DNA of 64,000 nt from Alphaproteobacteria bacterium (lineage in GTDB: Bacteria; Pseudomonadota; Alphaproteobacteria; JACZXZ01), in the NCBI GenBank assembly GCA_035294245.1, contig DATGLG010000067.1, positions 173,726 to 237,725 of the forward strand, in the 5' to 3' direction. A model generated the notes under the pieces. The model worked only from the letters and a program-made list of their open reading frames with translations, was not told where the DNA came from and did no database searches. The position numbers and the translations under genes are program-made. Of the stretch, positions 1-64,000 are shown in pieces (within the stretch, counting starts at the first letter, position 1; each line of letters starts with the position of its first letter).

Positions 1-276
1 CAGCAGCGAGACGGGAATCATCACCTTGACGGTCGTGGCGAGCGCGTCGAGCCAGGCCGCGCTGCCGAAGAACTTCTCGTACCATTGCAGGGAGAAGCCC
101 GGCGGCGGGAAGCTCAAGAAGGGGGCCGAGCTGAAGGAGATGATGATAACAATGGCAAGCGGCGCCAGCATCATCACGACGACGAGGGCGCAGACGAGGA
201 AGCGCAGGAGCGCCCACCAGCGGATCGCCGGGACTGCGAGCCGCGGCCGGGTCGGGGCGGCGAGGGTCGCGGTCAT
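1..276 (-). CDS. ABC transporter permease (PotC/PotI-like), truncated by window edge (start at 276, 3' end beyond position 1)
   Basis: Reverse-strand translation from ATG at 276..274 gives MTATLAAPTRPRLAVPAIRWWALLRFLVCALVVVMMLAPLAIVIIISFSS..., a typical permease N-terminus. ATGA start/stop overlap with upstream permease gene. Confidence 0.55.
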   Translation of the reverse strand, partial: MTATLAAPTRPRLAVPAIRWWALLRFLVCALVVVMMLAPLAIVIIISFSSAPFLSFPPPGFSLQWYEKFFGSAAWLDALATTVKVMIPVSLL

Positions 277-1130
277 CGTGCCCAGCCCGCCCGTGCCGCC
301 GTCGCGCGGCGGATGAGCGCGAAGCTGATCGCCGTTCCCACCAGGAGGATCATGGCGAGCGCCGCAGCGAGGCCCCAATTTCCGAAATCCTCGATCTGGA
401 TGAGAATGAGCTGCGCGATCATGACGTCTTGCCGGCCGCCGAGCAGGGCCGGCGTGATGAAGTAGCCGAGCGAGATGATGAAGACGAGGGCACAGCCGGT
501 GAGGGCGCCGGGCAGGCTGAGCTGGAGATAGACGCGCAGGAAGTTGCGCCAGGGCGGCGCCCCGAGCGTCGCCGCCGCCTGGGTGTAGAGAGGATCGATC
601 TTCGTCAGCACGGAATAGAGCGGCAGGATCATGAAGGGGAGCTGCACCTGCACCATGCCGATGAGGACGCCGATGCGGTTGTAGATGAGGTCCGCCGGCG
701 TCTTCAGCAGACCGAGGCCGATCAGCATGTCGTTGATGAGCCCGTCCCGCTGCAGCACCACCATCCAGGCGAAAGTGCGCACAAGAAGGCTCGTCCAGAA
801 CGGGACGAGGACGATGAACACGAGAAAGCGGCGCGCGCGCGCGCCCGCATGGGCCATGGTATAGGCGACGGGATAGCCGATCGCGAGGCAGAGGGCCGTG
901 ACCGAGGCGCTGATGACGATGGTGTTCCAGAAGACGCGCAGATAGACGGGCTGCTGGAGCGCGCTCGCATAGTTCTGCAAGCCCCAGACGGGCTCGTTCA
1001 CGCTGCGCAGGAGAAGCCAGCCGACGGGATAGAGGAACACCACGAGGAGCAGCAGAACCGCGGGAGTCACCAGCCAGGCGCGGCCGTCGATGCCCTCCGC
1101 CGCCGTGCCTCCGATGCGGCCGATCCTCAT
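273..1130 (-). CDS. ABC transporter permease, spermidine/putrescine type (PotB/PotH-like)
   Basis: 285-aa ORF; six-TM permease with EAA-like loop; operon position between SBP and second permease. Confidence 0.8.
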   Translation of the reverse strand: MRIGRIGGTAAEGIDGRAWLVTPAVLLLLVVFLYPVGWLLLRSVNEPVWGLQNYASALQQPVYLRVFWNTIVISASVTALCLAIGYPVAYTMAHAGARARRFLVFIVLVPFWTSLLVRTFAWMVVLQRDGLINDMLIGLGLLKTPADLIYNRIGVLIGMVQVQLPFMILPLYSVLTKIDPLYTQAAATLGAPPWRNFLRVYLQLSLPGALTGCALVFIISLGYFITPALLGGRQDVMIAQLILIQIEDFGNWGLAAALAMILLVGTAISFALIRRATAARAGWAR

Positions 1131-1203
1131 GCGCCGCCACTAAGGTCGCCCCGCGGGGCGCGGAAGACGTCGAGGTTGCAAGTCGCCGTCCTGCTTCGCG
1201 CCG

Positions 1204-2325
1204 CTATGAGAGCTTCCACAAGGTCCAACGGTCCTGCAGCGTCTTCAGATGGTCGCGCCAGTATTCGGCGTTGAGGAGAAAGCCCTTGTCGGCATTCGCG
1301 GGGTTGGTTGCGAGCCACGGTGCGATATCCTTGTCGATCCAGGCGAAGGCCTTGGGATTGGTCGGCGAGTAGGCGACGAGATTGGCGACTTTCGCCTGGT
1401 TCTCCGCCACCGTCATCTCGTCGATCAGGCCCATGGCGAGCGGCAGATGCTTGCTTCCCTTCGGCACCACGAGATAATCGATCGATTGGATGTTCTGGTT
1501 CCACTCGATCGCCAGCTTGCCGCCTTTCTTGACCGCGTCATAGGCGCGCCCGTTGAGGATGGTGCCGCAGGCGATCTCGCCGTCGACCAGGAGCTGCTGG
1601 GACTGGGAGTTGGTCTGCCAGAAGATGATGTCGTTCTTGATGGTGTTGAGCTTGGCGAAGGCGCGCTCGACATCGAGGGGATAGAGCTTGTCCGGCGGCA
1701 CGCCGTCGGCCATGAGGGCGATCTCCATGTTGGGCGAGGCGCTGTCGTTGAGCGCGCGCTTGCCGGGAAAGCGCTTGACGTCGAAGACGTCCGCCCAGCT
1801 CTTCGGATGGTTGTCGCCGGAAAACGTGCGCGTGCTGTAGCCGATATTGTAGGACCACACGATATTGCCGATGCCATAGGGATTCACATAGGCCGGCTTG
1901 ACCCGCGCGACGTCCACCGCCTTGGTGTCGATCTTCTCCAGAAGCCCGTCCTTGGCGACGTTGTAGAGCATGGCGTCGGTCACGTCGACGACGTCCCAGA
2001 TCGGATCGCCCGATTCCGCCATGGCGCGGAACTTGGCGACGCTGACGGGTCCGTCTTGAACCACCATCGCCCCCGTTTTCTGCGCGAAGGGATCGCAATA
2101 GGCGACCTTCTCGGCATCCTGATAGGCGCCGCCCCAGCTCGCGAAGACGACGCGCTGGCCCGCGAACTTGCCCGCAGCACGGGCTGGGCGGGCGAGGGCG
2201 CCGGCACTCGCGGCGGCCAATGCCCCGCCGGTCACGGCGAGGAAGGCGCGGCGCGTGAATTCGGGATCGCGTCCGCGGCATCCCTCGGCACCGGCGGGCT
2301 TGCTCGGAATCTTGTCCTTGTTCAT
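1204..2325 (-). CDS. ABC transporter periplasmic substrate-binding protein, polyamine type (PotD/PotF-like), Tat/Sec signal
   Basis: Real start is MNKDKIPSK... (ATG rc at 2325), with RRAFLAVTGGALAAASAGALA signal. The longer 846-aa ORF is an antisense artefact. PotD/PotF-family similarity by eye. Confidence 0.8.
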   Translation of the reverse strand: MNKDKIPSKPAGAEGCRGRDPEFTRRAFLAVTGGALAAASAGALARPARAAGKFAGQRVVFASWGGAYQDAEKVAYCDPFAQKTGAMVVQDGPVSVAKFRAMAESGDPIWDVVDVTDAMLYNVAKDGLLEKIDTKAVDVARVKPAYVNPYGIGNIVWSYNIGYSTRTFSGDNHPKSWADVFDVKRFPGKRALNDSASPNMEIALMADGVPPDKLYPLDVERAFAKLNTIKNDIIFWQTNSQSQQLLVDGEIACGTILNGRAYDAVKKGGKLAIEWNQNIQSIDYLVVPKGSKHLPLAMGLIDEMTVAENQAKVANLVAYSPTNPKAFAWIDKDIAPWLATNPANADKGFLLNAEYWRDHLKTLQDRWTLWKLS

Positions 2326-2465
2326 GGCTTGAACCCTCTCCCAGAAATCCGCGCGCGGACCCGGCCCGCGGCGCGCACACTCCCGCTCCCGCGCCCCCTT
2401 CTCTCGCCGCGCGTTTCGCGCGGGCGACGGCGCCGTCTCGCAGCGACGGCGCTCCGGCGGCATGA

Positions 2466-2483
2466 TTGTTTGTATAGAAACAA
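2466..2483. promoter_or_regulatory. Near-perfect palindrome TTGTTTG-TATA-GAAACAA in AT-rich divergent promoter region between pot-like operon and Rieske oxygenase gene
   Basis: Seen directly; 7-4-7 inverted repeat inside an AT-rich patch of otherwise GC-rich DNA. Confidence 0.3.
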
Positions 2484-2589
2484 ATCCTGTGCTTAAATAA
2501 AAGGGGATTCTTCCGCGGGCGGCACGGGATGAGGGCTTCGGCGCGAGGCCGCGGGCGAAGGGTCGGAACCAACCAGGACGAGGACGGCC

Positions 2590-3768
2590 ATGAACGCACC
2601 AGCTGCTTTGGGACAGCTCCTTCCCCTCGAGGCCTATACTTCGGACGAGTGGTTCCGCGCCGAGCAGGCCAAGCTGTTCGGCAAGGCCTGGGTCTTCGCG
2701 GGCATGGCCGAGGACCTGAGGGCGCCGGGCGATTACCAATGCGTCGATTCCGGCGCGTCCTCGCTGATTCTCCTGCGCGACAGACAGGGCGAGCTGCGCG
2801 CCTTCCACAATGTGTGCCGCCACCGCGGCGCGCGCCTGCTGGAAGGGCGCGGCAATGTGGGGAGCGCCATCACCTGCTTCTATCACAATTGGACCTATGA
2901 GCTGAGCGGCGCCTTGACCGGCGTCACCCTCGGGCGCGACCAGTTTCCCGGCATCGACAAGTCCTGCTATGGCCTGCGCCGGGCCCAGGTGGGGCGCTGG
3001 AAGAACCTCGTCTTCGTGAATCCCGATCCCGCCGCGGAATCCTTCGACGACTGGCTCGCCGGGGTGCCGGAGGCGCGCACCCTCAACGAGCCGGGCCAGC
3101 TCGCGCTCCACGATCCCGAGCGGCTGGTCGAGGTGTCGAGCGTGCGCTACCGCGTGCACGCCAATTGGAAGATCGTCGTCGAGAACTTCATCGACGGCTA
3201 TCACCTCCCGCTGCTGCACAAGGTCTCCCTCGGCGACGGCGATTTCATGAGGCAGAAATGGGCGCCGCGCGGCCGCCACGTCACCTTCTACCGCCCGCTC
3301 AAGCCCGGCATCTCCTATAACGACCAGCCCTTGCCGGTGATCGAGGGCATCCCGCCCACCTATGGTCTCGCCTATTACTGGCTCTTCCCCAGCGTGGCGA
3401 TCACCGAGACCGCGACCTTCTGGACGACCTTCCACGTCATCCCTCTCTCGGCCCGGGACAGCATCGTCCACAGTCGCCTGCGCGCGATGCCCGAGGCGCT
3501 CGCGCGCAAGGGCAGCCGGCAGGTGGCGGTGAACCAGGCGCTGCCGCGCCACGTGATCAGCGCCGAAGGTCCCTATGCGGAGATGCGGCTCGACCTGAGC
3601 GAGACCCATCCGCTCCAGTCGAACAACGTCATGGCCGAGGACATTTATGCCTGCGAGGCGGTGCAGCGGGGCATGGACTCGGGCTCCTGCGAGATCGGCC
3701 CCCTCTCCAAATGGGAATCGACTCTGACCTTCTTCCAGAAGCACGTGCTCGATTATATGGGGGCGTGA
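2590..3768 (+). CDS. Rieske (2Fe-2S) non-heme iron oxygenase alpha subunit, stand-alone (GbcA/CntA-like architecture)
   Basis: 392 aa; Rieske motif CRHRG...CFYHNW (CxH-x17-CxxH); catalytic domain with conserved His/Asp region. No beta subunit or reductase adjacent. Confidence 0.85.
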   Translation: MNAPAALGQLLPLEAYTSDEWFRAEQAKLFGKAWVFAGMAEDLRAPGDYQCVDSGASSLILLRDRQGELRAFHNVCRHRGARLLEGRGNVGSAITCFYHNWTYELSGALTGVTLGRDQFPGIDKSCYGLRRAQVGRWKNLVFVNPDPAAESFDDWLAGVPEARTLNEPGQLALHDPERLVEVSSVRYRVHANWKIVVENFIDGYHLPLLHKVSLGDGDFMRQKWAPRGRHVTFYRPLKPGISYNDQPLPVIEGIPPTYGLAYYWLFPSVAITETATFWTTFHVIPLSARDSIVHSRLRAMPEALARKGSRQVAVNQALPRHVISAEGPYAEMRLDLSETHPLQSNNVMAEDIYACEAVQRGMDSGSCEIGPLSKWESTLTFFQKHVLDYMGA

Positions 3769-3795
3769 GGCGCTTCGATTCGATCGAAGATCATC

Positions 3796-3911
3796 GTCAC
3801 CCCGGCCGACCCCGGATTGATCCGGGGAAGAGCCGGGCCCCAGCTTGAAGCGATGTCGCAGTGCTGGGCCCCGGATCGCGCCGCGCTGCCGCGCAGCTTG
3901 TCCGGGGTGAC
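3796..3911 (+). repeat. 116-bp MITE/REP-like structured repeat element, copy A (12-bp terminal inverted repeats gtcaccccggcc...ggccggggtgac)
   Basis: ~90% identical to the reverse complement of 5807..5922. Internal hairpins; no coding capacity. Confidence 0.65.
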
Positions 3912-4044
3912 GACGAGTGGAGCAAAATCCTACTTGATTCAGCAGCGAATGCAGGCAATCGTCGCGAAGCGATGACGTCGCGGATCACGAGCCAGCTCGG
4001 AGTCAAGACGCACGATCCCGTAATTCTTAGTAAGCTTATTTTAT

Positions 4045-4809
4045 CTAGGCTGCGCCGCCCGGTCGGCGCGCGCGCCGCTTGACAAATGCCGAAGCCGCAA
4101 GCTCCCGCTGCCCGGCCGGCTCCCGGCCTGCCGCGGCAAACAGGCTGAGCGCGAACCAAGAAGAGAATGCCTCCACCTCGCCACGCGACCCATCAAGACG
4201 AAGCCGGCCGTCGCGAATGGCGCTCTGGATTGGAACGTGGCCAAGCCAGATTTGTGTGAGGACACGCAAATTGGCTTCGACGAAAAGGTCGACGTCGAAG
4301 CCGGGATCGCGATAGCACAGATCGACAGCGCCGCGCTCGAAGACCAACCAGTAACGGCGTCGGCTGATCGGCACGCCGGAGAGTCGGAATTCGACGACCA
4401 ACCGCCGATTCCGCCTCGGCGCATGGGCCGCAACGTTGCGGCGAATGTCCCACATCAAAAGATCGGGGTCCAAATTCGCGGTATCGACGAGATCATGACG
4501 GAGCCAGCGCTGCGCCCAGAGCCCCATTTTCTCGACCACCGGGAAAAGCTCCCGGCCGGCCGCCGTCAGGTGATACTCGACGCCGCCACCCTCTCTGCGC
4601 CGACGCTCGACGATACCGGCGAACTGCAGCTGCCTGAGACGTTGCGTCAGCAGCGCCGACGACATTCGCGGCACCCCGCGCTGCAGATCGTTGAAGCGGA
4701 CGCTGCCGCACAACAGCTCCCGGATGACCAGCGGCATCCATCGCTCGGCCAATATCTCGGCCGCAAGGGCAATCGGACAGAACTGGCCGTATCCGCGTCT
4801 CTCAGCCAT
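4045..4809 (-). CDS. HxlR-family (MarR-like winged-helix) transcriptional regulator with ~130-aa C-terminal extension
   Basis: Start MAERRGYGQFCPIALAAEILAERWMPLVIRELL... is the HxlR signature. Last ~20 codons lie inside the duplicated junction segment 4015..4105. Confidence 0.75.
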   Translation of the reverse strand: MAERRGYGQFCPIALAAEILAERWMPLVIRELLCGSVRFNDLQRGVPRMSSALLTQRLRQLQFAGIVERRRREGGGVEYHLTAAGRELFPVVEKMGLWAQRWLRHDLVDTANLDPDLLMWDIRRNVAAHAPRRNRRLVVEFRLSGVPISRRRYWLVFERGAVDLCYRDPGFDVDLFVEANLRVLTQIWLGHVPIQSAIRDGRLRLDGSRGEVEAFSSWFALSLFAAAGREPAGQRELAASAFVKRRARRPGGAA

Positions 4810-4818
4810 GCCATATCC

Positions 4819-4888
4819 TAGCAAGAAACCACGTCGTGGCCACTTCACATTTTAAAGTTGAGGGCTCGGGCAGTCGGGGCGAAGCTCT
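4819..4888 (+). promoter_or_regulatory. ~70-bp promoter/operator module (copy 1) containing palindrome ccacgtcgtgg, upstream of PEP-CTERM gene and divergent from hxlR
   Basis: Recurs at 5952..6018 upstream of the ACAD-family gene (agcaagaaa...cacttcaca(t/a)tt(t/g)aa(a)gttga(g/a)ggctcgggc(a/g)gtcggggcgaagctctc). Confidence 0.4.
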
Positions 4889-4953
4889 CACACCGGGACA
4901 TGCGCGGCTCTCAAAGAGCATTACCCTCGTCGTCTTCTGCGAAGGAGACGTTT

Positions 4954-5742
4954 ATGTCGAATGGTAATTCCTTGGGCTTTCCGAACGGCGTACGCGCCGC
5001 GCTGCTCGTTGTCGCCGCCATACTGGCCAACACGAGCGCAGCAACTGCGGGCGTGTGGCAGTCGGGCGACGAGATCACTTACACCCAAGTCTCGTGGCCC
5101 GACAATGCGACGGCTGCCGCGCTGCTCACCGACCATTACAGCAGCGTGTATCTGTCCACCTCCGACGTTTTTGAGGTGGGCATCCCCGGCCCGAGCGGCT
5201 TTTCATTAAGCTTTGGCGATGCGTCGCATGTGCTGGCCTTTTTGCCCGAGGCCGGTATACCTGGGCCGCTCACCCAAAGTCAGACTAATCCCGGCTCCAG
5301 CGAATCCGGTCTGTTCGCTGGCGATGTGATGGCGTTGAAATTGGACGTTGACTTTTCGGATGCGGGGCTTCTGCTGGGCAGCTCCGGGATTCCGTTCGGG
5401 GACCTCGTCCTCAGCAACTTCCTGGTCGAAACATCCGACGCGGACCTCAACGGCTTAACCGTGCGCGAGTTTCTGGCCGACGACAACATGGCACTCGGTG
5501 GCGGTCCCAGCCTGAAACCCATCGCTATCATGGACTCGATTACCGAAGACGTGAATATTGCTTTTGATGGCGGTATCGTGACCCCGTTCGCGCAGGATCA
5601 TCTCGTGGCCCCCAGCATGCCCGTCTCTGCCGTGCCGGAGCCGTCCAGTTGGGTTCTGCTCGGCGCCGGGCTGGCGGCCCTCGCCGCGACCCGGCGCTGG
5701 CGAAAAACTAAAATCGGCGGCGGTCTCAAGCGCGTCTCGTGA
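4954..5742 (+). CDS. PEP-CTERM sorting-domain secreted protein
   Basis: RBS aaggag then ATG; signal peptide MSNGNSLGFPNGVRAALLVVAAILANTSAATA; C-terminus VPEPSSWVLLGAGLAALAATRRWRK is a PEP-CTERM motif. Confidence 0.75.
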   Translation: MSNGNSLGFPNGVRAALLVVAAILANTSAATAGVWQSGDEITYTQVSWPDNATAAALLTDHYSSVYLSTSDVFEVGIPGPSGFSLSFGDASHVLAFLPEAGIPGPLTQSQTNPGSSESGLFAGDVMALKLDVDFSDAGLLLGSSGIPFGDLVLSNFLVETSDADLNGLTVREFLADDNMALGGGPSLKPIAIMDSITEDVNIAFDGGIVTPFAQDHLVAPSMPVSAVPEPSSWVLLGAGLAALAATRRWRKTKIGGGLKRVS

Positions 5743-5806
5743 GTCGTAGAGAAGGCGATTGCGCTCCGGATTGGCTGGAGAAGGGCAGTTGCATCCGTTT
5801 TTATTC

Positions 5807-5922
5807 GTCACCCCGGACAAGCCGTGCGAAAGCACGGCGCGATCCGGGGCCCAGTACTGCGACATCGCTTCAAGCTGGGCCCCGGCTTCCCCCGGATCAC
5901 GTTCGGGGTCGGCCGGGGTGAC
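5807..5922 (+). repeat. 116-bp MITE/REP-like structured repeat element, copy B (inverted relative to copy A)
   Basis: gtcaccccggac...gtcggccggggtgac. Contains gccgtgc-gaaa-gcacggc hairpin and long imperfect hairpin gatccggggcccag...ctgggccccgg. Confidence 0.65.
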
Positions 5923-5951
5923 ATGGGGGAATCGAAATGAGAGACGTTAAT

Positions 5952-6018
5952 CACGAGCAAGAAAAAGCGTCTCCTCCACTTCACATATTGAAGTTGAAGG
6001 CTCGGGCGGTCGGGGCGA
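5952..6018 (+). promoter_or_regulatory. ~70-bp promoter/operator module (copy 2) upstream of ACAD-family gene
   Basis: Paralogous to 4819..4888; ORF-track translations of both contain ARAVGAKLS. Confidence 0.4.
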
Positions 6019-6050
6019 AGCTCTCGCGGACGCCCAAATCGAGGTCCGCC

Positions 6051-7184
6051 ATGTCCCGATCTCTCGACCTGGAAGCGCTTGCGGAGAGCATTGGACCGCG
6101 CTTTGCCGAGGGCGCGGCCGAGCGCGATCAAGGCGACGTCTTCGTATCGGGACACTACGATATTCTGAAAGAGCACAAGGTCTTTTCGGCGCTGGTTCCT
6201 GTCGAGCTCGGGGGTGCCGGTGCGCGCCATAGCGCCATGTGCGCCTTTCTGCGGCGGCTCGCCCATTATTGCCCATCGACGGCGCTGGCGCTGTCCATGC
6301 ACCAGCACCTCGTCGCGGCCGCGGTCTACCACCACCTCAACGGCAGGCCCGGAAAGGCGCTGCTGGAGCGGGTTGCAGCCAACGAGACGGTTCTCATCTC
6401 GACCGGCGCCAATGATTGGATGGAATCGAGCGGCACCATGGAGCGCGCCGCCGGCGGCTACCGCGTCAGCGCCAGAAAGCCGTTCGGCAGCGGTTCGCCT
6501 AAGGGCGGGGTCCTGGTGACCTCCGCGACGTTTAACGATCCCAAGGACGGCTGGCAGGTCCTGCATTTCGCCGTTCCTTTCGCCGCGCCCGGGATTTCGC
6601 TGGCCGATGATTGGCGCGCGCTCGGCATGCGCTCAACCGGCTCCCACACGATCGTTCTGGATAACGTCTTCGTGCCGGATGATGCGATCGCGCTGCGGCG
6701 GCCGCGCGGCCGGTTCCATCCCGCCTGGAATGTGATTCTGACTGTGGCAATGCCGCTGATTATGTCGGTTTACGCCGGGGTCGCAGAGGCTGCTGCGGCG
6801 ATTGGAGGCGAGCAGGCAAAAAAGCGCTCGAATGATCCAGCCGTGCCGTATCTGCTCGGCGAGCTGGCCAACGAGCTGACGACGGTCCAGCTTGCCATTG
6901 CCGACATGGTTCGCCTCGCCAACGACTTCGATTTCGCCATGAAGCTGGAGGTTGCCAACGCCATGCTGGTGCGCAAGACGATCGTCGCCGAGCATGTGCT
7001 GTCGACGGTGGAAAAGGCATTGGAGGCGGCCGGCGGCGCCGGCTTTTATCGTCCTGCCGGGCTCGAGCGGCTGTTGCGCGACGCCCATGGCGCGCAATTC
7101 CATCCCCTCTCAGCGAAACGCCAGCACCGGTTCACCGGCCGCATTGCGCTCGGCCTCGATCCTATCGCGGATGCGCCGGCCTGA
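6051..7184 (+). CDS. Acyl-CoA dehydrogenase family flavoprotein (possibly ACAD-type flavin monooxygenase)
   Basis: 378 aa from MSRSLDLEALAESIGPRF...; ACAD N/middle/C domain architecture by eye. Exact substrate unknown. Confidence 0.7.
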   Translation: MSRSLDLEALAESIGPRFAEGAAERDQGDVFVSGHYDILKEHKVFSALVPVELGGAGARHSAMCAFLRRLAHYCPSTALALSMHQHLVAAAVYHHLNGRPGKALLERVAANETVLISTGANDWMESSGTMERAAGGYRVSARKPFGSGSPKGGVLVTSATFNDPKDGWQVLHFAVPFAAPGISLADDWRALGMRSTGSHTIVLDNVFVPDDAIALRRPRGRFHPAWNVILTVAMPLIMSVYAGVAEAAAAIGGEQAKKRSNDPAVPYLLGELANELTTVQLAIADMVRLANDFDFAMKLEVANAMLVRKTIVAEHVLSTVEKALEAAGGAGFYRPAGLERLLRDAHGAQFHPLSAKRQHRFTGRIALGLDPIADAPA

Positions 7185-7196
7185 AGTCTGGGAGCA

Positions 7197-7300
7197 GTCG
7201 TGGGGTGGACGCCGGCTCCTGCGAGATCGGCTCCCTCTCCAAATGGGAATCGACGCTGCCTTTCTTCCAGAAGCACGTGCTCGACGATATGGGGGTGTGA
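7197..7300 (+). pseudogene. Remnant 3' end (34 codons plus stop) of a Rieske oxygenase gene; duplicate of 3670..3773
   Basis: Reads ...RGVDAGSCEIGSLSKWESTLPFFQKHVLDDMGV* versus RGMDSGSCEIGPLSKWESTLTFFQKHVLDYMGA* in the intact gene. No upstream coding body. Confidence 0.55.
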
Positions 7301-7637
7301 GGCTCTCCCGAGAGCGAGGTCATTGCGAGCGCCCGCGGCCGAGCCAGCAAGGCGGCGGGAGCGCGGCAATCCAGTCTCCTGGATCGCCACGATCGCGGAG
7401 CCTGTCCTCGGGCCGGCTTTCAGCCGGACCCGTGGGCGATCTCGCGATGATGGTTGCGACGCGACAAGGACGTCACCGCGAGCCGGAGGGGAAGCTTTGC
7501 GATGACGACGGGCCCGTGATTCTGCGCCGCTCCCGTAACCCTTAGTAAACTTATCTGGTCTAGGCTGCGCCGCCTGATCGGCGAGCGCGACGCTTGACAA
7601 ATGTCGATGCCGCAGGCGCCGCTCAGGATTCGAGCCT

Positions 7638-9875
7638 GTGAGAGCCTGGACCATCATGAGACGGCGCGGCGAGGTTTCGCGGAATAAGGAAAAGGAAGAG
7701 GCGGCGGATGCGGCCGCCCCGGCGGTCGCCACGGAGCGCAAGGGCTGGCGCCGGCGGTTGAAATTCTGGCGCCGCGGCACGGCGGCCCCGCGCCGCCCGC
7801 GCAAGGCGCGCAAGCCGCGGCGGCGCTCCTTCCTGAGGAACATCCGCATCGGCCTGCGCATCTGGGCGCTCGCCGGCCTCGGCGCCGCCGGCATCGCCGC
7901 CCTCTCGGCCTCCTATCTCGTCACCGACAATCGCATCAGCGCCGCCATGGCCGCGACCGCGGCGGACGAGCATTTCGCCCGCCTGGTGAACAAGGTCGCC
8001 GGCGTCATCGCGCGGATGCACACCGACGAGACCACCTATCTCCTCGCGCGGGACACGCAGTTCTCCTCGCAATTCCAGTCGGACGCCGTCGACGCCGATA
8101 CCGCCCTCTCCCTCGTCGAGCACGATCCGGTCGAGCCCGCCGTCGATGCCAAGGTGAAGGCGCTCCGCAGCGCCCTCGGCAAATATGTCGGCCAGTTCAA
8201 CATGGTCGACATGACCTTGAGCGCCATGGCCGGGGAGGGGCAGAACCTGCAAGTGACCCTCGCCGCCGCCGCCAAGGCGATCGAGGACGGCATCGCGGCG
8301 GCCCATGCGGATGCGCTCCGCGCCATGTTCCTCGAGCTCCGGGAGAGCGAGGCGGATTTCCGCCTCACCACCGATGCCAAATACGTGGCGGCCTTCGATA
8401 AGCTCGTCGCCGGCTTCGCCGCGGCGCTGCAAAAGGCGGAGATCGACGCTACGGCGAAGGCCAAGCTCGCCGAGGCCCTCGACCATTACAAGGCCGCCTT
8501 GCACGACTACGCCGACAAGGCGACGGCGCTCGCAGCGCAAACGACCAAGCTGCGCGCCGCCTATGGCGAGCTCGAGGCGCTGCCCGGCAGCCTCTACGAG
8601 GCGACGAGCCAGATGCGCGACAAGGTTGAGCTCACCGCCGACGAGGCGCGGCGCTCGGGCCGCGCCACCATGACGGCGCTCTGCATCGGCATCTTCTCCC
8701 TCTTCATGATCGTGACGTTTGTGCTCTCACGCAGCATCGGCCGGCCGCTGCGGCGCATCATCGCGGTGGTGCGGCGGGTCGCCGATGGCGATGCCGATGT
8801 CGAGGTGACGATCGATCTCGTCGGCCGCGACGAGGTGGGTGCGATGGCCGAGGCCGTCGAGGTTTTCAAGGCCAATGCCCGCGAGCGTGAGCGCCTGCAG
8901 GCGGAGCAGGCCGAGGCGGCGCAGGCGGCGGCGGCCGAGCGCGAGAGGCGCCGCATCGAGGATGCCGAGCGCGCCCGTGCGGAGGCCGAGCGCGCCGAGG
9001 CCCTGCGCCGCGAGGCCGATGCCGAGCGCCGGCGCATGCTCCAGGAGCTCGCCCAGGCGCTCGAGCAGAACATGCAGGCCCTGACCACGGCGGTGAGCGG
9101 GGCCGCAAGCGAGCTGCGCATGACGGCCGAGGGCATGGCTGCGACGGCCTCGACCGCGGGGCAGCAATCGGCGGCGGTGGCCGCCGCCTCGGAGCAGGCC
9201 TCGGGCAATGTCCAGGCGGTCGCCTCGGCGACGGAGGAGCTCGCCGCCTCGATCGCCGAGATCGGGCGCCAGGTCAGCCAGTCAACCGAGGTCGCCCGCA
9301 AGGCGGTGGCGCGCGCGCAGGATACGAGCAAGACCATCGAGAGCCTGGCCGAGGCGGCGCAGCGGATCGGGCAGGTCATCGATCTCATCAACGACATCGC
9401 CAGCCAGACCAATCTCCTGGCGCTCAACGCCACGATCGAGGCGGCGCGCGCGGGGGAGGCCGGCAAGGGCTTCGCCGTGGTCGCCGCCGAGGTCAAGGCC
9501 CTCGCCAGCCAGACCGCCAAGGCGACCGAGGAGATCGGCAGCCAGATCGGCGAGATGCAGCAGGCGACCCGCACGGCGGTCGCGGCGATCGAGGGCATCC
9601 GCAGCACCATCGCCGAGGTGAGCGAGACCGCGACGGCGATCGAGGCCGCGGTGGGCCAGCAGGGGGCCGCGACCGGGGAGATCGCCCAGAATATCCAGCG
9701 CGCGGCGGCCGGCACGCAGGAGGTCTCGACCAACATCGCCGGCATTACCGACGCCATCGACCGCACCGGCGGCTCGGCGAGCCGCGTGCTCACCGCGGCG
9801 AACGATCTCGCCGGCCAGGCGGACCGCCTCGATACGGAAGTCAAGCGCTTCGTCGGGCAAATCCGCGCGATGTAG
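7638..9875 (+). CDS. Methyl-accepting chemotaxis protein (two TM segments, periplasmic sensor, HAMP, Ala/Glu/Arg-rich linker, MCP signalling domain)
   Basis: Signalling-domain hallmark [37 protein letters not shown]. Exact start uncertain (alternative ATG at 7656). Upstream ttgaca at 7596. Confidence 0.85.
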
Positions 9876-10145
9876 CGCGCCCGCGCTGCGGCGCCATTCT
9901 CATGAAGCGTTGACGCGTAAGCGACCAGGCGGCGAAGCGCCGCACTTGCGCGCATCCGCCGATTTAACTAAGTCTTAGGCGCGCAAGCGCATCATCGGAC
10001 GCCAAGCGCGCAAGCGCGTCGTCGAGCCCGACCCCATGCCGCCTCCGAGCGGCATGCTGCACGCCCCACAGTCGCGGCGGTCGGCACGCGGCTCCCGCAC
10101 AGGGCGAGGCGCGGGAGAGGTCGGGCGCACGCAAAGGAGGATCGC

Positions 10146-10844
10146 CTGAAGATCATCAGTTGGAACCTGCTGCGTCTCGTCGGCGCCGCAGTCGAGGATG
10201 TCGCCGCACTCGTCGAGCGCGAGCATCCCGATCTCCTCCTCATGCAGGAGGCCACCAGGGCGGTCGAGGCGCTGCCGGCGCTGATCGGCGGGCATTTCCA
10301 TCGCCGGCCGCTGCCCACGCGCATCCACGGCCTCGCCGCCTGGAGCCCCCATTTCCTGCCGACGCCCGAGGTGCTGCCGCTGCCGGTCTCGCCCATGCCC
10401 GGGCGCCTGCCCCAGCGCATCGCCCAGCTGGTGCGGCTCGGCGATGTGACCTTCGCCAATGTCCATCTCTCCCACGGCCAGCTCCTCAATCGCCGCCAGC
10501 TCCTGCGCATCGCCCAGGCGCTGAGCGGGCCCGCCGCCGTCATCGGCGATTACAACGCCGTCGGTCCGATCCTGCTGCGCGGCTTCCGCGACGTGGGGCC
10601 GCGCGAGCCGACCCATCTCGCGCGCAATGTGCTGCCCTTCCGCCTCGATCGCTGCCTCGTGCGCGGGCTGAAATGCCTCGAGGCGCGCGCGCTCGATCGC
10701 GGCCCCTCGGATCACCGCCCGATCCTGCTCGATTTGCGGGTCGCCATGGCGGCGGCAACCACCCGCGCCATGCCCCATGCCGCCCATGACAGCGCGCCCG
10801 TCGCGGCGAATGGCCTCGCCGCCGCGGAAATCGCGGCGTTGTGA
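10146..10844 (+). CDS. Endonuclease/exonuclease/phosphatase (EEP) family protein; non-canonical or missing start
   Basis: Conserved N-terminus LKIISWNLLRL... lies upstream of the first ATG (10242) and follows RBS aaggagg (10134..10140). No in-frame ATG/GTG/TTG seen; CTG at 10146 is possible. Confidence 0.55.
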   Translation: MKIISWNLLRLVGAAVEDVAALVEREHPDLLLMQEATRAVEALPALIGGHFHRRPLPTRIHGLAAWSPHFLPTPEVLPLPVSPMPGRLPQRIAQLVRLGDVTFANVHLSHGQLLNRRQLLRIAQALSGPAAVIGDYNAVGPILLRGFRDVGPREPTHLARNVLPFRLDRCLVRGLKCLEARALDRGPSDHRPILLDLRVAMAAATTRAMPHAAHDSAPVAANGLAAAEIAAL

Positions 10845-11015
10845 GGCGCGGCTGCGGGCGCATGCGCGTTTGCGTCGCTACCGCCTTATAATCGCGGGAT
10901 GATCACGGCTTCGGGGGATGCGGGGGGATGCCAACGTCGCCCCCCTTGGGCGCGCCCCTGCATCCACCAGATATTGTAGGTCGAGGCCCCGCGTCTCGGC
11001 GCCGGGGCGAGAGCC

Positions 11016-11669
11016 ATGCACGCCATCGATCATCTCATCTGGGCCTGTCCCGATCTCGCCGCCGGCAGCGCGATCCTTGAAGGCCTGATCGGCACCACCC
11101 CCGCGGCCGGTGGCAGCCATCCCGGCGGCGGCACGCGCAACGCCTTGATCGGCCTGGGAAAGCGCTGCTATCTCGAGATCATCGCTCCCGATCCGGCCCA
11201 AGATCCGGCGGGCACCCCGGCAGAATGGATGGGCCGGCTCGCCCGGCCCGGGCTGGTGAGCTGGGCGCTCGCCGCCTGCGATCTCGGCGCGCTCGCCGCA
11301 CGGCTCGCCGTGCTCTCCATCCACACCAAGGGTGTCGTCGCCATGTCGCGCCGGAATCCCGACGGCACTTTGCTGCGCTGGGAGGTCCTGCGCCTCGCCG
11401 GCCATGCGTTCGGCCCGGTGGTGCCGTTCTTCATCGACTGGCTGGAGACACCGCATCCGGCCGCCGCCCTCCCCGCCGCCGGCGCCTTGCGGCGCCTCGA
11501 GATCCGCCACCCCCAGGCGGAGGCCCTGCGCCGGCTCTTCGTGGCACTTTCCCTCGATGTGCCGGTCGCTTCCGGCACCTTGCCGGCGCTCGCGGCCGTG
11601 CTGGAGACCCCGCGGGGGAAGGTCCCCCTTGCGGCCGCCGAGCCCATGCCCCCGCGCTGGCGGGATTGA
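11016..11669 (+). CDS. VOC/glyoxalase-like domain protein
   Basis: 217-aa ORF, glyoxalase-like fold by eye; TATAAT at 10887..10892 upstream. Confidence 0.6.
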   Translation: MHAIDHLIWACPDLAAGSAILEGLIGTTPAAGGSHPGGGTRNALIGLGKRCYLEIIAPDPAQDPAGTPAEWMGRLARPGLVSWALAACDLGALAARLAVLSIHTKGVVAMSRRNPDGTLLRWEVLRLAGHAFGPVVPFFIDWLETPHPAAALPAAGALRRLEIRHPQAEALRRLFVALSLDVPVASGTLPALAAVLETPRGKVPLAAAEPMPPRWRD

Positions 11670-11685
11670 GCCGAGCTCGCGGGTC

Positions 11686-13920
11686 TCAGTTCCCGACGAG
11701 GGCCGCCTTGATCCGCGCCGGGGTGAAGGGAACCGTGCGCAGCCGCGCGCCGGTGGCGTCGAAGATGGCATTGGCGAGGGCCGCGGCGACGGGGCTCGCG
11801 GCCGCCTCCCCGGCGCCGAACGGCCGCAGCTCCGGCCGGTTGATGAGAGCCACTTCGATCGCCGGCGCCTCGGGAAAGGCGAGGATGGGATAGCTCGCCC
11901 AATCCACGCTCGTCACCCGCTCGCGATCGAAGGTCACCTCCTCGTGGAGGGCGCGGCTCAGGGTCTGAACGATGCCGCCCTCGACCTGGTTCTTCAGCGC
12001 ATCGGGATTGATGATCAGCCCGCAATCATGGGCGCAGGCGACGCGGCGCACCCGCACCTCGCCGCTCGCGCGGTCGACGGCCACCTCCATCGCCATCGCC
12101 ACGTAGTTCTCGGCATGCTTGTAATGGACATAGGCGAGGCCGCGGCCGAGGGCGAGATTACCTTGGAGCGCTTGCGGATTTGGCCCGGGTCGCGCATCCC
12201 AGCGGAAGAGCTCGGCGGCCCGCGTCAGAACGGCAATGCCGCGCGGATCGTCGAGGCCGCGCAGGCGGAACGCCAGGGCGTCCGCCTTGGCCGCTGCTGC
12301 CAGCTCATCAACGAAGCCCTCGACGGCGAAGACATTGGCGATCTTCCCGGGCGCGCGAATGTTGGAGGGACGGAGCGGCGTGTCCTTGAGCCAGTGCACG
12401 CGCACCTGCACATGGGCCAGCTTGTAATCGGGGTCGGCGTTCTGGGAGATGAGCCCCGTCGAGAGTCCTTCGCGCTGACTCAGCCCCGCCGCTGCGGGAG
12501 CGAGGAGGGGCACGTTCGGCAGGCCGCGCGTCGCCTCGGGGAGCCACATCTCGGTCTCCCAGGCGAAGAGGCGGCCCTCGCCGTCGAGCCCGGCGCGGAG
12601 ATCGAGGAGCTGGGGCGGACCCTTGGGGTCCCAGCCATGCTCGTCCGCGCGCATCCATTGCACGCGCACCGGCCTTCCCACTGCCCGGGACATCAGCGCC
12701 GCATCCGCCGCGGCGTCGTCATGGCCATTCATGCCATAGCAGCCGGCGCCGTCGAGATAGACGAGGCGCACCTTCTCCTCGGGCAAGTCCAGCATCCTGG
12801 CGAAGGCCGGGCGGAACTTGTGGGTGGCCTGGGAAGCGGTCCAGATGATCGCCCGATCGGGATGCACATCGGCGACGGCGCAGGAGGGGCCGAGAGAGGC
12901 GTGGCTCTGGCAGGGCCAGTAATAGGTTGCGGCGAGGCGTCGCGCGGCGTGCGCGAGGGCGCCGCGCTCGCCGCGCTCGACCAGGGTCTCGTCGCGCGCG
13001 ACGGGGCTCGCGCGCACCACACGGGCGAGATTCTCGCTGCCCGGGAGTCCGCCGCCGCCCTCCCAGCGGGCCTTGAGCTCCCGGGCGGCCCGGATCGCCG
13101 CCCATTCGTCTGCCGCCACGACGCCGAGGAAGTCGCGGATGCGAACAATGCGGACTCCGGGGAGGCGGGCGATCGAGGACTCGTCGACGGAGATCAGGCG
13201 CGCGCCGATCGCCGGCGGGCGGATGGCGCGGCCATGGAGCATGCCGGGCACTGTGAAATCATGGACATAGACATGGGTGCCGGTGCATTTGGCGGGGAGA
13301 TCGGGCCGCGGCAGCGGCCGGCCGACGATGGTATAGCGGCCCGGGTCCTTGAGCGGCGCCTTGGCATCGACGGGGAGGGCGAATTGCCGCCCTCCGAAGA
13401 GCGCGCCGAGATCGAGCGTGACGTCGCCACTCACGCTGCGCAGTGCGCCGTCCGCGATGGTGAGCTCGCTCGCTGGGCGGCCAAGGCGCTCGGCACCGAG
13501 GCGCAGCAGGGCCTCGCGCGCCGTCGCCGCCGCCTGGCGAATCTGCACGCCGCCGCGGGTGACTCCGGAGCTTCCCGAGGTCGGCCCCTGATTCGGGGTG
13601 AGGGCCGTGTCCCCCTCGACGAGGGCGATGCGATCGACGGCGATCCCCAGCTCCTCCGCCACCATCTGGCGCATGGCGATGCGCAACCCGGTGCCGAGAT
13701 CGACCTTGCCGGTGAAGACGGTGACCGAGCCGTCGCCGTGGATGGCGAGGAAGCTGTCGACCTGATGAAGATCCAGAGGCTTGCCGAGATCGGCATCCGA
13801 GCCGAGCAGCGCCTGGGCCAGGGCGCGCGAGGCAGGAGCGGCGCCCAAGGCGAATCCGACCACCAGAGCGCCGCCGGACTTGAGCAGGTCGCGGCGGGAA
13901 AGCGCGGGCATGCATCCCAT
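11686..13920 (-). CDS. Molybdopterin-binding large subunit of two-subunit aldehyde oxidase/xanthine dehydrogenase family enzyme (isoquinoline 1-oxidoreductase beta, IorB-like), Tat signal
   Basis: Start MGCMPALSRRDLLKSGGALVVGFALGAAPA (twin-arginine); 744 aa; IorB/aldehyde dehydrogenase Mo-binding family similarity. The 923-aa ORF is an N-terminal over-extension. Confidence 0.85.
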   Translation of the reverse strand: MGCMPALSRRDLLKSGGALVVGFALGAAPASRALAQALLGSDADLGKPLDLHQVDSFLAIHGDGSVTVFTGKVDLGTGLRIAMRQMVAEELGIAVDRIALVEGDTALTPNQGPTSGSSGVTRGGVQIRQAAATAREALLRLGAERLGRPASELTIADGALRSVSGDVTLDLGALFGGRQFALPVDAKAPLKDPGRYTIVGRPLPRPDLPAKCTGTHVYVHDFTVPGMLHGRAIRPPAIGARLISVDESSIARLPGVRIVRIRDFLGVVAADEWAAIRAARELKARWEGGGGLPGSENLARVVRASPVARDETLVERGERGALAHAARRLAATYYWPCQSHASLGPSCAVADVHPDRAIIWTASQATHKFRPAFARMLDLPEEKVRLVYLDGAGCYGMNGHDDAAADAALMSRAVGRPVRVQWMRADEHGWDPKGPPQLLDLRAGLDGEGRLFAWETEMWLPEATRGLPNVPLLAPAAAGLSQREGLSTGLISQNADPDYKLAHVQVRVHWLKDTPLRPSNIRAPGKIANVFAVEGFVDELAAAAKADALAFRLRGLDDPRGIAVLTRAAELFRWDARPGPNPQALQGNLALGRGLAYVHYKHAENYVAMAMEVAVDRASGEVRVRRVACAHDCGLIINPDALKNQVEGGIVQTLSRALHEEVTFDRERVTSVDWASYPILAFPEAPAIEVALINRPELRPFGAGEAAASPVAAALANAIFDATGARLRTVPFTPARIKAALVGN

Positions 13921-13931
13921 GATCGCCTCCC

Positions 13932-14393
13932 TCAGGCGCCCGCCGCGCGCTGCACCGCCCGCAGAATGCGCGTATGGGTGCCGCAGCGGCAGAGGTTGCC
14001 GGCGAGCTCCTGCTTGATGTCGTCGAGGGACGGCTTGGGATTGCGATCGAGCAGGGCTTTTGCCGTCATGATCATGCCGTTGGTGCAATAGCCGCATTGG
14101 GCCGCCTGCTCGGCGATGAAGGCGGCCTGGACCGGGTGCGGCTGGTCCGGCGTGCCCAGGCCCTCGAGGGTGACGACGGCGCGGCCCGCGGCCTCGCTCA
14201 CCGGGACTTGGCAGGAACGCGCAGGGTTGCCGTCGATGAGCACGGTGCAGGCACCGCATTGCCCCAGGCCGCAGCCGAATTTCGGGCCGTGCAAGCCGAG
14301 GGCGTTGCGCAGAACGTAGAGAAGTGGTTGAGCCGGATCCCAGGACTCGACCGTGCGGGAGCTGCCATTCACCTGGATGTCGTACATCGCCAT
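13932..14393 (-). CDS. (2Fe-2S)-binding small subunit (IorA-like)
   Basis: 153 aa MAMYDIQVNG...; two Fe-S motifs CGLGQCGACT and CGYC...CRCG. Confidence 0.85.
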   Translation of the reverse strand: MAMYDIQVNGSSRTVESWDPAQPLLYVLRNALGLHGPKFGCGLGQCGACTVLIDGNPARSCQVPVSEAAGRAVVTLEGLGTPDQPHPVQAAFIAEQAAQCGYCTNGMIMTAKALLDRNPKPSLDDIKQELAGNLCRCGTHTRILRAVQRAAGA

Positions 14394-14579
14394 GGCGCAC
14401 CTTCGACCGTGAGCGGGCGGAAGCCGGAAGCATGATCCCAAATCGCGGCGCTGACAACGACGCCCGGGCTCGCGCACGCGATCGTGTAGCGGCCCAAGTC
14501 TGGTCGAGATTTTGCTTTGCCTCGACGGATTTGGCCGCCTAATCTCGGCGCCGATCAGAGAACCGAGGAGAGAGCGGCG

Positions 14580-15503
14580 ATGCGGGTAGCAATCATCGGC
14601 CAGCAGGATTTCGGCAAGGCGGTACTCGAGGCGTTCCTCGCGCGCGGCGACGAGGTGGCGGGAGTCTTCGTCTCCCCCGAGAAGCCGGGGGCCCGTCCCG
14701 ACCCCTTGCGCCAAGCCGCCGAGACGAAAGGCCTTAGGGTCTTCCAGATCGCCAAGTTCACCGAGGCGACGGCCCATGATGCCTTGCGCGGGCTCGCGGC
14801 CGATATCGGCATCATGGCCTATGTCCTCTCCTTCGTGCCCCAGAGCTTCTGCGCCATCCCCCGCCACGGCACCATCCAGTACCATCCCTCGCTGCTGCCC
14901 CTCCATCGCGGGCCGTCCTCGATCAACTGGCCGATCATCAAGGGCTTCACCAAGACGGGGCTGACCATCTTTCGCCCCACCGACGGGCTCGACGAGGGGC
15001 CGATCGTGCTCCAGAAGGAGGTCGAGATCGGCCCCGACGACACCCTGGGCTCGGTCTATTTCGACAAGCTCTTCCCTCAAGGCGTCGCGGCGATGCTCGA
15101 GGCGGCGAACCTCGTCATCGCCGGCAAGGCGAAGGAGCGGATCCAGGACGAGGAACAGGCGACCTATGAGGGCTGGGTCCGCACGGCTGAATCGCGCATC
15201 ACCTGGGCCCATCCCATCGACCAGACCTACAACCTCATTCGCGGCTGCAATCCCCAGCCCGGCGCGTGGACGACGCTCGGCGGCAAGAAGCTCTTCCTCT
15301 TCGATGCGCGCAAGCGGATCGCGCGTACCTTCGGCGAGGTGCGGGGCAAGAAGATCGGCCAGGTGGTGGCGGTAGGCGAGAAGAGCTTCACCGTGCACGG
15401 CCAGGGCGGCTTCATCGAGGTCTTCCGCTGCCGCTTCGAGGATGGGAAAAAAATCGCGGCGAACGAGGCCGGGATTGCCGAGGGTGCCCTTCTCGAAAGC
15501 TGA
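14580..15503 (+). CDS. Formyltransferase family protein (Fmt-like, N-terminal formyl transferase plus C-terminal domain)
   Basis: MRVAIIGQQDFGK...; HPSLLPLHRGPSSINW motif region typical of formyl transferases. Confidence 0.75.
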   Translation: MRVAIIGQQDFGKAVLEAFLARGDEVAGVFVSPEKPGARPDPLRQAAETKGLRVFQIAKFTEATAHDALRGLAADIGIMAYVLSFVPQSFCAIPRHGTIQYHPSLLPLHRGPSSINWPIIKGFTKTGLTIFRPTDGLDEGPIVLQKEVEIGPDDTLGSVYFDKLFPQGVAAMLEAANLVIAGKAKERIQDEEQATYEGWVRTAESRITWAHPIDQTYNLIRGCNPQPGAWTTLGGKKLFLFDARKRIARTFGEVRGKKIGQVVAVGEKSFTVHGQGGFIEVFRCRFEDGKKIAANEAGIAEGALLES

Positions 15504-15521
15504 GGGTTGCTGCGGCTGGGA

Positions 15522-16226
15522 TCAGAGGCCGAGATAGGCCTGGCGCACGCGCGGATCCGCCAACAGCTCGGCCCCGGTGCCGGAGAGCGCGACGCGGCCG
15601 TTCTCCAGCACATAGGCGCGCTCGGCGAGCTTGAGCGAGGCCGCCACGTTCTGCTCGACGAGCATGATCGTAAGCTCGGAAGCGAGCTGGCGGATGACGC
15701 GGAAGACCTCGGCGACGACGACCGGTGCCAGGCCGAGGGAGGGCTCGTCGAACATGATGAGCGTTGGATTGCCCATGAGGCAGCGCCCGATCGCCAGCAT
15801 CTGCTGCTCGCCGCCGGAGAGCGTGCCGGCGGGCTGGCGCTGCCGCTCGGCGAGCCGCGGGAAGAGCGCGAGGACACGCTCGAGCGTGCCGCGCGCGCCG
15901 GCACGAGCGCGCGGCACGAGCGCGCCCATGTCCAAATTCTCGCGCACGGTCAGGCGGGGAAAGAGCTGCCGCCCCTCCGCGACCTGGCCGATGCCAAGGG
16001 CGACGGCCTTGTGGCTCGGCCAGCCGGTGACGTCGATGCCGCGAAACCGCACCACACCCGCGAGCGGGCGCTGCATGCCGGCAATGGTGCGGATGAGCGA
16101 GGTCTTGCCGGCGCCGTTGCCGCCGACGATCGCGGTGATCGAGCGCTCGGGGATGTCGAGGGAGACACCGTCGAGGGCGCGCATGTCGCCATAGGCGAGC
16201 GAGAGATCGCGGACCGCGAGGATCAC
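15522..16226 (-). CDS. livF: Branched-chain amino acid ABC transporter ATP-binding protein (LivF-like)
   Basis: Walker A GGNGAGKT, signature LSGGEQQM, Walker B IMFDEPS. Confidence 0.85.
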   Translation of the reverse strand: MILAVRDLSLAYGDMRALDGVSLDIPERSITAIVGGNGAGKTSLIRTIAGMQRPLAGVVRFRGIDVTGWPSHKAVALGIGQVAEGRQLFPRLTVRENLDMGALVPRARAGARGTLERVLALFPRLAERQRQPAGTLSGGEQQMLAIGRCLMGNPTLIMFDEPSLGLAPVVVAEVFRVIRQLASELTIMLVEQNVAASLKLAERAYVLENGRVALSGTGAELLADPRVRQAYLGL

Positions 16227-16951
16227 GACACCTCCTCGCCGAGATAGGATTTGAGCACGGCGGGGTCGCGGGCGATCTGATCGGGGCGCCCTTCCGCGAT
16301 CTTCTCGCCGTGATGCAGGACGACGACGCGCTCCGCCAGCGCCATCACCGCGCGCATGACGTGCTCGATGATGAGGATGCCGACGCCGCTCTCGTGATTG
16401 AGGTCGCGCAGGATGGCGACGATGCGATCAACCTCCGTCGGCCTGAGCCCCGCCATGGTCTCGTCGAGCAGGAGCAGCCGTGCCCCCGTCGCCAGCGCAC
16501 GCGCGACCTCGAGGCGCTTGCGGTCGGGCAGCGTCAGCCCGCCGGCGTTCCGCGCGCGCTTGTCCCACAGCTCCAGGCGGCGCAGCACCTCGCCGGCGCG
16601 CTCGCGCGCCTCCTCCATCGTCGGCGCAGCCCGCAGCGCTCCGATGATCACGTTCTCCTCGACCGTGAGACGCGCGAAGGGCCGGACGATCTGAAAGGTG
16701 CGCGCGATGCCGGCGCGACAGACTTGCTCCGGCGGCAGGCGGTCGATGCGCCGCGAGGCGAAGCGGATTTCCCCGGCATCGGGAGCATGAACGCCGGCGA
16801 CAAGGTTGAAGAGCGTCGTCTTGCCGGCGCCGTTGGGGCCAATGACGGCGACGATCTCGCCGGCACCAACCTCGAACGAGACTGCGTTCACCGCGACGAG
16901 GCCGCGGAATCGCTTGGTAATCCCCGCGATGCTCAGTCGCGCCTCGCTCAC
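16223..16951 (-). CDS. livG: Branched-chain amino acid ABC transporter ATP-binding protein (LivG-like), GTG start
   Basis: VSEARLSIAGITKRFRGLVAVNAVSFEVGAGEIVAVIGPNGAGKTT... starting at GTG (rc of 16949..16951), overlapping livM stop. The 592-aa ORF is an over-extension. Confidence 0.8.
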   Translation of the reverse strand: MSEARLSIAGITKRFRGLVAVNAVSFEVGAGEIVAVIGPNGAGKTTLFNLVAGVHAPDAGEIRFASRRIDRLPPEQVCRAGIARTFQIVRPFARLTVEENVIIGALRAAPTMEEARERAGEVLRRLELWDKRARNAGGLTLPDRKRLEVARALATGARLLLLDETMAGLRPTEVDRIVAILRDLNHESGVGILIIEHVMRAVMALAERVVVLHHGEKIAEGRPDQIARDPAVLKSYLGEEVS

Positions 16952-17964
16952 GTGCGGTCCTTCGCCAATGGGGCGGTGAAGCCGAGGCGCTGCGCCAGCC
17001 AGGGCCAGACGCCGCTCGGGAGCGCGCGGATGATGACGATGAGCAAGAGGCCGCGGAAGACGAGCTCGATCCCGGGATATTCGATGCCGAGCGCCCGCGT
17101 CGTGCCGAGGAGGAACTCGCCGATGGGGGTCAGGATAAAGGCGCCGATGATCGGCCCCATAAGGGTGCCGAGCCCGCCAATGACAGGCCCGAGCAGCAGG
17201 TCGATCGAGCTGCCGATCCCGAAGATGTGCTCGGGGAAGAGATTGTTGTTGTAGAAGGCGTTGAACACGCCGGCCACCGCGGTCATCGCGGCGGAGAGCA
17301 TGACGGCGGCCATCCGGCAGCGGAAGACGTCGATCCCGAGCGCCCGCGCCGCGTCCTCGTCCTCGCGAATGGCAAGCCAGTAGAAGCCGAGGCGTGAGCG
17401 CAGAAGAGCGGCGCAGAGGACGAAGCCGGCAGCGGTGAGGGCCAGCATCACGTAGTAGTACATCGCCGGTCCGCCGCGCAGATAAAGCAGGCCCTGCTGC
17501 TTCGCCGCGGCGACGGGTAGGAAAAGGCCGCCGGAGGCGCCGGTCCAGGCGATATGGTCGAAGCCGATCCGCGTGAACTCGGCGAAGGCGATGGTGAGGA
17601 GCGCGAAATAGACGCCGGCGATGCGGAAGCGAAAGCCGAGCCAGCCGATCACCGCCCCTGCGAGCGCGGCGAGCGCGATGCCGGGGAAGAGCCCGAGGAG
17701 TGGGGGGATGCCGAAATGGACGAAGAGGGCCGCCGCCGAATAGGCGCCCAGCCCGATATAGAGGGCGTGGCCGAGGGAGAGGAGGCCGGCGAAGCCCATC
17801 ATCACGTTCCACGCCTGGCCGAGATAGGCGAAATAGAGAATGAGGATCAGGACGGAGAGCGTGTAGCGATCGAGCAAGGCGGGTGCGAGCAGCAGCGCCG
17901 CGAAAAGCAGGACGAGGCCGGCGGCGGCGCGCCGGTTGAGGCCCGCCGCGAGGCGCCGGATCAC
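16948..17964 (-). CDS. livM: Branched-chain amino acid ABC transporter permease (LivM-like)
   Basis: 338-aa multi-TM permease; operon context. Confidence 0.85.
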   Translation of the reverse strand: MIRRLAAGLNRRAAAGLVLLFAALLLAPALLDRYTLSVLILILYFAYLGQAWNVMMGFAGLLSLGHALYIGLGAYSAAALFVHFGIPPLLGLFPGIALAALAGAVIGWLGFRFRIAGVYFALLTIAFAEFTRIGFDHIAWTGASGGLFLPVAAAKQQGLLYLRGGPAMYYYVMLALTAAGFVLCAALLRSRLGFYWLAIREDEDAARALGIDVFRCRMAAVMLSAAMTAVAGVFNAFYNNNLFPEHIFGIGSSIDLLLGPVIGGLGTLMGPIIGAFILTPIGEFLLGTTRALGIEYPGIELVFRGLLLIVIIRALPSGVWPWLAQRLGFTAPLAKDRT

Positions 17965-18830
17965 GATCTCTCTCCGAGCAGCCCCTGGGGCCGCAGCACA
18001 AGGACGAGAACCAGGAGGGCGAAGGAGACCATGCTCTTCATCGAAGGATCGATGAGGAGCCCGGCGAGGGCCTCGGAAAGCCCGATCAGAACGCCGCCGA
18101 GCAAGGCTCCCGTCATGCTGCCGAGACCGCCGAGTATGACGATGACGAAGGCGAGCAGCGTGAGCGAGGGCGCGAGATCCGGCGTCGCGTCGGCGACGAG
18201 GATCATGAGCGACCCGGCCGTGCCCGCGCAGGCCGCACCGATGCCGAAGGTGAGGGCATAGAGGCGCTTATAGTTCAGCCCCACGACGCCGGCGCCGACG
18301 AGGTTGTCCGCGCAGGCGCGGATCGCGGTGCCGGTGCGGGTGTGACGGAAGAAGACGAAGACGGCGGCCGTCGCCGCGATCGCCGCCAGGGCTGCGTAGA
18401 CGCGCACCTTGTCGATCAGGAGCGGACCGATCTCGAAGCTGTCATAGCCATAGGGCACGTCGACATGACGGGCGTCCGGGCCGAAGATCATCAAAAGCCC
18501 ATTCGCGATGATGAGGGCGACACCGACGAGGAGGATGAACTGCTCGTGCTCGGGGCGCGACACGAAGGGATTGATTAGGGCCGCTTGCAAGGCGTAGCCG
18601 ATCACGAAGAGGCCGAGCGCCAGCGGCACCAAGGCGATGAAGGGGTCGAGATGGAGCGCCTGGAACAGCACGAAGGCGCCGTACATCGCGACCACGGTCA
18701 TCTCGCCATGGGCGAAATTGACGACGCGCACCACGCCGAAGATCACCGACAGGCCCAGCGCCATGAGGCCGTACACGAGGCCCGTCAGCAGCCCGCTGAT
18801 CACGACATTGGCGACGAGGGAGGCCGGCAT
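17961..18830 (-). CDS. livH: Branched-chain amino acid ABC transporter permease (LivH-like)
   Basis: 289-aa permease; 4-bp overlap with livM. Confidence 0.85.
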   Translation of the reverse strand: MPASLVANVVISGLLTGLVYGLMALGLSVIFGVVRVVNFAHGEMTVVAMYGAFVLFQALHLDPFIALVPLALGLFVIGYALQAALINPFVSRPEHEQFILLVGVALIIANGLLMIFGPDARHVDVPYGYDSFEIGPLLIDKVRVYAALAAIAATAAVFVFFRHTRTGTAIRACADNLVGAGVVGLNYKRLYALTFGIGAACAGTAGSLMILVADATPDLAPSLTLLAFVIVILGGLGSMTGALLGGVLIGLSEALAGLLIDPSMKSMVSFALLVLVLVLRPQGLLGERS

Positions 18831-18898
18831 GGGTCAGCCGGCGCGCAGCCGAGGGCGGCGCCTGGCGAAGGGGGGCGGGAGCCGTCGCCCGCCGTCGC

Positions 18899-20149
18899 TC
18901 ACGCGCGCTTCTGCCAGCCCGGCATGGGGAAGACGGGCGGCTTCACGGCGACATCCGCGGGGAGGACCACCGTCGGGACCCCGGCGAGATTCTCGAGGCA
19001 GGCCGAGGCGACGTTCTGGTTCTGGCCCTTGGCGTCGAAGGCGATCGGCCCGCCGATCATCAGATGCTCGGCAATGTGGGTCTTGCGGAGGGCATCGAGC
19101 AGCGCCGCCTTGTCGGCCGAGCCGGCACGCTTATGGGCGTCGGCGGCGATCAAGAGCGCCTCGAAAGTGAAGCCGACATTGAGAGCGTCATAGGCCAGGT
19201 TCTGGCCCTTGCTGGCGAAGGCCTTCTTGTAGGCCGCCTCGATCGGCGCCGCGAGCTTGCTCTTGGAATTGTACCACGGGACGTTGGAGATGCAGTAATC
19301 GGCGTATTTGCCGAGGCTCTTGAAGAACTCCTCGTCATACATGCCGGGGCTGCCCGGGCTCACGATGCCCATGGGCTCGACATGCTGCTTCACCATCTCG
19401 CGCACGAGCTTGATGGCGTCAGCCGCGCGCGTGGTGACGATGACGAGATCGGGCTTGTCCGCGCGCAGCTTGGCGACCTCGACGGAGAGATCCTGGGCCT
19501 TCGGATCATAGGCAATCTCGTCGATCAGCTTGAACGGCATGTCGAGAGTCGGGAACAGCTTGTCGATGGCCGCGCGATTGGCCTGGCCAAAGGTGTCGTT
19601 CGCATGAATGAACGCGGCCGTCTTCGGCGTGTGGCCCGTCGCCTTGAACAAGTCCTTGGTCAAGGTCAGGCCGTGGGTGATGAGATTGGCGCTGGTGGGA
19701 AAGTTGCGGAAGACGGTCTTGTAGCCCTGCTCCGTGATCTGGGGTGCGGCTGCGATGTTGATGACGAAGGGCACCCCGCGCTGCTCGGCGACCTGTGCGA
19801 TCGACAGGGTGGCGCCGGACTCGAAGGCGCCGACGAGCACCTGGGCGCCGTTGTCGATGAGCTTCTCCGCCTGGGTGCGGGCGAGGTCTACATTGCTCTC
19901 GAAGTCGACCGAGCTGAGCTCGATCGGCATGCCCATATCGGCGAGGATCGCCGGCGCGATGTCGGCGCCGCGCTGGCAGGCCTGACCTGCTTGCGCGAGA
20001 TAGCCCGAGCGCGGCAGCAAGAGCCCGATCTTGAGGGCCTGCTGGGCGCGCGCCGGGCGCCACGCAGCCCCTGTCGCGGCGAGGGTAGCTCCGGCGGCGA
20101 GCCCCTTGAGCAGGCGGCGGCGGCCGATCATGCGGCGACTGGCGGTCAT
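18899..20149 (-). CDS. Branched-chain amino acid ABC transporter substrate-binding protein (LivJ/LivK-like), Tat signal
   Basis: Real start MTASRRMIGRRRLLKGLAAGATLAATGAAWRPARA (ATG rc at 20149, RBS ggaggagcc); periplasmic binding protein type I fold. Confidence 0.85.
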   Translation of the reverse strand: MTASRRMIGRRRLLKGLAAGATLAATGAAWRPARAQQALKIGLLLPRSGYLAQAGQACQRGADIAPAILADMGMPIELSSVDFESNVDLARTQAEKLIDNGAQVLVGAFESGATLSIAQVAEQRGVPFVINIAAAPQITEQGYKTVFRNFPTSANLITHGLTLTKDLFKATGHTPKTAAFIHANDTFGQANRAAIDKLFPTLDMPFKLIDEIAYDPKAQDLSVEVAKLRADKPDLVIVTTRAADAIKLVREMVKQHVEPMGIVSPGSPGMYDEEFFKSLGKYADYCISNVPWYNSKSKLAAPIEAAYKKAFASKGQNLAYDALNVGFTFEALLIAADAHKRAGSADKAALLDALRKTHIAEHLMIGGPIAFDAKGQNQNVASACLENLAGVPTVVLPADVAVKPPVFPMPGWQKRA

Positions 20150-20308
20150 GGGGCTCCTCCCGGTCGTGTTCTGGGCGCGCGCGGCGCGACGCACAGCTAT
20201 GCGAAGAAATCCGCGCGCGGTCAAGCCTTCCGCCGGGAGGGAGCAGCCCGGGCGCCGTCGCTCAGCCCGAGGAGAAGAGCGGCCGAGATGCCGGCCGCGC
20301 GGCGACGC

Positions 20309-20857
20309 TTACCAATGGCGCACGCGCCCCACATCGACGTGAACGAAATCGGAGCGCGGATAATAGCCGACGCCGCCGCGATATAGGCTCATGGCGGCGC
20401 GGCGCACGCTGCGCAGCATACGGTCGGGCACGCGGATGTCGATCGCCATGCCCTGCATATGCAGGCTGTTCGCCGCGACGCCGTCGCTGAATTCGCGCAG
20501 CATTGCATTGGTCTTCGGCGAACGATATCCCGAGATGACCTGGTATGGCGCATGGCTGCCGAGCTTGCGGCGGAGCGCGTCGAGAAGATCGAGGAGCTGC
20601 GGGTCGATCGGAAAGACATCGCCCGTGCGGAAATCGCGGAGCAGGTGGTTCACCGCGCCGAGAGCGTCGGGCACATAGCGGCCGTTCACCCAGTAATCGA
20701 CTTTCAGGCGCTCGCCGGTGTGGAGATTGTCGAATGCGACTGAACGGAAATGTCCGCGCGGAATGGCCGCCAGCGCCGGCTTGACGGCGGCGCTCGCCAG
20801 CGTCGCGGCGCCGGCGCACAGGAACAGGCGGCGCCCCCAGGTGCTCCCCTCCTTCAT
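20309..20857 (-). CDS. DUF882 (YcbK-like, peptidase M15A-like) protein with Tat signal
   Basis: 182 aa; RRLFLCAGAATLASAAV signal; conserved YcbK-family C-terminal region. Confidence 0.8.
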   Translation of the reverse strand: MKEGSTWGRRLFLCAGAATLASAAVKPALAAIPRGHFRSVAFDNLHTGERLKVDYWVNGRYVPDALGAVNHLLRDFRTGDVFPIDPQLLDLLDALRRKLGSHAPYQVISGYRSPKTNAMLREFSDGVAANSLHMQGMAIDIRVPDRMLRSVRRAAMSLYRGGVGYYPRSDFVHVDVGRVRHW

Positions 20858-21013
20858 TGGTCTGCCCCCTTCGCGAGTTGCCCATGCCGACGCTTGCCGC
20901 GCCGGCGTCGCCCCAAGCCGACTCTTCTCCGCTCGGCCGGTCTTAAGGTTACCGCTTCGGGTCTTACCAAAAAGTTGAGAGGGCTGCCAATATTTTGTGG
21001 TTAATGAATGTAA

Positions 21014-22816
21014 TCAGCCATTGCGCTTGTGGGGGCTGGGCTGCGCTGCGATGCGACCGCGGGCGGCGAGGGCGGCAATCATGCGGCCGTCGCGGCCATA
21101 GGTGTCTTGGCGGAACTCGACCGTTCCATCGGGGTCCTCGATGGCCGTCCAATAGAGGATATAGGCGGGAAGCGGATGCCTCACCGGCAGGTGCACCGTC
21201 GCCCCCGCCGCGATCCCGGCATTGAGCTCGTCGAGCGTGCGATTGGCATCGCCGCCCAGGGCGAGGGAGGCCAGCTTGAGGGCATCCTCGACGCGAATGC
21301 AGCCATGGCTGAAAGTGCGGGTCGCACGCGCGAAAAGGCGGCGTGCCGGCGTGTCGTGAAGATAGACGTCGAAGGGGTTCGGCATCTCCAGCTTGATGCT
21401 GCCGAGGGAATTTTCCGGGCCGGGCAGCTGCTGCAAGCGGTAGAGGTAATGCCGCGAGGCGGGGGAGGCCCAGTCGATCCGGGTTCCGTAGGGGTCACCC
21501 TCGGGGCCGTTCAGGATCACGATGTTCTGGGACATGAGATAGGTGGGATCGCGCCGCAGCTTCGGCAGCATCTCCTTGAGCGCGATCGAATAGGGGACGT
21601 TCCACGGCGGGTTGACGGTCACCATCCGGACCACGGCGCGCAGGATCGGGCTGGGATGCTTGGGATCGCCGACCACGACCTTCGACACGAAGATCGGGCT
21701 GCCGTTCTCGATCACCTGCAGGCTGGCATCGGTTGTGTTGACGGCGATGTAGCGCTTCTCGATGGGGCGCGGCAGCCAGCGCCACCGCTCGAGATTGGCG
21801 ACGATCTGCTTCACGCGATAGGCCGCCGGGATATTAAGCATGGCGAAGGTGCGCGGCCCGATGCGGCCGTCGGGGTCGAGGCCATTGCGCGCTTGGAAGC
21901 GCAGCAGCGCCGCCGTGAGGTCGCCGGGCCGCGCCTGGTCGGGCGTGCTCGCGAGCGTCGGGTCCTCGACGGCGAGCCGGGCGCGCAGGATGGGAAGCCT
22001 GGGATCGCCGTCGCGGTCGAGCCGAAGCTCGCCGTCGCCTTTCGGGATCTGCGGCCAGCCCCCGGCTGCGGCGATGGCGCGGTAACGGCGGAGCGCGTCC
22101 TTGAGGCGTGCGTAGTCGGGCTCGGGTGGCGGCAGCTCGGCGAGAAGCTGAGCGAGATCGTCGTGGGCGAGGGCGACCGCGAGTGCGGCCGCCGCGTCGA
22201 AATGCTGGGCCGGCAGGCTGATCTCGTCATCGACGTCCTTGGGAGATATCCGCCCGATCCGCAGATCATGGGCGTAACGCAGGAAGGCGTCGGTGAGAAG
22301 GAGGTCGAGCGCCGCCGCCGCCTTGGCCGTCCGCGGCGCCAGTTGCGAGGCCAATGCGGCGACGTGGTAATCCGCGGGATCGAGCCCGTCATCGCCGGCA
22401 TGGGCCAGCGCCTCCTCGAGGAGTGCCGCCCGCTTGGCGCCGGCCGCGTCGCCGCTCCAGGCCGGCCGAAACTGGCGCAGCTCGTAAAAATGAAGGAGAG
22501 CCTCGGTGTCGAGCGGCTCGGCGTCCAGCCGCGGCGGCGCCGCCATGGCGTCGCGGATGGCCTGGCTGACCGCAGTGGGGTCGATGGAAGGCGCCTCTGC
22601 AACCGCGGCATGGGCGTTGCGCCCCGTGGCGCCGACGAGGAGAAGAGCGGTCAGCAGGATCGCCGTCGGGGGCAGGCCTGCGCGGCGCGGCGATGCGGAT
22701 CGGGAATGGCTATTCCGGTGCAACGACCAGCTCCATGCGGCGTTCGTCAAGGTGCAGCACCCGCTCCGACGGGAACTCGGGTGGAGCGGTGAGGGCTCGA
22801 ATCGAGCCCGAGGCAT
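21014..22816 (-). CDS. L,D-transpeptidase family protein (YcbB/LdtD-like) with peptidoglycan-binding region and YkuD catalytic domain
   Basis: Catalytic motif SHGCIRV; YkuD domain. N-terminal start uncertain (signal-like LPPTAILLTALLLVGATGRNAHA lies ~50 codons after first ATG). Confidence 0.75.
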   Translation of the reverse strand: MPRARFEPSPLHPSSRRSGCCTLTNAAWSWSLHRNSHSRSASPRRAGLPPTAILLTALLLVGATGRNAHAAVAEAPSIDPTAVSQAIRDAMAAPPRLDAEPLDTEALLHFYELRQFRPAWSGDAAGAKRAALLEEALAHAGDDGLDPADYHVAALASQLAPRTAKAAAALDLLLTDAFLRYAHDLRIGRISPKDVDDEISLPAQHFDAAAALAVALAHDDLAQLLAELPPPEPDYARLKDALRRYRAIAAAGGWPQIPKGDGELRLDRDGDPRLPILRARLAVEDPTLASTPDQARPGDLTAALLRFQARNGLDPDGRIGPRTFAMLNIPAAYRVKQIVANLERWRWLPRPIEKRYIAVNTTDASLQVIENGSPIFVSKVVVGDPKHPSPILRAVVRMVTVNPPWNVPYSIALKEMLPKLRRDPTYLMSQNIVILNGPEGDPYGTRIDWASPASRHYLYRLQQLPGPENSLGSIKLEMPNPFDVYLHDTPARRLFARATRTFSHGCIRVEDALKLASLALGGDANRTLDELNAGIAAGATVHLPVRHPLPAYILYWTAIEDPDGTVEFRQDTYGRDGRMIAALAARGRIAAQPSPHKRNG

Positions 22817-22943
22817 GATTTTTCGATAACCCTATCTCCGCCGAAACTCTAATCTGCGATCTGTTGCGCGAATGTTAAGGCCAGCCGGGCCGGGCCGTAA
22901 GCAAAATCGGCCGCGATGGGCCGGCGCGGCGAAGGAGGGAACG

Positions 22944-23291
22944 ATGTCGGACGAAATTGCGGCTGCGGACGGCCCTTATGTCTTTCACGCCAGCCGGGCG
23001 CCGTCGCGCGAGCTGGGGCCCGGCGTGACCGGCAAGGCGGCGCGCATGCCGGACGGGCTCGTGGTGCGCTATCAGGAGCGCGCCCCCGGCCATGACGGCG
23101 ATCATTGGTGCGAGTCCGGCCATACGGCCTACATCCTCGCCGGGCGCATCCGCTACGAATTTGCGGATCAGGCCGTCGAGGCGGGACCCGGCGACATTGT
23201 GCATATTCCCGCCGGCCACGCCCACCGCCACCGCCCGCGCGTCGTCGGCAGCGAGCCGGTGCGCTATTTCATCACCGAGTTCTGGGATTGA
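22944..23291 (+). CDS. Cupin domain protein
   Basis: 115 aa; His-rich cupin motifs HIPAGHAHRH. Confidence 0.6.
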   Translation: MSDEIAAADGPYVFHASRAPSRELGPGVTGKAARMPDGLVVRYQERAPGHDGDHWCESGHTAYILAGRIRYEFADQAVEAGPGDIVHIPAGHAHRHRPRVVGSEPVRYFITEFWD

Positions 23292-23345
23292 GTGGCTCTC
23301 CACCGATGTCCCACCGAGGCTGTTCCAGCGCGAGAGGAAACCGAT

Positions 23346-24056
23346 ATGGCCGAAGTTTCGCTTCCCGATTCCGTGACCAGCCTCGTCCGCGGGCGCCGCG
23401 CGGCGCTCCATCCCTTCGACCGGATTGAGCCGCGCCGCACAGCACTCCTCGTCGTCGACATGCAGACGGCCTTCCTCAAGGAAGGCTGGCCGACGGCGCT
23501 CGCGGCCGCGCGCGACATCGTTCCCGCCATCAACCGTCTCGCGGGGGCCGTGCGGCGCAGCGGCGGCGAGGTCGTCTGGATCGTCTCGACTTACGGGCCG
23601 GACGAGGACGATCGCTGGCCCATTCTCTTCGATCACATGCTCGGCCCTGCCGCTGGCGGAAATTTCCGCGCAGTCCTCACCGCCGGGCACGAGGGCCACG
23701 CCATCTGGCCGCTGCTGGAGCGGCGGCCGGACGACCCCGTCGTCAGCAAGAACCGCTTCAGCGCCTTCTGCGGCAGCAACGGCGCGCTGGAGGCACTGCT
23801 GCGTCGGCACGGCATCGATACGGTGCTCGTCGTCGGCACGGTGACGAATATCTGCTGTGAATCGACGGCGCGGGAGGCCAGTTTCCGCGACTTCAAGACC
23901 ATCATGGTCGCCGATGCCAATGCGGGGCGCTCGTCCGCGGATAATCTTGCGACCTTCTCGTCCTTCATCCTCGCCTTCGGCGACGTGATGACGGCAGATG
24001 AGGTGATTGCCCGGTTGGAAGCCGGCGCCGCGCCCGGCAAGGCGGCGACGGGATAG
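23346..24056 (+). CDS. Isochorismatase-family cysteine hydrolase
   Basis: MAEVSLPD...; catalytic Cys region VVGTVTNICCESTAREA; LLVVDMQ motif. Confidence 0.75.
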   Translation: MAEVSLPDSVTSLVRGRRAALHPFDRIEPRRTALLVVDMQTAFLKEGWPTALAAARDIVPAINRLAGAVRRSGGEVVWIVSTYGPDEDDRWPILFDHMLGPAAGGNFRAVLTAGHEGHAIWPLLERRPDDPVVSKNRFSAFCGSNGALEALLRRHGIDTVLVVGTVTNICCESTAREASFRDFKTIMVADANAGRSSADNLATFSSFILAFGDVMTADEVIARLEAGAAPGKAATG

Positions 24057-24187
24057 CACCGGGGAAACCTATTGACTCCGGAAACCGCCTAGGCTTGGTT
24101 GTGAGGCAATATGGGGGCGGCGGCCAGGCGCGGCCGATTCTTGTCGGCCGGGCCGAACGGCTCTCGAAACATGGCTGGAGGCTCGAA

Positions 24188-25771
24188 ATGTCGGGGAAGA
24201 AATGGCTCGCGGCCCTCGCCGCGGTGCTTGTTGTTGGATTGGCTCAGGCAGCGCCGGCATCGGCCAAGACCCTCAAATGGGCGAATGACGGCGACGTCTC
24301 GTCGATGGACCCCTATTTCCTCAACGAGACGTTCCTCCTTGGCTTCCTCGGCAATGTCTACGAGCCCCTGGTCGGACGGGACAAGAAGCTCCAATTGACG
24401 CCCAAGCTCGCCGTCTCGTGGGAGCAGACCGGGCCTACGGTGTGGCGCTTCCATCTGCGGCACAACGTCAAGTTCCAGGACGGCACGCCCTTCACCGCCG
24501 ACGATGTCGTGTTCTCCTATCATCGCGTCATCGGTGAAGGCTCCGACCTCAAGAGCAAGCTCGGCACCGTCGCCGAGGTGAAGAAAATCGACGACTACAC
24601 CGTCGATTTCGTCACGAAGACGCCGGACCCGCTGCTGCCGGGCGAATTCTCCCAGTGGTACATTATGTCGAAGGCGTGGTGCGAGAAGAACGGCGCCACC
24701 AAGACGGCGAATGTCAGCAAGAACGAGGAGAATTTCGCCACCCGCCACGCCAACGGCACGGGTCCCTTCATGATTACCGACCGCGAGCCCGACGTGCGCA
24801 CGGTCGCGGTGCCCAACCCCCATTGGTGGGGCAAGCCCGAGCATAACCTCACCGAGGTCGATTTCACCGTCATCAAGTCGGACGCGACGCGGGTGGCGGC
24901 CCTCCTCTCGGGCGAGGTCGATATGGTCTACAACGTCCCGCTTCAGGATGTAGACCGCATCAATCACACGCCCCACCGCAAGGTGCTGCAAGGCCCCGAG
25001 ATGCGCACCATCTTCCTCGGCATGGACCAGTGGCGCGACGAGCTGATTGACTCGAACGTCAAAGGCAAGAATCCCTTCAAGGATGTGCGGGTGCGGCGGG
25101 CCTTCTACCAGGCGATCGACGAGAACGCGATCGTGAAGAAGGTCATGCGCGGCGCGGCGACGCCTTCCGGCTTGATGGTCGCGCCCTCGGTCAATGGCTG
25201 GGACAAGGCCCTCAATGATCGCTATCCTTACGATCCAGCCGCGTCGAAGAAGCTCCTGGCGGAGGCGGGCTATCCGAACGGCTTTACGGTCGGGATGAAC
25301 TGCCCGAATGACCGTTACGTCAATGACGAGCAGATCTGCCAGGCCGTGGTTGCCATGCTGGCCAAGGTCGGCGTCAAGGTGAACCTCCTCGCCGAGACCA
25401 AGAGCAAGTATTTCGCCAAGGTCTTGGCCCGAAACACCAGCTTCTATCTGCTCGGCTGGACGCCCGATACCTATGATTCCTGGAACCCGCTCTTCAGCCT
25501 GATCGGAACTCCCGATGCCTCCGGCCGGGGCAAGTTCAACCTCGGCAAGTACTCCAACCCCAAGGTCGACCAGCTCATCACCGAGATCCAGAGCGAGACG
25601 AATCAGAAGAAGCGGAACGCCGAGATCGCCGAGGCCTTCAAGATTCACAAGGAGGAGTTCGGCCACATCCCGCTGCATCAGCAGGCGCTGGCCTGGGGCA
25701 TCAAGGACAACGTCCACCTCGTGCAGCTTCCCGACAACGTCTTCAATTGGGATTGGGTGAAGGTGGATTGA
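24188..25771 (+). CDS. ABC transporter substrate-binding protein, family 5 (peptide/nickel/opine type), copy 1
   Basis: MSGKKWLAALAAVLVVGLAQAAPASA signal; SBP_bac_5 architecture. Confidence 0.85.
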   Translation: MSGKKWLAALAAVLVVGLAQAAPASAKTLKWANDGDVSSMDPYFLNETFLLGFLGNVYEPLVGRDKKLQLTPKLAVSWEQTGPTVWRFHLRHNVKFQDGTPFTADDVVFSYHRVIGEGSDLKSKLGTVAEVKKIDDYTVDFVTKTPDPLLPGEFSQWYIMSKAWCEKNGATKTANVSKNEENFATRHANGTGPFMITDREPDVRTVAVPNPHWWGKPEHNLTEVDFTVIKSDATRVAALLSGEVDMVYNVPLQDVDRINHTPHRKVLQGPEMRTIFLGMDQWRDELIDSNVKGKNPFKDVRVRRAFYQAIDENAIVKKVMRGAATPSGLMVAPSVNGWDKALNDRYPYDPAASKKLLAEAGYPNGFTVGMNCPNDRYVNDEQICQAVVAMLAKVGVKVNLLAETKSKYFAKVLARNTSFYLLGWTPDTYDSWNPLFSLIGTPDASGRGKFNLGKYSNPKVDQLITEIQSETNQKKRNAEIAEAFKIHKEEFGHIPLHQQALAWGIKDNVHLVQLPDNVFNWDWVKVD

Positions 25772-25910
25772 TGCCCGTACAGGCGGGCCGCGCCGCTTCC
25801 AAGCGGCGCGGCCGTGCGCACCCTGCGTCCAAGGCCCGAGCTCCTGCCTCGTCGCGGCCTTGGCACTTCAAGGCCGGCGACGGCTGTCGTAGCGAAGAGG
25901 GAGGGGCAAG

Positions 25911-27491
25911 ATGACGAGAACACAGTGGCTCGCCGCGCTTGTTGCAGTCTGCGCGATCGGGGCGGCAACGCCGGCCTCAGCCAAGACCCTCAAATGGGCG
26001 AATGACGGCGACGTCTCGTCGCTCGAGCCCTATTTCCTCAACGAGACATTCCTCCTGGGCTTCCTCGGCAACGTCTACGAGCCCCTGGTGGGACGCGGAA
26101 AGAAGCTCGAGCTGGAGCCGAAGCTGGCGGTCTCGTGGGAGCAGACCTCGCCGATGATGTGGCGCTTCCATCTGCGGCACAACGTCAAGTTCCAGGACGG
26201 CACGCCCTTCACCGCGGATGACGTGGTGTTCTCCTATCAACGGGTGACGGCGGAGGGCTCCGATCTCAAGAGCAAGCTCGGCACCGTCGCCGAGGTGAAG
26301 AAGATCGACGACTACACCGTCGATTTCGTGACGAAGACGCCAGACCCGCTGCTCCCGGGCGAGCTCTCCCAGTGGTACATCATGTCGAAGGCGTGGTGCG
26401 AGAAGAACGGCGCCACCCATGCCACCACGGCCAAGCAGAAGGAAGAGAACTACGCGACCCGCCACGCCAACGGCACGGGTCCCTTCGTGATTACCGACCG
26501 CGAGCCCGATGTGCGCACGGTCGCGGTGCCCAACCCCCATTGGTGGGGCAAGCCCGAGCATGATTTGACCGAGGTCGACTTCCGCGTCATCAAGTCGGAC
26601 GCGACGCGGGTGGCCGCCCTCCTCTCGGGCGAGGTCGACATGGTCTACACCGTGCCCATCCAGGACGTGGACCGCATCAACCACACGCCCCACCGCAAGG
26701 TCCTGCAAGGCCCGGAGATGCGCACCATCTTCCTCGGCATGCAGCAGGGGTTGAGCGAGCTCGCGGATTCCGATGTGAAGGGGAAGAATCCCTTCAAGGA
26801 TGTGCGGGTGCGGCGGGCCTTCTACCAGGCGATCGACGAGAACGCGATCGTGAAGAAGGTCATGCGCGGCGCCGCGACGCCCTCCGGCCTCATGGTGGCG
26901 CCCTCGGTGAATGGCTGGAACAAGGCGCTCAATGATCGCTATCCCTATGACCCGGCCGCGTCGAAGAAGCTCCTGGCGGAGGCGGGCTATCCGAACGGCT
27001 TCACCGTGGGGATGAACTGCCCGAATGACCGCTATGTCAATGACGAGCAGATCTGTCAGGCGGTCGCGGCGATGCTGGCCAAGGTCGGCATCAAGGTAAA
27101 CCTCCTCGCCGAGACCAAGAGCAAATATTTCGCGCGCCTCCAGGAGCACAAGGTGAGCTTCTATCTGCTCGGCTGGACGCCCGATACCTATGACTCCTGG
27201 AACCCGCTCTTCAGCCTGATCGGAACCCCGGACGCCGCCACCGGCCGCGGCCGCTTCAATTACGGCAACTACTCGAGCCCCAAGGTCGATCAGCTCATCG
27301 CGCAAATCCAGAGCGAGACCGACCAGAAGAAGCGCGATGCGGAGATCGCCGAGGCCTTCAAGATCCACAAGGAGGAGTTCGGCCACATCCCGCTGCATCA
27401 GCAAGCCTTGGCCTGGGGCATCAAGGACAACATCCATCTCGTCCAGCTCCCCGACAACGTCTTCAACTGGAACTGGGTGCAGGTCAAATAG
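25911..27491 (+). CDS. ABC transporter substrate-binding protein, family 5, copy 2 (tandem paralogue, roughly 85-90% identical to copy 1)
   Basis: MTRTQWLAALVAVCAIGAATPASA; long identical stretches with copy 1. Confidence 0.85.
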   Translation: MTRTQWLAALVAVCAIGAATPASAKTLKWANDGDVSSLEPYFLNETFLLGFLGNVYEPLVGRGKKLELEPKLAVSWEQTSPMMWRFHLRHNVKFQDGTPFTADDVVFSYQRVTAEGSDLKSKLGTVAEVKKIDDYTVDFVTKTPDPLLPGELSQWYIMSKAWCEKNGATHATTAKQKEENYATRHANGTGPFVITDREPDVRTVAVPNPHWWGKPEHDLTEVDFRVIKSDATRVAALLSGEVDMVYTVPIQDVDRINHTPHRKVLQGPEMRTIFLGMQQGLSELADSDVKGKNPFKDVRVRRAFYQAIDENAIVKKVMRGAATPSGLMVAPSVNGWNKALNDRYPYDPAASKKLLAEAGYPNGFTVGMNCPNDRYVNDEQICQAVAAMLAKVGIKVNLLAETKSKYFARLQEHKVSFYLLGWTPDTYDSWNPLFSLIGTPDAATGRGRFNYGNYSSPKVDQLIAQIQSETDQKKRDAEIAEAFKIHKEEFGHIPLHQQALAWGIKDNIHLVQLPDNVFNWNWVQVK

Positions 27492-27558
27492 TGCGCTGGT
27501 GTGACATGTCGGCTCGTGCGGCAGGGAGTAAGCGGCGCAGCAAGCGTGACGTACCGCA

Positions 27559-28551
27559 ATGATTGCCTTCGTCCTGCGCCGCCTGCTGCAATCGATCTCG
27601 GTCATGCTCGTGGTAGCGCTGATCGCCTTCAGCCTGTTCCGCTATGTCGGCGACCCCATCAACAACATGGTCGGCCAGGACACCGGCGATCAGGACCGCG
27701 CGGCCCTGCGGCGCAGTCTCGGCCTCGACGATCCCGTCGTCGTGCAATTCGCGCGCTTCGTTGGCAATGCCGTGCGCGGCGAGTTCGGCGTCTCCTACCG
27801 GCAGGGCCGCAAGGTCTCGACTCTCATCGCCGAGCGCCTGCCCGCGACCATGGAGCTGAGCCTCGTCGCGGCGCTCTTCGCCCTACTCGTCGGCGTGCCG
27901 ATGGGCGTCTATACGGGGCTCAGGCGCGAGAGCTGGATCAGCAAATGTTTCCTCGCCTTTTCGCTCCTGGGCGTCTCCCTGCCGACCTTCCTCATCGGCA
28001 TTCTCCTCATTCTCCTCTTCTCGGTCTGGCTCGGCTGGCTGCCCGCCTTCGGGCGCGGCGAGGTCGTCCATCTCGGCTGGTGGACGACAGGGCTTCTGAC
28101 TGCGAGCGGGCTCAAGGCGCTGATCATGCCGGCAATCACCCTGGGCCTCTTCCAGATGACGCTGCTCGTGCGGCTTGTGCGCGCCGAGATGCTGGAGGTG
28201 CTCCGCACCGACTACATCAAGTTCGCGCGGGCGCGCGGACTCACCAATCGCGCGATCAATTTCGGCCATGCGCTCAAGAACACGCTCGTCCCGGTGATCA
28301 CCATCACCGGCATCCAGCTCGGCTCGATCATCGCCTTCTCGATCATCACCGAGCAGGTCTTTCAATGGCCCGGGATGGGGTTGCTCTTCATCCAGGCGGT
28401 GGCCTTCGTCGACATCCCGGTCATGGCCGCCTATCTCGTCCTGGTTGGCTTTCTTTTCGTGGTGATCAACCTCATCGTCGATCTCCTCTATTACACAGTC
28501 GATCCTCGGCTCCGCGCCGATCGCGCGATCGCGGGAGGGCACGGTGTCTGA
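27559..28551 (+). CDS. ABC transporter permease (DppB/OppB-like)
   Basis: 330-aa permease. Confidence 0.85.
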   Translation: MIAFVLRRLLQSISVMLVVALIAFSLFRYVGDPINNMVGQDTGDQDRAALRRSLGLDDPVVVQFARFVGNAVRGEFGVSYRQGRKVSTLIAERLPATMELSLVAALFALLVGVPMGVYTGLRRESWISKCFLAFSLLGVSLPTFLIGILLILLFSVWLGWLPAFGRGEVVHLGWWTTGLLTASGLKALIMPAITLGLFQMTLLVRLVRAEMLEVLRTDYIKFARARGLTNRAINFGHALKNTLVPVITITGIQLGSIIAFSIITEQVFQWPGMGLLFIQAVAFVDIPVMAAYLVLVGFLFVVINLIVDLLYYTVDPRLRADRAIAGGHGV

Positions 28552-29497
28552 GGCCGGCGCGCGAGGTGCGACGCGCTTCCGGCTGCGCGATGCCGTCGCG
28601 CGCGTGTGGGACAGCGACCTCTTCTATAGCTTTCGCCGCTCCAAGGTGACCGTCGCTGCCGCGGTCGTCACCCTCGTCATTTTCGTGAGCGCCGCCGCAG
28701 CTCCCCTGATCGCCCCCCACGATCCCTACGACCTCGCGACTGTCAGCCTGCTCGACGCCCGCAATCCGCCGGCCTGGATGGACGGCGGGAGCTGGGAATA
28801 TCCCCTCGGCACGGACAATCTCGGGCGCGACGTCTTCTCGACGATTCTCTACGGCTCGCGCCTCTCGCTTTTAGTCGGCTTCGCCTCGGTCATCTTCGCC
28901 ATGGTGCTGGGCGTCAGTCTCGGCCTCATCTCGGGCTATGCCGGCGGCGCCGTGGACGCGGTGATCATGCGCATCGCCGAGGTGCAGTTGAGCTTCCCGG
29001 CGATCCTGATCGCGCTCCTCGTCGACGGCATCATGCGCGGCATCGTGCCTCGCCAGTTCCAGGACCAGGTCGCCGAGTATGTCCTGATCCTCTCGATCGG
29101 GCTTTCCTATTGGGTGCATTTCGCGCGCACGGTGCGCGGCTCAACCATGGTCGAGCGCAGCAAGGAATACGTGCAGGCGGCGCGCGTCATCGGCCGTCGC
29201 CCTCTCGCGATCATGCTCCGTCACGTGCTGCCCAATGTCACGGGGCCGGTCCTCGTGATCGCCACGATCACGCTCGCGGTGGCGATCATCACCGAGGCCA
29301 CGCTATCCTTCCTTGGCGTCGGCGTGCCGCCGACCGAGCCCTCGCTCGGAACGCTCATCCGCGTCGGTAACGATTTCCTCTTTTCCGGGGAGTGGTGGAT
29401 TTCGATTTTCCCCGGCGTCGTGCTGGTGCTGCTGGTCCTCGCCGTCAACATGCTGGGCGATTGGCTGCGCGACGCCCTCAATCCCAAGCTCCGCTGA
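28544..29497 (+). CDS. ABC transporter permease (DppC/OppC-like)
   Basis: 317-aa permease; overlaps neighbours. Confidence 0.85.
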   Translation: MSEAGARGATRFRLRDAVARVWDSDLFYSFRRSKVTVAAAVVTLVIFVSAAAAPLIAPHDPYDLATVSLLDARNPPAWMDGGSWEYPLGTDNLGRDVFSTILYGSRLSLLVGFASVIFAMVLGVSLGLISGYAGGAVDAVIMRIAEVQLSFPAILIALLVDGIMRGIVPRQFQDQVAEYVLILSIGLSYWVHFARTVRGSTMVERSKEYVQAARVIGRRPLAIMLRHVLPNVTGPVLVIATITLAVAIITEATLSFLGVGVPPTEPSLGTLIRVGNDFLFSGEWWISIFPGVVLVLLVLAVNMLGDWLRDALNPKLR

Positions 29498-30501
29498 TGA
29501 CAAGCCTCAGCAATCAGCCGCCGCTCCTCGATGTCCGGAACCTCCGGGTTGAGTTCCCCACGCGGCGCGGCACGCTCGTAGCGGTCGACGACGTCTCCTT
29601 CTCGATAGCACCCGGCGAGGTCCTCGGCGTCGTCGGCGAGTCCGGCGCCGGAAAATCGATCACCGGCTCCGCAATCATCGGCCTCATCGAGCCGCCGGGC
29701 CGCATCGCCGGCGGGCGCATTCTCTTCGAGGGCGAGCGGATCGACAATCTGCCCTACGAGAAGATGCGCCGCGTGCGCGGCAAGCGCATCGGCACGATCT
29801 TTCAGGACCCGCTCACCAGCCTCAACCCGCTTTACACCGTCGGCCGACAGCTCGTCGAGACGATCTCCACCCATACGGATCTCGGCCCGCGCCAGGCCCG
29901 CGCCCGCGCCATCGAGCTCCTGGGCGAGGTGGGCATCCCCTCGCCGGCCCAGCGCATCGATCACTATCCCCATCAATTCTCGGGCGGCATGCGCCAGCGC
30001 GTGGTAATCGCGCTTGCGCTCTGCGTCAACCCGCGGCTCGTCATCGCCGACGAACCGACGACGGCCCTCGACGTCTCCATTCAGGCGCAGATCATCGCGC
30101 TCATCAAGAAACTCTGCCGCGAATATGGGACGGCGGTCATCCTCATCACCCACGACATGGGTGTGATCGCCGAGACGGCCGACCGCGTCGCCGTCATGTA
30201 TGCGGGCCGGCTCGTCGAGATCGGCCCGCTGCGCGAGGTGGTGAAACAGCCGCGCCATCCCTATACCGTGGGTCTCATGGGCGCCATCCCGTCCCTCCAC
30301 GGGACGGCCGATCAGCTCGTGCAAATCGACGGCAGCATGCCGCGGCTCAACGCGATTCCCTCCGGCTGCGCCTTCCATCCACGCTGCGCGCGACGCTTCG
30401 GGCGCTGCACCTCGGACCGCCCGGAGCTGATCGCCGATGGCGCGTCCCAGGCCGCCTGCTGGCTCTACGAGCCCGTGGCGCGGACCGGCAGCCATGGATA
30501 G
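29497..30501 (+). CDS. ABC transporter ATP-binding protein (DppD/OppD-like)
   Basis: MTSLSNQPPLLDVRNLRVEF; Walker A GESGAGKS; TGATG overlap with preceding gene. Confidence 0.85.
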   Translation: MTSLSNQPPLLDVRNLRVEFPTRRGTLVAVDDVSFSIAPGEVLGVVGESGAGKSITGSAIIGLIEPPGRIAGGRILFEGERIDNLPYEKMRRVRGKRIGTIFQDPLTSLNPLYTVGRQLVETISTHTDLGPRQARARAIELLGEVGIPSPAQRIDHYPHQFSGGMRQRVVIALALCVNPRLVIADEPTTALDVSIQAQIIALIKKLCREYGTAVILITHDMGVIAETADRVAVMYAGRLVEIGPLREVVKQPRHPYTVGLMGAIPSLHGTADQLVQIDGSMPRLNAIPSGCAFHPRCARRFGRCTSDRPELIADGASQAACWLYEPVARTGSHG

Positions 30502-31552
30502 GCGCCCGGGAAGCGAAGCGGCGGTCGAGCATCCCCTCGTGCGGGTGAGCGATCTCGCGCGCTATTTCGACGCCTCGGCACCGCTTCTCAATCGGCTCCT
30601 CGCGCGGACGGGCCGGCGTGTGCTTCGGGCCGTCGATGGGGTCTCCTTCGAGATTCCCCGTGGTCGGACGCTCGGGCTCGTCGGCGAGTCCGGTTGCGGG
30701 AAATCCACCGTCGCGCGGCTCGTCGTCGGTCTCTATCGCCCCACCCGCGGCACCATCGAGTTCGACGGGCAGGATCTGTCGCAGCACCGCTCCCGGCGCG
30801 AGGTCGAGCGCCTGCGGCGCCGGCTCCAGATGATCTTCCAGGACCCCTATGCCAGCCTCAATCCGCGCTGGCGGGTGCGCGACATCATCGCCGAGCCGAT
30901 CCGCGTGCATGGCCTCCTCCGCGATGGCGGCGCGATAACCCGGCGCGTCGACGAGCTCCTCGCGCAGGTCGGCCTCGCCGCCGCGGACGGCGAGAAATAT
31001 CCCCATGAGTTCTCGGGCGGCCAGCGTCAGCGCATCTCGATCGCGCGGGCGCTCGCGAGCGCTCCCGAGTTCCTCGTCTGCGACGAGCCGACCTCGGCTC
31101 TCGACGTCTCGGTGCAAGCTCAGATCCTCAACCTGATGAAGGACCTTCAGCGCCGGTTGGGCCTCACTTATCTCTTCATCTCGCACAATCTCGCGGTGGT
31201 TCGGCATATGGCCGATCAGGTGGGGGTCATGTATCTCGGCCGCCTCGTCGAGCTGGCGGATGCCAAGGCGCTCTTCAGCCGTCCCCGCCACCCCTATACG
31301 CGCCTTCTTCTCGAGACGGTGCCCGATCTCGATCTCGGCGGGCGCGTTCGCACGCCGGTCGGCGGCGAGGTGCCAAGCCCCATCGATCCGCCGCCGGGCT
31401 GCGGCTTCAATCCGCGCTGCCCCTTCGCCAATGAACGCTGCCGCCGCGAGCGCCCCCAGGCTCGCCTGGTCGAGGGTGGGCTCGTCGCCTGCCACGCCGT
31501 GGAGGAAGGTCGTCTTCCGGCGAGCGCTGCGCCGGCCGCTCAACTGGCTTGA
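30494..31552 (+). CDS. ABC transporter ATP-binding protein (DppF/OppF-like)
   Basis: [25 protein letters not shown]; Walker [10 protein letters not shown]. Confidence 0.85.
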
Positions 31553-31561
31553 TCCCGGATC

Positions 31562-32782
31562 TCAATCCTGCGCGCGAATGAAGTCGCGGATGCGCGGCAT
31601 GATCTCCTCGCGCCAGCGGCGGCCGTTGAACACGCCGTAATGCCCAACCCCCGGCTGGAGGTGATGGGCGCGCCGGCTGGCGTCCAGGCTGCTGCAGAGG
31701 ATATGGGCGGCGTAGGTCTGCCCCGGCGCGCAGATATCGTCCTCGGCGCCCTCCACGGTCATCAGTGCGGTCCGCGTGACGGCTCGCGGCTCGATCGGTC
31801 GCCCGCGTGAAGTCATGAGGCCGCGCGGCAGAAGATGCTGCTTGAAGACGGTGTCGACGGTCTGGAGATAGAACTCGGCCGTCATGTCGGTGACCGTCAG
31901 ATATTCGTCGTAGAAGCGCCGCGTCGCCGCGGCGTCGTCGCCATTGCCCTTGACCAGGTTACGGAACATCTCGGCATGGGCGCGGATATGCCGGTCGAGA
32001 TTCATGCCGACGAAATTGCCGATCTGGAGGAACCCCGGGAAGACGCGCCGCATGAACCCCGCATAGGGCATGGGCACCTGGGTAATCACCGTACGCTCGA
32101 GATAGGCGAGGGAGTGCTTCTCGGCGAATTCGTTCACCTTTGTCGGATTGGCGCGGGGATCAATCGGGCCGCCCATGAGGGTGATCGAGCGTGGTGCCAT
32201 AACGTCGCCCGCTGCCGCCATGATCGAGGTCGCCGCGAGCACGGGCACGGCCGGCTGGCACACGGCGATGACGTGCAGCGGCGAGCCGAGGAGATGCACG
32301 AACTCGATCATATGGTCGATGTAATCGTCGAGATCGAAACGCCCCTCCGCGAGGGAGATGTTCCGCGCGTTCAGCCAGTCGGTGACATAGAGGTCGTGAT
32401 CGGGAAGAAGGGCCGCCACCGTGCCGCGCAGCAGTGTCGCGAAGTGGCCCGACATCGGGGCGACCAGCAGCACGCGAGGAGCTGGCACCGGCTGCGCCTT
32501 CCTGAAATGAATGGCCCGGCAGAACGGCGTGGCATGGACGACGACTTCCTCGACCGCCACCGGCTCGCCGCTGATGACGACATGATCGATGCCGAAATCC
32601 GGCCGCTCATGGCGCAGCTTGGTCTCGGAGATCAGCTCGAAGGCGGCACCCAGGTAATCGAGAAACGGCAGGGCCGCGCTGATGGGCCAGGGCTGCTTCG
32701 CGAAAGGGCGCGCGGCATCGGCCAGCCGCCGCCACGGCTCGAGCAGCGCCTGCTGCGCAGCATAGGCCTGGTAGAGCAGCAT
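31562..32782 (-). CDS. phaZ: Intracellular poly(3-hydroxyalkanoate) depolymerase (PhaZ family)
   Basis: 406 aa; PHB-depolymerase C-terminal family resemblance. Confidence 0.75.
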   Translation of the reverse strand: MLLYQAYAAQQALLEPWRRLADAARPFAKQPWPISAALPFLDYLGAAFELISETKLRHERPDFGIDHVVISGEPVAVEEVVVHATPFCRAIHFRKAQPVPAPRVLLVAPMSGHFATLLRGTVAALLPDHDLYVTDWLNARNISLAEGRFDLDDYIDHMIEFVHLLGSPLHVIAVCQPAVPVLAATSIMAAAGDVMAPRSITLMGGPIDPRANPTKVNEFAEKHSLAYLERTVITQVPMPYAGFMRRVFPGFLQIGNFVGMNLDRHIRAHAEMFRNLVKGNGDDAAATRRFYDEYLTVTDMTAEFYLQTVDTVFKQHLLPRGLMTSRGRPIEPRAVTRTALMTVEGAEDDICAPGQTYAAHILCSSLDASRRAHHLQPGVGHYGVFNGRRWREEIMPRIRDFIRAQD

Positions 32783-32947
32783 CGAGTGGTCCGTCCTTTC
32801 TGGGTCGCGGGACGCGCGACACTAACATAAGGAGGCTACCCCGCATAGTTCTCGGGGCAAAAATCCGAGCACACCCCATATATAGAAATATTTCGTTGAC
32901 AATCGATTTCCGGAGCCCTGCGTCCTGGGCATGGGCGAGGTGCCGGA

Positions 32948-33673
32948 TCAGCGCAGCGGCGGGTTGCCTGCGTCGTCCGCGACAGCAAGCGCCTCCTTCA
33001 CGGTCTCGCCCTTGTTCCGAAGATGCGCCTTGAGAAGCGTAGCGAGGGTCTGGCCGTCGCGCGCGGCGAGTGCTGCAAGAATCTGCTCGTGCTCCTCGAC
33101 CGCTTGCGCCCAGCGTCGCTTCGACATATTGGCGAGATAGCGCGCCCGGCGGGCGCGTCCGGCCAAGTTGCGATAGACCGCGGCCAGCGTCGGGTTGCGC
33201 GCCGCCTCCAGAATGCGCTCGTGGATGCGCTGGTTGAGTGCGAAATAGGATGCGAGCTCGCCGCGCGTGTAGTGAAGCAGCATCTGGGCGTGGAGCACGC
33301 GAATCTCGGCGATCTCCTCCTCGGTGATGCGCGCCGCCGCGAGCTCGCCGGAGAGCGCTTCGAGGGCGCCCATCACCGAGAAGATCTCGTCGATCTCTTC
33401 GATCTTGAGGCGGGCGACGAGCGCGCCGCGGCTGGGGTTGAGCTCGACGAGCCCGTCCGCCGCGAGGACCTTGAGCGCCTCGCGCAAGGGGGTGCGGGAG
33501 ATCCCGAACCGCTCGCAGAGCAGGCGCTCGCGCAGTTTCTCTCCTGGCGCGAGCTCGCCCTCGATGATCATGTCTCGCAGCCGCGCCACCACCTCCTGGT
33601 GGAGCGAGCCGCGCCGGATGCGCATCACCACCGATGGGACCGGGGATTCGGACAAGGACACGTCATCGGACAT
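32948..33673 (-). CDS. GntR-family transcriptional regulator (FadR-type C-terminal domain)
   Basis: N-terminal wHTH ...LCERFGISRTPLREALKVLAADGLV. Confidence 0.8.
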   Translation of the reverse strand: MSDDVSLSESPVPSVVMRIRRGSLHQEVVARLRDMIIEGELAPGEKLRERLLCERFGISRTPLREALKVLAADGLVELNPSRGALVARLKIEEIDEIFSVMGALEALSGELAAARITEEEIAEIRVLHAQMLLHYTRGELASYFALNQRIHERILEAARNPTLAAVYRNLAGRARRARYLANMSKRRWAQAVEEHEQILAALAARDGQTLATLLKAHLRNKGETVKEALAVADDAGNPPLR

Positions 33674-36623
33674 CGCTTGCTCCTTCGCTCTCTCGGGCGA
33701 GCGCGCGCGCTAGCACGCGCGCGACATGCACGGCCTCGCGCCCGGCGCCATCCTTGATCTGATGCCGACAGCTCGTGCCGTCGGCGACGATGAGGGTGCC
33801 GGCATTCGCTTCCCGCACCGCTGGGAGCAGGGACAGTTCCGCCATCCTCATGGATACCCCGTAAGTCTCGGCGCCGTAGCCGAAAGCGCCCGCCATGCCG
33901 CAGCAGGAGGACGCGATGGTCTCGACGGTCAGGCCCGGCACCAGCTTCAGGACCCGCTCCACCGCGCCCATGGCGCCGAAGGCTTTCTGATGGCAATGGC
34001 CGTGGAGGAGCGCGCGCCTCTCGGGGAGGGCCTTGAGGGCCAGTGACAACTGGCCCGCCTGCTGCTCCTCGGCGAGGAACTCCTCGAAGAGGCGCGCGCG
34101 GCTGGCAAGCGCCGCCGCCTCCAGTCCCATCACCGGAAACTCGTCGCGGAGGGTAAGGAGGCAGGACGGCTCGAGGCCGAGGACCGGCGCGTCTTCGGGA
34201 TATTGCGCGAGAGCGGCAAGGAGGCGCCGCGCCTCGCGGCGTGCCTCGTCCACAAGCCCGGCGGCGAGAAAAGTACGGCCGCAGCAGAGCGGGCGGCCGC
34301 CCTCGGGCGCTTCGGCGACATGGACGCGATAGCCGGCGGCCTCGAGCACCGCGCGGGCGGCATGACCGTTCTCGGGCTCGAAATAGGTGGTGAAGGTATC
34401 GGCAAGGAGCACGATCTTTCGGCCGTTCCGATTGGCCGGTGCGGATGTCGGGCGAAAGATGTCGCGGCGCCAAGCGGGCAGGCTGCGCGCAGCGGCGAAG
34501 CCCAGCCAGCGCTCCGAGAGCTTGCGCAGCCCCGGCACCGCGTCGCGCAGATTGGTGAGCGGCGCGAAATGGGCCATGACGGGCGCATAGCGAGGCAGGT
34601 AGGCGACCAGCCGGTCGCGCAGGGAAAGTCCGTGGCGGCGGCCGTAATGGTGCAGGAACTCAATCTTCATCCGCGCCATGTCGACGCCGGTCGGACATTC
34701 GCGCCGGCAGCCCTTGCAGCCGACGCAAAGTCGCATCGTCTCCATCATGTCGTCGGCGACCAGGGCGTCGGGGCCGAGCTGGCCCGAAAGCGCCAGGCGC
34801 AGGGTATTGGCGCGGCCGCGGGTGAGATGCTGCTCGTCCTTGGTCACTCGGTAGGATGGGCACATCACATTGGCGTCGCGCTTGCGGCAGGCGCCGTTGT
34901 TATTGCACATCTCGACGGCACCGGCGAAACCGCCCCATTCCGACCAGTCGAGCGCCGTCTCGATGGGCGTGATGCGGTAGGACGGCTTGAAGCGGAAGAG
35001 GGCGCGGTCGTCCATCTTGGGGGCGCGCACGATCTTTCCCGGGTTGAGCAAGCCGCCGGGATCGAGGATGTCCTTGACGGCGGCGAAGTCCTCGACCATG
35101 CGGCTGCCGAACATCGCCGCGTGGAATTCCGAGCGCACGAGCCCGTCGCCATGCTCGCCCGAATGGGAGCCCTTGTATTCCCGCACGATGGCAAAGGCCT
35201 CTTCGGCGATGGCCCGCATCTTTCGCGCCCCCTCCGGATCCTTCATGTTGAGGATCGGACGCACATGAAGGCAGCCGACGGAGGCATGGGCGTACCAGGT
35301 GCCCGTCGTGCCGTGCTTGCGGAAGAGCGCGTCGAGCCGCGCGGTGTAGTCGGCGAGATCGGCGAGGTCGACGGCGCAGTCCTCGATGAAGGAGACCGGC
35401 TTTCCGTCGCCCTTCATCGACATCATGATGTTGAGCCCGGATTTGCGCACCTCCCAGATGTCGCGCTGGAAGGCAGGATCGACGGCTTCGATCACGGCGC
35501 CGGGGAAGCCGAGATCGCCCATCAAGGCGACGAGCGCCGCGAGGCGGCGGTTTTGCGGCTCCAGCTCCTCGCCGGCAAATTCCACAAGCAGCAGCGCCTC
35601 GGGCTCGCCCTGCACGAACCGCTCGATAGTGCGGCGGAAGAGCGGGATCGCCCGGGCAAGCTCGATCATGGTGCGGTCCACGAGCTCGACCGCATCGGGC
35701 CCCAGGGCCACGATGTGCCGTGTCGCGGCCATGGCCTGATAGAAACTCGGGAAATGGCAGACGCCGAGGACCTTGTGCTTGGGGATCGGGTGGAGCCGGA
35801 GCTCGATGCGGCGCGAGAAGGCGAGGGTTCCCTCAGAGCCGACGAGGAGATGCGCCAGATTGATCGGCGGCGCGTTGGCGCCGCGCGGGGTGAGCGCATC
35901 GATATTGTAGCCGCCAACGCGGCGCTGGAGCTTGGGGAAGCGCGCCTGAATCTCCTCGGCTTCGCGGCGGCCCAGGGCGAGCAGGGCCTCCACCATGCCC
36001 CGCTGCCGCGCCGTGAGCGCGTCATCGCCGCCGTTCGCGATCTCGGCGAAGCGCATCGCGCTGCCATCGGCCAGCGTCGCCTCGATGGCGCGGACATTGT
36101 CCCGCATGGTGCCGTAGCGGATCGATCTCGCGCCGCAGGAGTTGTTGCCGGCCATTCCGCCGATGGTGGCCCGGCTCGAGGTGGAGACGTCGACGGGGAA
36201 GAAGAGGCCGTGGGGCCGCAGAAAGGCGTTGAGCTGGTCGAGCACGATGCCGGGCTCGACGACGATGCGGCGACTCTCAGCATCGAATTCAAGGACGCGG
36301 TCGAGGTTGGGGCTGACATCGACGACGACGGCCTCACCGACCGTCTGGCCGCATTGGGAGGTGCCGCCGCCGCGCGGCAGGATAGGCACGCCCTCCGCGG
36401 CCGCGACCTCCACGACGCGGGCGATGTCGGCCTCGCTCTTCGGCGTGATCACGCCAATCGGCTCGATCTGGTAGATCGAGGCGTCGGTGGCGTAGCGGCC
36501 GCGGGTGAATGGATCGAAGCGAACCTCGCCTTCGATGGCAGCGCGGAAGCGGGCGGCGAGCGCGCTGTCGCCGATGCGCCCTCGCGCCTTAAGCCCCCTC
36601 GCTCCGCGCTCGTCCGGACTCAT
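33663..36623 (-). CDS. FAD-binding (PCMH-type) plus 4Fe-4S/CCG-domain fused oxidoreductase (YdiJ-like, D-2-hydroxyacid dehydrogenase type)
   Basis: 986 aa; N-terminal FAD-binding domain; central Cys clusters; C-terminal CCG-like cysteine motifs. Confidence 0.8.
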   Translation of the reverse strand: MSPDERGARGLKARGRIGDSALAARFRAAIEGEVRFDPFTRGRYATDASIYQIEPIGVITPKSEADIARVVEVAAAEGVPILPRGGGTSQCGQTVGEAVVVDVSPNLDRVLEFDAESRRIVVEPGIVLDQLNAFLRPHGLFFPVDVSTSSRATIGGMAGNNSCGARSIRYGTMRDNVRAIEATLADGSAMRFAEIANGGDDALTARQRGMVEALLALGRREAEEIQARFPKLQRRVGGYNIDALTPRGANAPPINLAHLLVGSEGTLAFSRRIELRLHPIPKHKVLGVCHFPSFYQAMAATRHIVALGPDAVELVDRTMIELARAIPLFRRTIERFVQGEPEALLLVEFAGEELEPQNRRLAALVALMGDLGFPGAVIEAVDPAFQRDIWEVRKSGLNIMMSMKGDGKPVSFIEDCAVDLADLADYTARLDALFRKHGTTGTWYAHASVGCLHVRPILNMKDPEGARKMRAIAEEAFAIVREYKGSHSGEHGDGLVRSEFHAAMFGSRMVEDFAAVKDILDPGGLLNPGKIVRAPKMDDRALFRFKPSYRITPIETALDWSEWGGFAGAVEMCNNNGACRKRDANVMCPSYRVTKDEQHLTRGRANTLRLALSGQLGPDALVADDMMETMRLCVGCKGCRRECPTGVDMARMKIEFLHHYGRRHGLSLRDRLVAYLPRYAPVMAHFAPLTNLRDAVPGLRKLSERWLGFAAARSLPAWRRDIFRPTSAPANRNGRKIVLLADTFTTYFEPENGHAARAVLEAAGYRVHVAEAPEGGRPLCCGRTFLAAGLVDEARREARRLLAALAQYPEDAPVLGLEPSCLLTLRDEFPVMGLEAAALASRARLFEEFLAEEQQAGQLSLALKALPERRALLHGHCHQKAFGAMGAVERVLKLVPGLTVETIASSCCGMAGAFGYGAETYGVSMRMAELSLLPAVREANAGTLIVADGTSCRHQIKDGAGREAVHVARVLARALARESEGASDVR

Positions 36624-36655
36624 GCGCCTCGTTCCTTAGGCGGATTACCGACAAG

Positions 36656-36765
36656 ATTGAATGCAATTCTCTGTCACCATAAAACGACTATATCTAATAT
36701 CATCAAAATAAAAGTCATTTCTCCGGACGCAATGAATTGACAGGGCAAAAATTGAATGCATAATT
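36656..36765. promoter_or_regulatory. AT-rich divergent control region with two palindromic sites
   Basis: Site 1 gaat-gca-attc within attgaatgcaattc (36656..36669); site 2 ttgaat-gcata-attcaa (36752..36768). Confidence 0.35.
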
Positions 36766-36800
36766 CAAATCATTGAGGTCAGGGATCGGGAGGGAGTGTC

Positions 36801-37997
36801 ATGTCCCATCGGAGCGGCCGCCATTTCCTCCAGATTCCCGGCCCCACCAACGTTCCCGATCGCATCCTGAGGGCCATCGACCGGCCGACCATCGATCATC
36901 GCGGGCCGGCCTTCCAGCGGCTCGGCGAGGAGGTTCTTTCCGGGCTCAAGTCGATCTTCAAGACGAAGGCGCCCGTTGTCATCTTCCCCGCCTCGGGCAC
37001 CGGCGCCTGGGAGGCGGCTCTCGTCAACACCCTCTCGCCCGGCGACAAGGTGCTCATGGCCGAGACGGGGCATTTCGCGACCTTGTGGTCCCGCATGGCC
37101 GCGCGCCTCGGGCTCCAGGTGGAGCTCATCCCGGGGGATTGGCGCCGCGGCGCCGATCCGGTCGAGGTCGAGCGCCGGCTCGCGGCCGATCGCGGACATG
37201 CGATCAAGGCCGTCTGCATCGTCCATAACGAGACCTCGACGGGGGTGACCTCGCGCATCGCCGAGCTGCGCAAGGCCATCGACCGCGCCCGGCATCCGGC
37301 CCTCTTCATGGTCGACACCATCTCCTCCCTCGCCTCCATCGATTATCGCCACGACGACTGGGGTGTCGACGTGACCGTGGCCGGCTCGCAGAAGGGCCTC
37401 ATGCTGCCGCCGGGCCTCTCCTTCAATGCGATCGGCGAGAAGGCGCGGGCCGCGAGCAGGACGGCGAAGCTGCCGCGCGCCTATTGGAGCTGGGAGGAGA
37501 TGCTGGCCTCGAACGCGACGGGCTTCTTCCCCTACACGCCGTCGACGAATCTCCTGTTCGGCCTGCGCGAGGCGATCGCGATGCTCCTCGAGGAGGGGCT
37601 CGACAATGTCTTCGCCCGGCACGATCGCCACGCCGAGGCGACGCGGCGGGCGGTGCGCGCCTGGGGCCTGGAAATTCTTTGCGCGGAGCCGCGGGAGTAT
37701 TCGAGCTCGCTGACGGCGGTGCTGATGCCGGCGGGCCATGATGCCGACGCCTTCCGGCGTGTGACGCTCGAGCGCTACGACCTCTCCCTCGGCAACGGCT
37801 TGGGCAAGTTGCAGGGGCGCGTCTTCCGCATCGGTCATCTGGGCGACTTCAACGATCTCATGCTGGCCGGCACGCTCTGCGGCGTCGAGATGGGGCTCGC
37901 CGCGGCAGGCGTGCCTATCAAGACCGGCGGGGTCGCGGCGGCCCTGGCTTATCTCGGCGGCAATTCCGGCGCGCACGCCGCGGCCCCCGCCGCGTAA
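36801..37997 (+). CDS. Class V aminotransferase, serine-glyoxylate/serine-pyruvate (AGXT) type
   Basis: 398 aa; SQKGLMLPPGLS PLP-lysine region typical of SgaA/AGXT. Confidence 0.8.
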   Translation: MSHRSGRHFLQIPGPTNVPDRILRAIDRPTIDHRGPAFQRLGEEVLSGLKSIFKTKAPVVIFPASGTGAWEAALVNTLSPGDKVLMAETGHFATLWSRMAARLGLQVELIPGDWRRGADPVEVERRLAADRGHAIKAVCIVHNETSTGVTSRIAELRKAIDRARHPALFMVDTISSLASIDYRHDDWGVDVTVAGSQKGLMLPPGLSFNAIGEKARAASRTAKLPRAYWSWEEMLASNATGFFPYTPSTNLLFGLREAIAMLLEEGLDNVFARHDRHAEATRRAVRAWGLEILCAEPREYSSSLTAVLMPAGHDADAFRRVTLERYDLSLGNGLGKLQGRVFRIGHLGDFNDLMLAGTLCGVEMGLAAAGVPIKTGGVAAALAYLGGNSGAHAAAPAA

Positions 37998-38049
37998 CCC
38001 GTGCCGCGCGGCAATCGCGGCAAACAATCAAAACGGGAGGACTTCGACC

Positions 38050-39387
38050 ATGCAAGCCCAGCAAAGGACCCGCAGCAAAGGGCGATGGTACATCCTGTTC
38101 CTGATCAGCCTGATGTACCTCATCACCTATCTCGACCGGGTGAACATCTCGACGGTGGCGCCGGTCATCAGCAAGGAGTTCGGCTTCGACAAGGTGACGA
38201 TGGGCGTGATCTTCAGCGCCTTCGTCTGGAGCTATGCCCTGTTCCAGGTGCCTGGTGGCTGGCTCGGCGACCGCTTCGGGCCGCGTCGCGTCCTCGCGGC
38301 GATCGTGAGCTATTGGTCGATCCTGACGGCGCTGACCTCGGCGGCGGCCGGAGCGGTCTCCTTCGTCGTGGTGCGGTTCCTCTTCGGCATCGGTGAGGCG
38401 GGCGCCTTTCCCGTGGCGACGCGCTCCATGCAGCTCTGGTATCCGCGGCAGGAGCGCGGGCTCTGCCAGGGCGTTTCCCATAGCGCAAGCCGCCTGGGTG
38501 CAGCGATTGCGCCGCCCGTCGTGGTGCTGATCATGACCACGCTCGGCTGGCAGTGGGTGTTCTATATCTGCGGCGCCGTCGGCATTCTCTGGTCCGTGCT
38601 GTGGTATCTGACCTATCGCAACCTGCCCGAAGAACACGGCCTCGTGAACAAGGCGGAGCTTGCGCATATCCGCGGCGTCGACGACGCCGGCAACATCAAG
38701 CAGGCGGAAATCGAGCGCACGGCCTCGGTGCCCTGGGGCACCCTGCTGCGGTCGCCGAATATGTGGGCGATCATGTGCGCCTATTTCACCTACGTGTACT
38801 GCCTCTGGATCTTCTTGAGCTGGCTGCCCTCCTATCTCGCCGAATACCGACATTTCACGCTGATCAAGGTCGGCGTCCTCGCCTCTCTGCCTCTCTGGGC
38901 CGGGGTGATCGGCGACACTGTCGGCGGCTGGGCCACCGATTGGCTGCTCGTAAAAACGGGCAACACCAAGCTGGCGCGGCGTCTCGTCGCCATCATCGGC
39001 CTGCTCGGCTGCGTCGTCTTCATCGTGCCCGCGGCCATGACCGCGAACGCCTATACGGCCGTGTACTGCCTCACGGCGTCGCTGTTCTTCCTCGAATGCA
39101 CGATCGGACCGTCCTGGGCCGTGCCCATGCATGTGGGCGGGAAGTATTCCGGGACGGTGTCGGGGATGATGAACATGGCGGGCAATATCGGCGGCGCCCT
39201 GTCGCCGGCGGTCTTCGGCGTCCTCGTCCAGTTCGGCTCGTGGCAGGCGCCCTTCATCGTGGCCGCCTGCCTTCTCGTCGCCGGGGCCGGGGTCTGGGCC
39301 TTCTGGCTGGACCCGACGGTATCGGTTCTCGAGAAGGCTGAGGGCCCGAGGCTGGCAACGCCCGCGCCCGCTCGCGGCGGCCGCTGA
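38050..39387 (+). CDS. MFS transporter (anion:cation symporter-like)
   Basis: 445 aa, 12 predicted TM segments. Confidence 0.8.
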   Translation: MQAQQRTRSKGRWYILFLISLMYLITYLDRVNISTVAPVISKEFGFDKVTMGVIFSAFVWSYALFQVPGGWLGDRFGPRRVLAAIVSYWSILTALTSAAAGAVSFVVVRFLFGIGEAGAFPVATRSMQLWYPRQERGLCQGVSHSASRLGAAIAPPVVVLIMTTLGWQWVFYICGAVGILWSVLWYLTYRNLPEEHGLVNKAELAHIRGVDDAGNIKQAEIERTASVPWGTLLRSPNMWAIMCAYFTYVYCLWIFLSWLPSYLAEYRHFTLIKVGVLASLPLWAGVIGDTVGGWATDWLLVKTGNTKLARRLVAIIGLLGCVVFIVPAAMTANAYTAVYCLTASLFFLECTIGPSWAVPMHVGGKYSGTVSGMMNMAGNIGGALSPAVFGVLVQFGSWQAPFIVAACLLVAGAGVWAFWLDPTVSVLEKAEGPRLATPAPARGGR

Positions 39388-39543
39388 GAAAGCGCGGCTG
39401 CGACGGGCACCGGCAACGATCCGGCGATTCGCGGTGGCTCTTTGCTCCAGGGCATGGCGTCATCCCCGCTGCGGCCCTGGATCGCGTCGGCATGGCGGCG
39501 ATTAAGCGCCAACTCAAGGTGCTCGCCGGACTCCGCGAGCCTC

Positions 39544-40266
39544 TTAGGCGGCGGCGACCTTGAGATTGCTCTCGCGGCTGTCGATCAGGCGATCGGGCAT
39601 GCAATGCTGCCGCAAGCGCTCGGGGTCGGTAAGCCGGACATGGTGGCCGCGCACTTCGACGCCGATCTTGCGCAGGGAGGAGAAGGCGCGGGACAGGCTT
39701 TCGGGCGTCATACCCAGGCGGGCGGCAATGAGGCGCTTGTCATGGGGCAGCTCGACGCTGCCATTGGCGCCATTCCCCTCGGCGAGAGCCATGAGATAGC
39801 AGCCGAGCCTCTGGGTCGAGGTCCGCAATTTCAAATCTTTCACCTGGCGCAGCATGTCGCGATATTGCCGCGACAGGGAGCCGAGCATGCAAAGGGACAA
39901 GCGCACGTCGCGGGCGAGCTGCTCGCGCAAGCGCGGCGCCGGGAGCATGAGGATGCGTGCGGGATGGATGATCTTCGCCGAGACCAGATAGGGCGTGTTC
40001 GTCAGCACTGCCGCCGGCATGAACGTGTCGACGGGCTCGACGATCTCGACGACGGTCTCGCGGGCATCCGACGAGGTCCCCGTCATCTGGACGCTGCCAT
40101 CGAGAAGGATGTGGAGAAAATCCGGCAGGTCGCCCTGCCGAAAGAGGATCGTCTGGCTGGGAAACCGCTGCAGGAAGGCGCCGGTGGTTAATTCCTGAAG
40201 GGTCTCCTCGGAGAGGCCGGTGAACAAGGGAACGGTGCGAAGTTGATCGAAGTCTTCTTGTTGCAT
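39544..40266 (-). CDS. Crp/Fnr-family transcriptional regulator
   Basis: cNMP-binding-like N-domain and C-terminal HTH; no N-terminal Cys cluster. Confidence 0.8.
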   Translation of the reverse strand: MQQEDFDQLRTVPLFTGLSEETLQELTTGAFLQRFPSQTILFRQGDLPDFLHILLDGSVQMTGTSSDARETVVEIVEPVDTFMPAAVLTNTPYLVSAKIIHPARILMLPAPRLREQLARDVRLSLCMLGSLSRQYRDMLRQVKDLKLRTSTQRLGCYLMALAEGNGANGSVELPHDKRLIAARLGMTPESLSRAFSSLRKIGVEVRGHHVRLTDPERLRQHCMPDRLIDSRESNLKVAAA

Positions 40267-40498
40267 GGCGAGTCCTCCTTATCGCTGCTCCCGCAGACCG
40301 GCCATTCCGCCGGCGGGCGGGCAATTTCTCGCCCCTCGCTTCGCGCTCGGACCTGTCCCCCAACCCCAATGGCCTCACGAGAGGCCAAGCCGGACAGATC
40401 GTCAAGTGGTATGTAATATATAAGCAAGAGCCGATCAACAATAGTCAATCGGGCCGGAGGGCCCGATCTCGGCGGGATGGAGGTCCGCTCGGCGGATG

Positions 40499-40822
40499 TC
40501 AGTTCGTGACGAGCTTCCTCGGCGTGTAGCGGCCGTTCTCGATGCCGGCGAAGAGCTCCTTGACCCGAGGATGGGAAATCGGCCGGCCGCTTTCGTCGGG
40601 CAGCAGGTTCTGCTCCGAGACATAGGCGACATAGGTCGTCTCGGCATTCTCGGCGAGGAGATGATAGAAGGGCTGGTCGCGATGGGGACGGACATTCTCC
40701 GGGATCGACATCAGCCATTCCTCGGTATTCGAGAAAATCGGATCGACATCGAAGATGACCCCCCGGAACGGGTGGATACGATGGCGGACAAGCTGTCCGA
40801 TTTGGAATTTCGCGGTTCTCAT
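40499..40822 (-). CDS. hspQ: Heat shock protein HspQ (YccV-like hemimethylated-DNA-binding domain)
   Basis: 107 aa MRTAKFQIGQLVRHRIHPFRGVIFDVDP..., characteristic HspQ N-terminus. Hairpin atcgggcc-ggag-ggcccgat at 40439..40460 downstream. Confidence 0.75.
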   Translation of the reverse strand: MRTAKFQIGQLVRHRIHPFRGVIFDVDPIFSNTEEWLMSIPENVRPHRDQPFYHLLAENAETTYVAYVSEQNLLPDESGRPISHPRVKELFAGIENGRYTPRKLVTN

Positions 40823-40870
40823 CTCGTTAACGCTCTCGCTTGAGCCGGTGGCACGTCTAGCCTCGGCGGA

Positions 40871-40888
40871 CTGTCACGCCACTGTAAC
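40871..40888 (+). promoter_or_regulatory. Candidate PHO box (CTGTCAC-gcca-CTGTAAC), ~150 bp upstream of pstC
   Basis: Two 7-bp direct repeats with 4-bp spacer matching alphaproteobacterial PhoB consensus CTGTCAT-N4-CTGTCAT (6/7 and 5/7). Confidence 0.45.
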
Positions 40889-41040
40889 AGAAGCGGCCTA
40901 ACATCCTCTCCGCCCGCCGGCCGTTCCGGTCGCCTCGAGGAAATTCTAGGCGACGGTGCGACGGTTGTGCAATGCGGCCGGCGGCGCGATCCGGATATGG
41001 CGCGACGGCGCGAGGCGGAATTCCGGGACAGTAGGGTGGG

Positions 41041-42027
41041 ATGGGGATCGCGAATGCATCGACGGGGCCGCGCGCGCCGGGAAGCGGGGTAAGGGCATTC
41101 CGCGCCGGTAAGCTCGGCGATGCGGTCTTCCACGCCCTGACCTTCGCCTTCGCCCTGCTCGTCCTTCTCGTGCTCGCCGCCATCATCGCAGCGCTGGCGC
41201 AGGGCGGGTGGCCGGCGCTGAGCAAGCTCAAGCTCGGCTTCTTCGTCAGCGCGACGTGGAATCCCGTCACCGAGACGTTCGGCGCGCTTGCGCCCATCTA
41301 CGGCACCATCGTCACCTCCGTCATTGCCCTCCTTTTCGGGGTGCCGGTCAGCCTCGGCATCGTCATCGTGCTTACGGAGCTGGCGCCGGTCTGGCTGCGC
41401 CGGCCGATCGGCACCGCCGTCGAGCTCCTGGCCGCCATCCCGAGCATCATTTACGGGATGTGGGGCCTCTTCGTCTTCGTGCCCTTCTACAAGGCCTATA
41501 TCCAGCCGGCGCTCGGCTCGACGCTCGGCAAGGTGCCGGTGCTCGGGGCGCTCTTCTCCGGCCCGCCCTTCGGCGTCGGCCTGCTGACGGCGGGCCTCAT
41601 CCTCGCCGTCATGATCCTGCCCTTCATCGCCGCGGTGATGCGCGACGTCTTCGCGACTGTGCCGCCGATGCTCCGCGAATCCGCCTATGGGCTCGGTGCC
41701 ACCACTTGGGAGGTGGTATGGAACGTGGTGCTCCCCTATACCCGGACCAGCGTGGTTGGTGCCGTCATGCTCGGGCTCGGGCGCGCTCTCGGCGAGACCA
41801 TGGCCGTCACCTTCGTCGTCGGCAACGCCCACGACATCAGCGCCTCGCTCTTTCTGCCCGGGGCCACGATCTCCTCGACGATCGCGAACGAGTTCACCGA
41901 GGCGGTCGGGAATATCTATTCCTCCTCGCTCATTGCCCTCGGCCTCACCCTGTTCGTGATCACCTTCGGCGTGCTGATCGCGGCCAAGCTGATGCTGCGC
42001 CGCCTCGCCGGCAGGGTGCCGGGCTAG
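41041..42027 (+). CDS. pstC: Phosphate ABC transporter permease PstC
   Basis: 328 aa; PstC family conserved core. Confidence 0.85.
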
Positions 42028-42029
42028 CC

Positions 42030-42878
42030 ATGTCGCGCTCCCTTTACCGCCGGCGCCGCGCCGTCAACCTCGTGCACATGACCGCCTCGGTGCTGGTGAC
42101 GGCGCTCGGCATCTTCGTACTCGCCTCGATCCTCTGGACCTTGCTCGAGCTCGGCCTCGCGGGCTTGACCCCGCGCATCTTCACGGCGATGACGCCGCCA
42201 CCCGGCAGCCCCGGCGGACTCCTCAATGCGATTGTCGGGAGCGTGATTCTGACCGTCCTCGGCATCGGTATCGGCGCCCCCGTGGGCGTGCTGGCCGGCA
42301 CCTATCTCGCCGAGTATGGCAAGACCGGCAAGATCGCCGAGGCGACGCGGTTCATCAATGACATCCTGCTGTCCGCCCCGTCGATCCTGATCGGGCTCTT
42401 CATCTACCAGGTCGCGGTGCTGCCGAGCAGCCACTTCTCGGCCTGGGCCGGGGCACTCGCGCTGGCGCTCATCGCCATCCCCGTCGTCCTGCGCACCACG
42501 GAGGACATGCTTCGCCTGGTCCCCAACGATCTGCGCGAAGCCGCGGCGGCACTCGGGGCACCCCGTTGGAAGGTTGTCGTGCTCGTGTGCTACCGCTCCG
42601 CCCGCGCCGGCATCCTGACCGGCATCCTGCTCGCGGTCGCGCGCATCGCCGGGGAGACGGCGCCGCTCCTCTTCACCGTGCTCAACAATCAGTTCTGGTC
42701 GGCGGATGTGAACGCGCCGATGGCCAATCTTCCCGTCGTCATCTTTCAATTTGCGCTCAGCCCCTACGAGGATTGGCAGCGGCTGGCCTGGACCGGCGCT
42801 CTGCTCGTGACCGCGAGCATTCTCGGCCTCAACCTCGCGGCGCGCTACGTGCTTGGCAAACGCGAGAAGCGTCCTTAG
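42030..42878 (+). CDS. pstA: Phosphate ABC transporter permease PstA
   Basis: Start [23 protein letters not shown] (ATG 42030) inside the merged 556-aa ORF; PstA family. Confidence 0.85.
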
Positions 42879-43748
42879 ATGGAGCAGCAGATGCTCAACG
42901 GCATATCGCCCCATGCGACCGCGACCGGGGAGAGGGCTCGATTGCACGCACCGGCATTCCTGGCAAGCGAGGTCGACGCGGAGGTGAAAGCGCCGGTGCC
43001 GAAGATCGAGATTCGCGAGCTGAAATTCTATTACGGCGCGACGCTCGCTCTGAAGTCGATCAGCATGGCGATTTACGAGCGGCGGGTAACGGCGCTGATC
43101 GGCCCCTCCGGTTGCGGCAAGTCCACGCTGCTGCGCACGCTCAATCGTATCTACGAGCTCTACCCCCATATGCGCGCCGAGGGCGAGGTGATCCTCGACG
43201 GCGAGAACATCCTGTCTTCGGGCGTCGACCTGAACCAGTTGCGGGCGCGCGTCGGCATGGTGTTCCAGAGGCCGACGCCGTTTCCGATGTCGATCTACGA
43301 CAACATCGCCTTCGGCATCCGCCTCTACGAGCGCCCCTCCGCCGTGGAAATGGACGAGCGGGTCGAGGCGGCGCTCACCAAGGCCGCACTTTGGGGCGAG
43401 GTGAAGGACAAGCTGCGGGCGAGCGGGTTGAGCCTTTCGGGCGGCCAGCAGCAGCGGCTTTGCATCGCGCGGGCGATCGCCCTCAACCCCGAGGTGCTCC
43501 TGCTCGACGAGCCGGCATCGGCGCTCGACCCCGTCTCCACCCAGAAGATCGAGGAGCTGATCAAGGAGCTGCGCGACGACTACACGGTGCTGATCGTGAC
43601 CCACAATCTCCAGCAGGCGGCGCGCGTCTCCGATTACACGGCTCTCATGTATCTCGGCGAGTTGATCGAGTTCGGGGATACGGAGACCATCTTCACCCGG
43701 CCCACCAAGAAACAGACGGAAGACTACGTCACCGGCCGCTTCGGCTGA
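42879..43748 (+). CDS. pstB: Phosphate ABC transporter ATP-binding protein PstB
   Basis: Walker [10 protein letters not shown]; PstB family. Confidence 0.9.
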
Positions 43749-43785
43749 GCGCGGCGCGGCGGCCGCGAATCGTTGGAGATTTCTC

Positions 43786-44394
43786 TCAAGCGGGCCGGCG
43801 CCGGGCCATGCGCCTGAGGCGCCACCCGGTCAGCGCCGCGAAGGCCGGGGCGCCAATGCCGGCCCCGATCAGAAGCGGCAGGAGCCCGTGCAGCCAGGCG
43901 ATCGGGCCAAAAAGATAAAGGAGATCGTCGAAGTCGAAGCCGGCGAGGCCTTCATAGGCCCGGCGCCCTGTCCCGTCGCGGCGCTCGAGCTGCTCCGAGA
44001 GAATCGAGGCCAGCGCTATGCTGCCCCCCGCCAGGATCCCGATGGGAATGGTGGCGCCGTCGAGGGGATAGCGGTCGGCAAGGCCGATGGCGATGGCGAC
44101 GAAGAACAGCGAGTTCGCCGCCAGGTCGGCCATGTAGTCGAAAAGATGGCCGGCGGCGCTCGAGAGCCCGCCGAGGCGCGCGAGCTCCCCGTCGGCGCGA
44201 TCGAGGAGGGCCGAGAGCGTCCATAGCAGGCCGCCCCAGATGTCCCAGCGATATTCGCCCATGGCGAAGGCGGCGCAGGCGGCGAGGGCGGTGATCAGGC
44301 GGAGCGTGGTCAAGTGATTGGGTGTCACCGGCGAGCCGATCAGCGGTCGCACGAGTGGCCGCATCAGGCGATGGGACCAGGAGGCGTTCGACAT
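43786..44394 (-). CDS. CDP-alcohol phosphatidyltransferase family protein
   Basis: 202 aa membrane protein; signature D-x2-D-G-x2-AR in ALLDRADGELARLGG. Confidence 0.7.
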   Translation of the reverse strand: MSNASWSHRLMRPLVRPLIGSPVTPNHLTTLRLITALAACAAFAMGEYRWDIWGGLLWTLSALLDRADGELARLGGLSSAAGHLFDYMADLAANSLFFVAIAIGLADRYPLDGATIPIGILAGGSIALASILSEQLERRDGTGRRAYEGLAGFDFDDLLYLFGPIAWLHGLLPLLIGAGIGAPAFAALTGWRLRRMARRRPA

Positions 44395-44434
44395 GGAACC
44401 GGGTTCCTCCTCACCGCCGCCGGCCTGACCGGCG

Positions 44435-45427
44435 CTAATCCCGAGACGGATTCGGACGGGCGCGTGGGCGGAAAATGCGCCGCCCCTCGGCGATCTGCCA
44501 GGCCGCCACCGCCGGCACGCTGGTCGCGAGCTCGCGCAGCCGCTTGGCGAGAGAGAGCGCGAGGGCCGCCCCCGGCGGAACCCCCAGCATCGTGCCGAAT
44601 AGCAGGAAGCCGCCCTCCTGGATCCCGATGGCGCCCGGCACGGCGAAGCCGGCGCTACGCGCCGCTTGGCCGAGGCTCTCGAGGATGAGGGCCTCCTTCA
44701 AGCCGACCCCGGCATTCATGAAATGTAGGAGAAGCCAGACCTCGCCGGCACCGAGGGACCAGGAGAGGAAATGCCAGGCGGCGCTGGTCACCAGGGCGCG
44801 CGGACGCCGATGGATCGACTGGATGGCGTCGTGGAGTCCCTTGATGCCCTCGAGGGACAGCCATCCGGCTTTCTTCACCAGGCGGTCGAGCATGTGCTCG
44901 ACCAGCTTGAAGAGCCCGAAGCGCTGCGCCAAGAGGAAGCCCCCGACAGCGATGAGTGCCGCGACGATTCCCGTCACGAGATCGACGACGTGCCCGCCTT
45001 GCGCCCCCGCCTGCACCAGCAGCGTGACGCCCACGATGGTGAAGAGGACCTGGGTGATGATTTGCGCGGTAATGTCGACGACGACGCTCGCCCCCGCCAC
45101 GTCGCCGCGCACGCCGTGGAAGGAGAGAAGCCGCGCCCCGATGATCTCGCCCCCGATATGGGCAAGCGGCAAGAGCGTATTGGTGCCCTCGCGAATCCAG
45201 CGAATTTTCACGAGCGAGAGGAGCGAGCGCTGCCACTTCCGCCCGATGAGCGGCCGCCAGCCAAGGGACGAGCATAGGAGCTGCGCGATATGCAGGCCGA
45301 AGACGGGGGCGAAGCCCCATTCGATGACGGCGAGCGCATCGAGAACGTCGCCGGCGCCCTGATAAAGCACGAGAGCCGCCGCGAGGGCGCAGCCGGCCAG
45401 CATGGCGAGGCAAAGGCCGAGCTTCAT
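44435..45427 (-). CDS. Lysylphosphatidylglycerol-synthase-TM / flippase-like (UPF0104) membrane protein, probable hopanoid-associated HpnL
   Basis: 330-aa polytopic membrane protein immediately downstream of hpnJ in same orientation; family assignment by eye. Confidence 0.55.
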   Translation of the reverse strand: MKLGLCLAMLAGCALAAALVLYQGAGDVLDALAVIEWGFAPVFGLHIAQLLCSSLGWRPLIGRKWQRSLLSLVKIRWIREGTNTLLPLAHIGGEIIGARLLSFHGVRGDVAGASVVVDITAQIITQVLFTIVGVTLLVQAGAQGGHVVDLVTGIVAALIAVGGFLLAQRFGLFKLVEHMLDRLVKKAGWLSLEGIKGLHDAIQSIHRRPRALVTSAAWHFLSWSLGAGEVWLLLHFMNAGVGLKEALILESLGQAARSAGFAVPGAIGIQEGGFLLFGTMLGVPPGAALALSLAKRLRELATSVPAVAAWQIAEGRRIFRPRARPNPSRD

Positions 45428-45484
45428 TGGCCTGCCCGCGCCACGGCCGCGGCGCCCCCCGGCGCTCGGCGGCTCGGATGGAGG

Positions 45485-46906
45485 TTAAGCGTGGTTTTCA
45501 CGCTGGCGCAGGAAATGGAAGAACTCGACGCCTTCCCTCAGGCGGCGCTTCATCATCTCGGAGCTCTTCACCATCTCCCAGGTGAGCTCCGCGATCTTGC
45601 TCGGACGGAAATAGAAGCGCTTATAGAAGACCTTGAGGGCCTCGAAGATTTCCTCGTTGGAGAGGTGGGGGTATTGCAGCGAGGAAATCTGGAATCCATC
45701 GCCCGCGACCAGGCTGTCGCTGTTCTCGTGCAGCCAACCCTTCATCACGGCCTCGCGATAGAGCTCGGTTCCCGGATAGGGGGCCGCGAGCGAGACCTGG
45801 ATGGTGTGGGGATTGACCTGCTGAGCGAAGCGGATCGTCTCCTCGATCGTCTCCTTCGTCTCGCCGGGCAGCCCCACGATGAAGGTGCCGTGGATGGTGA
45901 TGCCGAGCTTGCGGCAATCCTCGGAGAATTTGCGCGCAACCTCGATGCGCATGCCCTTCTTGATGTTGTGGAGGATTTGCTGGTTGCCCGACTCATAGCC
46001 GACGAGAAGGAGACGCAGGCCGTTCTCGCGCAGCACCTTGAGCGTCTCATAGGGCACGTTCGCCTTGGCGTTGCAGGACCAGGTCACGCCGAGCCTGCCG
46101 AGGCCGCGGGCAATCTCCTCGGCGCGGGGCCGATCATCAGTAAAGGTGTCGTCGTCGAAGAAGAATTCCTTCACCTGGGGGAAGTAGCGCTTGGCCAGCG
46201 CGATCTCGTCGATCACGTTCCTGGCGCTGCGCGTGCGATAGCGATGGCCGCCAATGGTCTGCGGCCACAGGCAGAAGGTGCAGCGCGACTTGCAGCCGCG
46301 TCCGGTATAGAGCGAGAGATAAGGATGCTGCAGATAGCCGATGAAGTAGTCCTCGATCACGAGGTCGCGCTTATAGACCTCGGTGACCCAGGGAAGCACG
46401 TCCATGTTCTCGATGATGGCGCGCTCCGGATTGTGCACGGCCTGGCCATCCTTGCGATAGCTGATGCCGTCGACCTCCGCGAAGGGCCGCCCCTCGGCGA
46501 TCTCCTTGATCGTGAAGTCAAATTCGGTCCGCGCCACGAAGTCGATCGCCTCCGAGGCCATAAGCGAGGGCTCGGGCGAGACGGCGACATGGGCGCCGAC
46601 GAGGCCGATCATCAGCTTGGGGTTCGCGCGCTTGAACGCCTCCGCCACCTTCACGTCGGAATGGAAGGAGGGCGTGCTCGTGTGCATGACGAGGAGCTCG
46701 TAATCTCCGGCCAGCGCCACGGTATCCTCGACGCTCAAGCCGCGGGCCGGCGCGTCGATCAGCTTGCTGCCGGGGACGAGCGCCGCCGGCTGGGCGAGCC
46801 AGGTGGGGTACCAGAAGGAGCGGATCTCGCGCTTGGCCTGGTAACGGGAGCCGGCGCCGCCGTCGAAGCCCTCATAGGATGGAGGATTGAGAAACAGGGT
46901 CTTCAT
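45485..46906 (-). CDS. hpnJ: Hopanoid biosynthesis-associated radical SAM protein HpnJ (B12-binding plus radical SAM)
   Basis: Start MKTLFLNPPSYEGFDGGAGSRYQAKREI (ATG rc at 46906); radical SAM CxxxCxxC in GRGCKSRCTFC. The 722-aa ORF is an over-extension. Confidence 0.8.
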   Translation of the reverse strand: MKTLFLNPPSYEGFDGGAGSRYQAKREIRSFWYPTWLAQPAALVPGSKLIDAPARGLSVEDTVALAGDYELLVMHTSTPSFHSDVKVAEAFKRANPKLMIGLVGAHVAVSPEPSLMASEAIDFVARTEFDFTIKEIAEGRPFAEVDGISYRKDGQAVHNPERAIIENMDVLPWVTEVYKRDLVIEDYFIGYLQHPYLSLYTGRGCKSRCTFCLWPQTIGGHRYRTRSARNVIDEIALAKRYFPQVKEFFFDDDTFTDDRPRAEEIARGLGRLGVTWSCNAKANVPYETLKVLRENGLRLLLVGYESGNQQILHNIKKGMRIEVARKFSEDCRKLGITIHGTFIVGLPGETKETIEETIRFAQQVNPHTIQVSLAAPYPGTELYREAVMKGWLHENSDSLVAGDGFQISSLQYPHLSNEEIFEALKVFYKRFYFRPSKIAELTWEMVKSSEMMKRRLREGVEFFHFLRQRENHA

Positions 46907-48057
46907 TCCGGCACCTCGGCGCCCCTCATGTTGACAACCATCTGCCCGTCCGTTTGAACCGAGAATTTCTGCGCGCGCCATTCCACCCTGCGTCCGATGA
47001 AGCTGGCGGCACGAATGGTGAACGTGATCAGGTCCCGCAACGGCACAAGCCACGGCCGCAGCAGACCCGGCCCTCCCAAGGTGGTATGGGCAACCCAATG
47101 CATCACGCCGCGCAACAGCACCGCGCCCCCGACAAGCGCCACGGCGCTTGCCCGGAAGCCGGTCGCGGCGGCCAATAAGATCGACAGCGGAAATGAATCC
47201 GTCAAGAAGCTGAAAGCATAGCCGAGCGGCCGCACCGTGCGCATCGTGCGAGCCCAGCGGAGCTCGTGGCGAAACAGCATCTTGAGATTGGGCTCCTCGA
47301 TGCTGAGCTCGACGATGTGCCGCGCCAGCGCCACCTTGTATCCCTGCGCCGCCACCAGCCGGCCGAGCATGTGATCGTCGGCAAGATAGGAAGCCAGCGC
47401 CTCGATGCCGCCGATCGCATTGAGAGCGCGGCGGCGCACCGCCATGGTGGCGCCGAAGCAGTATTCCAGGGGCTCGGAGATGAGCGCCACGAGCACCGAG
47501 GGCAGGAACCACTCGTTGATGAACATGGCGCCGAGCCGGCTCGCAAGCTGGGGGCGCGCGGGCGTGCCGCGATAGAGGCAGGTCGCCGCCCCTACTGCGG
47601 GATCGGTAAAGGCTGCGGCGAGGTCGGCGAGATATCCGGGGCCGACGCGACAATCCGCATCCGCGATCACCAGGATGTCGTGGCGTGCCTGCTTCAGCAT
47701 GTTGGCGACGTTGGAGATCTTGTAATTGCTGCCGATTACGCGGGGATCGATCACGAGCGCGGGCTCGCGCTCGGGGAATTCCGCAATCAGGCGCCGGATC
47801 ACGGGAATGGCCGGATCGCTCGCGTCCCGCACGCCGAAGAGGATCTGGAAGGCGGGGTAGTCCTGGGCGCAGAACGAGCGCAAATCCTCATAAAGCCGCG
47901 GCTCGAGGCCGCAGACCGGCTTGAGCACCGTGATCGGCGGCAGCTCCTGAGCGCGGGCCGCAGGCCGACGCTTTAGACCGGCGACGCGCAGGACCGCGAG
48001 AATCGTATAGCCCAGCGAGGCCACGATGATTGCATAGCCAGCAATCGTCAGCAGCAT
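46903..48057 (-). CDS. hpnI: Hopanoid-associated GT2 glycosyltransferase HpnI
   Basis: Start MLLTIAGYAIIVASLGYTILAV (ATG rc at 48057); VLKPVCG and DADC motifs; ATGA overlap with hpnJ. Confidence 0.75.
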   Translation of the reverse strand: MLLTIAGYAIIVASLGYTILAVLRVAGLKRRPAARAQELPPITVLKPVCGLEPRLYEDLRSFCAQDYPAFQILFGVRDASDPAIPVIRRLIAEFPEREPALVIDPRVIGSNYKISNVANMLKQARHDILVIADADCRVGPGYLADLAAAFTDPAVGAATCLYRGTPARPQLASRLGAMFINEWFLPSVLVALISEPLEYCFGATMAVRRRALNAIGGIEALASYLADDHMLGRLVAAQGYKVALARHIVELSIEEPNLKMLFRHELRWARTMRTVRPLGYAFSFLTDSFPLSILLAAATGFRASAVALVGGAVLLRGVMHWVAHTTLGGPGLLRPWLVPLRDLITFTIRAASFIGRRVEWRAQKFSVQTDGQMVVNMRGAEVPE

Positions 48058-48375
48058 GAGGGCTATGTGCGGCACGCTGGCGCTCTCCTTGGCCGCTTGG
48101 GTTGACAATTGCCAGGCCGTCGCGCCGGCGCAAGGGACGCATCTCCCGCGCTGCGGAAGGGGCCACATCGCGCGGGTGACCGACAACCGGAGCCTTTTAC
48201 CCGGCTTCCTTGGCAACGGAAAGAAAATCTTTGTCGCGTAACCATTTGGTAAGCGTTTCGCTGCGCCCCCTGTTAACGCGTCGCCGGCCGATGGCCATCC
48301 GCGCCACCGCATTGGCAAGACGGTCACCATCGGCGAGATTGATGCCCTCCCCAATGGAGGCCCTCATGACCATAT

Positions 48376-49187
48376 GGAAGAGGAACATGGTCCCAGGCAA
48401 GCCGCGCCTCGCCTATGACGAGGCCGGCGCCGGACCGGCGCTCGTCTTCCTCCACGGCATCGGGGGCAATCGGACGAACTGGCATGACCAGCTTCCGGCC
48501 TTTGCCGACCGCTTCCACGCCGTCGCCTGGGATGCCCGCGGCTATGGCGACTCCGATGACTATGACGGTCCCCTCGACTTTGCGGATTTCAGCGCCGATC
48601 TGCTGCGCCTTCTCGACCATCTCGGCGCCGCGCGGGCCCATCTCTGCGGCCTCTCCATGGGCGGGCGCATCGCCCAGGATTTTCATGATCGCCATCCGGA
48701 TCGCGTCGCCACGCTCGTGCTCTGCGATACCTTCGCCGGCTTCGAGGCTAGCTTCACGCCGGAGAAGCGCGCCGCCTTCGTCGAGATGCGGACGCGGTCG
48801 CTCATCGAGGGCGGCGCGCCGCGGGACATGGCGCCCGCGGTCGCCCGGCTCCTGATGGGGCCGCAGAGCCCGGCGCATGTCTATCGCCGCCTCGTCGACA
48901 GCATGTCCGCACTCCACACGGAGTCCTATATCAAGACCGTCATGGCGACCACGATGTACGACAAGACGGCGGCCCTGTCGCGGATCGCGGTGCCGACTCT
49001 CCTCGTCTATGGCGGCGACGACCGCCTCACGCCGGTCAAGATCGGCCGCGACATGGCGGCCAAGATTCCCGGCGCACGCCTCGTGGTGATCGAGGGATCG
49101 GGCCATCTCGTCAATATCGAGCAGCCCGATATCTTCAACGCGACGGTGCGCGATTTTCTGCTCGCCCATCGCGAGCGCGCATATTGA
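48376..49187 (+). CDS. Alpha/beta hydrolase fold protein
   Basis: RBS ggagg then MTIWKRNMVPGKPRLAYDEAGAGPALVFLHGIGGN; nucleophile elbow GLSMGG. Confidence 0.75.
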
Positions 49188-49211
49188 AGCGCGCCGCTGT
49201 GCCCGGGCAGC

Positions 49212-49505
49212 TTACTTCTTGCCGTAATTCGCCGCTAGATAGGCGATAATCTTCGGCACGTCCTCGGCGTTGACGGGACACCCATAGGCCTTGATCATCT
49301 TGTTGACCTCGGCCTCCCAGCCCTTCTGATCGAGGAAGGGCGAGTTGGTGATCGGATAATCGAGGCTGTGGCAGCCGACGCAGGCGCTCTGCACGAGATC
49401 CTTCCCCGGCCCGTCCTTGAGCTTGACCGCATCCTCGCCGGCCCAAGCGCTCGCGGCGAATCCGAGCATCCCGAAGGCCGCGGCTGCTCCCCACACCATG
49501 CGCAT
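49212..49505 (-). CDS. sorB: Mono-haem cytochrome c, SorB-like subunit of sulfite dehydrogenase
   Basis: 98 aa, signal peptide, haem motif CVGCH; RBS aaggagggg; immediately downstream of SorA. Confidence 0.75.
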   Translation of the reverse strand: MRMVWGAAAAFGMLGFAASAWAGEDAVKLKDGPGKDLVQSACVGCHSLDYPITNSPFLDQKGWEAEVNKMIKAYGCPVNAEDVPKIIAYLAANYGKK

Positions 49506-49518
49506 GGCATCCCCTCCT

Positions 49519-50754
49519 TTAGACGGCCTCGATCTGGATGTGCTGCACCACATTGTTGTGATAGCCGGCGCCGTTCCAGATCAGCTCGAAGACCTGGGTC
49601 GTGCCGGCCTTGTTGGATGCCTTGGCAATGATCGTGTGGGCGCCGCGCCTCGGCGTGAAGCTGTAATGCCATTGACGCCAGGCGAAACGGCCGAGGTCGG
49701 GGCCGAGGCTGGCGTCGCGCCAGCTCGCCCCATTATCCGTCGAGACCTCGACCCTCTGGATGCCGTAGCCCGCGTCCCAGGCGATACCCTGCACCGCGAG
49801 GGGCTTGCCTGCCTTGACGCGGGCGCCGGGATTGAGATTGGTGATGAGGGAATTGACCACCATCTCGGTGATCGGCGTCGTATCGGGCTTCTCCTGGGTC
49901 AGGAAGCGCTGGATGATCGGGAACTTCCCCGTCGGAATGCGGTAAGACGAGGTCACCCAGAAGCCCTTGAAGGGCTCGGAGAGGATCGTGACCTCGGTGA
50001 GGTGCTTCATCCAATAGGTCGCGGTCCAGCCCGGGACGATGAGCCGCGCCGGGTAGCCGTTGAAATGAGGCAGGTCGGCGCCGTTCATCGCATAGGCGAC
50101 GATGGTGTTCTCGTCGAGCGCCTTCCACACCGGCAAGCTCTTCTGGAAATCCGGTGTTGCGTCCATCACGGGGCCGTCGGCGCCGTTGAAGGCGACCTCC
50201 ACCGCCTCCTTCTTGACGCCGGCCTTGGCGAGCAGATCCTTGAGCCGCACGCCCTTCCATCTGGCGTTCCCCATGGCGCCATAGCCCCATTGCACGCCGG
50301 GGACGTGGGGGTCCGAGAGGCCGCGGCGGTTGCCGGAGCATTGGCACACCGCGGCGAACTCGACGGGCTCGAAATCGCGCTTGAGCTGGTCGAGCGAGAA
50401 GGCGACCGGCCGCTCGGCCGCGGCGCCGCTGATCCTGAGCTGCCATTTGGCGGCGTCGATCGTCTCGGGGATGCCAGCCAGGTGGTAGCGCACGAAGAAG
50501 GCGTTGTTGCGGGTATAGGCCTCGTTGAAATAGGCGGTCGGCGTCTCGTAATTCGGCGGCCGATAGGCGCGCTTGATGAGGGGAAGCTTGCCCGGCAGGG
50601 CATCGAGCACCGACTCGGCGAGAGCGCCCGCGGGCAGGCCGGGCGGGCCGAGATTGCCGCCGGCGGCCAGGGGGGATCGGCCCAGGAGCGTGGTGGCGCC
50701 GGCGAGCACCAGGCCGCTGCCGGCACTCTTGAGGACGGTTCTGCGGGTAATCAT
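49519..50754 (-). CDS. sorA: Sulfite-oxidase-family molybdopterin oxidoreductase, SorA-like catalytic subunit, Tat signal
   Basis: MITRRTVLKSAGSGLVLAGA Tat motif; Mo-cofactor and dimerisation domains by eye. Confidence 0.8.
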   Translation of the reverse strand: MITRRTVLKSAGSGLVLAGATTLLGRSPLAAGGNLGPPGLPAGALAESVLDALPGKLPLIKRAYRPPNYETPTAYFNEAYTRNNAFFVRYHLAGIPETIDAAKWQLRISGAAAERPVAFSLDQLKRDFEPVEFAAVCQCSGNRRGLSDPHVPGVQWGYGAMGNARWKGVRLKDLLAKAGVKKEAVEVAFNGADGPVMDATPDFQKSLPVWKALDENTIVAYAMNGADLPHFNGYPARLIVPGWTATYWMKHLTEVTILSEPFKGFWVTSSYRIPTGKFPIIQRFLTQEKPDTTPITEMVVNSLITNLNPGARVKAGKPLAVQGIAWDAGYGIQRVEVSTDNGASWRDASLGPDLGRFAWRQWHYSFTPRRGAHTIIAKASNKAGTTQVFELIWNGAGYHNNVVQHIQIEAV

Positions 50755-50949
50755 TCGCTCCCTCCCCTTGATTGCTCATTCTGCGGCGGCATTCGGGACG
50801 GGTGACGCACTCCCTTGAGCACCATGATAGGCCCGTGCTCGCGCTCGTGACAATGCGGCTCCCATGAGCCGCGCGAGCGAAGATTTCGCCTGCGAAGAGG
50901 CTGCGAAGAGGCTAGCCGAATCAGACGAAAAAGGGCAGTCTCCCCGCCC

Positions 50950-52503
50950 ATGGCAGAAGCGTCACAGGATCATCCGGGTTCGCCGCGGCTCGTGTTGGCA
51001 GGCATCACCAAGCAGTTTCCCGAGTGCCTTGCCAACGACCATGTCGACCTTGCGATCATGCCGGGGGAGATCCACGCCCTCCTCGGCGAGAACGGCGCCG
51101 GCAAGAGCACCCTCGTCAGGATCATCTATGGTCTGCTCCGCGCCGATGGCGGCGAGTTGCGCTGGGAAGGAACGCCGATCACCATCGCCAATCCCGCCGC
51201 CGCACGCCGACTCGGCATCGGCATGGTGTTTCAGCATTTCGCCTTGTTCGAGACGCTGACGGTCGTCGAGAACATCGCCCTCGGTCTCGATCAGGGCGGC
51301 GATCTCAAGACTCTGTCCCGGCGCATCGCCGAAGTCTCGAAGCATTACGGTCTCCAGGTCGATCCGCAGCGCCATGTCCACGCGCTCTCGGTGGGCGAGC
51401 GCCAGCGCGTCGAGATCGTGCGCTGCCTGCTGCAATCGCCGCGGCTCCTCATCATGGACGAGCCCACCTCGGTGTTGACCCCGAGGGAGGTCGAGCGCCT
51501 TTTCGTCGTGCTGCGCCGGCTTGCCGGCGAGGGCTGCAGCATCCTCTACATCAGCCACAAGCTCGACGAGATCCGCGCCCTCTGCGAGCGTGCCACGGTG
51601 CTGCGCCAGGGTCGCGTCGTGGCGAGCTGCGATCCGCGGCGGGAGACGGCCGCGAGCCTGGCCCAGATGATGGTCGGCCGCACTCTGCCGGCCGTCGATC
51701 GCCCGCCCGGCGAGGCGGGAGGCGAGGTGCTCGCGATCGACGGGCTTTCCCTTGCCGCCCAGGATCCCTTCGGCGTTGATCTCGCGGAGATCGGGCTCTC
51801 GGTGCGGGCCGGCGAGATCGTCGGCATCGCCGGGGTCGCCGGCAACGGCCAGACGGAGCTCTTGCGCGCGCTCTCGGGCGAGCGCCCGGCTCCGCCCGCC
51901 ACCATCCGCCTCGACGGCATCCCCATCGGGCGGCTCGGTCCGGCGGCCCGGCGGGCGCGCGGCCTCGCCTTCGTGCCCGAGGAGCGCCTCGGCCGCGGCG
52001 CCGTGGCCGAGATGACGCTCGCCGAGAACGCCCTCCTCACCGGCTATAGCCGCGGCCTCGTCTCTGCGGGATGGGTGCGCGGCGGCCGGGTGCGGCGTTT
52101 CGCCCGGCGCATCCGCGAGCGCTTCGGCGTGATCGCCGCCGCCGGCATCGATGCGGAGGCGCACAGCCTCTCCGGCGGCAATCTCCAGAAGTTCATCATC
52201 GGGCGCGAGATCCTGCTCGATCCCAGGCTCCTGGTCGCGGCGCATCCGACCTGGGGTGTCGATATCGGCGCCGCCCTGGCCATCCGCAAAGCCCTCCTCG
52301 AGCTGCGGTCTCACGGTGCCGCCCTCCTCATCGTCTCCGAGGATCTCGACGAGCTCTTCGAGATGTGCGACCGCATCGCCGTGATCGCGCGGGGGCGCCT
52401 CTCGCCGGCGCGCGCCGTGGCCGATGCCAGCCTCGAGGAACTCGGCGTGTGGATGAGCGGGCTCTTTGATGACGAATCCGGCGCGAACCGCGATGCGGCT
52501 TAG
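50950..52503 (+). CDS. ABC transporter ATP-binding protein, duplicated ATPase (BMP/nucleoside-sugar type)
   Basis: Two Walker A sites, GENGAGKST and [10 protein letters not shown]. Confidence 0.85.
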
Positions 52504-53569
52504 GCTCGAGCTACGCGAGCGGCCCTCGCGCGCCATCGCGCTCTGCTCGCCGCTTGCCGCTGTGGCGCTGACCTTGGCCTGCGGTGCGGCGCTGTTCACC
52601 GCGATTGGCTATGACCCGCGCGCCGTCCTCGATGCCTATTTCCTCAAGCCCCTCGGCAGCGTCTACGGGCTCGCCGAGCTCGCACTCAAGGCGACGCCCC
52701 TGGCGCTTTGCGCGACCGGCCTCGCGGTCGGCTTCCGCGGCAATGTCTGGAACATCGGCGCCGAGGGGCAGTTGACCATGGGCGCTATCGCCGGCGGCGG
52801 ACTCGCGCTTGCCTTTCCCGACAGCGAGAGCGGCTGGCTGCTCCCGGCCATGCTCGTGGCGGGCATTCTCGGCGGCATGGCCTGGGCGGCGATCCCCGCC
52901 TTCCTGCGCACGCGCTTTCAGGCGAACGAGATCCTCACCAGCCTGATGCTCACTTACGTGGCGCAGCTTTTCCTCGGCTATCTGGTGCATGGCCCGTGGC
53001 GCGATCCTGCCGGGTTCAATTTCCCCCAATCGCGCCAGTTCGGCGACGCCGCCCTCCTGCCCGTGCTCGTCGGCGGCACGCGCCTCACGCCCGCGATCTT
53101 CTTCGCCCTCGCCGCGGTCGCGCTCGTCTGGCTGCTGCTCGCGCGCAGCTTTGCCGGGTTTCGCATCCGCGTGGTGGGGCTCGCGGCGGCAGCGGCGGAT
53201 TACGCCGGCTTCAGCCATGGGCGCGTGATCTGGCTCAGCCTGCTGCTCTCGGGCGGGCTCGCGGGACTTGCGGGGATCTGCGAGGTCGCCGGCCCGATCG
53301 GGCAGCTCCTGCCGGTCATCTCGCCGGGCTACGGCTTTGCTGCCATCATCGTCGCTTTCCTCGGCCGCCTGCATCCCGTGGGAATCCTGCTGGCGAGCCT
53401 GCTCATGGCCCTCGTCTATCTCGGCGGCGAATCGGCGCAGGTGGATCTCGGCCTGCCGCTCGCGGTCACGGGGATGTTCCAGGGCCTGCTGCTCTTCTTC
53501 CTCCTGGCCGGCGATCTCTTCCTGCGCTACCGCCTGCGGGTCGCGGTGCCAGCTTCCGCGGCGGCATGA
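52466..53569 (+). CDS. ABC transporter permease (BMP-family system)
   Basis: Multi-TM permease; alternative start M at 52493. Confidence 0.8.
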   Translation: MMTNPARTAMRLRLELRERPSRAIALCSPLAAVALTLACGAALFTAIGYDPRAVLDAYFLKPLGSVYGLAELALKATPLALCATGLAVGFRGNVWNIGAEGQLTMGAIAGGGLALAFPDSESGWLLPAMLVAGILGGMAWAAIPAFLRTRFQANEILTSLMLTYVAQLFLGYLVHGPWRDPAGFNFPQSRQFGDAALLPVLVGGTRLTPAIFFALAAVALVWLLLARSFAGFRIRVVGLAAAAADYAGFSHGRVIWLSLLLSGGLAGLAGICEVAGPIGQLLPVISPGYGFAAIIVAFLGRLHPVGILLASLLMALVYLGGESAQVDLGLPLAVTGMFQGLLLFFLLAGDLFLRYRLRVAVPASAAA

Positions 53570-54495
53570 GCGGTCTCGACGCGAGCGCCGCGATCCTGGC
53601 CGCGACCCTTCGCGCGGGGACACCTCTCGTCTTCGCCGCCCTCGGCGAGCTGGTGGTCGAGAAGTCCGGCGTCCTCAATCTCGGCGTCGAGGGCATGATG
53701 CTGACCGGGGCCGTCGCCGGCTTCGCCACCGCGGCGGTGACGGGCGATCCCGCTCTCGGCTTCGCCGCGGCGATGCTGGCGGGAGCGCTCCTCGCCCTCG
53801 TCTTCGCCGCCGTCACTCTTTCCCTTCTCGCCAACCAGGTGGCGAGCGGCCTCGCCCTCAGCATTTTCGGCATCGGCCTCTCGGCCTTCGTCGGGCGCGG
53901 GTATATCGGCGCACCCGTCGCGGGCGTGGGATCGCTCTCGATTCCGGTCCTGAGCAAGCTCCCGCTGCTCGGCCCCGTTCTCTTCGCCCAGGACCCGCTC
54001 GTCTATCTCTCGATCGTCCTCTTTCTCGCCATCGAGTGGTTCCTCTACCGCACCCGCGCCGGCCTCATGCTCCGCGCCGTCGGCGAATCGCCCGGCGTCG
54101 CCCATGCGCTCGGCTATCACGTGCTGCGCATCCGCTACGCCGCGGTGCTCTTTGGCGGCGCCATGGCCGGGCTCGCCGGCGGCTATCTCTCCCTCGTCTA
54201 CACCCCGATGTGGGCGGAGAACATGACCGCCGGCCGCGGCTGGATCGCGCTTGCCCTCGTCGTCTTCGCCACCTGGAAGCCGCGCCGCGTGCTGCTCGGA
54301 GCCTATCTCTTCGGCGGCGTCACCATCCTCCAGCTCTATGCGCAAGGTGCCGGCCTCGCCGCCTCGGCGCAGCTCCTGGCGACCCTGCCCTATCTCGCGA
54401 CGGTGCTCGTCCTCGTGCTCATCTCGCGCAACGCGGCGACGATCCGGCTCAACGCCCCCGCCTCCCTCGGCAAGGCCTTTCATCCGGACGGCTGA
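53566..54495 (+). CDS. ABC transporter permease (second, BMP-family system)
   Basis: MSGLDASAAILAATLRAGTPLVFAALGELVVEKSGVLNLGVEGMM; ATGA overlap. Confidence 0.8.
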   Translation: MSGLDASAAILAATLRAGTPLVFAALGELVVEKSGVLNLGVEGMMLTGAVAGFATAAVTGDPALGFAAAMLAGALLALVFAAVTLSLLANQVASGLALSIFGIGLSAFVGRGYIGAPVAGVGSLSIPVLSKLPLLGPVLFAQDPLVYLSIVLFLAIEWFLYRTRAGLMLRAVGESPGVAHALGYHVLRIRYAAVLFGGAMAGLAGGYLSLVYTPMWAENMTAGRGWIALALVVFATWKPRRVLLGAYLFGGVTILQLYAQGAGLAASAQLLATLPYLATVLVLVLISRNAATIRLNAPASLGKAFHPDG

Positions 54496-54582
54496 GAGGG
54501 CATGATGCGCCGCCGCCGGCGGGGGCGCCGCGCGGGATTGCCCGGAGGGGCGGCAAGCACATCTTAGTGGGGGAGATCGGAT

Positions 54583-55677
54583 ATGAATCGTCGCAACGCA
54601 TTCAGGCGGCTGGGCGGGCTCGCTCTCGGAGCGGCGGCTCTCGCGATGGCCGGCACCGTCGGCGGCTCGGCTGCCGAGCCGCTCAAGGTCGCGTTCGTCT
54701 ATGTGAGCCCGGTGAGCGACGCCGGCTGGACCTTCCAGCATGAGACCGCCCGGCGCGAGCTCCAGCAGGCCTTGGGCGACAAGATCAAGACGAGCTTCGT
54801 CGAGAATGTCAGCGAGGGGGCCGATGCCGAGCGCGTCATCCGCGAGCTCGCCGCCAATGGCAACAAGGTGATCTTCACCACCTCCTTCGGCTTCATGAAC
54901 CCGACGATCAAGGTGGCGAAGCAATTCCCCAATGTGATCTTCGAGCACGCCACCGGCTACAAGCGCGCGAAGAACGTCGGCACCTATTCCGCGCGCTTCT
55001 ACGAGGCGCGCTATTTGACGGGCATGGTCGCCGGCAAGATGACCAAGACGAACACCCTGGGCTATGTCGCGGCGTTCCCGATCCCCGAGGTGGTGCAGGG
55101 CATCGACGCCTTCACTCTGGGTGCTCGCGCCGTCAATCCCAAGGCCGAGGTCAAGGTGATCTGGACGAGCGCCTGGTACGATCCCGGCAAGGAGCGCGAG
55201 GCGACGGACACGCTCATCGCGCAGGGTGCCGACATCGTGACCCATCACACCGATTCGACCGCCGTGGTGCAGGAGGCCGAGGCCAAGCACATCTACGCCA
55301 TCGCCTATCACTCGGACATGTCGAAATACGGCCCCCACGCCCAGCTCACCGCCGCCGTCCATCACTGGGGCCAATACTACATCCGCGAGGTGAAGGCGGT
55401 CCTGGCGGGCACCTGGAAGTCGGGCGACGTCTGGGGCGGCATCAAGGACGGGATGGTCGACATCGCGCCGCTCAACCCGGTCGTCCCCAAGGACGTCGCG
55501 GCATTGGTCGAGACGAGGAAGGGCGACATCGCCGCGGGCCGGTTCCAGCCCTTCCAGGGCCCCATCGACGACAACCACGGCAAGCTCCGCGTCCCCGCCG
55601 GCAAGGCCCTGACCGACAAGGAGATTCTGTCTCTCAACTGGTATGTGGCGGGGGTCCAGGGCGAGCTGCCGAAGTAG
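54583..55677 (+). CDS. BMP-family (Med/PnrA-like) ABC transporter substrate-binding lipoprotein/periplasmic protein
   Basis: 364 aa; signal peptide; BMP family. Confidence 0.85.
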   Translation: MNRRNAFRRLGGLALGAAALAMAGTVGGSAAEPLKVAFVYVSPVSDAGWTFQHETARRELQQALGDKIKTSFVENVSEGADAERVIRELAANGNKVIFTTSFGFMNPTIKVAKQFPNVIFEHATGYKRAKNVGTYSARFYEARYLTGMVAGKMTKTNTLGYVAAFPIPEVVQGIDAFTLGARAVNPKAEVKVIWTSAWYDPGKEREATDTLIAQGADIVTHHTDSTAVVQEAEAKHIYAIAYHSDMSKYGPHAQLTAAVHHWGQYYIREVKAVLAGTWKSGDVWGGIKDGMVDIAPLNPVVPKDVAALVETRKGDIAAGRFQPFQGPIDDNHGKLRVPAGKALTDKEILSLNWYVAGVQGELPK

Positions 55678-55681
55678 CGTC

Positions 55682-55725
55682 GTCGCCCGCGGGCGAGGGG
55701 GCGACTTTGGCATCCCCTTTTCGCG
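55682..55725 (+). terminator. Rho-independent terminator-like hairpin plus T-tract after SBP gene
   Basis: gtcgccc...gggcgac stem (contains 12-bp palindrome cgcccgcgggcg) followed by tttggcatcccctttt. Confidence 0.4.
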
Positions 55726-55840
55726 ATTTTCGGAGAAACGCCTTTGCTTTTAATGTGTTAGGAATGGATGCGGCGTGCCGCATCGCAAGGATGGGGTAAA
55801 CATAGCAGGGCATCCATTTTACCCTGCTACGGCCCTAACC

Positions 55841-57679
55841 TCACCGTCCGACGGCGTAGCCTTGCATGTTGCGGGGATTGGCGCCGGCCTTGAGGAACGG
55901 GCCGTCCTTGGCGCAGGCGCAGAGGCGGCCGAGGGACCAGGGCTCGCCCACGGTGACCTTGTGGCCGCGCTTCCGCAGCTCCTCTACGGCCTCCGGCGCG
56001 AAGCGGCCCTCGAGGGTGAGCGAGCCGGGCTCCGACGCACGCGGATAGAAGGAGTTGGGCCAGTGCTGGGATTGGAAGGCGGGCTGCTCGATCGCCTCCT
56101 GCAGGTTGAGCTTGTGGTCGACATGGCGGAGGAAGAACTGCAGCGCCCATTGGTCCTGGCCGTCGCCGCCGGGCGAGCCGAAGACCATGTAGGGCTCGCC
56201 CTCGCGGAGCGCCAGGCCGGGGCTTAGAGTCGTGCGCGGCCGCCGCCCCGGCGCCAGGCTCGCGGGATAGCCCTCCTCGAGCCAGAACATCTGGGCGCGC
56301 GAGCCGAGGCAGAAGCCGAGCTCCGGGATCACCGGCGAGCTTTGCAGCCAGCCGCCGCTCGGCATGCCGGCGACCATGTTGCCGTGGCGGTCGATCACGT
56401 CGACATGCACGGTGTCGCCGGCGACCACGCCGCTCGCCGCGAGATTGGGCTCGCCGGTCCCCACCGCCGCCATGCGGTTGGGCTCGCCGGTGCCCGCCGC
56501 GGCGAGTCCGCGCGCCGCCACGGCGATGCCGCCGGCGGCCTGGGGCAGGCGCGGCGCCCTGCCGCCCACACTTCCCGGCCGCAGCTCGAGGGAGGCCGTC
56601 TCGCCGATCAGCTTTCGCCGCGCGTCGTTATAGGCATCGCCGAGCAGGGCCGCCATCGGCACGTCGCAATAATCCGGGTCGCCATACCACGCCTCGCGAT
56701 CGGCGAAGGCGAGCTTCATGCATTCGTTGACGAGGTGGACGAACGCGGCGCCGTCGGGCTGGGTGGCAGCAAGGTCGAAGCCCTTGAGCAGCGCCAGGGA
56801 CTGGAGGAAGACGGGGCCCTGGCCCCAGGGCCCCGTCTTGGCGACGGTGTAGCCGCGATAGTCGTAGGTGAGGGGCGCCTCGATGCGCGCCTGCCAGCGC
56901 GCCATGTCGTCGGCGGTGAGCACGCCCCTGTGCCGCCGGCCCGAGCTGTCGAGGATCTCGTTGCTGCGGCAGAAGCGATCGATGGCCTCGGCGACGAAGC
57001 CGCGATAATAGGCGTTGCGCGCCGCCTCGACCTGCCTGACGCGATCGCCGCCCGCCGCCTCGGCCTCCTTGATGAGCCGCGCATAGCAATCGGCGAGGGC
57101 GGGATTCGTCATCAGGCTGCCGGGCTTGGGCGCCTTGCCGCCGCGCAGATAGACGGCGGCGGAGGTGGGCCAGGCCTCGCTGAAGAGCTGCGCCACCTTG
57201 GCCACGTACTCGCTCATCGCCTGGCTCACGGGATAGCCGTGGCGCGCGTAATGGATGGCGGGCTCGATCACCTCCCGCGGCGTCATGGTGCCGTGGTCGC
57301 GGAGCAGCGTCATCCAGCCCTCGAAGGCCCCCGGCACCACGGCGGCGAGAAGGCCGGTCCCCGGCACGAGGTCGAGGCCGAGGCTGCGGTAATGGGCGAT
57401 GGTGGCGCCCATGGGGGCGGGTCCCTGCGCGCAGATCACCTCCACGCGCCTGGTCGCGGCGCTGTAGAGGATGATCGGCACGTCCCCGCCGAGCCCGTTC
57501 TGGTGGGGCTCGACCACCTGGAGCGCGAAGGCGGCGGCGACCGCGGCGTCGAAGGCGTTGCCGCCCTTCTCGAGGATCCCCATGGCGACGCCCGCCGGGA
57601 TCCAGTGGGTGGTGGAGACGACGCCGAAGGTGCCCTTGATCTCGGGCCGCAGGGTGAACATCGCGGGAAGATCCTTCAT
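55841..57679 (-). CDS. Gamma-glutamyltransferase family protein
   Basis: Start MKDLPAMFTLRPEIKGTFGVVSTTHW (ATG rc at 57679); GGT fold. Internal 33-bp tandem duplication at 56447..56512. Confidence 0.8.
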   Translation of the reverse strand: MKDLPAMFTLRPEIKGTFGVVSTTHWIPAGVAMGILEKGGNAFDAAVAAAFALQVVEPHQNGLGGDVPIILYSAATRRVEVICAQGPAPMGATIAHYRSLGLDLVPGTGLLAAVVPGAFEGWMTLLRDHGTMTPREVIEPAIHYARHGYPVSQAMSEYVAKVAQLFSEAWPTSAAVYLRGGKAPKPGSLMTNPALADCYARLIKEAEAAGGDRVRQVEAARNAYYRGFVAEAIDRFCRSNEILDSSGRRHRGVLTADDMARWQARIEAPLTYDYRGYTVAKTGPWGQGPVFLQSLALLKGFDLAATQPDGAAFVHLVNECMKLAFADREAWYGDPDYCDVPMAALLGDAYNDARRKLIGETASLELRPGSVGGRAPRLPQAAGGIAVAARGLAAAGTGEPNRMAAVGTGEPNLAASGVVAGDTVHVDVIDRHGNMVAGMPSGGWLQSSPVIPELGFCLGSRAQMFWLEEGYPASLAPGRRPRTTLSPGLALREGEPYMVFGSPGGDGQDQWALQFFLRHVDHKLNLQEAIEQPAFQSQHWPNSFYPRASEPGSLTLEGRFAPEAVEELRKRGHKVTVGEPWSLGRLCACAKDGPFLKAGANPRNMQGYAVGR

Positions 57680-57755
57680 GGGAGCGGAATGGCGCGAACT
57701 ATAGACAGCGCGTCCCCGAGGGGCAACCGGCTCCGGGGCCGTGGACCGGCGATCC

Positions 57756-58262
57756 CTACAGCCTCTCCAAAGCCGCCAATGCCGTGGCGATCGGGAGGAA
57801 AAGGCGCAGCGGCCGCGACGGGAACCGGCGGAATCCGTATCCCTCATAGAATGCGGCGGCGCGGTCGTCCTTGGCGTCGACGACGATGGCGAAAACGGCG
57901 ACCGAGCGCCCGGCGCCGAGGATGCGGCGAATCGCATCGGCGAGAAGAAGGTCGCCGACCCCTTGTCCGCGCCAGCGCTCGTCCCGTGCGAGCCGCCCGA
58001 TCAAGGCCGCCGGTATCGCCTCATAGCGCGGCAGCCTGCGCGCGATCTCCTCGGGCAGATCCGCGATCGCCAGCGCGAACGAGCCGAGGCTGTAGAATCC
58101 GGCTACTCGCCCCTCGCCATCGACGGCCACGAAGACGCGCGCGACGTTGCGCTTCTCGTCTTGGCTCGCCCGTCGGTGGAACCACGCGTCGAGCTCGGCC
58201 TGGCCGCAGGAGAACCCCGCCCGATCGTGTTGCCGACCGAGCGGCTCGATTCGCAGCTCCAA
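57756..58262 (-). CDS. GNAT-family N-acetyltransferase toxin (TacT/KacT/AtaT-like) of type II TA pair
   Basis: 168 aa; acetyl-CoA binding RWRGQGVGDLLLADAI; immediately downstream of DUF1778 gene. Confidence 0.75.
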   Translation of the reverse strand: MELRIEPLGRQHDRAGFSCGQAELDAWFHRRASQDEKRNVARVFVAVDGEGRVAGFYSLGSFALAIADLPEEIARRLPRYEAIPAALIGRLARDERWRGQGVGDLLLADAIRRILGAGRSVAVFAIVVDAKDDRAAAFYEGYGFRRFPSRPLRLFLPIATALAALERL

Positions 58263-58267
58263 GACGG

Positions 58268-58567
58268 TTATCCGAAGAGATCGCGATGGCGCTTCAGCGC
58301 CGCAATCAGCTTCGCGGCCGGCGCCGGCGGATCGCGCAGGGCGTCGAGGAAGACGTCCCGATCGGCGCCGACGAGCAGCATGCGCTCGTGCTCATCGAGC
58401 AGGCGGCGTGCGCCTTCATAGGCAAGATCGCCGGCGGTCAATCCCGAAACTGCCATCGCGCGCTGAATGAGGCGCTTGGCCGAGGGCGCGACCCGCAACT
58501 CGAGCCTCTCCTTCTTCAACTCACGAGCGTGCGAGGGTTTGCGACGTGCAGAGCCCGGCATGGCCAT
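58268..58567 (-). CDS. DUF1778-family (TacA/KacA-like, RHH) antitoxin
   Basis: MAMPGSARRKPSHARELKKERLELRVAPSAKRLIQRAMAVSGLTAGD...; start at ATG rc 58567 (or 58561). Confidence 0.7.
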   Translation of the reverse strand: MAMPGSARRKPSHARELKKERLELRVAPSAKRLIQRAMAVSGLTAGDLAYEGARRLLDEHERMLLVGADRDVFLDALRDPPAPAAKLIAALKRHRDLFG

Positions 58568-58615
58568 TTCCTTCGTGCGAGAAAAAGTACGGCAAATCAC
58601 CGTGCATGACAAGTC

Positions 58616-58637
58616 GTGTGATCGGCGTGTGATCGGC
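58616..58637. promoter_or_regulatory. Tandem 11-bp direct repeat gtgtgatcggc x2 in the TA promoter region (candidate antitoxin operator)
   Basis: Perfect tandem repeat ~50-70 bp upstream of antitoxin start. Confidence 0.35.
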
Positions 58638-58704
58638 GGTTCCGCGGCCGCGGGGCGTCGGCTAAGCTCGGTCGCCTCGATAGATATATGAGGAGGCCGC
58701 GATC

Positions 58705-59577
58705 ATGAATACCGCGCTCAAGGGCGAGCTCGCCGGGCTCAGCCGCTGGGTCGGGCGGCGCGAGGAGAGCGAGGACGTGCTGCTCCCCCTTCACGTCGCC
58801 GGGCTTGCGGCCATGCTCGACCGCGACGACGCGCTGCCGCGCGGGGGCGACGCGGCCCCGCCCGGCGCTCATTGGCTGATCCGTCCGCGCTGGCTGCGCC
58901 AATCGGCCCTCGGCGCCGACGGCCTTCCCGAGCGCGGCGGCTTCATGCCGCCGGCCCCGCTGCCGCGCCGCATGTGGGCGGGCAGCCAGATCGCCTTCGA
59001 GCGGCCGCTCCGCGTCGGCGACAGGATCGTGCGCCGCTCCGAGATCGCCGATATCGCGGTGAAGGAGGGGCGCGGCGGCGTCCTCGTCTTCGTCAAGGTG
59101 CGGCACCGCTATCACGGCGGCGAGGGCCTGGCGCTCACCGAGGACCAGGACATCGTCTATCGCGAGGCCCCCGACCCCGCGCGGCCGGCGCCGCCCCCCG
59201 AGCCGGCCCCCGCCGACGGGCCCTGGCGCCGCGAGATAACCCCCGATCCCGTGATGCTCTATCGCTACTCGGCGCTCACCTATAACGGCCATCGCATCCA
59301 TTACGACCACCCCTACGTCACCAAGGTGGAGGGCTATCCCGGCCTCATCGTGCATGGGCCCCTGCTCGCGACCCTGCTTCTCGACCTCGTGCGCCGCGAG
59401 CAGCCCCAGGCGGCGCTCAAGCGCTTCGTCTTCCGCGCCATGGCCCCCGTCTTCGACACCGCCCCCTTCACGGTGAGCGGCGGCCCGGACGCCGATGGCC
59501 GGACGGCCAAGGTGTGGATCAAGCGCGCCGATGGCGGGCTCGCCATGCGCGCCGAGGCGAGCTTCGCCGCCGCGTAG
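58705..59577 (+). CDS. MaoC-like (hot-dog fold) dehydratase/enoyl-CoA hydratase family protein
   Basis: RBS gaggagg; double hot-dog-like organisation by eye. Confidence 0.65.
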   Translation: MNTALKGELAGLSRWVGRREESEDVLLPLHVAGLAAMLDRDDALPRGGDAAPPGAHWLIRPRWLRQSALGADGLPERGGFMPPAPLPRRMWAGSQIAFERPLRVGDRIVRRSEIADIAVKEGRGGVLVFVKVRHRYHGGEGLALTEDQDIVYREAPDPARPAPPPEPAPADGPWRREITPDPVMLYRYSALTYNGHRIHYDHPYVTKVEGYPGLIVHGPLLATLLLDLVRREQPQAALKRFVFRAMAPVFDTAPFTVSGGPDADGRTAKVWIKRADGGLAMRAEASFAAA

Positions 59578-59598
59578 ACTCCTCGATCTCGCCCGCGC

Positions 59599-60633
59599 CT
59601 ATCGCGCGCGGCGCAGCAAGACCCCCAGGCCGATCAGCCCCGCGCCGAGGAGGAGGATCGAGGCCGGCTCGGGAATAGCGACCTGGACCGGATCGAGCTC
59701 GAGGCCGGGGTCCGAGTTGTCGACGAGCAGCATATTGGGGAAATTCAGCGGCTGGTCGAGCGAGAGCAGATCCGTGAGCGGATCGTAGCTCGCGCTCAGG
59801 CCCAGCGTGCCGAAGTCGTGATTGAAGGCGTTGGCGAGCGCGCTCAGCACCTGCCCGTCGTTCTCGCCGGCGGTCGGATTCACGGTGGCGATGAAATCGC
59901 CCGGACAAAGCGGCAGCGATGTCAGATCGGGGCTGGAATTGCAATTGGCATCGAGCCCTTGGGGGTCATAGAGGCCGAACGACACCGAGGATGGGCCGGT
60001 TCCGCTCGCGTCATCGCCTGTCGCGTCTCCGCTCATCGCGCCGCCCCCGCCCATGCTGCCCCTGGAGCCGCCTCCGCCACCGCCTCCGCCACCGCCTTGC
60101 ATGAAATTGCCGCCCCCGGGCTCGAGGGTGCGGTTCCGGTAGCCCTGGGCGACGGTGCCGATGGCCGTCATTCCCGGAATGGTGACGATCGCGAATCCGG
60201 CCAGGCGGTTGGGCACCATGGCCTGAGGGCCGGGGAAGGGCGGCGTCGGCTGCCCGAAGGCATTGAGCGGGCGTCCGAAAAGATCGACCGCGCCGACCAT
60301 GGCCGGCTGGGTCGCGATCGTGGCCATCGGCGTGCCGGCCGGCAGCTTACCGGCGAGGATCGCCCCGGCGATCGCCTTGTTGATCGCGTCGACCCATTCC
60401 TTCGCCTTCCGCTGCGAGGCCTGCGCGGGGGTGTCCGTGGCGACCTTGGTGACCACCGCCGGCGCCGTCAGCTTCACTCCCTTGATGAAGAAGACCAGGA
60501 CATCGGTGCCCGACTGCCTCGGAACCGCCTGGGTGTAGACGTAATTCATGCCCTGCGCCTGCGCCGTGTGCATCGACACCAGCAGGGCGCCGAAGCTCGC
60601 CGTGATGACGGCGGCCGCAATCCGCATGCTCAT
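59599..60633 (-). CDS. PEP-CTERM sorting-domain secreted protein with Gly-rich low-complexity region
   Basis: Signal MSMRIAAAVITASFGALLVSMHTAQAQG; C-terminus IPEPASILLLGAGLIGLGVLLRRAR; poly-Gly from (ccgcctccgccac)x2 tract near 60060..60095. Confidence 0.75.
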   Translation of the reverse strand: MSMRIAAAVITASFGALLVSMHTAQAQGMNYVYTQAVPRQSGTDVLVFFIKGVKLTAPAVVTKVATDTPAQASQRKAKEWVDAINKAIAGAILAGKLPAGTPMATIATQPAMVGAVDLFGRPLNAFGQPTPPFPGPQAMVPNRLAGFAIVTIPGMTAIGTVAQGYRNRTLEPGGGNFMQGGGGGGGGGGSRGSMGGGGAMSGDATGDDASGTGPSSVSFGLYDPQGLDANCNSSPDLTSLPLCPGDFIATVNPTAGENDGQVLSALANAFNHDFGTLGLSASYDPLTDLLSLDQPLNFPNMLLVDNSDPGLELDPVQVAIPEPASILLLGAGLIGLGVLLRRAR

Positions 60634-60981
60634 CGTGTCCTCCCTTTGCGCGCTCGATCGCATCTCCCTTCGAAGTTGCGCCGCAGGAGGAGCCTTGGCT
60701 GCGCGGCACTGCGCCGCCTCGGCGAGTCACGCTCGTTGTTGCTTTTCCGGTGTCTCCTGCTGGCCTGCCTCGTGTTAACGACGCGCATTAACCATACGCA
60801 AATGCTGTGCCATCTTGATCATATTGAGAAAAATCAGGGTGTTATCGGCGTGGCGGTGGCGGTCGGCCCGTGAACATGTCAAAGGTGCCGACGCTTCTCC
60901 CGGATGCGCAGGCGGGTGACGGCCCCTTATGTCCCGATGACGCTCGCCATCGTGGCGTCGCGACGCCCGGTAGCCGAAGCG

Positions 60982-61590
60982 CTATCCGCGCGCGCGGCGC
61001 CTGGCATAGGCGCGGCGGGCGCGCTCGCGATTGCCGCAGATCTCGCTCGAGCACCACAGGCGGGAGCGGTTCGGGCTCTCATCGACGAAGAACCAGCCGC
61101 AGCCCTCCGCCTGGCAGCAGCCGAGACGGGCGGCGTCCCCGGAGGTGAGAAGCGCCGTCAGCGACCACAGGATCGGCCAGAGGGGCTCGGCGAGCGCCTT
61201 GCCCGGCAGGTCGTGGAGATAGCCGGCGCTTTCCCGGATCAGCCGCGGCTGCGCCGGCAGGGCGGCGAGCCGGCGATTGAACGCCGCCACTTGCGCGCGT
61301 CCGCCGCGGCAGAGCGTCTCCGCCGACCGCGAGATCTCGGCGCGCAACGCTCGCGCCTCCGCCATGACCGCCGCGGCGGCGGCTTGCCGCCGCTCGCTCA
61401 GCGCCCATAGCCTCGCCAGCGCCGCCGCCGGCAGGGTGCCGCGCGCCTCGCTCCAGGCGAGCAGGGCCGCGTAATCGGGGATCAGCTCCTCGGGGGCCGC
61501 CGAGGTACGCCAGTCCAAGGTGTTGGCGAAATCGAGGCAGATGCGGCCGCCAAAGAACTGCGTCGCGGCGGGGGCAAGATCGCTTGACAT
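60982..61590 (-). CDS. ABATE-domain / CGNR zinc-finger protein (putative stress-responsive regulator)
   Basis: C-terminal CGNRERARRAYARRR; N-terminal ABATE-like domain. Confidence 0.75.
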   Translation of the reverse strand: MSSDLAPAATQFFGGRICLDFANTLDWRTSAAPEELIPDYAALLAWSEARGTLPAAALARLWALSERRQAAAAAVMAEARALRAEISRSAETLCRGGRAQVAAFNRRLAALPAQPRLIRESAGYLHDLPGKALAEPLWPILWSLTALLTSGDAARLGCCQAEGCGWFFVDESPNRSRLWCSSEICGNRERARRAYARRRARG

Positions 61591-61593
61591 GAG

Positions 61594-62322
61594 GTGGCTA
61601 ATTATCTAACGCTCATGAGCATGAGAATGTCATCGGCGCTGCCCTTCACGGCCGCAGGCTTCCGCCGCGGCTTCGTGGCGGCCTTGCCCTTCATCGTCAG
61701 CAACGGCGTCGGGGGCATCGTCATGGGTGTTGCCTATCGCGGCCTGGGGCTTGGTTTCGCGGCGGCGGTGCTCTTCAGCCTGGCAGTCTATTCCGCGACG
61801 GCGCAGGCTGTCACTCTGGGCCTCTGGGCCATGCCGCCGCCGATCGCGGCGATGGTCGCCGCCTGCATGGCGACGAATGCCCGCTATCTGGTGATGGGTG
61901 CGCATCTGCGCCAGCTCTTCGCCGACATGCCGCGGCGCCTGATGCTGCCGATCCTGCTCCTCCTCGCTGATGCGTCGTGGCTGATGACGACGGCGGAGGC
62001 CGAGCGCGGCCGGCGCGACGCCGGCTACCTCCTCGGCAGCAGCCTGCCCATGGCGATCGGCTGGATCGGCGGCACCGCTCTCGGCCAGGCTCTGCCGCTC
62101 ACGCCCCATGGGCCGCTCGCTGTCGCGGCGGCCTTCCTGCCGCTCGCCTTCGTGGTGGCGCTCCTGCCGACCCAGTGGCGTGGCGCGCGGAGTCTCTTGC
62201 CCTGGGCCGTCTCGGCGGCAGTCGGGCTGGCGATCGCCGGAGCCTTCGGCGACAACTGGGCGATGCTGATCGGCGGCGGCGCCGGCACCTTGCTCAGCGC
62301 GCTCCGCGGCGACGATGCCTGA
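61594..62322 (+). CDS. azlC: AzlC-family branched-chain amino acid exporter subunit
   Basis: 242-aa membrane protein of AzlC family; followed by an overlapping small AzlD-like ORF. Confidence 0.8.
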   Translation: MANYLTLMSMRMSSALPFTAAGFRRGFVAALPFIVSNGVGGIVMGVAYRGLGLGFAAAVLFSLAVYSATAQAVTLGLWAMPPPIAAMVAACMATNARYLVMGAHLRQLFADMPRRLMLPILLLLADASWLMTTAEAERGRRDAGYLLGSSLPMAIGWIGGTALGQALPLTPHGPLAVAAAFLPLAFVVALLPTQWRGARSLLPWAVSAAVGLAIAGAFGDNWAMLIGGGAGTLLSALRGDDA

Positions 62323-62614
62323 CGCCCAGGTCCTCGCCGCCATCGTCGCCGTCGGCATTGCCAGCTATGCGATGCGCGTCGGCGGCTTCCTCGCGGCGAG
62401 CGTCATGCCCCAGCACGGCATGCTGCCGCGGCTCCTGCGCCTCGCCCCGGGCAACCTGGTCGTCGCCTTCGCCGCGGCCGGCATTCAGGAGGGCGGCTGG
62501 CCGAGCCTCGCCGGCTGCCTCGCCGCCGTTGCCACCATGGTTGCCACGAATCGCGAATGGGCGGCTCTCGGCGCCGGCTTTGCGGCGGCGGCCCTCGCCG
62601 CCGCCGTGATGTAA
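62315..62614 (+). CDS. azlD: AzlD-family small membrane protein
   Basis: 99 aa, hydrophobic, overlaps azlC stop. Confidence 0.7.
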   Translation: MPDAQVLAAIVAVGIASYAMRVGGFLAASVMPQHGMLPRLLRLAPGNLVVAFAAAGIQEGGWPSLAGCLAAVATMVATNREWAALGAGFAAAALAAAVM

Positions 62615-62624
62615 GCGACGTCCG

Positions 62625-63806
62625 CTATTTCCTCGCCAGGGCGGCGATGGCGGCGGCGAAGCGGGCGATCTCGTCCTCGCTGTTGTAGTAATGCACCGAG
62701 GCGCGCAGCACGGTGTCGAGACCGCGCGCCTGCATGTCGAAGAGCGTGCTGGCCCGGCTCGACACGGTGACGTTGATCGCCTGGGCCGCGAGGGCCTTCT
62801 GCAGGGCGGCGGGGTCCTTGCCCGCAACCGTGAGGGTGACGATGCCGCAGCGCTCGGCGCCGAGATCGTGGATCGCCACGCCGGGGATGCGCGCGAGTGT
62901 CGCGCGCAAGGCGTCGGCGAGCGCGCGGACGCGCCCATAGATGGCGTCGAGCCCCCAATCGAGGGCATAGTCGACGGCGGCACCAAGGGCGATCTTGGCT
63001 GCGATATTCGTCTCCCAATTCTCGAAGCGGCGCGCATCGGGCCGCAATTCATAAACGTCGGGCGCCGTCCAGGTGGCGGCGTGGAGATCGAGGAGTGGCG
63101 GCTCCAGGCGCTCGATCCACTCGCGGCGCACATAGAGGAAGCCGATGCCCCGCGGTCCGCGCAGATATTTGCGCCCCGTCGCCGAGAGCATGTCGCAGCC
63201 GATCGCCTCGACGTCGAGGGGCATCTGCCCGGCCGATTGGCAGGCGTCGAGGAGGAAGGGAACGCGCCACGCCTTGGCGATGCGGCCGATCGCCGCCGCC
63301 GGATTGACGAGGCCGCCATTGGTCGGGACATGGGTGACGGCGATGAGCTTCACCCGCGCTTCCATCATGCTCTCAAGGGCGGCGACCGAGAGCTGGCCGC
63401 TGGCGTCGCTCGGCACGACCTCGACCGTGCAGCCGCTGCGCCGCGCCACCTGCAAGTAAGGGATCACGTTGCTCGCATATTCGGCGGCGGCGGTGAGGAT
63501 GCGGTCGCCGGGAGCAAAGGCGAGGGAATAGAACGCCATGTCCCAGGCCCGTGTCGCGTTCTCGACGATCGCGATCTCGTCGTGCCGGCAATTGAGGAGG
63601 CGCGCGAGCGCGTCATAGCTGTGGTCAATGCGGGCCTGCGCGCGCGCCGCCGCCTCGTAGCCGCCGATCTCGGCCTCGAGCTTGATGTGGCCGAGGAGCG
63701 CCTCGACGACGGGTGTCGGCATGAGGGCGGCGCCCGCATTGTTGAGGTGCAGCACACGGGCGCAGCCGGGAGTCTCCCGGCGGGCGCGGTCAAGATCGAT
63801 GGGCAT
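62625..63806 (-). CDS. Class V aminotransferase / cysteine-desulfurase-like (isopenicillin-N epimerase / SufS-like family) PLP enzyme
   Basis: 393 aa; PLP-lysine region ATGRKYLRGPRGIG. Confidence 0.75.
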   Translation of the reverse strand: MPIDLDRARRETPGCARVLHLNNAGAALMPTPVVEALLGHIKLEAEIGGYEAAARAQARIDHSYDALARLLNCRHDEIAIVENATRAWDMAFYSLAFAPGDRILTAAAEYASNVIPYLQVARRSGCTVEVVPSDASGQLSVAALESMMEARVKLIAVTHVPTNGGLVNPAAAIGRIAKAWRVPFLLDACQSAGQMPLDVEAIGCDMLSATGRKYLRGPRGIGFLYVRREWIERLEPPLLDLHAATWTAPDVYELRPDARRFENWETNIAAKIALGAAVDYALDWGLDAIYGRVRALADALRATLARIPGVAIHDLGAERCGIVTLTVAGKDPAALQKALAAQAINVTVSSRASTLFDMQARGLDTVLRASVHYYNSEDEIARFAAAIAALARK

Positions 63807-64000
63807 GGGCAGCTCCCGCGATGTTTAGTCGGCCATCAAACAGGCTCGCCGCCGTCGCGTCAAACCCGTGGGCCGCGGCGCTTTGCCGTTGACAAGCCTG
63901 CGGGCGTGCGGCATTCATCGCCCCATGAGAGCTTCGCTCGACCTGCGCCTTGTCGCTAGCCGACGTCGCCGTCTTTCGACGGGGGCGTGGGATCGGCGCA

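Follow-up and report, generated by a model that had tools for sequence, protein, structure and literature searches.

Duplication of a putative hxlR/flavoprotein control region around a PEP-CTERM gene in an alphaproteobacterium

Results

Gene organization of the locus

The DNA analysed was a 64,000-nt stretch of an alphaproteobacterial contig (hereafter the window). Three of its genes are considered here. The first (4045-4809, minus strand) encodes an HxlR-type regulator of 254 aa, in which residues 19-105 match Pfam PF01638 (E-value, 1.3e-22) and the C-terminal part is SCP2-like by a weak Pfam match. The 4790 homologues found are ~240 aa long; the last 14 codons of the window gene are a local extension, visible as 14 extra C-terminal residues in the homologue alignment. 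Cys11 (GQFCP) is invariant in that alignment. The closest solved homologues of the regulator are HypR/YybR, YodB, and HxlR. The second gene (4954-5742, plus strand) encodes a 262-aa protein with a PEP-CTERM sorting signal (PF07589, TIGR02595). It has 114 homologues, its mature domain carries no family assignment, and its AlphaFold model was too poor for use (mean pLDDT, 48). The third gene (6051-7184, plus strand) encodes a 377-aa ACAD-fold flavoprotein, whose orthologues begin at the same ATG. The protein is most like the two-component flavin monooxygenases/N-oxygenases KijD3, DnmZ, ORF36, XiaF, and DszC; it is closest to the group-D flavin monooxygenases/nitrososynthases and is not a true acyl-CoA dehydrogenase. 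The hxlR, PEP-CTERM, and ACAD-family identities proposed in a first-pass annotation were borne out by the Pfam/TIGR domain matches.

A repeat search returned one direct-repeat family of 70 nt, with copies at 4820-4889 and 5956-6025 on the plus strand. The copies are 84% identical (59/70) and are spaced 1136 nt from start to start. This repeat had been noticed earlier, with coordinates (4819-4888 and 5952-6018) that were off by 1-7 nt; the duplication itself stood, with only two copies in 64 kb. Its two conserved cores occurred exactly twice in the window, compared with 0.00 times in 100 shuffles. Beyond the 70 nt, local alignments of the flanks on either side were no better than shuffles (p ~0.12). 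Copy 1 adjoins hxlR in the divergent region between hxlR and the PEP-CTERM gene, and 64 nt separate it from the PEP-CTERM ATG; the flavoprotein ATG follows copy 2 after 25 nt. Both placements agreed with the annotation. Between the copies are 1,066 bp that comprise the PEP-CTERM gene, a hairpin resembling a terminator, and a MITE-like element.

The MITE/REP-like element (5805-5922, 118 nt) has the terminal inverted repeats GTCACCCCGG...CCGGGGTGAC and a fold z of -4.8. A second, inverted copy, 85-90% identical, is located at 3796-3913. In addition, a larger interrupted direct repeat brackets the whole 3.1-kb hxlR-PEP-flavoprotein unit. Its left copy (3667-4105, plus strand) consists of 3667-3774, at the 3' end of a Rieske gene, and 4013-4105, which overlaps the hxlR 3' end. 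In the right copy (7199-7620, plus strand), the first part, 7199-7306 (88%), is a nonfunctional remnant of the Rieske 3' end, and the second part, 7528-7620 (84%), closely precedes an MCP gene. GC3 was 0.73-0.77 within the unit versus 0.86-0.92 for the flanking genes.

The repeat derives from the ancestral hxlR-flavoprotein intergenic region

The hxlR-type and ACAD-fold flavoprotein genes are directly divergent in 62 of 80 related genomes, where they share a single intergenic region of ~105 nt; in these directly divergent loci, no PEP-CTERM gene was found between the two genes or nearby. L170 is the closest complete relative (87% and 91% aa identity for HxlR and the flavoprotein, respectively). 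Its one intergenic region is 106 nt long, and a 68-nt stretch of it (nt 13-80) aligns to both window copies. Since this single stretch matches both copies, the duplicated piece corresponds to positions ~13-80 of the ancestral intergenic region. Copy 1 is part of a block (window 4094-4889, 85.8%) matching L170rc up to 3627, and copy 2 is part of a block (window 5958-7172, 89.1%) matching L170rc 3560-4775. The ancestral sequence has been kept in the left 20 nt of copy 2. As these alignments show, the 70-nt repeat corresponds to the core of the divergent hxlR/flavoprotein control region of the ancestor, present on both sides of the 1,066-bp segment. It is not a free-standing module but an ancestral intergenic region whose copies now flank a gene that was inserted or relocated, and each gene probably keeps a regulator-controlled promoter.

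A conserved 8-5-8 palindrome is present in both copies

The first-pass annotation had proposed the 5-1-5 palindrome ccacgtcgtgg as the site of the regulator. This palindrome does exist in the divergent region (4829-4839), and it is present in copy 1 and absent from copy 2, as claimed. However, it falls in the least conserved part of the region, where alignment columns 10-30 have near-zero information content in 60 orthologues. The L170 sequence at this position (AACAAGAAAAAGCGTCATTT) resembles copy 2, not copy 1: both L170 and copy 2 carry the ancestral sequence, AAAGCGTC(ATTT/TCCT), where copy 1 has ccacgtcgtgg. By this comparison, ccacgtcgtgg is a lineage-specific sequence derived in copy 1 and is not conserved. 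A far better conserved palindrome, found in both copies, starts 1 nt downstream. It is thus very improbable that the regulator binds ccacgtcgtgg of copy 1, with copy 2 regulated differently or merely sharing promoter sequence.

The conserved element is an 8-5-8 palindrome with the consensus CAACTTCA-N5-TGAAGTTG. At least 12 of the 16 consensus positions are matched in 60 of 62 orthologous regions, at a fixed position (median distance, 30 nt to the hxlR ATG and 56 nt to the flavoprotein ATG). Nearly all information of the intergenic region falls in the columns of this palindrome in an anchored alignment of 60 orthologues. Two occurrences were observed in the window versus 0.02 expected. Candidate operator 1 (4840-4860; CCACTTCA-CATTT-TAAAGTTG) matches the consensus at 14/16 positions and retains the ancestral distance of 30 nt to the hxlR ATG. 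Candidate operator 2 (5976-5996; CCACTTCA-CATAT-TGAAGTTG) matches at 15/16 positions and is located 54 nt before the flavoprotein ATG (ancestral median, 56). Changes in the arms comprised 94 non-complementary cells versus 3 double changes, and such one-sided variation fits a protein site, not an RNA helix. The palindrome in each copy is a putative binding site of a regulator dimer.

Predicted promoters and terminator

A conserved TTG-N3-N17-nAnnnT pattern was found in 60 orthologues, with TTG in the palindrome right arm and cA..cT 17 nt downstream. The corresponding predicted promoter facing the PEP-CTERM gene (4858-4886, plus strand) has a -35 TTGAGG at 4858-4863, a 17-nt spacer, and a -10 GAAGCT at 4881-4886. 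The predicted flavoprotein promoter (5994-6022, plus strand) has a -35 TTGAAG at 5994-5999, a 17-nt spacer, and a -10 GAAGCT at 6017-6022. The promoter at 4858-4886 would be a copy of the flavoprotein promoter, with an expected start near 4893. The TTGAGG/GAAGCT hexamers are weak, and no promoter was called by a strict sigma-70 scan of 3600-7700. Between the two copies, there is one change in the palindrome arms, one in the -35, and none in the -10 (elements inferred from conservation). The conserved palindrome and the predicted -35/-10 elements in both copies support the earlier view of the repeat as a promoter/operator region.

A putative ribosome-binding site, GAGG, is located at 6041-6044 upstream of the flavoprotein gene, and GGAG/GAGG occurs 5-16 nt before the flavoprotein ATG in 53 of 62 orthologues; a Shine-Dalgarno (SD)-like motif precedes hxlR in 9 of 62. 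The predicted hxlR -10, TAGGAT (4815-4820, minus strand), is 5 nt before the ATG, a position that would make the hxlR mRNA leaderless. In 36 of 62 orthologous regions, AnnnTA (reverse complement, TAnnnT) occupies offset 6-11 or 7-12 relative to the hxlR ATG. Because the duplication has its left boundary at 4820, within this hexamer, no hxlR -10 is present in copy 2.

Downstream of the PEP-CTERM gene, the MFE structure of 5743-5960 contains a terminator-like hairpin (5755-5792) followed by ATCCGTTTTTATT (5755-5805 in total, plus strand). This hairpin was not called by a simple terminator scan; according to the folding model, it probably ends the PEP-CTERM transcript together with ATCCGTTTTTATT. 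One of the two matches of the terminator scan, at 4931-4950, is a hairpin over the PEP-CTERM ribosome-binding site. The fold of the PEP-CTERM 5' UTR was no better than that of shuffles (z = -0.6).

Discussion

The following arrangement is proposed for the locus. In each copy, the palindrome right arm would provide the -35 TTG of the rightward promoter, with the -10 GAAGCT 17 nt downstream, and the left arm would likewise provide a -35 for the hxlR promoter, which reads leftward and is probably leaderless. The hxlR -10 lies outside the duplicated piece and hence would be retained next to hxlR only. Copy 1 would serve hxlR autoregulation as before and now PEP-CTERM transcription as well, with the PEP-CTERM transcript terminating at the hairpin and MITE. 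Copy 2 would direct flavoprotein transcription exactly as in the relatives. With each palindrome centred at about -41 to -43, a single regulator bound to the two sites would put the three genes under common control. As the annotation had suggested, co-regulation by the neighbouring HxlR-type protein is plausible and the most economical reading of the conserved features, with ccacgtcgtgg given up as its site. A repressor occluding the -35 is more likely than a class-II-type activator, and, given the invariant N-terminal Cys, the signal may be an electrophile or oxidant sensed through a thiol. Taken together, we consider it likely that the ancestral core was duplicated with its operators and promoters, that the three genes are co-controlled, and that the layout originated from a gene-order swap.

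Alternatively, the duplication may be a by-product of rearrangement, with the rightward promoter of copy 1 irrelevant or inactive and the PEP-CTERM gene served by its own promoter (4890-4953) or outside the regulator's control. A separate promoter could lie in the 64 nt that separate copy 1 from the PEP-CTERM ATG, and the weak hexamers and the negative strict scan are in line with this reading. So is the fact that close PEP-CTERM homologues are also found at unrelated loci, for example behind a methyltransferase gene. Over their right 50 nt, the two copies diverge by ~10%, which is similar to, and counted as no lower than, the 12-16% of neighbouring, presumably neutral repeats; selection on the rightward promoter of copy 1 is therefore not demonstrated from the window alone. 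Nevertheless, the double-module layout recurs on two Stellaceae-like contigs, L095 and L165, which represent a different clade (~74% aa identity), derive from other samples, and in which the palindromes and -10s of both copies are intact. Both copies are thus kept in three independent genomes, and the operator, -35, and -10 of copy 1 are intact in all three, across two clades. The conservation in L095 and L165 supports selection on the rightward promoter of copy 1. Moreover, copy 1 is needed for hxlR function in any case, and the gene right behind the flavoprotein gene in relatives encodes a PEP-CTERM or other secreted protein under the same promoter, which argues for selection for linkage to the control region. 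We regard a neutral by-product as unlikely.

Far less probable still is a mobile or dispersed element (REP/MITE) or a transposon target-site duplication. A genuine MITE-like element does lie inside the insert and another is nearby, but the module has only its two copies in 64 kb, and at the corresponding locus of 62 genomes its orthologue is an intergenic region in single copy. Its 70 bp far exceed transposase-made duplications, no transposase gene or terminal inverted repeats were found at the insert ends (4890/5955), and L095 and L165 have the duplication without the MITE. Hardly any weight can be given to the shared sequence acting as an RNA (leader or riboswitch) or encoding a common N-terminal peptide. 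The ORF list shows each copy to be in frame with the gene that follows it (..PLHILKL(R/K)ARAVGAKLS..), and four of the five differences in the right part of the module are synonymous; yet this number of third-position changes has a chance of ~1 in 5 when frames and strands are allowed for. The module as coding sequence was rejected because flavoprotein orthologues align from ATG 6051, 53/62 carry the SD motif, and the intergenic region of at least one relative, L001, contains a stop codon in this frame 27 nt ahead of that ATG. As for an RNA, an Rfam scan of 3000-9000 at E <= 1 gave no match, the palindrome arms change without compensation, and the predicted transcription start is downstream of the module. 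We also hold an assembly artefact of the metagenome contig to be most improbable. Short-read contigs end at the MITE edge (5816 or 5933), and one scaffold has an N-gap within the MITE. However, the longest exact run common to both copies is at most 17 nt, so the copies cannot collapse or loop a k-mer graph. Furthermore, an independent assembly scaffolds the same order, identical sequence is present in other assemblies, and the contigs of L095 and L165, from other samples and lineages, carry the same architecture uninterrupted.

With regard to the origin of the duplicated control region, an alternative layout with the PEP-CTERM gene directly after the flavoprotein gene was found in L087-L090, L097, and L170. 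The PEP-CTERM homologue is 46 nt after the flavoprotein gene in L087-L090 and L097, and the order in L170 is hxlR, one intergenic region, flavoprotein gene, and PEP-CTERM-type gene. The presence of the PEP-CTERM gene in the flavoprotein operon of close relatives means that its linkage to the control region is conserved in two layouts. In the Stellaceae-like pair, the sequence immediately following copy 1 has its homologue behind the flavoprotein gene of two single-copy relatives, L037 and L049; in the comparison with L037, the two spacers show 76% identity. These comparisons make it most likely that the layout arose by a gene-order swap from the order hxlR <-> flavoprotein -> secreted-protein gene. 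The promoter would have been duplicated during the swap by tandem duplication and then loss, or by an equivalent rearrangement. Alternatively, the gene may have been inserted through recombination of a circular intermediate. In the window, no remnant of a lost flavoprotein copy was detectable between copy 1 and the PEP-CTERM gene, and the insert flanks (4890-5060 and 5743-5955) gave self-matches only across all fetched loci. A resemblance between the end of the L037 flavoprotein gene and the right half of the module was judged to be chance, except for an 8-nt microhomology, TCAGACTG.

The same promoter-duplicating rearrangement may have arisen independently in two alphaproteobacterial lineages, a possibility that we hold only tentatively. 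The left boundary of the duplication is 10 nt before the hxlR ATG in the window and apparently tens of nt into the hxlR coding start in L095/L165, and the closest relatives of each double-module lineage have a single module copy. The PEP-CTERM tree disagrees with the flavoprotein tree, which indicates that gene exchange has occurred. Together, the differing boundaries, the single-copy close relatives, and the tree conflict point to independent origins. If this is true, selection repeatedly ties an exported surface protein to the regulon, and promoter duplication is a recurrent solution. A metagenome scan with the PEP-CTERM alignment yielded 68 loci, nearly all 40-50% identical and none with hxlR or the flavoprotein gene nearby, so the linkage of the PEP-CTERM gene is confined to the clade of at least 70% identity. 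Likewise, the contexts of P0129 and P0131 showed no hxlR/flavoprotein linkage. Behind the flavoprotein gene, a conserved leader and signal-peptide start precedes differing secreted-protein genes. L088 carries a PEP-CTERM homologue in this position, L170 carries an unrelated PEP-CTERM protein, and L037 carries a CxxCH protein. The position next to the flavoprotein gene may behave as an exchange slot, with all occupants putatively under the same redox-type regulator.

Characterized MarR/DUF24 (HxlR-family) systems include HypR-hypO, YodB-azoR1/yodC, and CatR-catDE of Bacillus subtilis and QorR-qorA of Corynebacterium glutamicum. HypR footprints on a 7-2-7 inverted repeat, also at its own promoter, and a role of the conserved N-terminal Cys has been described in HypR, YodB, and CatR (PMC3351151). 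The window regulator resembles these systems in its PF01638 winged-helix domain, its conserved N-terminal Cys11, and the inverted repeat at both the flavin/oxidoreductase target promoter and the regulator's own promoter. Unlike them, it is twice as long, with the weakly matched SCP2-like C-terminal part, and its candidate operator is 8-5-8, ACTTCA/TGAAGT. It also differs in belonging to an alphaproteobacterial, uncharacterised family and in having the operator-promoter core twice, around an intervening gene. Rv3095 of Mycobacterium tuberculosis, presumably an HxlR-family member, is comparable in gene arrangement, because the regulator of the Rv3095/Rv3094c-Rv3093c locus likewise adjoins an ACAD-fold flavin monooxygenase gene. 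Overexpression of Rv3095 lowered the expression of the neighbouring ACAD-fold monooxygenase gene Rv3094c (PMC9904262). By analogy, this effect lends support to the repressor reading for the window regulator; the promoter duplication and the PEP-CTERM gene set the window apart from Rv3095/Rv3094c. A literature search on this 8-5-8 operator and on HxlR-SCP2 fusions found nothing specific; the HypR paper gave support at the family level, and the Rv3094c paper gave an analogy.

The tandem duplication-random loss model describes gene-order change and is known mainly from mitochondrial genomes. The window is similar in that two adjacent genes are swapped relative to close relatives, with a duplicated control region before each, and in that the moved-gene spacer of one lineage is homologous to the post-flavoprotein spacer of relatives. 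It differs in the lack of detectable gene remnants in the window and in the evident horizontal exchange of the PEP-CTERM gene. Operator duplication is a general route by which a gene joins a regulon. Here, a complete operator and promoter were likewise copied before a second gene; in contrast to that route, the new member was probably already co-transcribed in the ancestor, so co-regulation would have been preserved rather than created. The duplicated promoter is a tidy but ordinary piece of regulatory evolution, not a new kind of system.

Three implications follow from the proposed arrangement. Co-regulation can outlast a gene-order change by taking a copy of the operator-promoter core along. 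A PEP-CTERM exported protein would be tied to a probable thiol-based stress regulon, a link that annotation would not suggest. Finally, the analysis provides a candidate operator, CAACTTCA-N5-TGAAGTTG, together with a promoter layout, for a gene pair that is widespread in soil Alphaproteobacteria and uncharacterised, in which an HxlR-type regulator of double length is combined with an ACAD-fold flavin enzyme. Among the taxa that carry the pair are Xanthobacteraceae, Nitrobacter, Stellaceae, and Acetobacteraceae.

Duplication of the hxlR-flavoprotein control region

A repeat search of the window recovered a 70-nt module at 4820-4889 (copy 1) and again, in direct orientation, at 5956-6025 (copy 2), with 59 of 70 positions identical. 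In the pairwise alignment, the likeness extended from AGCAAGAAA to GAAGCTCTC, and alignment of the flanks outside the 70 nt found no significant likeness. The 64-kb window contains each module core exactly twice, and shuffled sequence contains none; the repeat reported in the first-pass annotation is therefore real. Our gene calls also agreed with its gene identities: an HxlR-type regulator gene (hxlR, 4045-4809, minus strand), a PEP-CTERM protein gene (4954-5742, plus strand), and an ACAD-fold flavoprotein gene (6051-7184, plus strand). The ACAD-fold protein is closer to two-component flavin monooxygenases and N-oxygenases than to real acyl-CoA dehydrogenases. The true start of hxlR is ATG 4809, not GTG 4848. 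The public annotation starts the regulator at Met25 (230 aa), which would cut off the conserved N-terminus and with it the invariant Cys11.

The 1,066-bp segment between the modules (4890-5955) comprises the PEP-CTERM gene, a hairpin with a U-run behind it (5755-5805), and a 118-nt MITE-like element (5805-5922). A further hairpin, CGTCTTC-TGCG-AAGGAGACG at 4931-4950, overlaps the PEP-CTERM ribosome-binding site and was flagged by the terminator scan; the fold of the PEP-CTERM 5' UTR was no better than that of shuffles (z = -0.6). Each module copy is free of stop codons in the frame of the gene that follows it (4858-4953 and 5937-6050; ..LHILKL(R/K)ARAVGAKLS..). Because orthologues begin at ATG 6051 behind a conserved SD motif, this reading was judged a coincidence and the module was rejected as coding sequence.

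With the flavoprotein as query and one genome per species, 80 loci were collected. An hxlR homologue was directly divergent from the flavoprotein gene in 62 of them, across an intergenic region of typically 97-135 nt (mostly 104-109), and no PEP-CTERM homologue lay within 6 kb in these 62 loci. The closest complete relative, L170 (HxlR 87% and flavoprotein 91% identical in amino acids), has one single 106-nt intergenic region. Window positions 4094-4889 align with 2832-3627 of its reverse complement, and 5958-7172 with 3560-4775. The two alignments overlap, so the same 68 nt of L170 (3560-3627, reverse complement) are matched by both copies. The module is thus ancestral intergenic positions ~13-80, now found on either side of the 1,066-bp segment.

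A conserved palindrome as candidate operator

The orthologous intergenic regions were anchored on the best match to CAACTTCA-N5-TGAAGTTG, at 4840-4860 in copy 1 and 5976-5996 in copy 2. This palindrome was matched at 12/16 or better in 60 of the 62 regions, with a median distance of 30 nt to the hxlR ATG and 56 nt to the flavoprotein ATG downstream, and held most of the information content. It is still present in MAGs as distant as Halopseudomonas and Anaerolineae. Copy 1 retains the ancestral 30-nt spacing to hxlR, and copy 2 that to the flavoprotein gene (54 nt). The arms vary one-sidedly (94 non-complementary cells vs 3 double changes), a pattern that suits the site of a protein dimer better than an RNA helix; an Rfam scan of 3000-9000 at E<=1 gave no match. 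In two Undibacter/Pseudolabrys MAGs (L053 and L054), both half-sites carry the same symmetric change (CAACTGCA...TGCAGTTG), as would be expected if operator and regulator specificity had moved together.

The first-pass annotation had proposed a different palindrome, ccacgtcgtgg (4829-4839), as the regulator site. It sits in the least conserved columns of the anchored alignment. The equivalent place reads AACAAGAAAAAGCGTCATTT in L170 and AGCAAGAAAAAGCGTCTCCT in copy 2, so copy 2 is ancestral here, and by this comparison ccacgtcgtgg in copy 1 arose recently, in this lineage, through a few substitutions. The earlier interpretation thus holds for the duplicated control region and the likely co-regulation; its binding site finds no support, and it missed the origin of the module.

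Predicted promoters and regulation

The only other conserved columns, cA..cT, lie exactly 17 nt past the TTGnnn of the right arm. We infer that these elements are the -10 and -35 of the flavoprotein promoter. Conservation places the predicted -35 and -10 at TTGAAG (5994-5999) and GAAGCT (6017-6022) in copy 2, and at TTGAGG (4858-4863) and GAAGCT (4881-4886) in copy 1; a strict consensus promoter scan was negative. Towards hxlR, 36 of 62 regions have AnnnTA (TAnnnT on the hxlR strand) at 5-6 nt from the ATG of that gene, and an SD motif precedes hxlR in only 9 of 62. These counts suggest a leaderless hxlR mRNA with the left palindrome arm as -35, from which hxlR is probably translated (4807-4820 and orthologous loci L001-L076). 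The duplication extends from the last base of the putative hxlR -10 (4820) to 3 nt beyond the putative flavoprotein -10 (4889). With these limits, the operator, the two -35 elements, and the rightward -10 would all be duplicated, and the hxlR -10 would be missing from copy 2.

The case is a DUF24/HxlR-type divergent operator-promoter, a known kind, here duplicated. One regulator dimer would bind each palindrome, centred near -41 to -43 relative to the divergent promoters. Copy 1 would place hxlR and the PEP-CTERM gene under regulator control, and copy 2 the flavoprotein gene. The regulator is more likely a repressor than an activator and probably responds to an oxidant or electrophile. The closest solved relatives of the regulator are HypR, YodB, and HxlR. 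HypR footprints on a 7-2-7 inverted repeat, found at its own promoter too, and relies on a conserved N-terminal Cys (PMC3351151), comparable to the invariant Cys11 here. In M. tuberculosis, overexpressing the regulator Rv3095 reduces expression of the ACAD-fold monooxygenase genes next to it (PMC9904262); this system serves as an analogy only.

Recurrence and origin of the double module

The order hxlR, copy 1, PEP-CTERM homologue, copy 2, and flavoprotein gene recurs on the uninterrupted contigs of L095 (ENA, 2.8 kb) and L165 (JGI, 1.5 kb), whose proteins share ~74% identity with those of the window. Palindrome and -10 are present in both copies, and the MITE is absent from these loci. Aligned globally with gaps, the two copies within a genome agree at 63/69 positions in L165 and at 56/68 in L095. 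Over residues 1-224, the HxlR proteins of L095 and L165 share 98-99% identity with those of two Stellaceae MAGs, L037 and L049, each with only one intergenic region; the double module is thus polymorphic in presence among close relatives.

A close PEP-CTERM homologue lies between two modules in the window, L095, and L165, directly after the flavoprotein gene in L087-L090 and L097 (flavoprotein 92% identical to the window's), after a methyltransferase gene in L091-L094, and elsewhere in L096. More distant homologues (40-55%) were never near hxlR or the flavoprotein gene. L170 also has a PEP-CTERM gene after the flavoprotein gene, its product unrelated except for the anchor. Among close relatives, this downstream slot holds differing exported-protein genes: a PEP-CTERM homologue (L088:1092-1904), the unrelated PEP-CTERM protein (L170:3063-3743, minus strand), and a CxxCH cytochrome-like protein (L037:7257-7617). 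Within each lineage, slot genes share a homologous 5' spacer and the first ~15-20 codons, and the slot looks like one of cassette exchange.

In L037 and L049, the DNA from 35 nt past the flavoprotein stop shares ~76% identity with the post-copy-1 DNA of L165 and L095. The match includes the first ~20 codons of the gene that follows; past these the genes differ, that of L037 encoding a CxxCH protein. This likeness indicates that the inter-module segment came from the slot behind the flavoprotein gene. Most simply, module, flavoprotein gene, and secreted-protein gene would have been duplicated in tandem, and the first copy of the flavoprotein gene and the second of the secreted-protein gene would then have been lost; alternatively, a circular intermediate may have integrated. 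A single duplication event may underlie both the window and the Stellaceae-like lineage, as the right boundary is identical within ~2 nt. The duplication may instead have evolved twice: the left boundaries differ, the L095/L165 likeness appearing to enter the hxlR coding start, the nearest relatives carry a single copy, and the trees of the PEP-CTERM protein and the flavoprotein do not agree. The L095 PEP-CTERM protein is 82% identical to a protein encoded directly after the flavoprotein gene and 71% to the window's.

Larger repeats around the unit

The 3.1-kb hxlR-PEP-flavoprotein unit as a whole lies between the copies of a second direct repeat, which is interrupted (3667-3774/7199-7306, 88%, at the 3' end of the Rieske gene; 4013-4105/7528-7620, 84%). 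GC3 of the unit is 0.73-0.77, below the 0.86-0.92 of its neighbours, and the unit looks like one acquired or relocated block with ~440 bp of target duplicated. The C-terminal 14-codon extension of hxlR (4045-4092) is read out of the 4013-4105 repeat and is not in the ~240-aa HxlR homologues. The stretch from hxlR through copy 1 to the PEP-CTERM gene lies between two copies of the MITE/REP-like element (3796-3913 and 5805-5922), which are 85-90% identical and in opposite orientation. The element has terminal inverted repeats (GTCACCCCGG...CCGGGGTGAC) and is strongly structured (z = -4.8); short-read contigs end at its edge, and in one public scaffold an N-gap falls within the element. The right copy of the large repeat holds a dead fragment of the Rieske 3' end. 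Its variable middle is filled by a GC-rich repeat-like stretch (7307-7527; gtcattgcgagcg...gcaatccagtctcc...), a 63-nt piece of which matches the related locus L014 at 79%.
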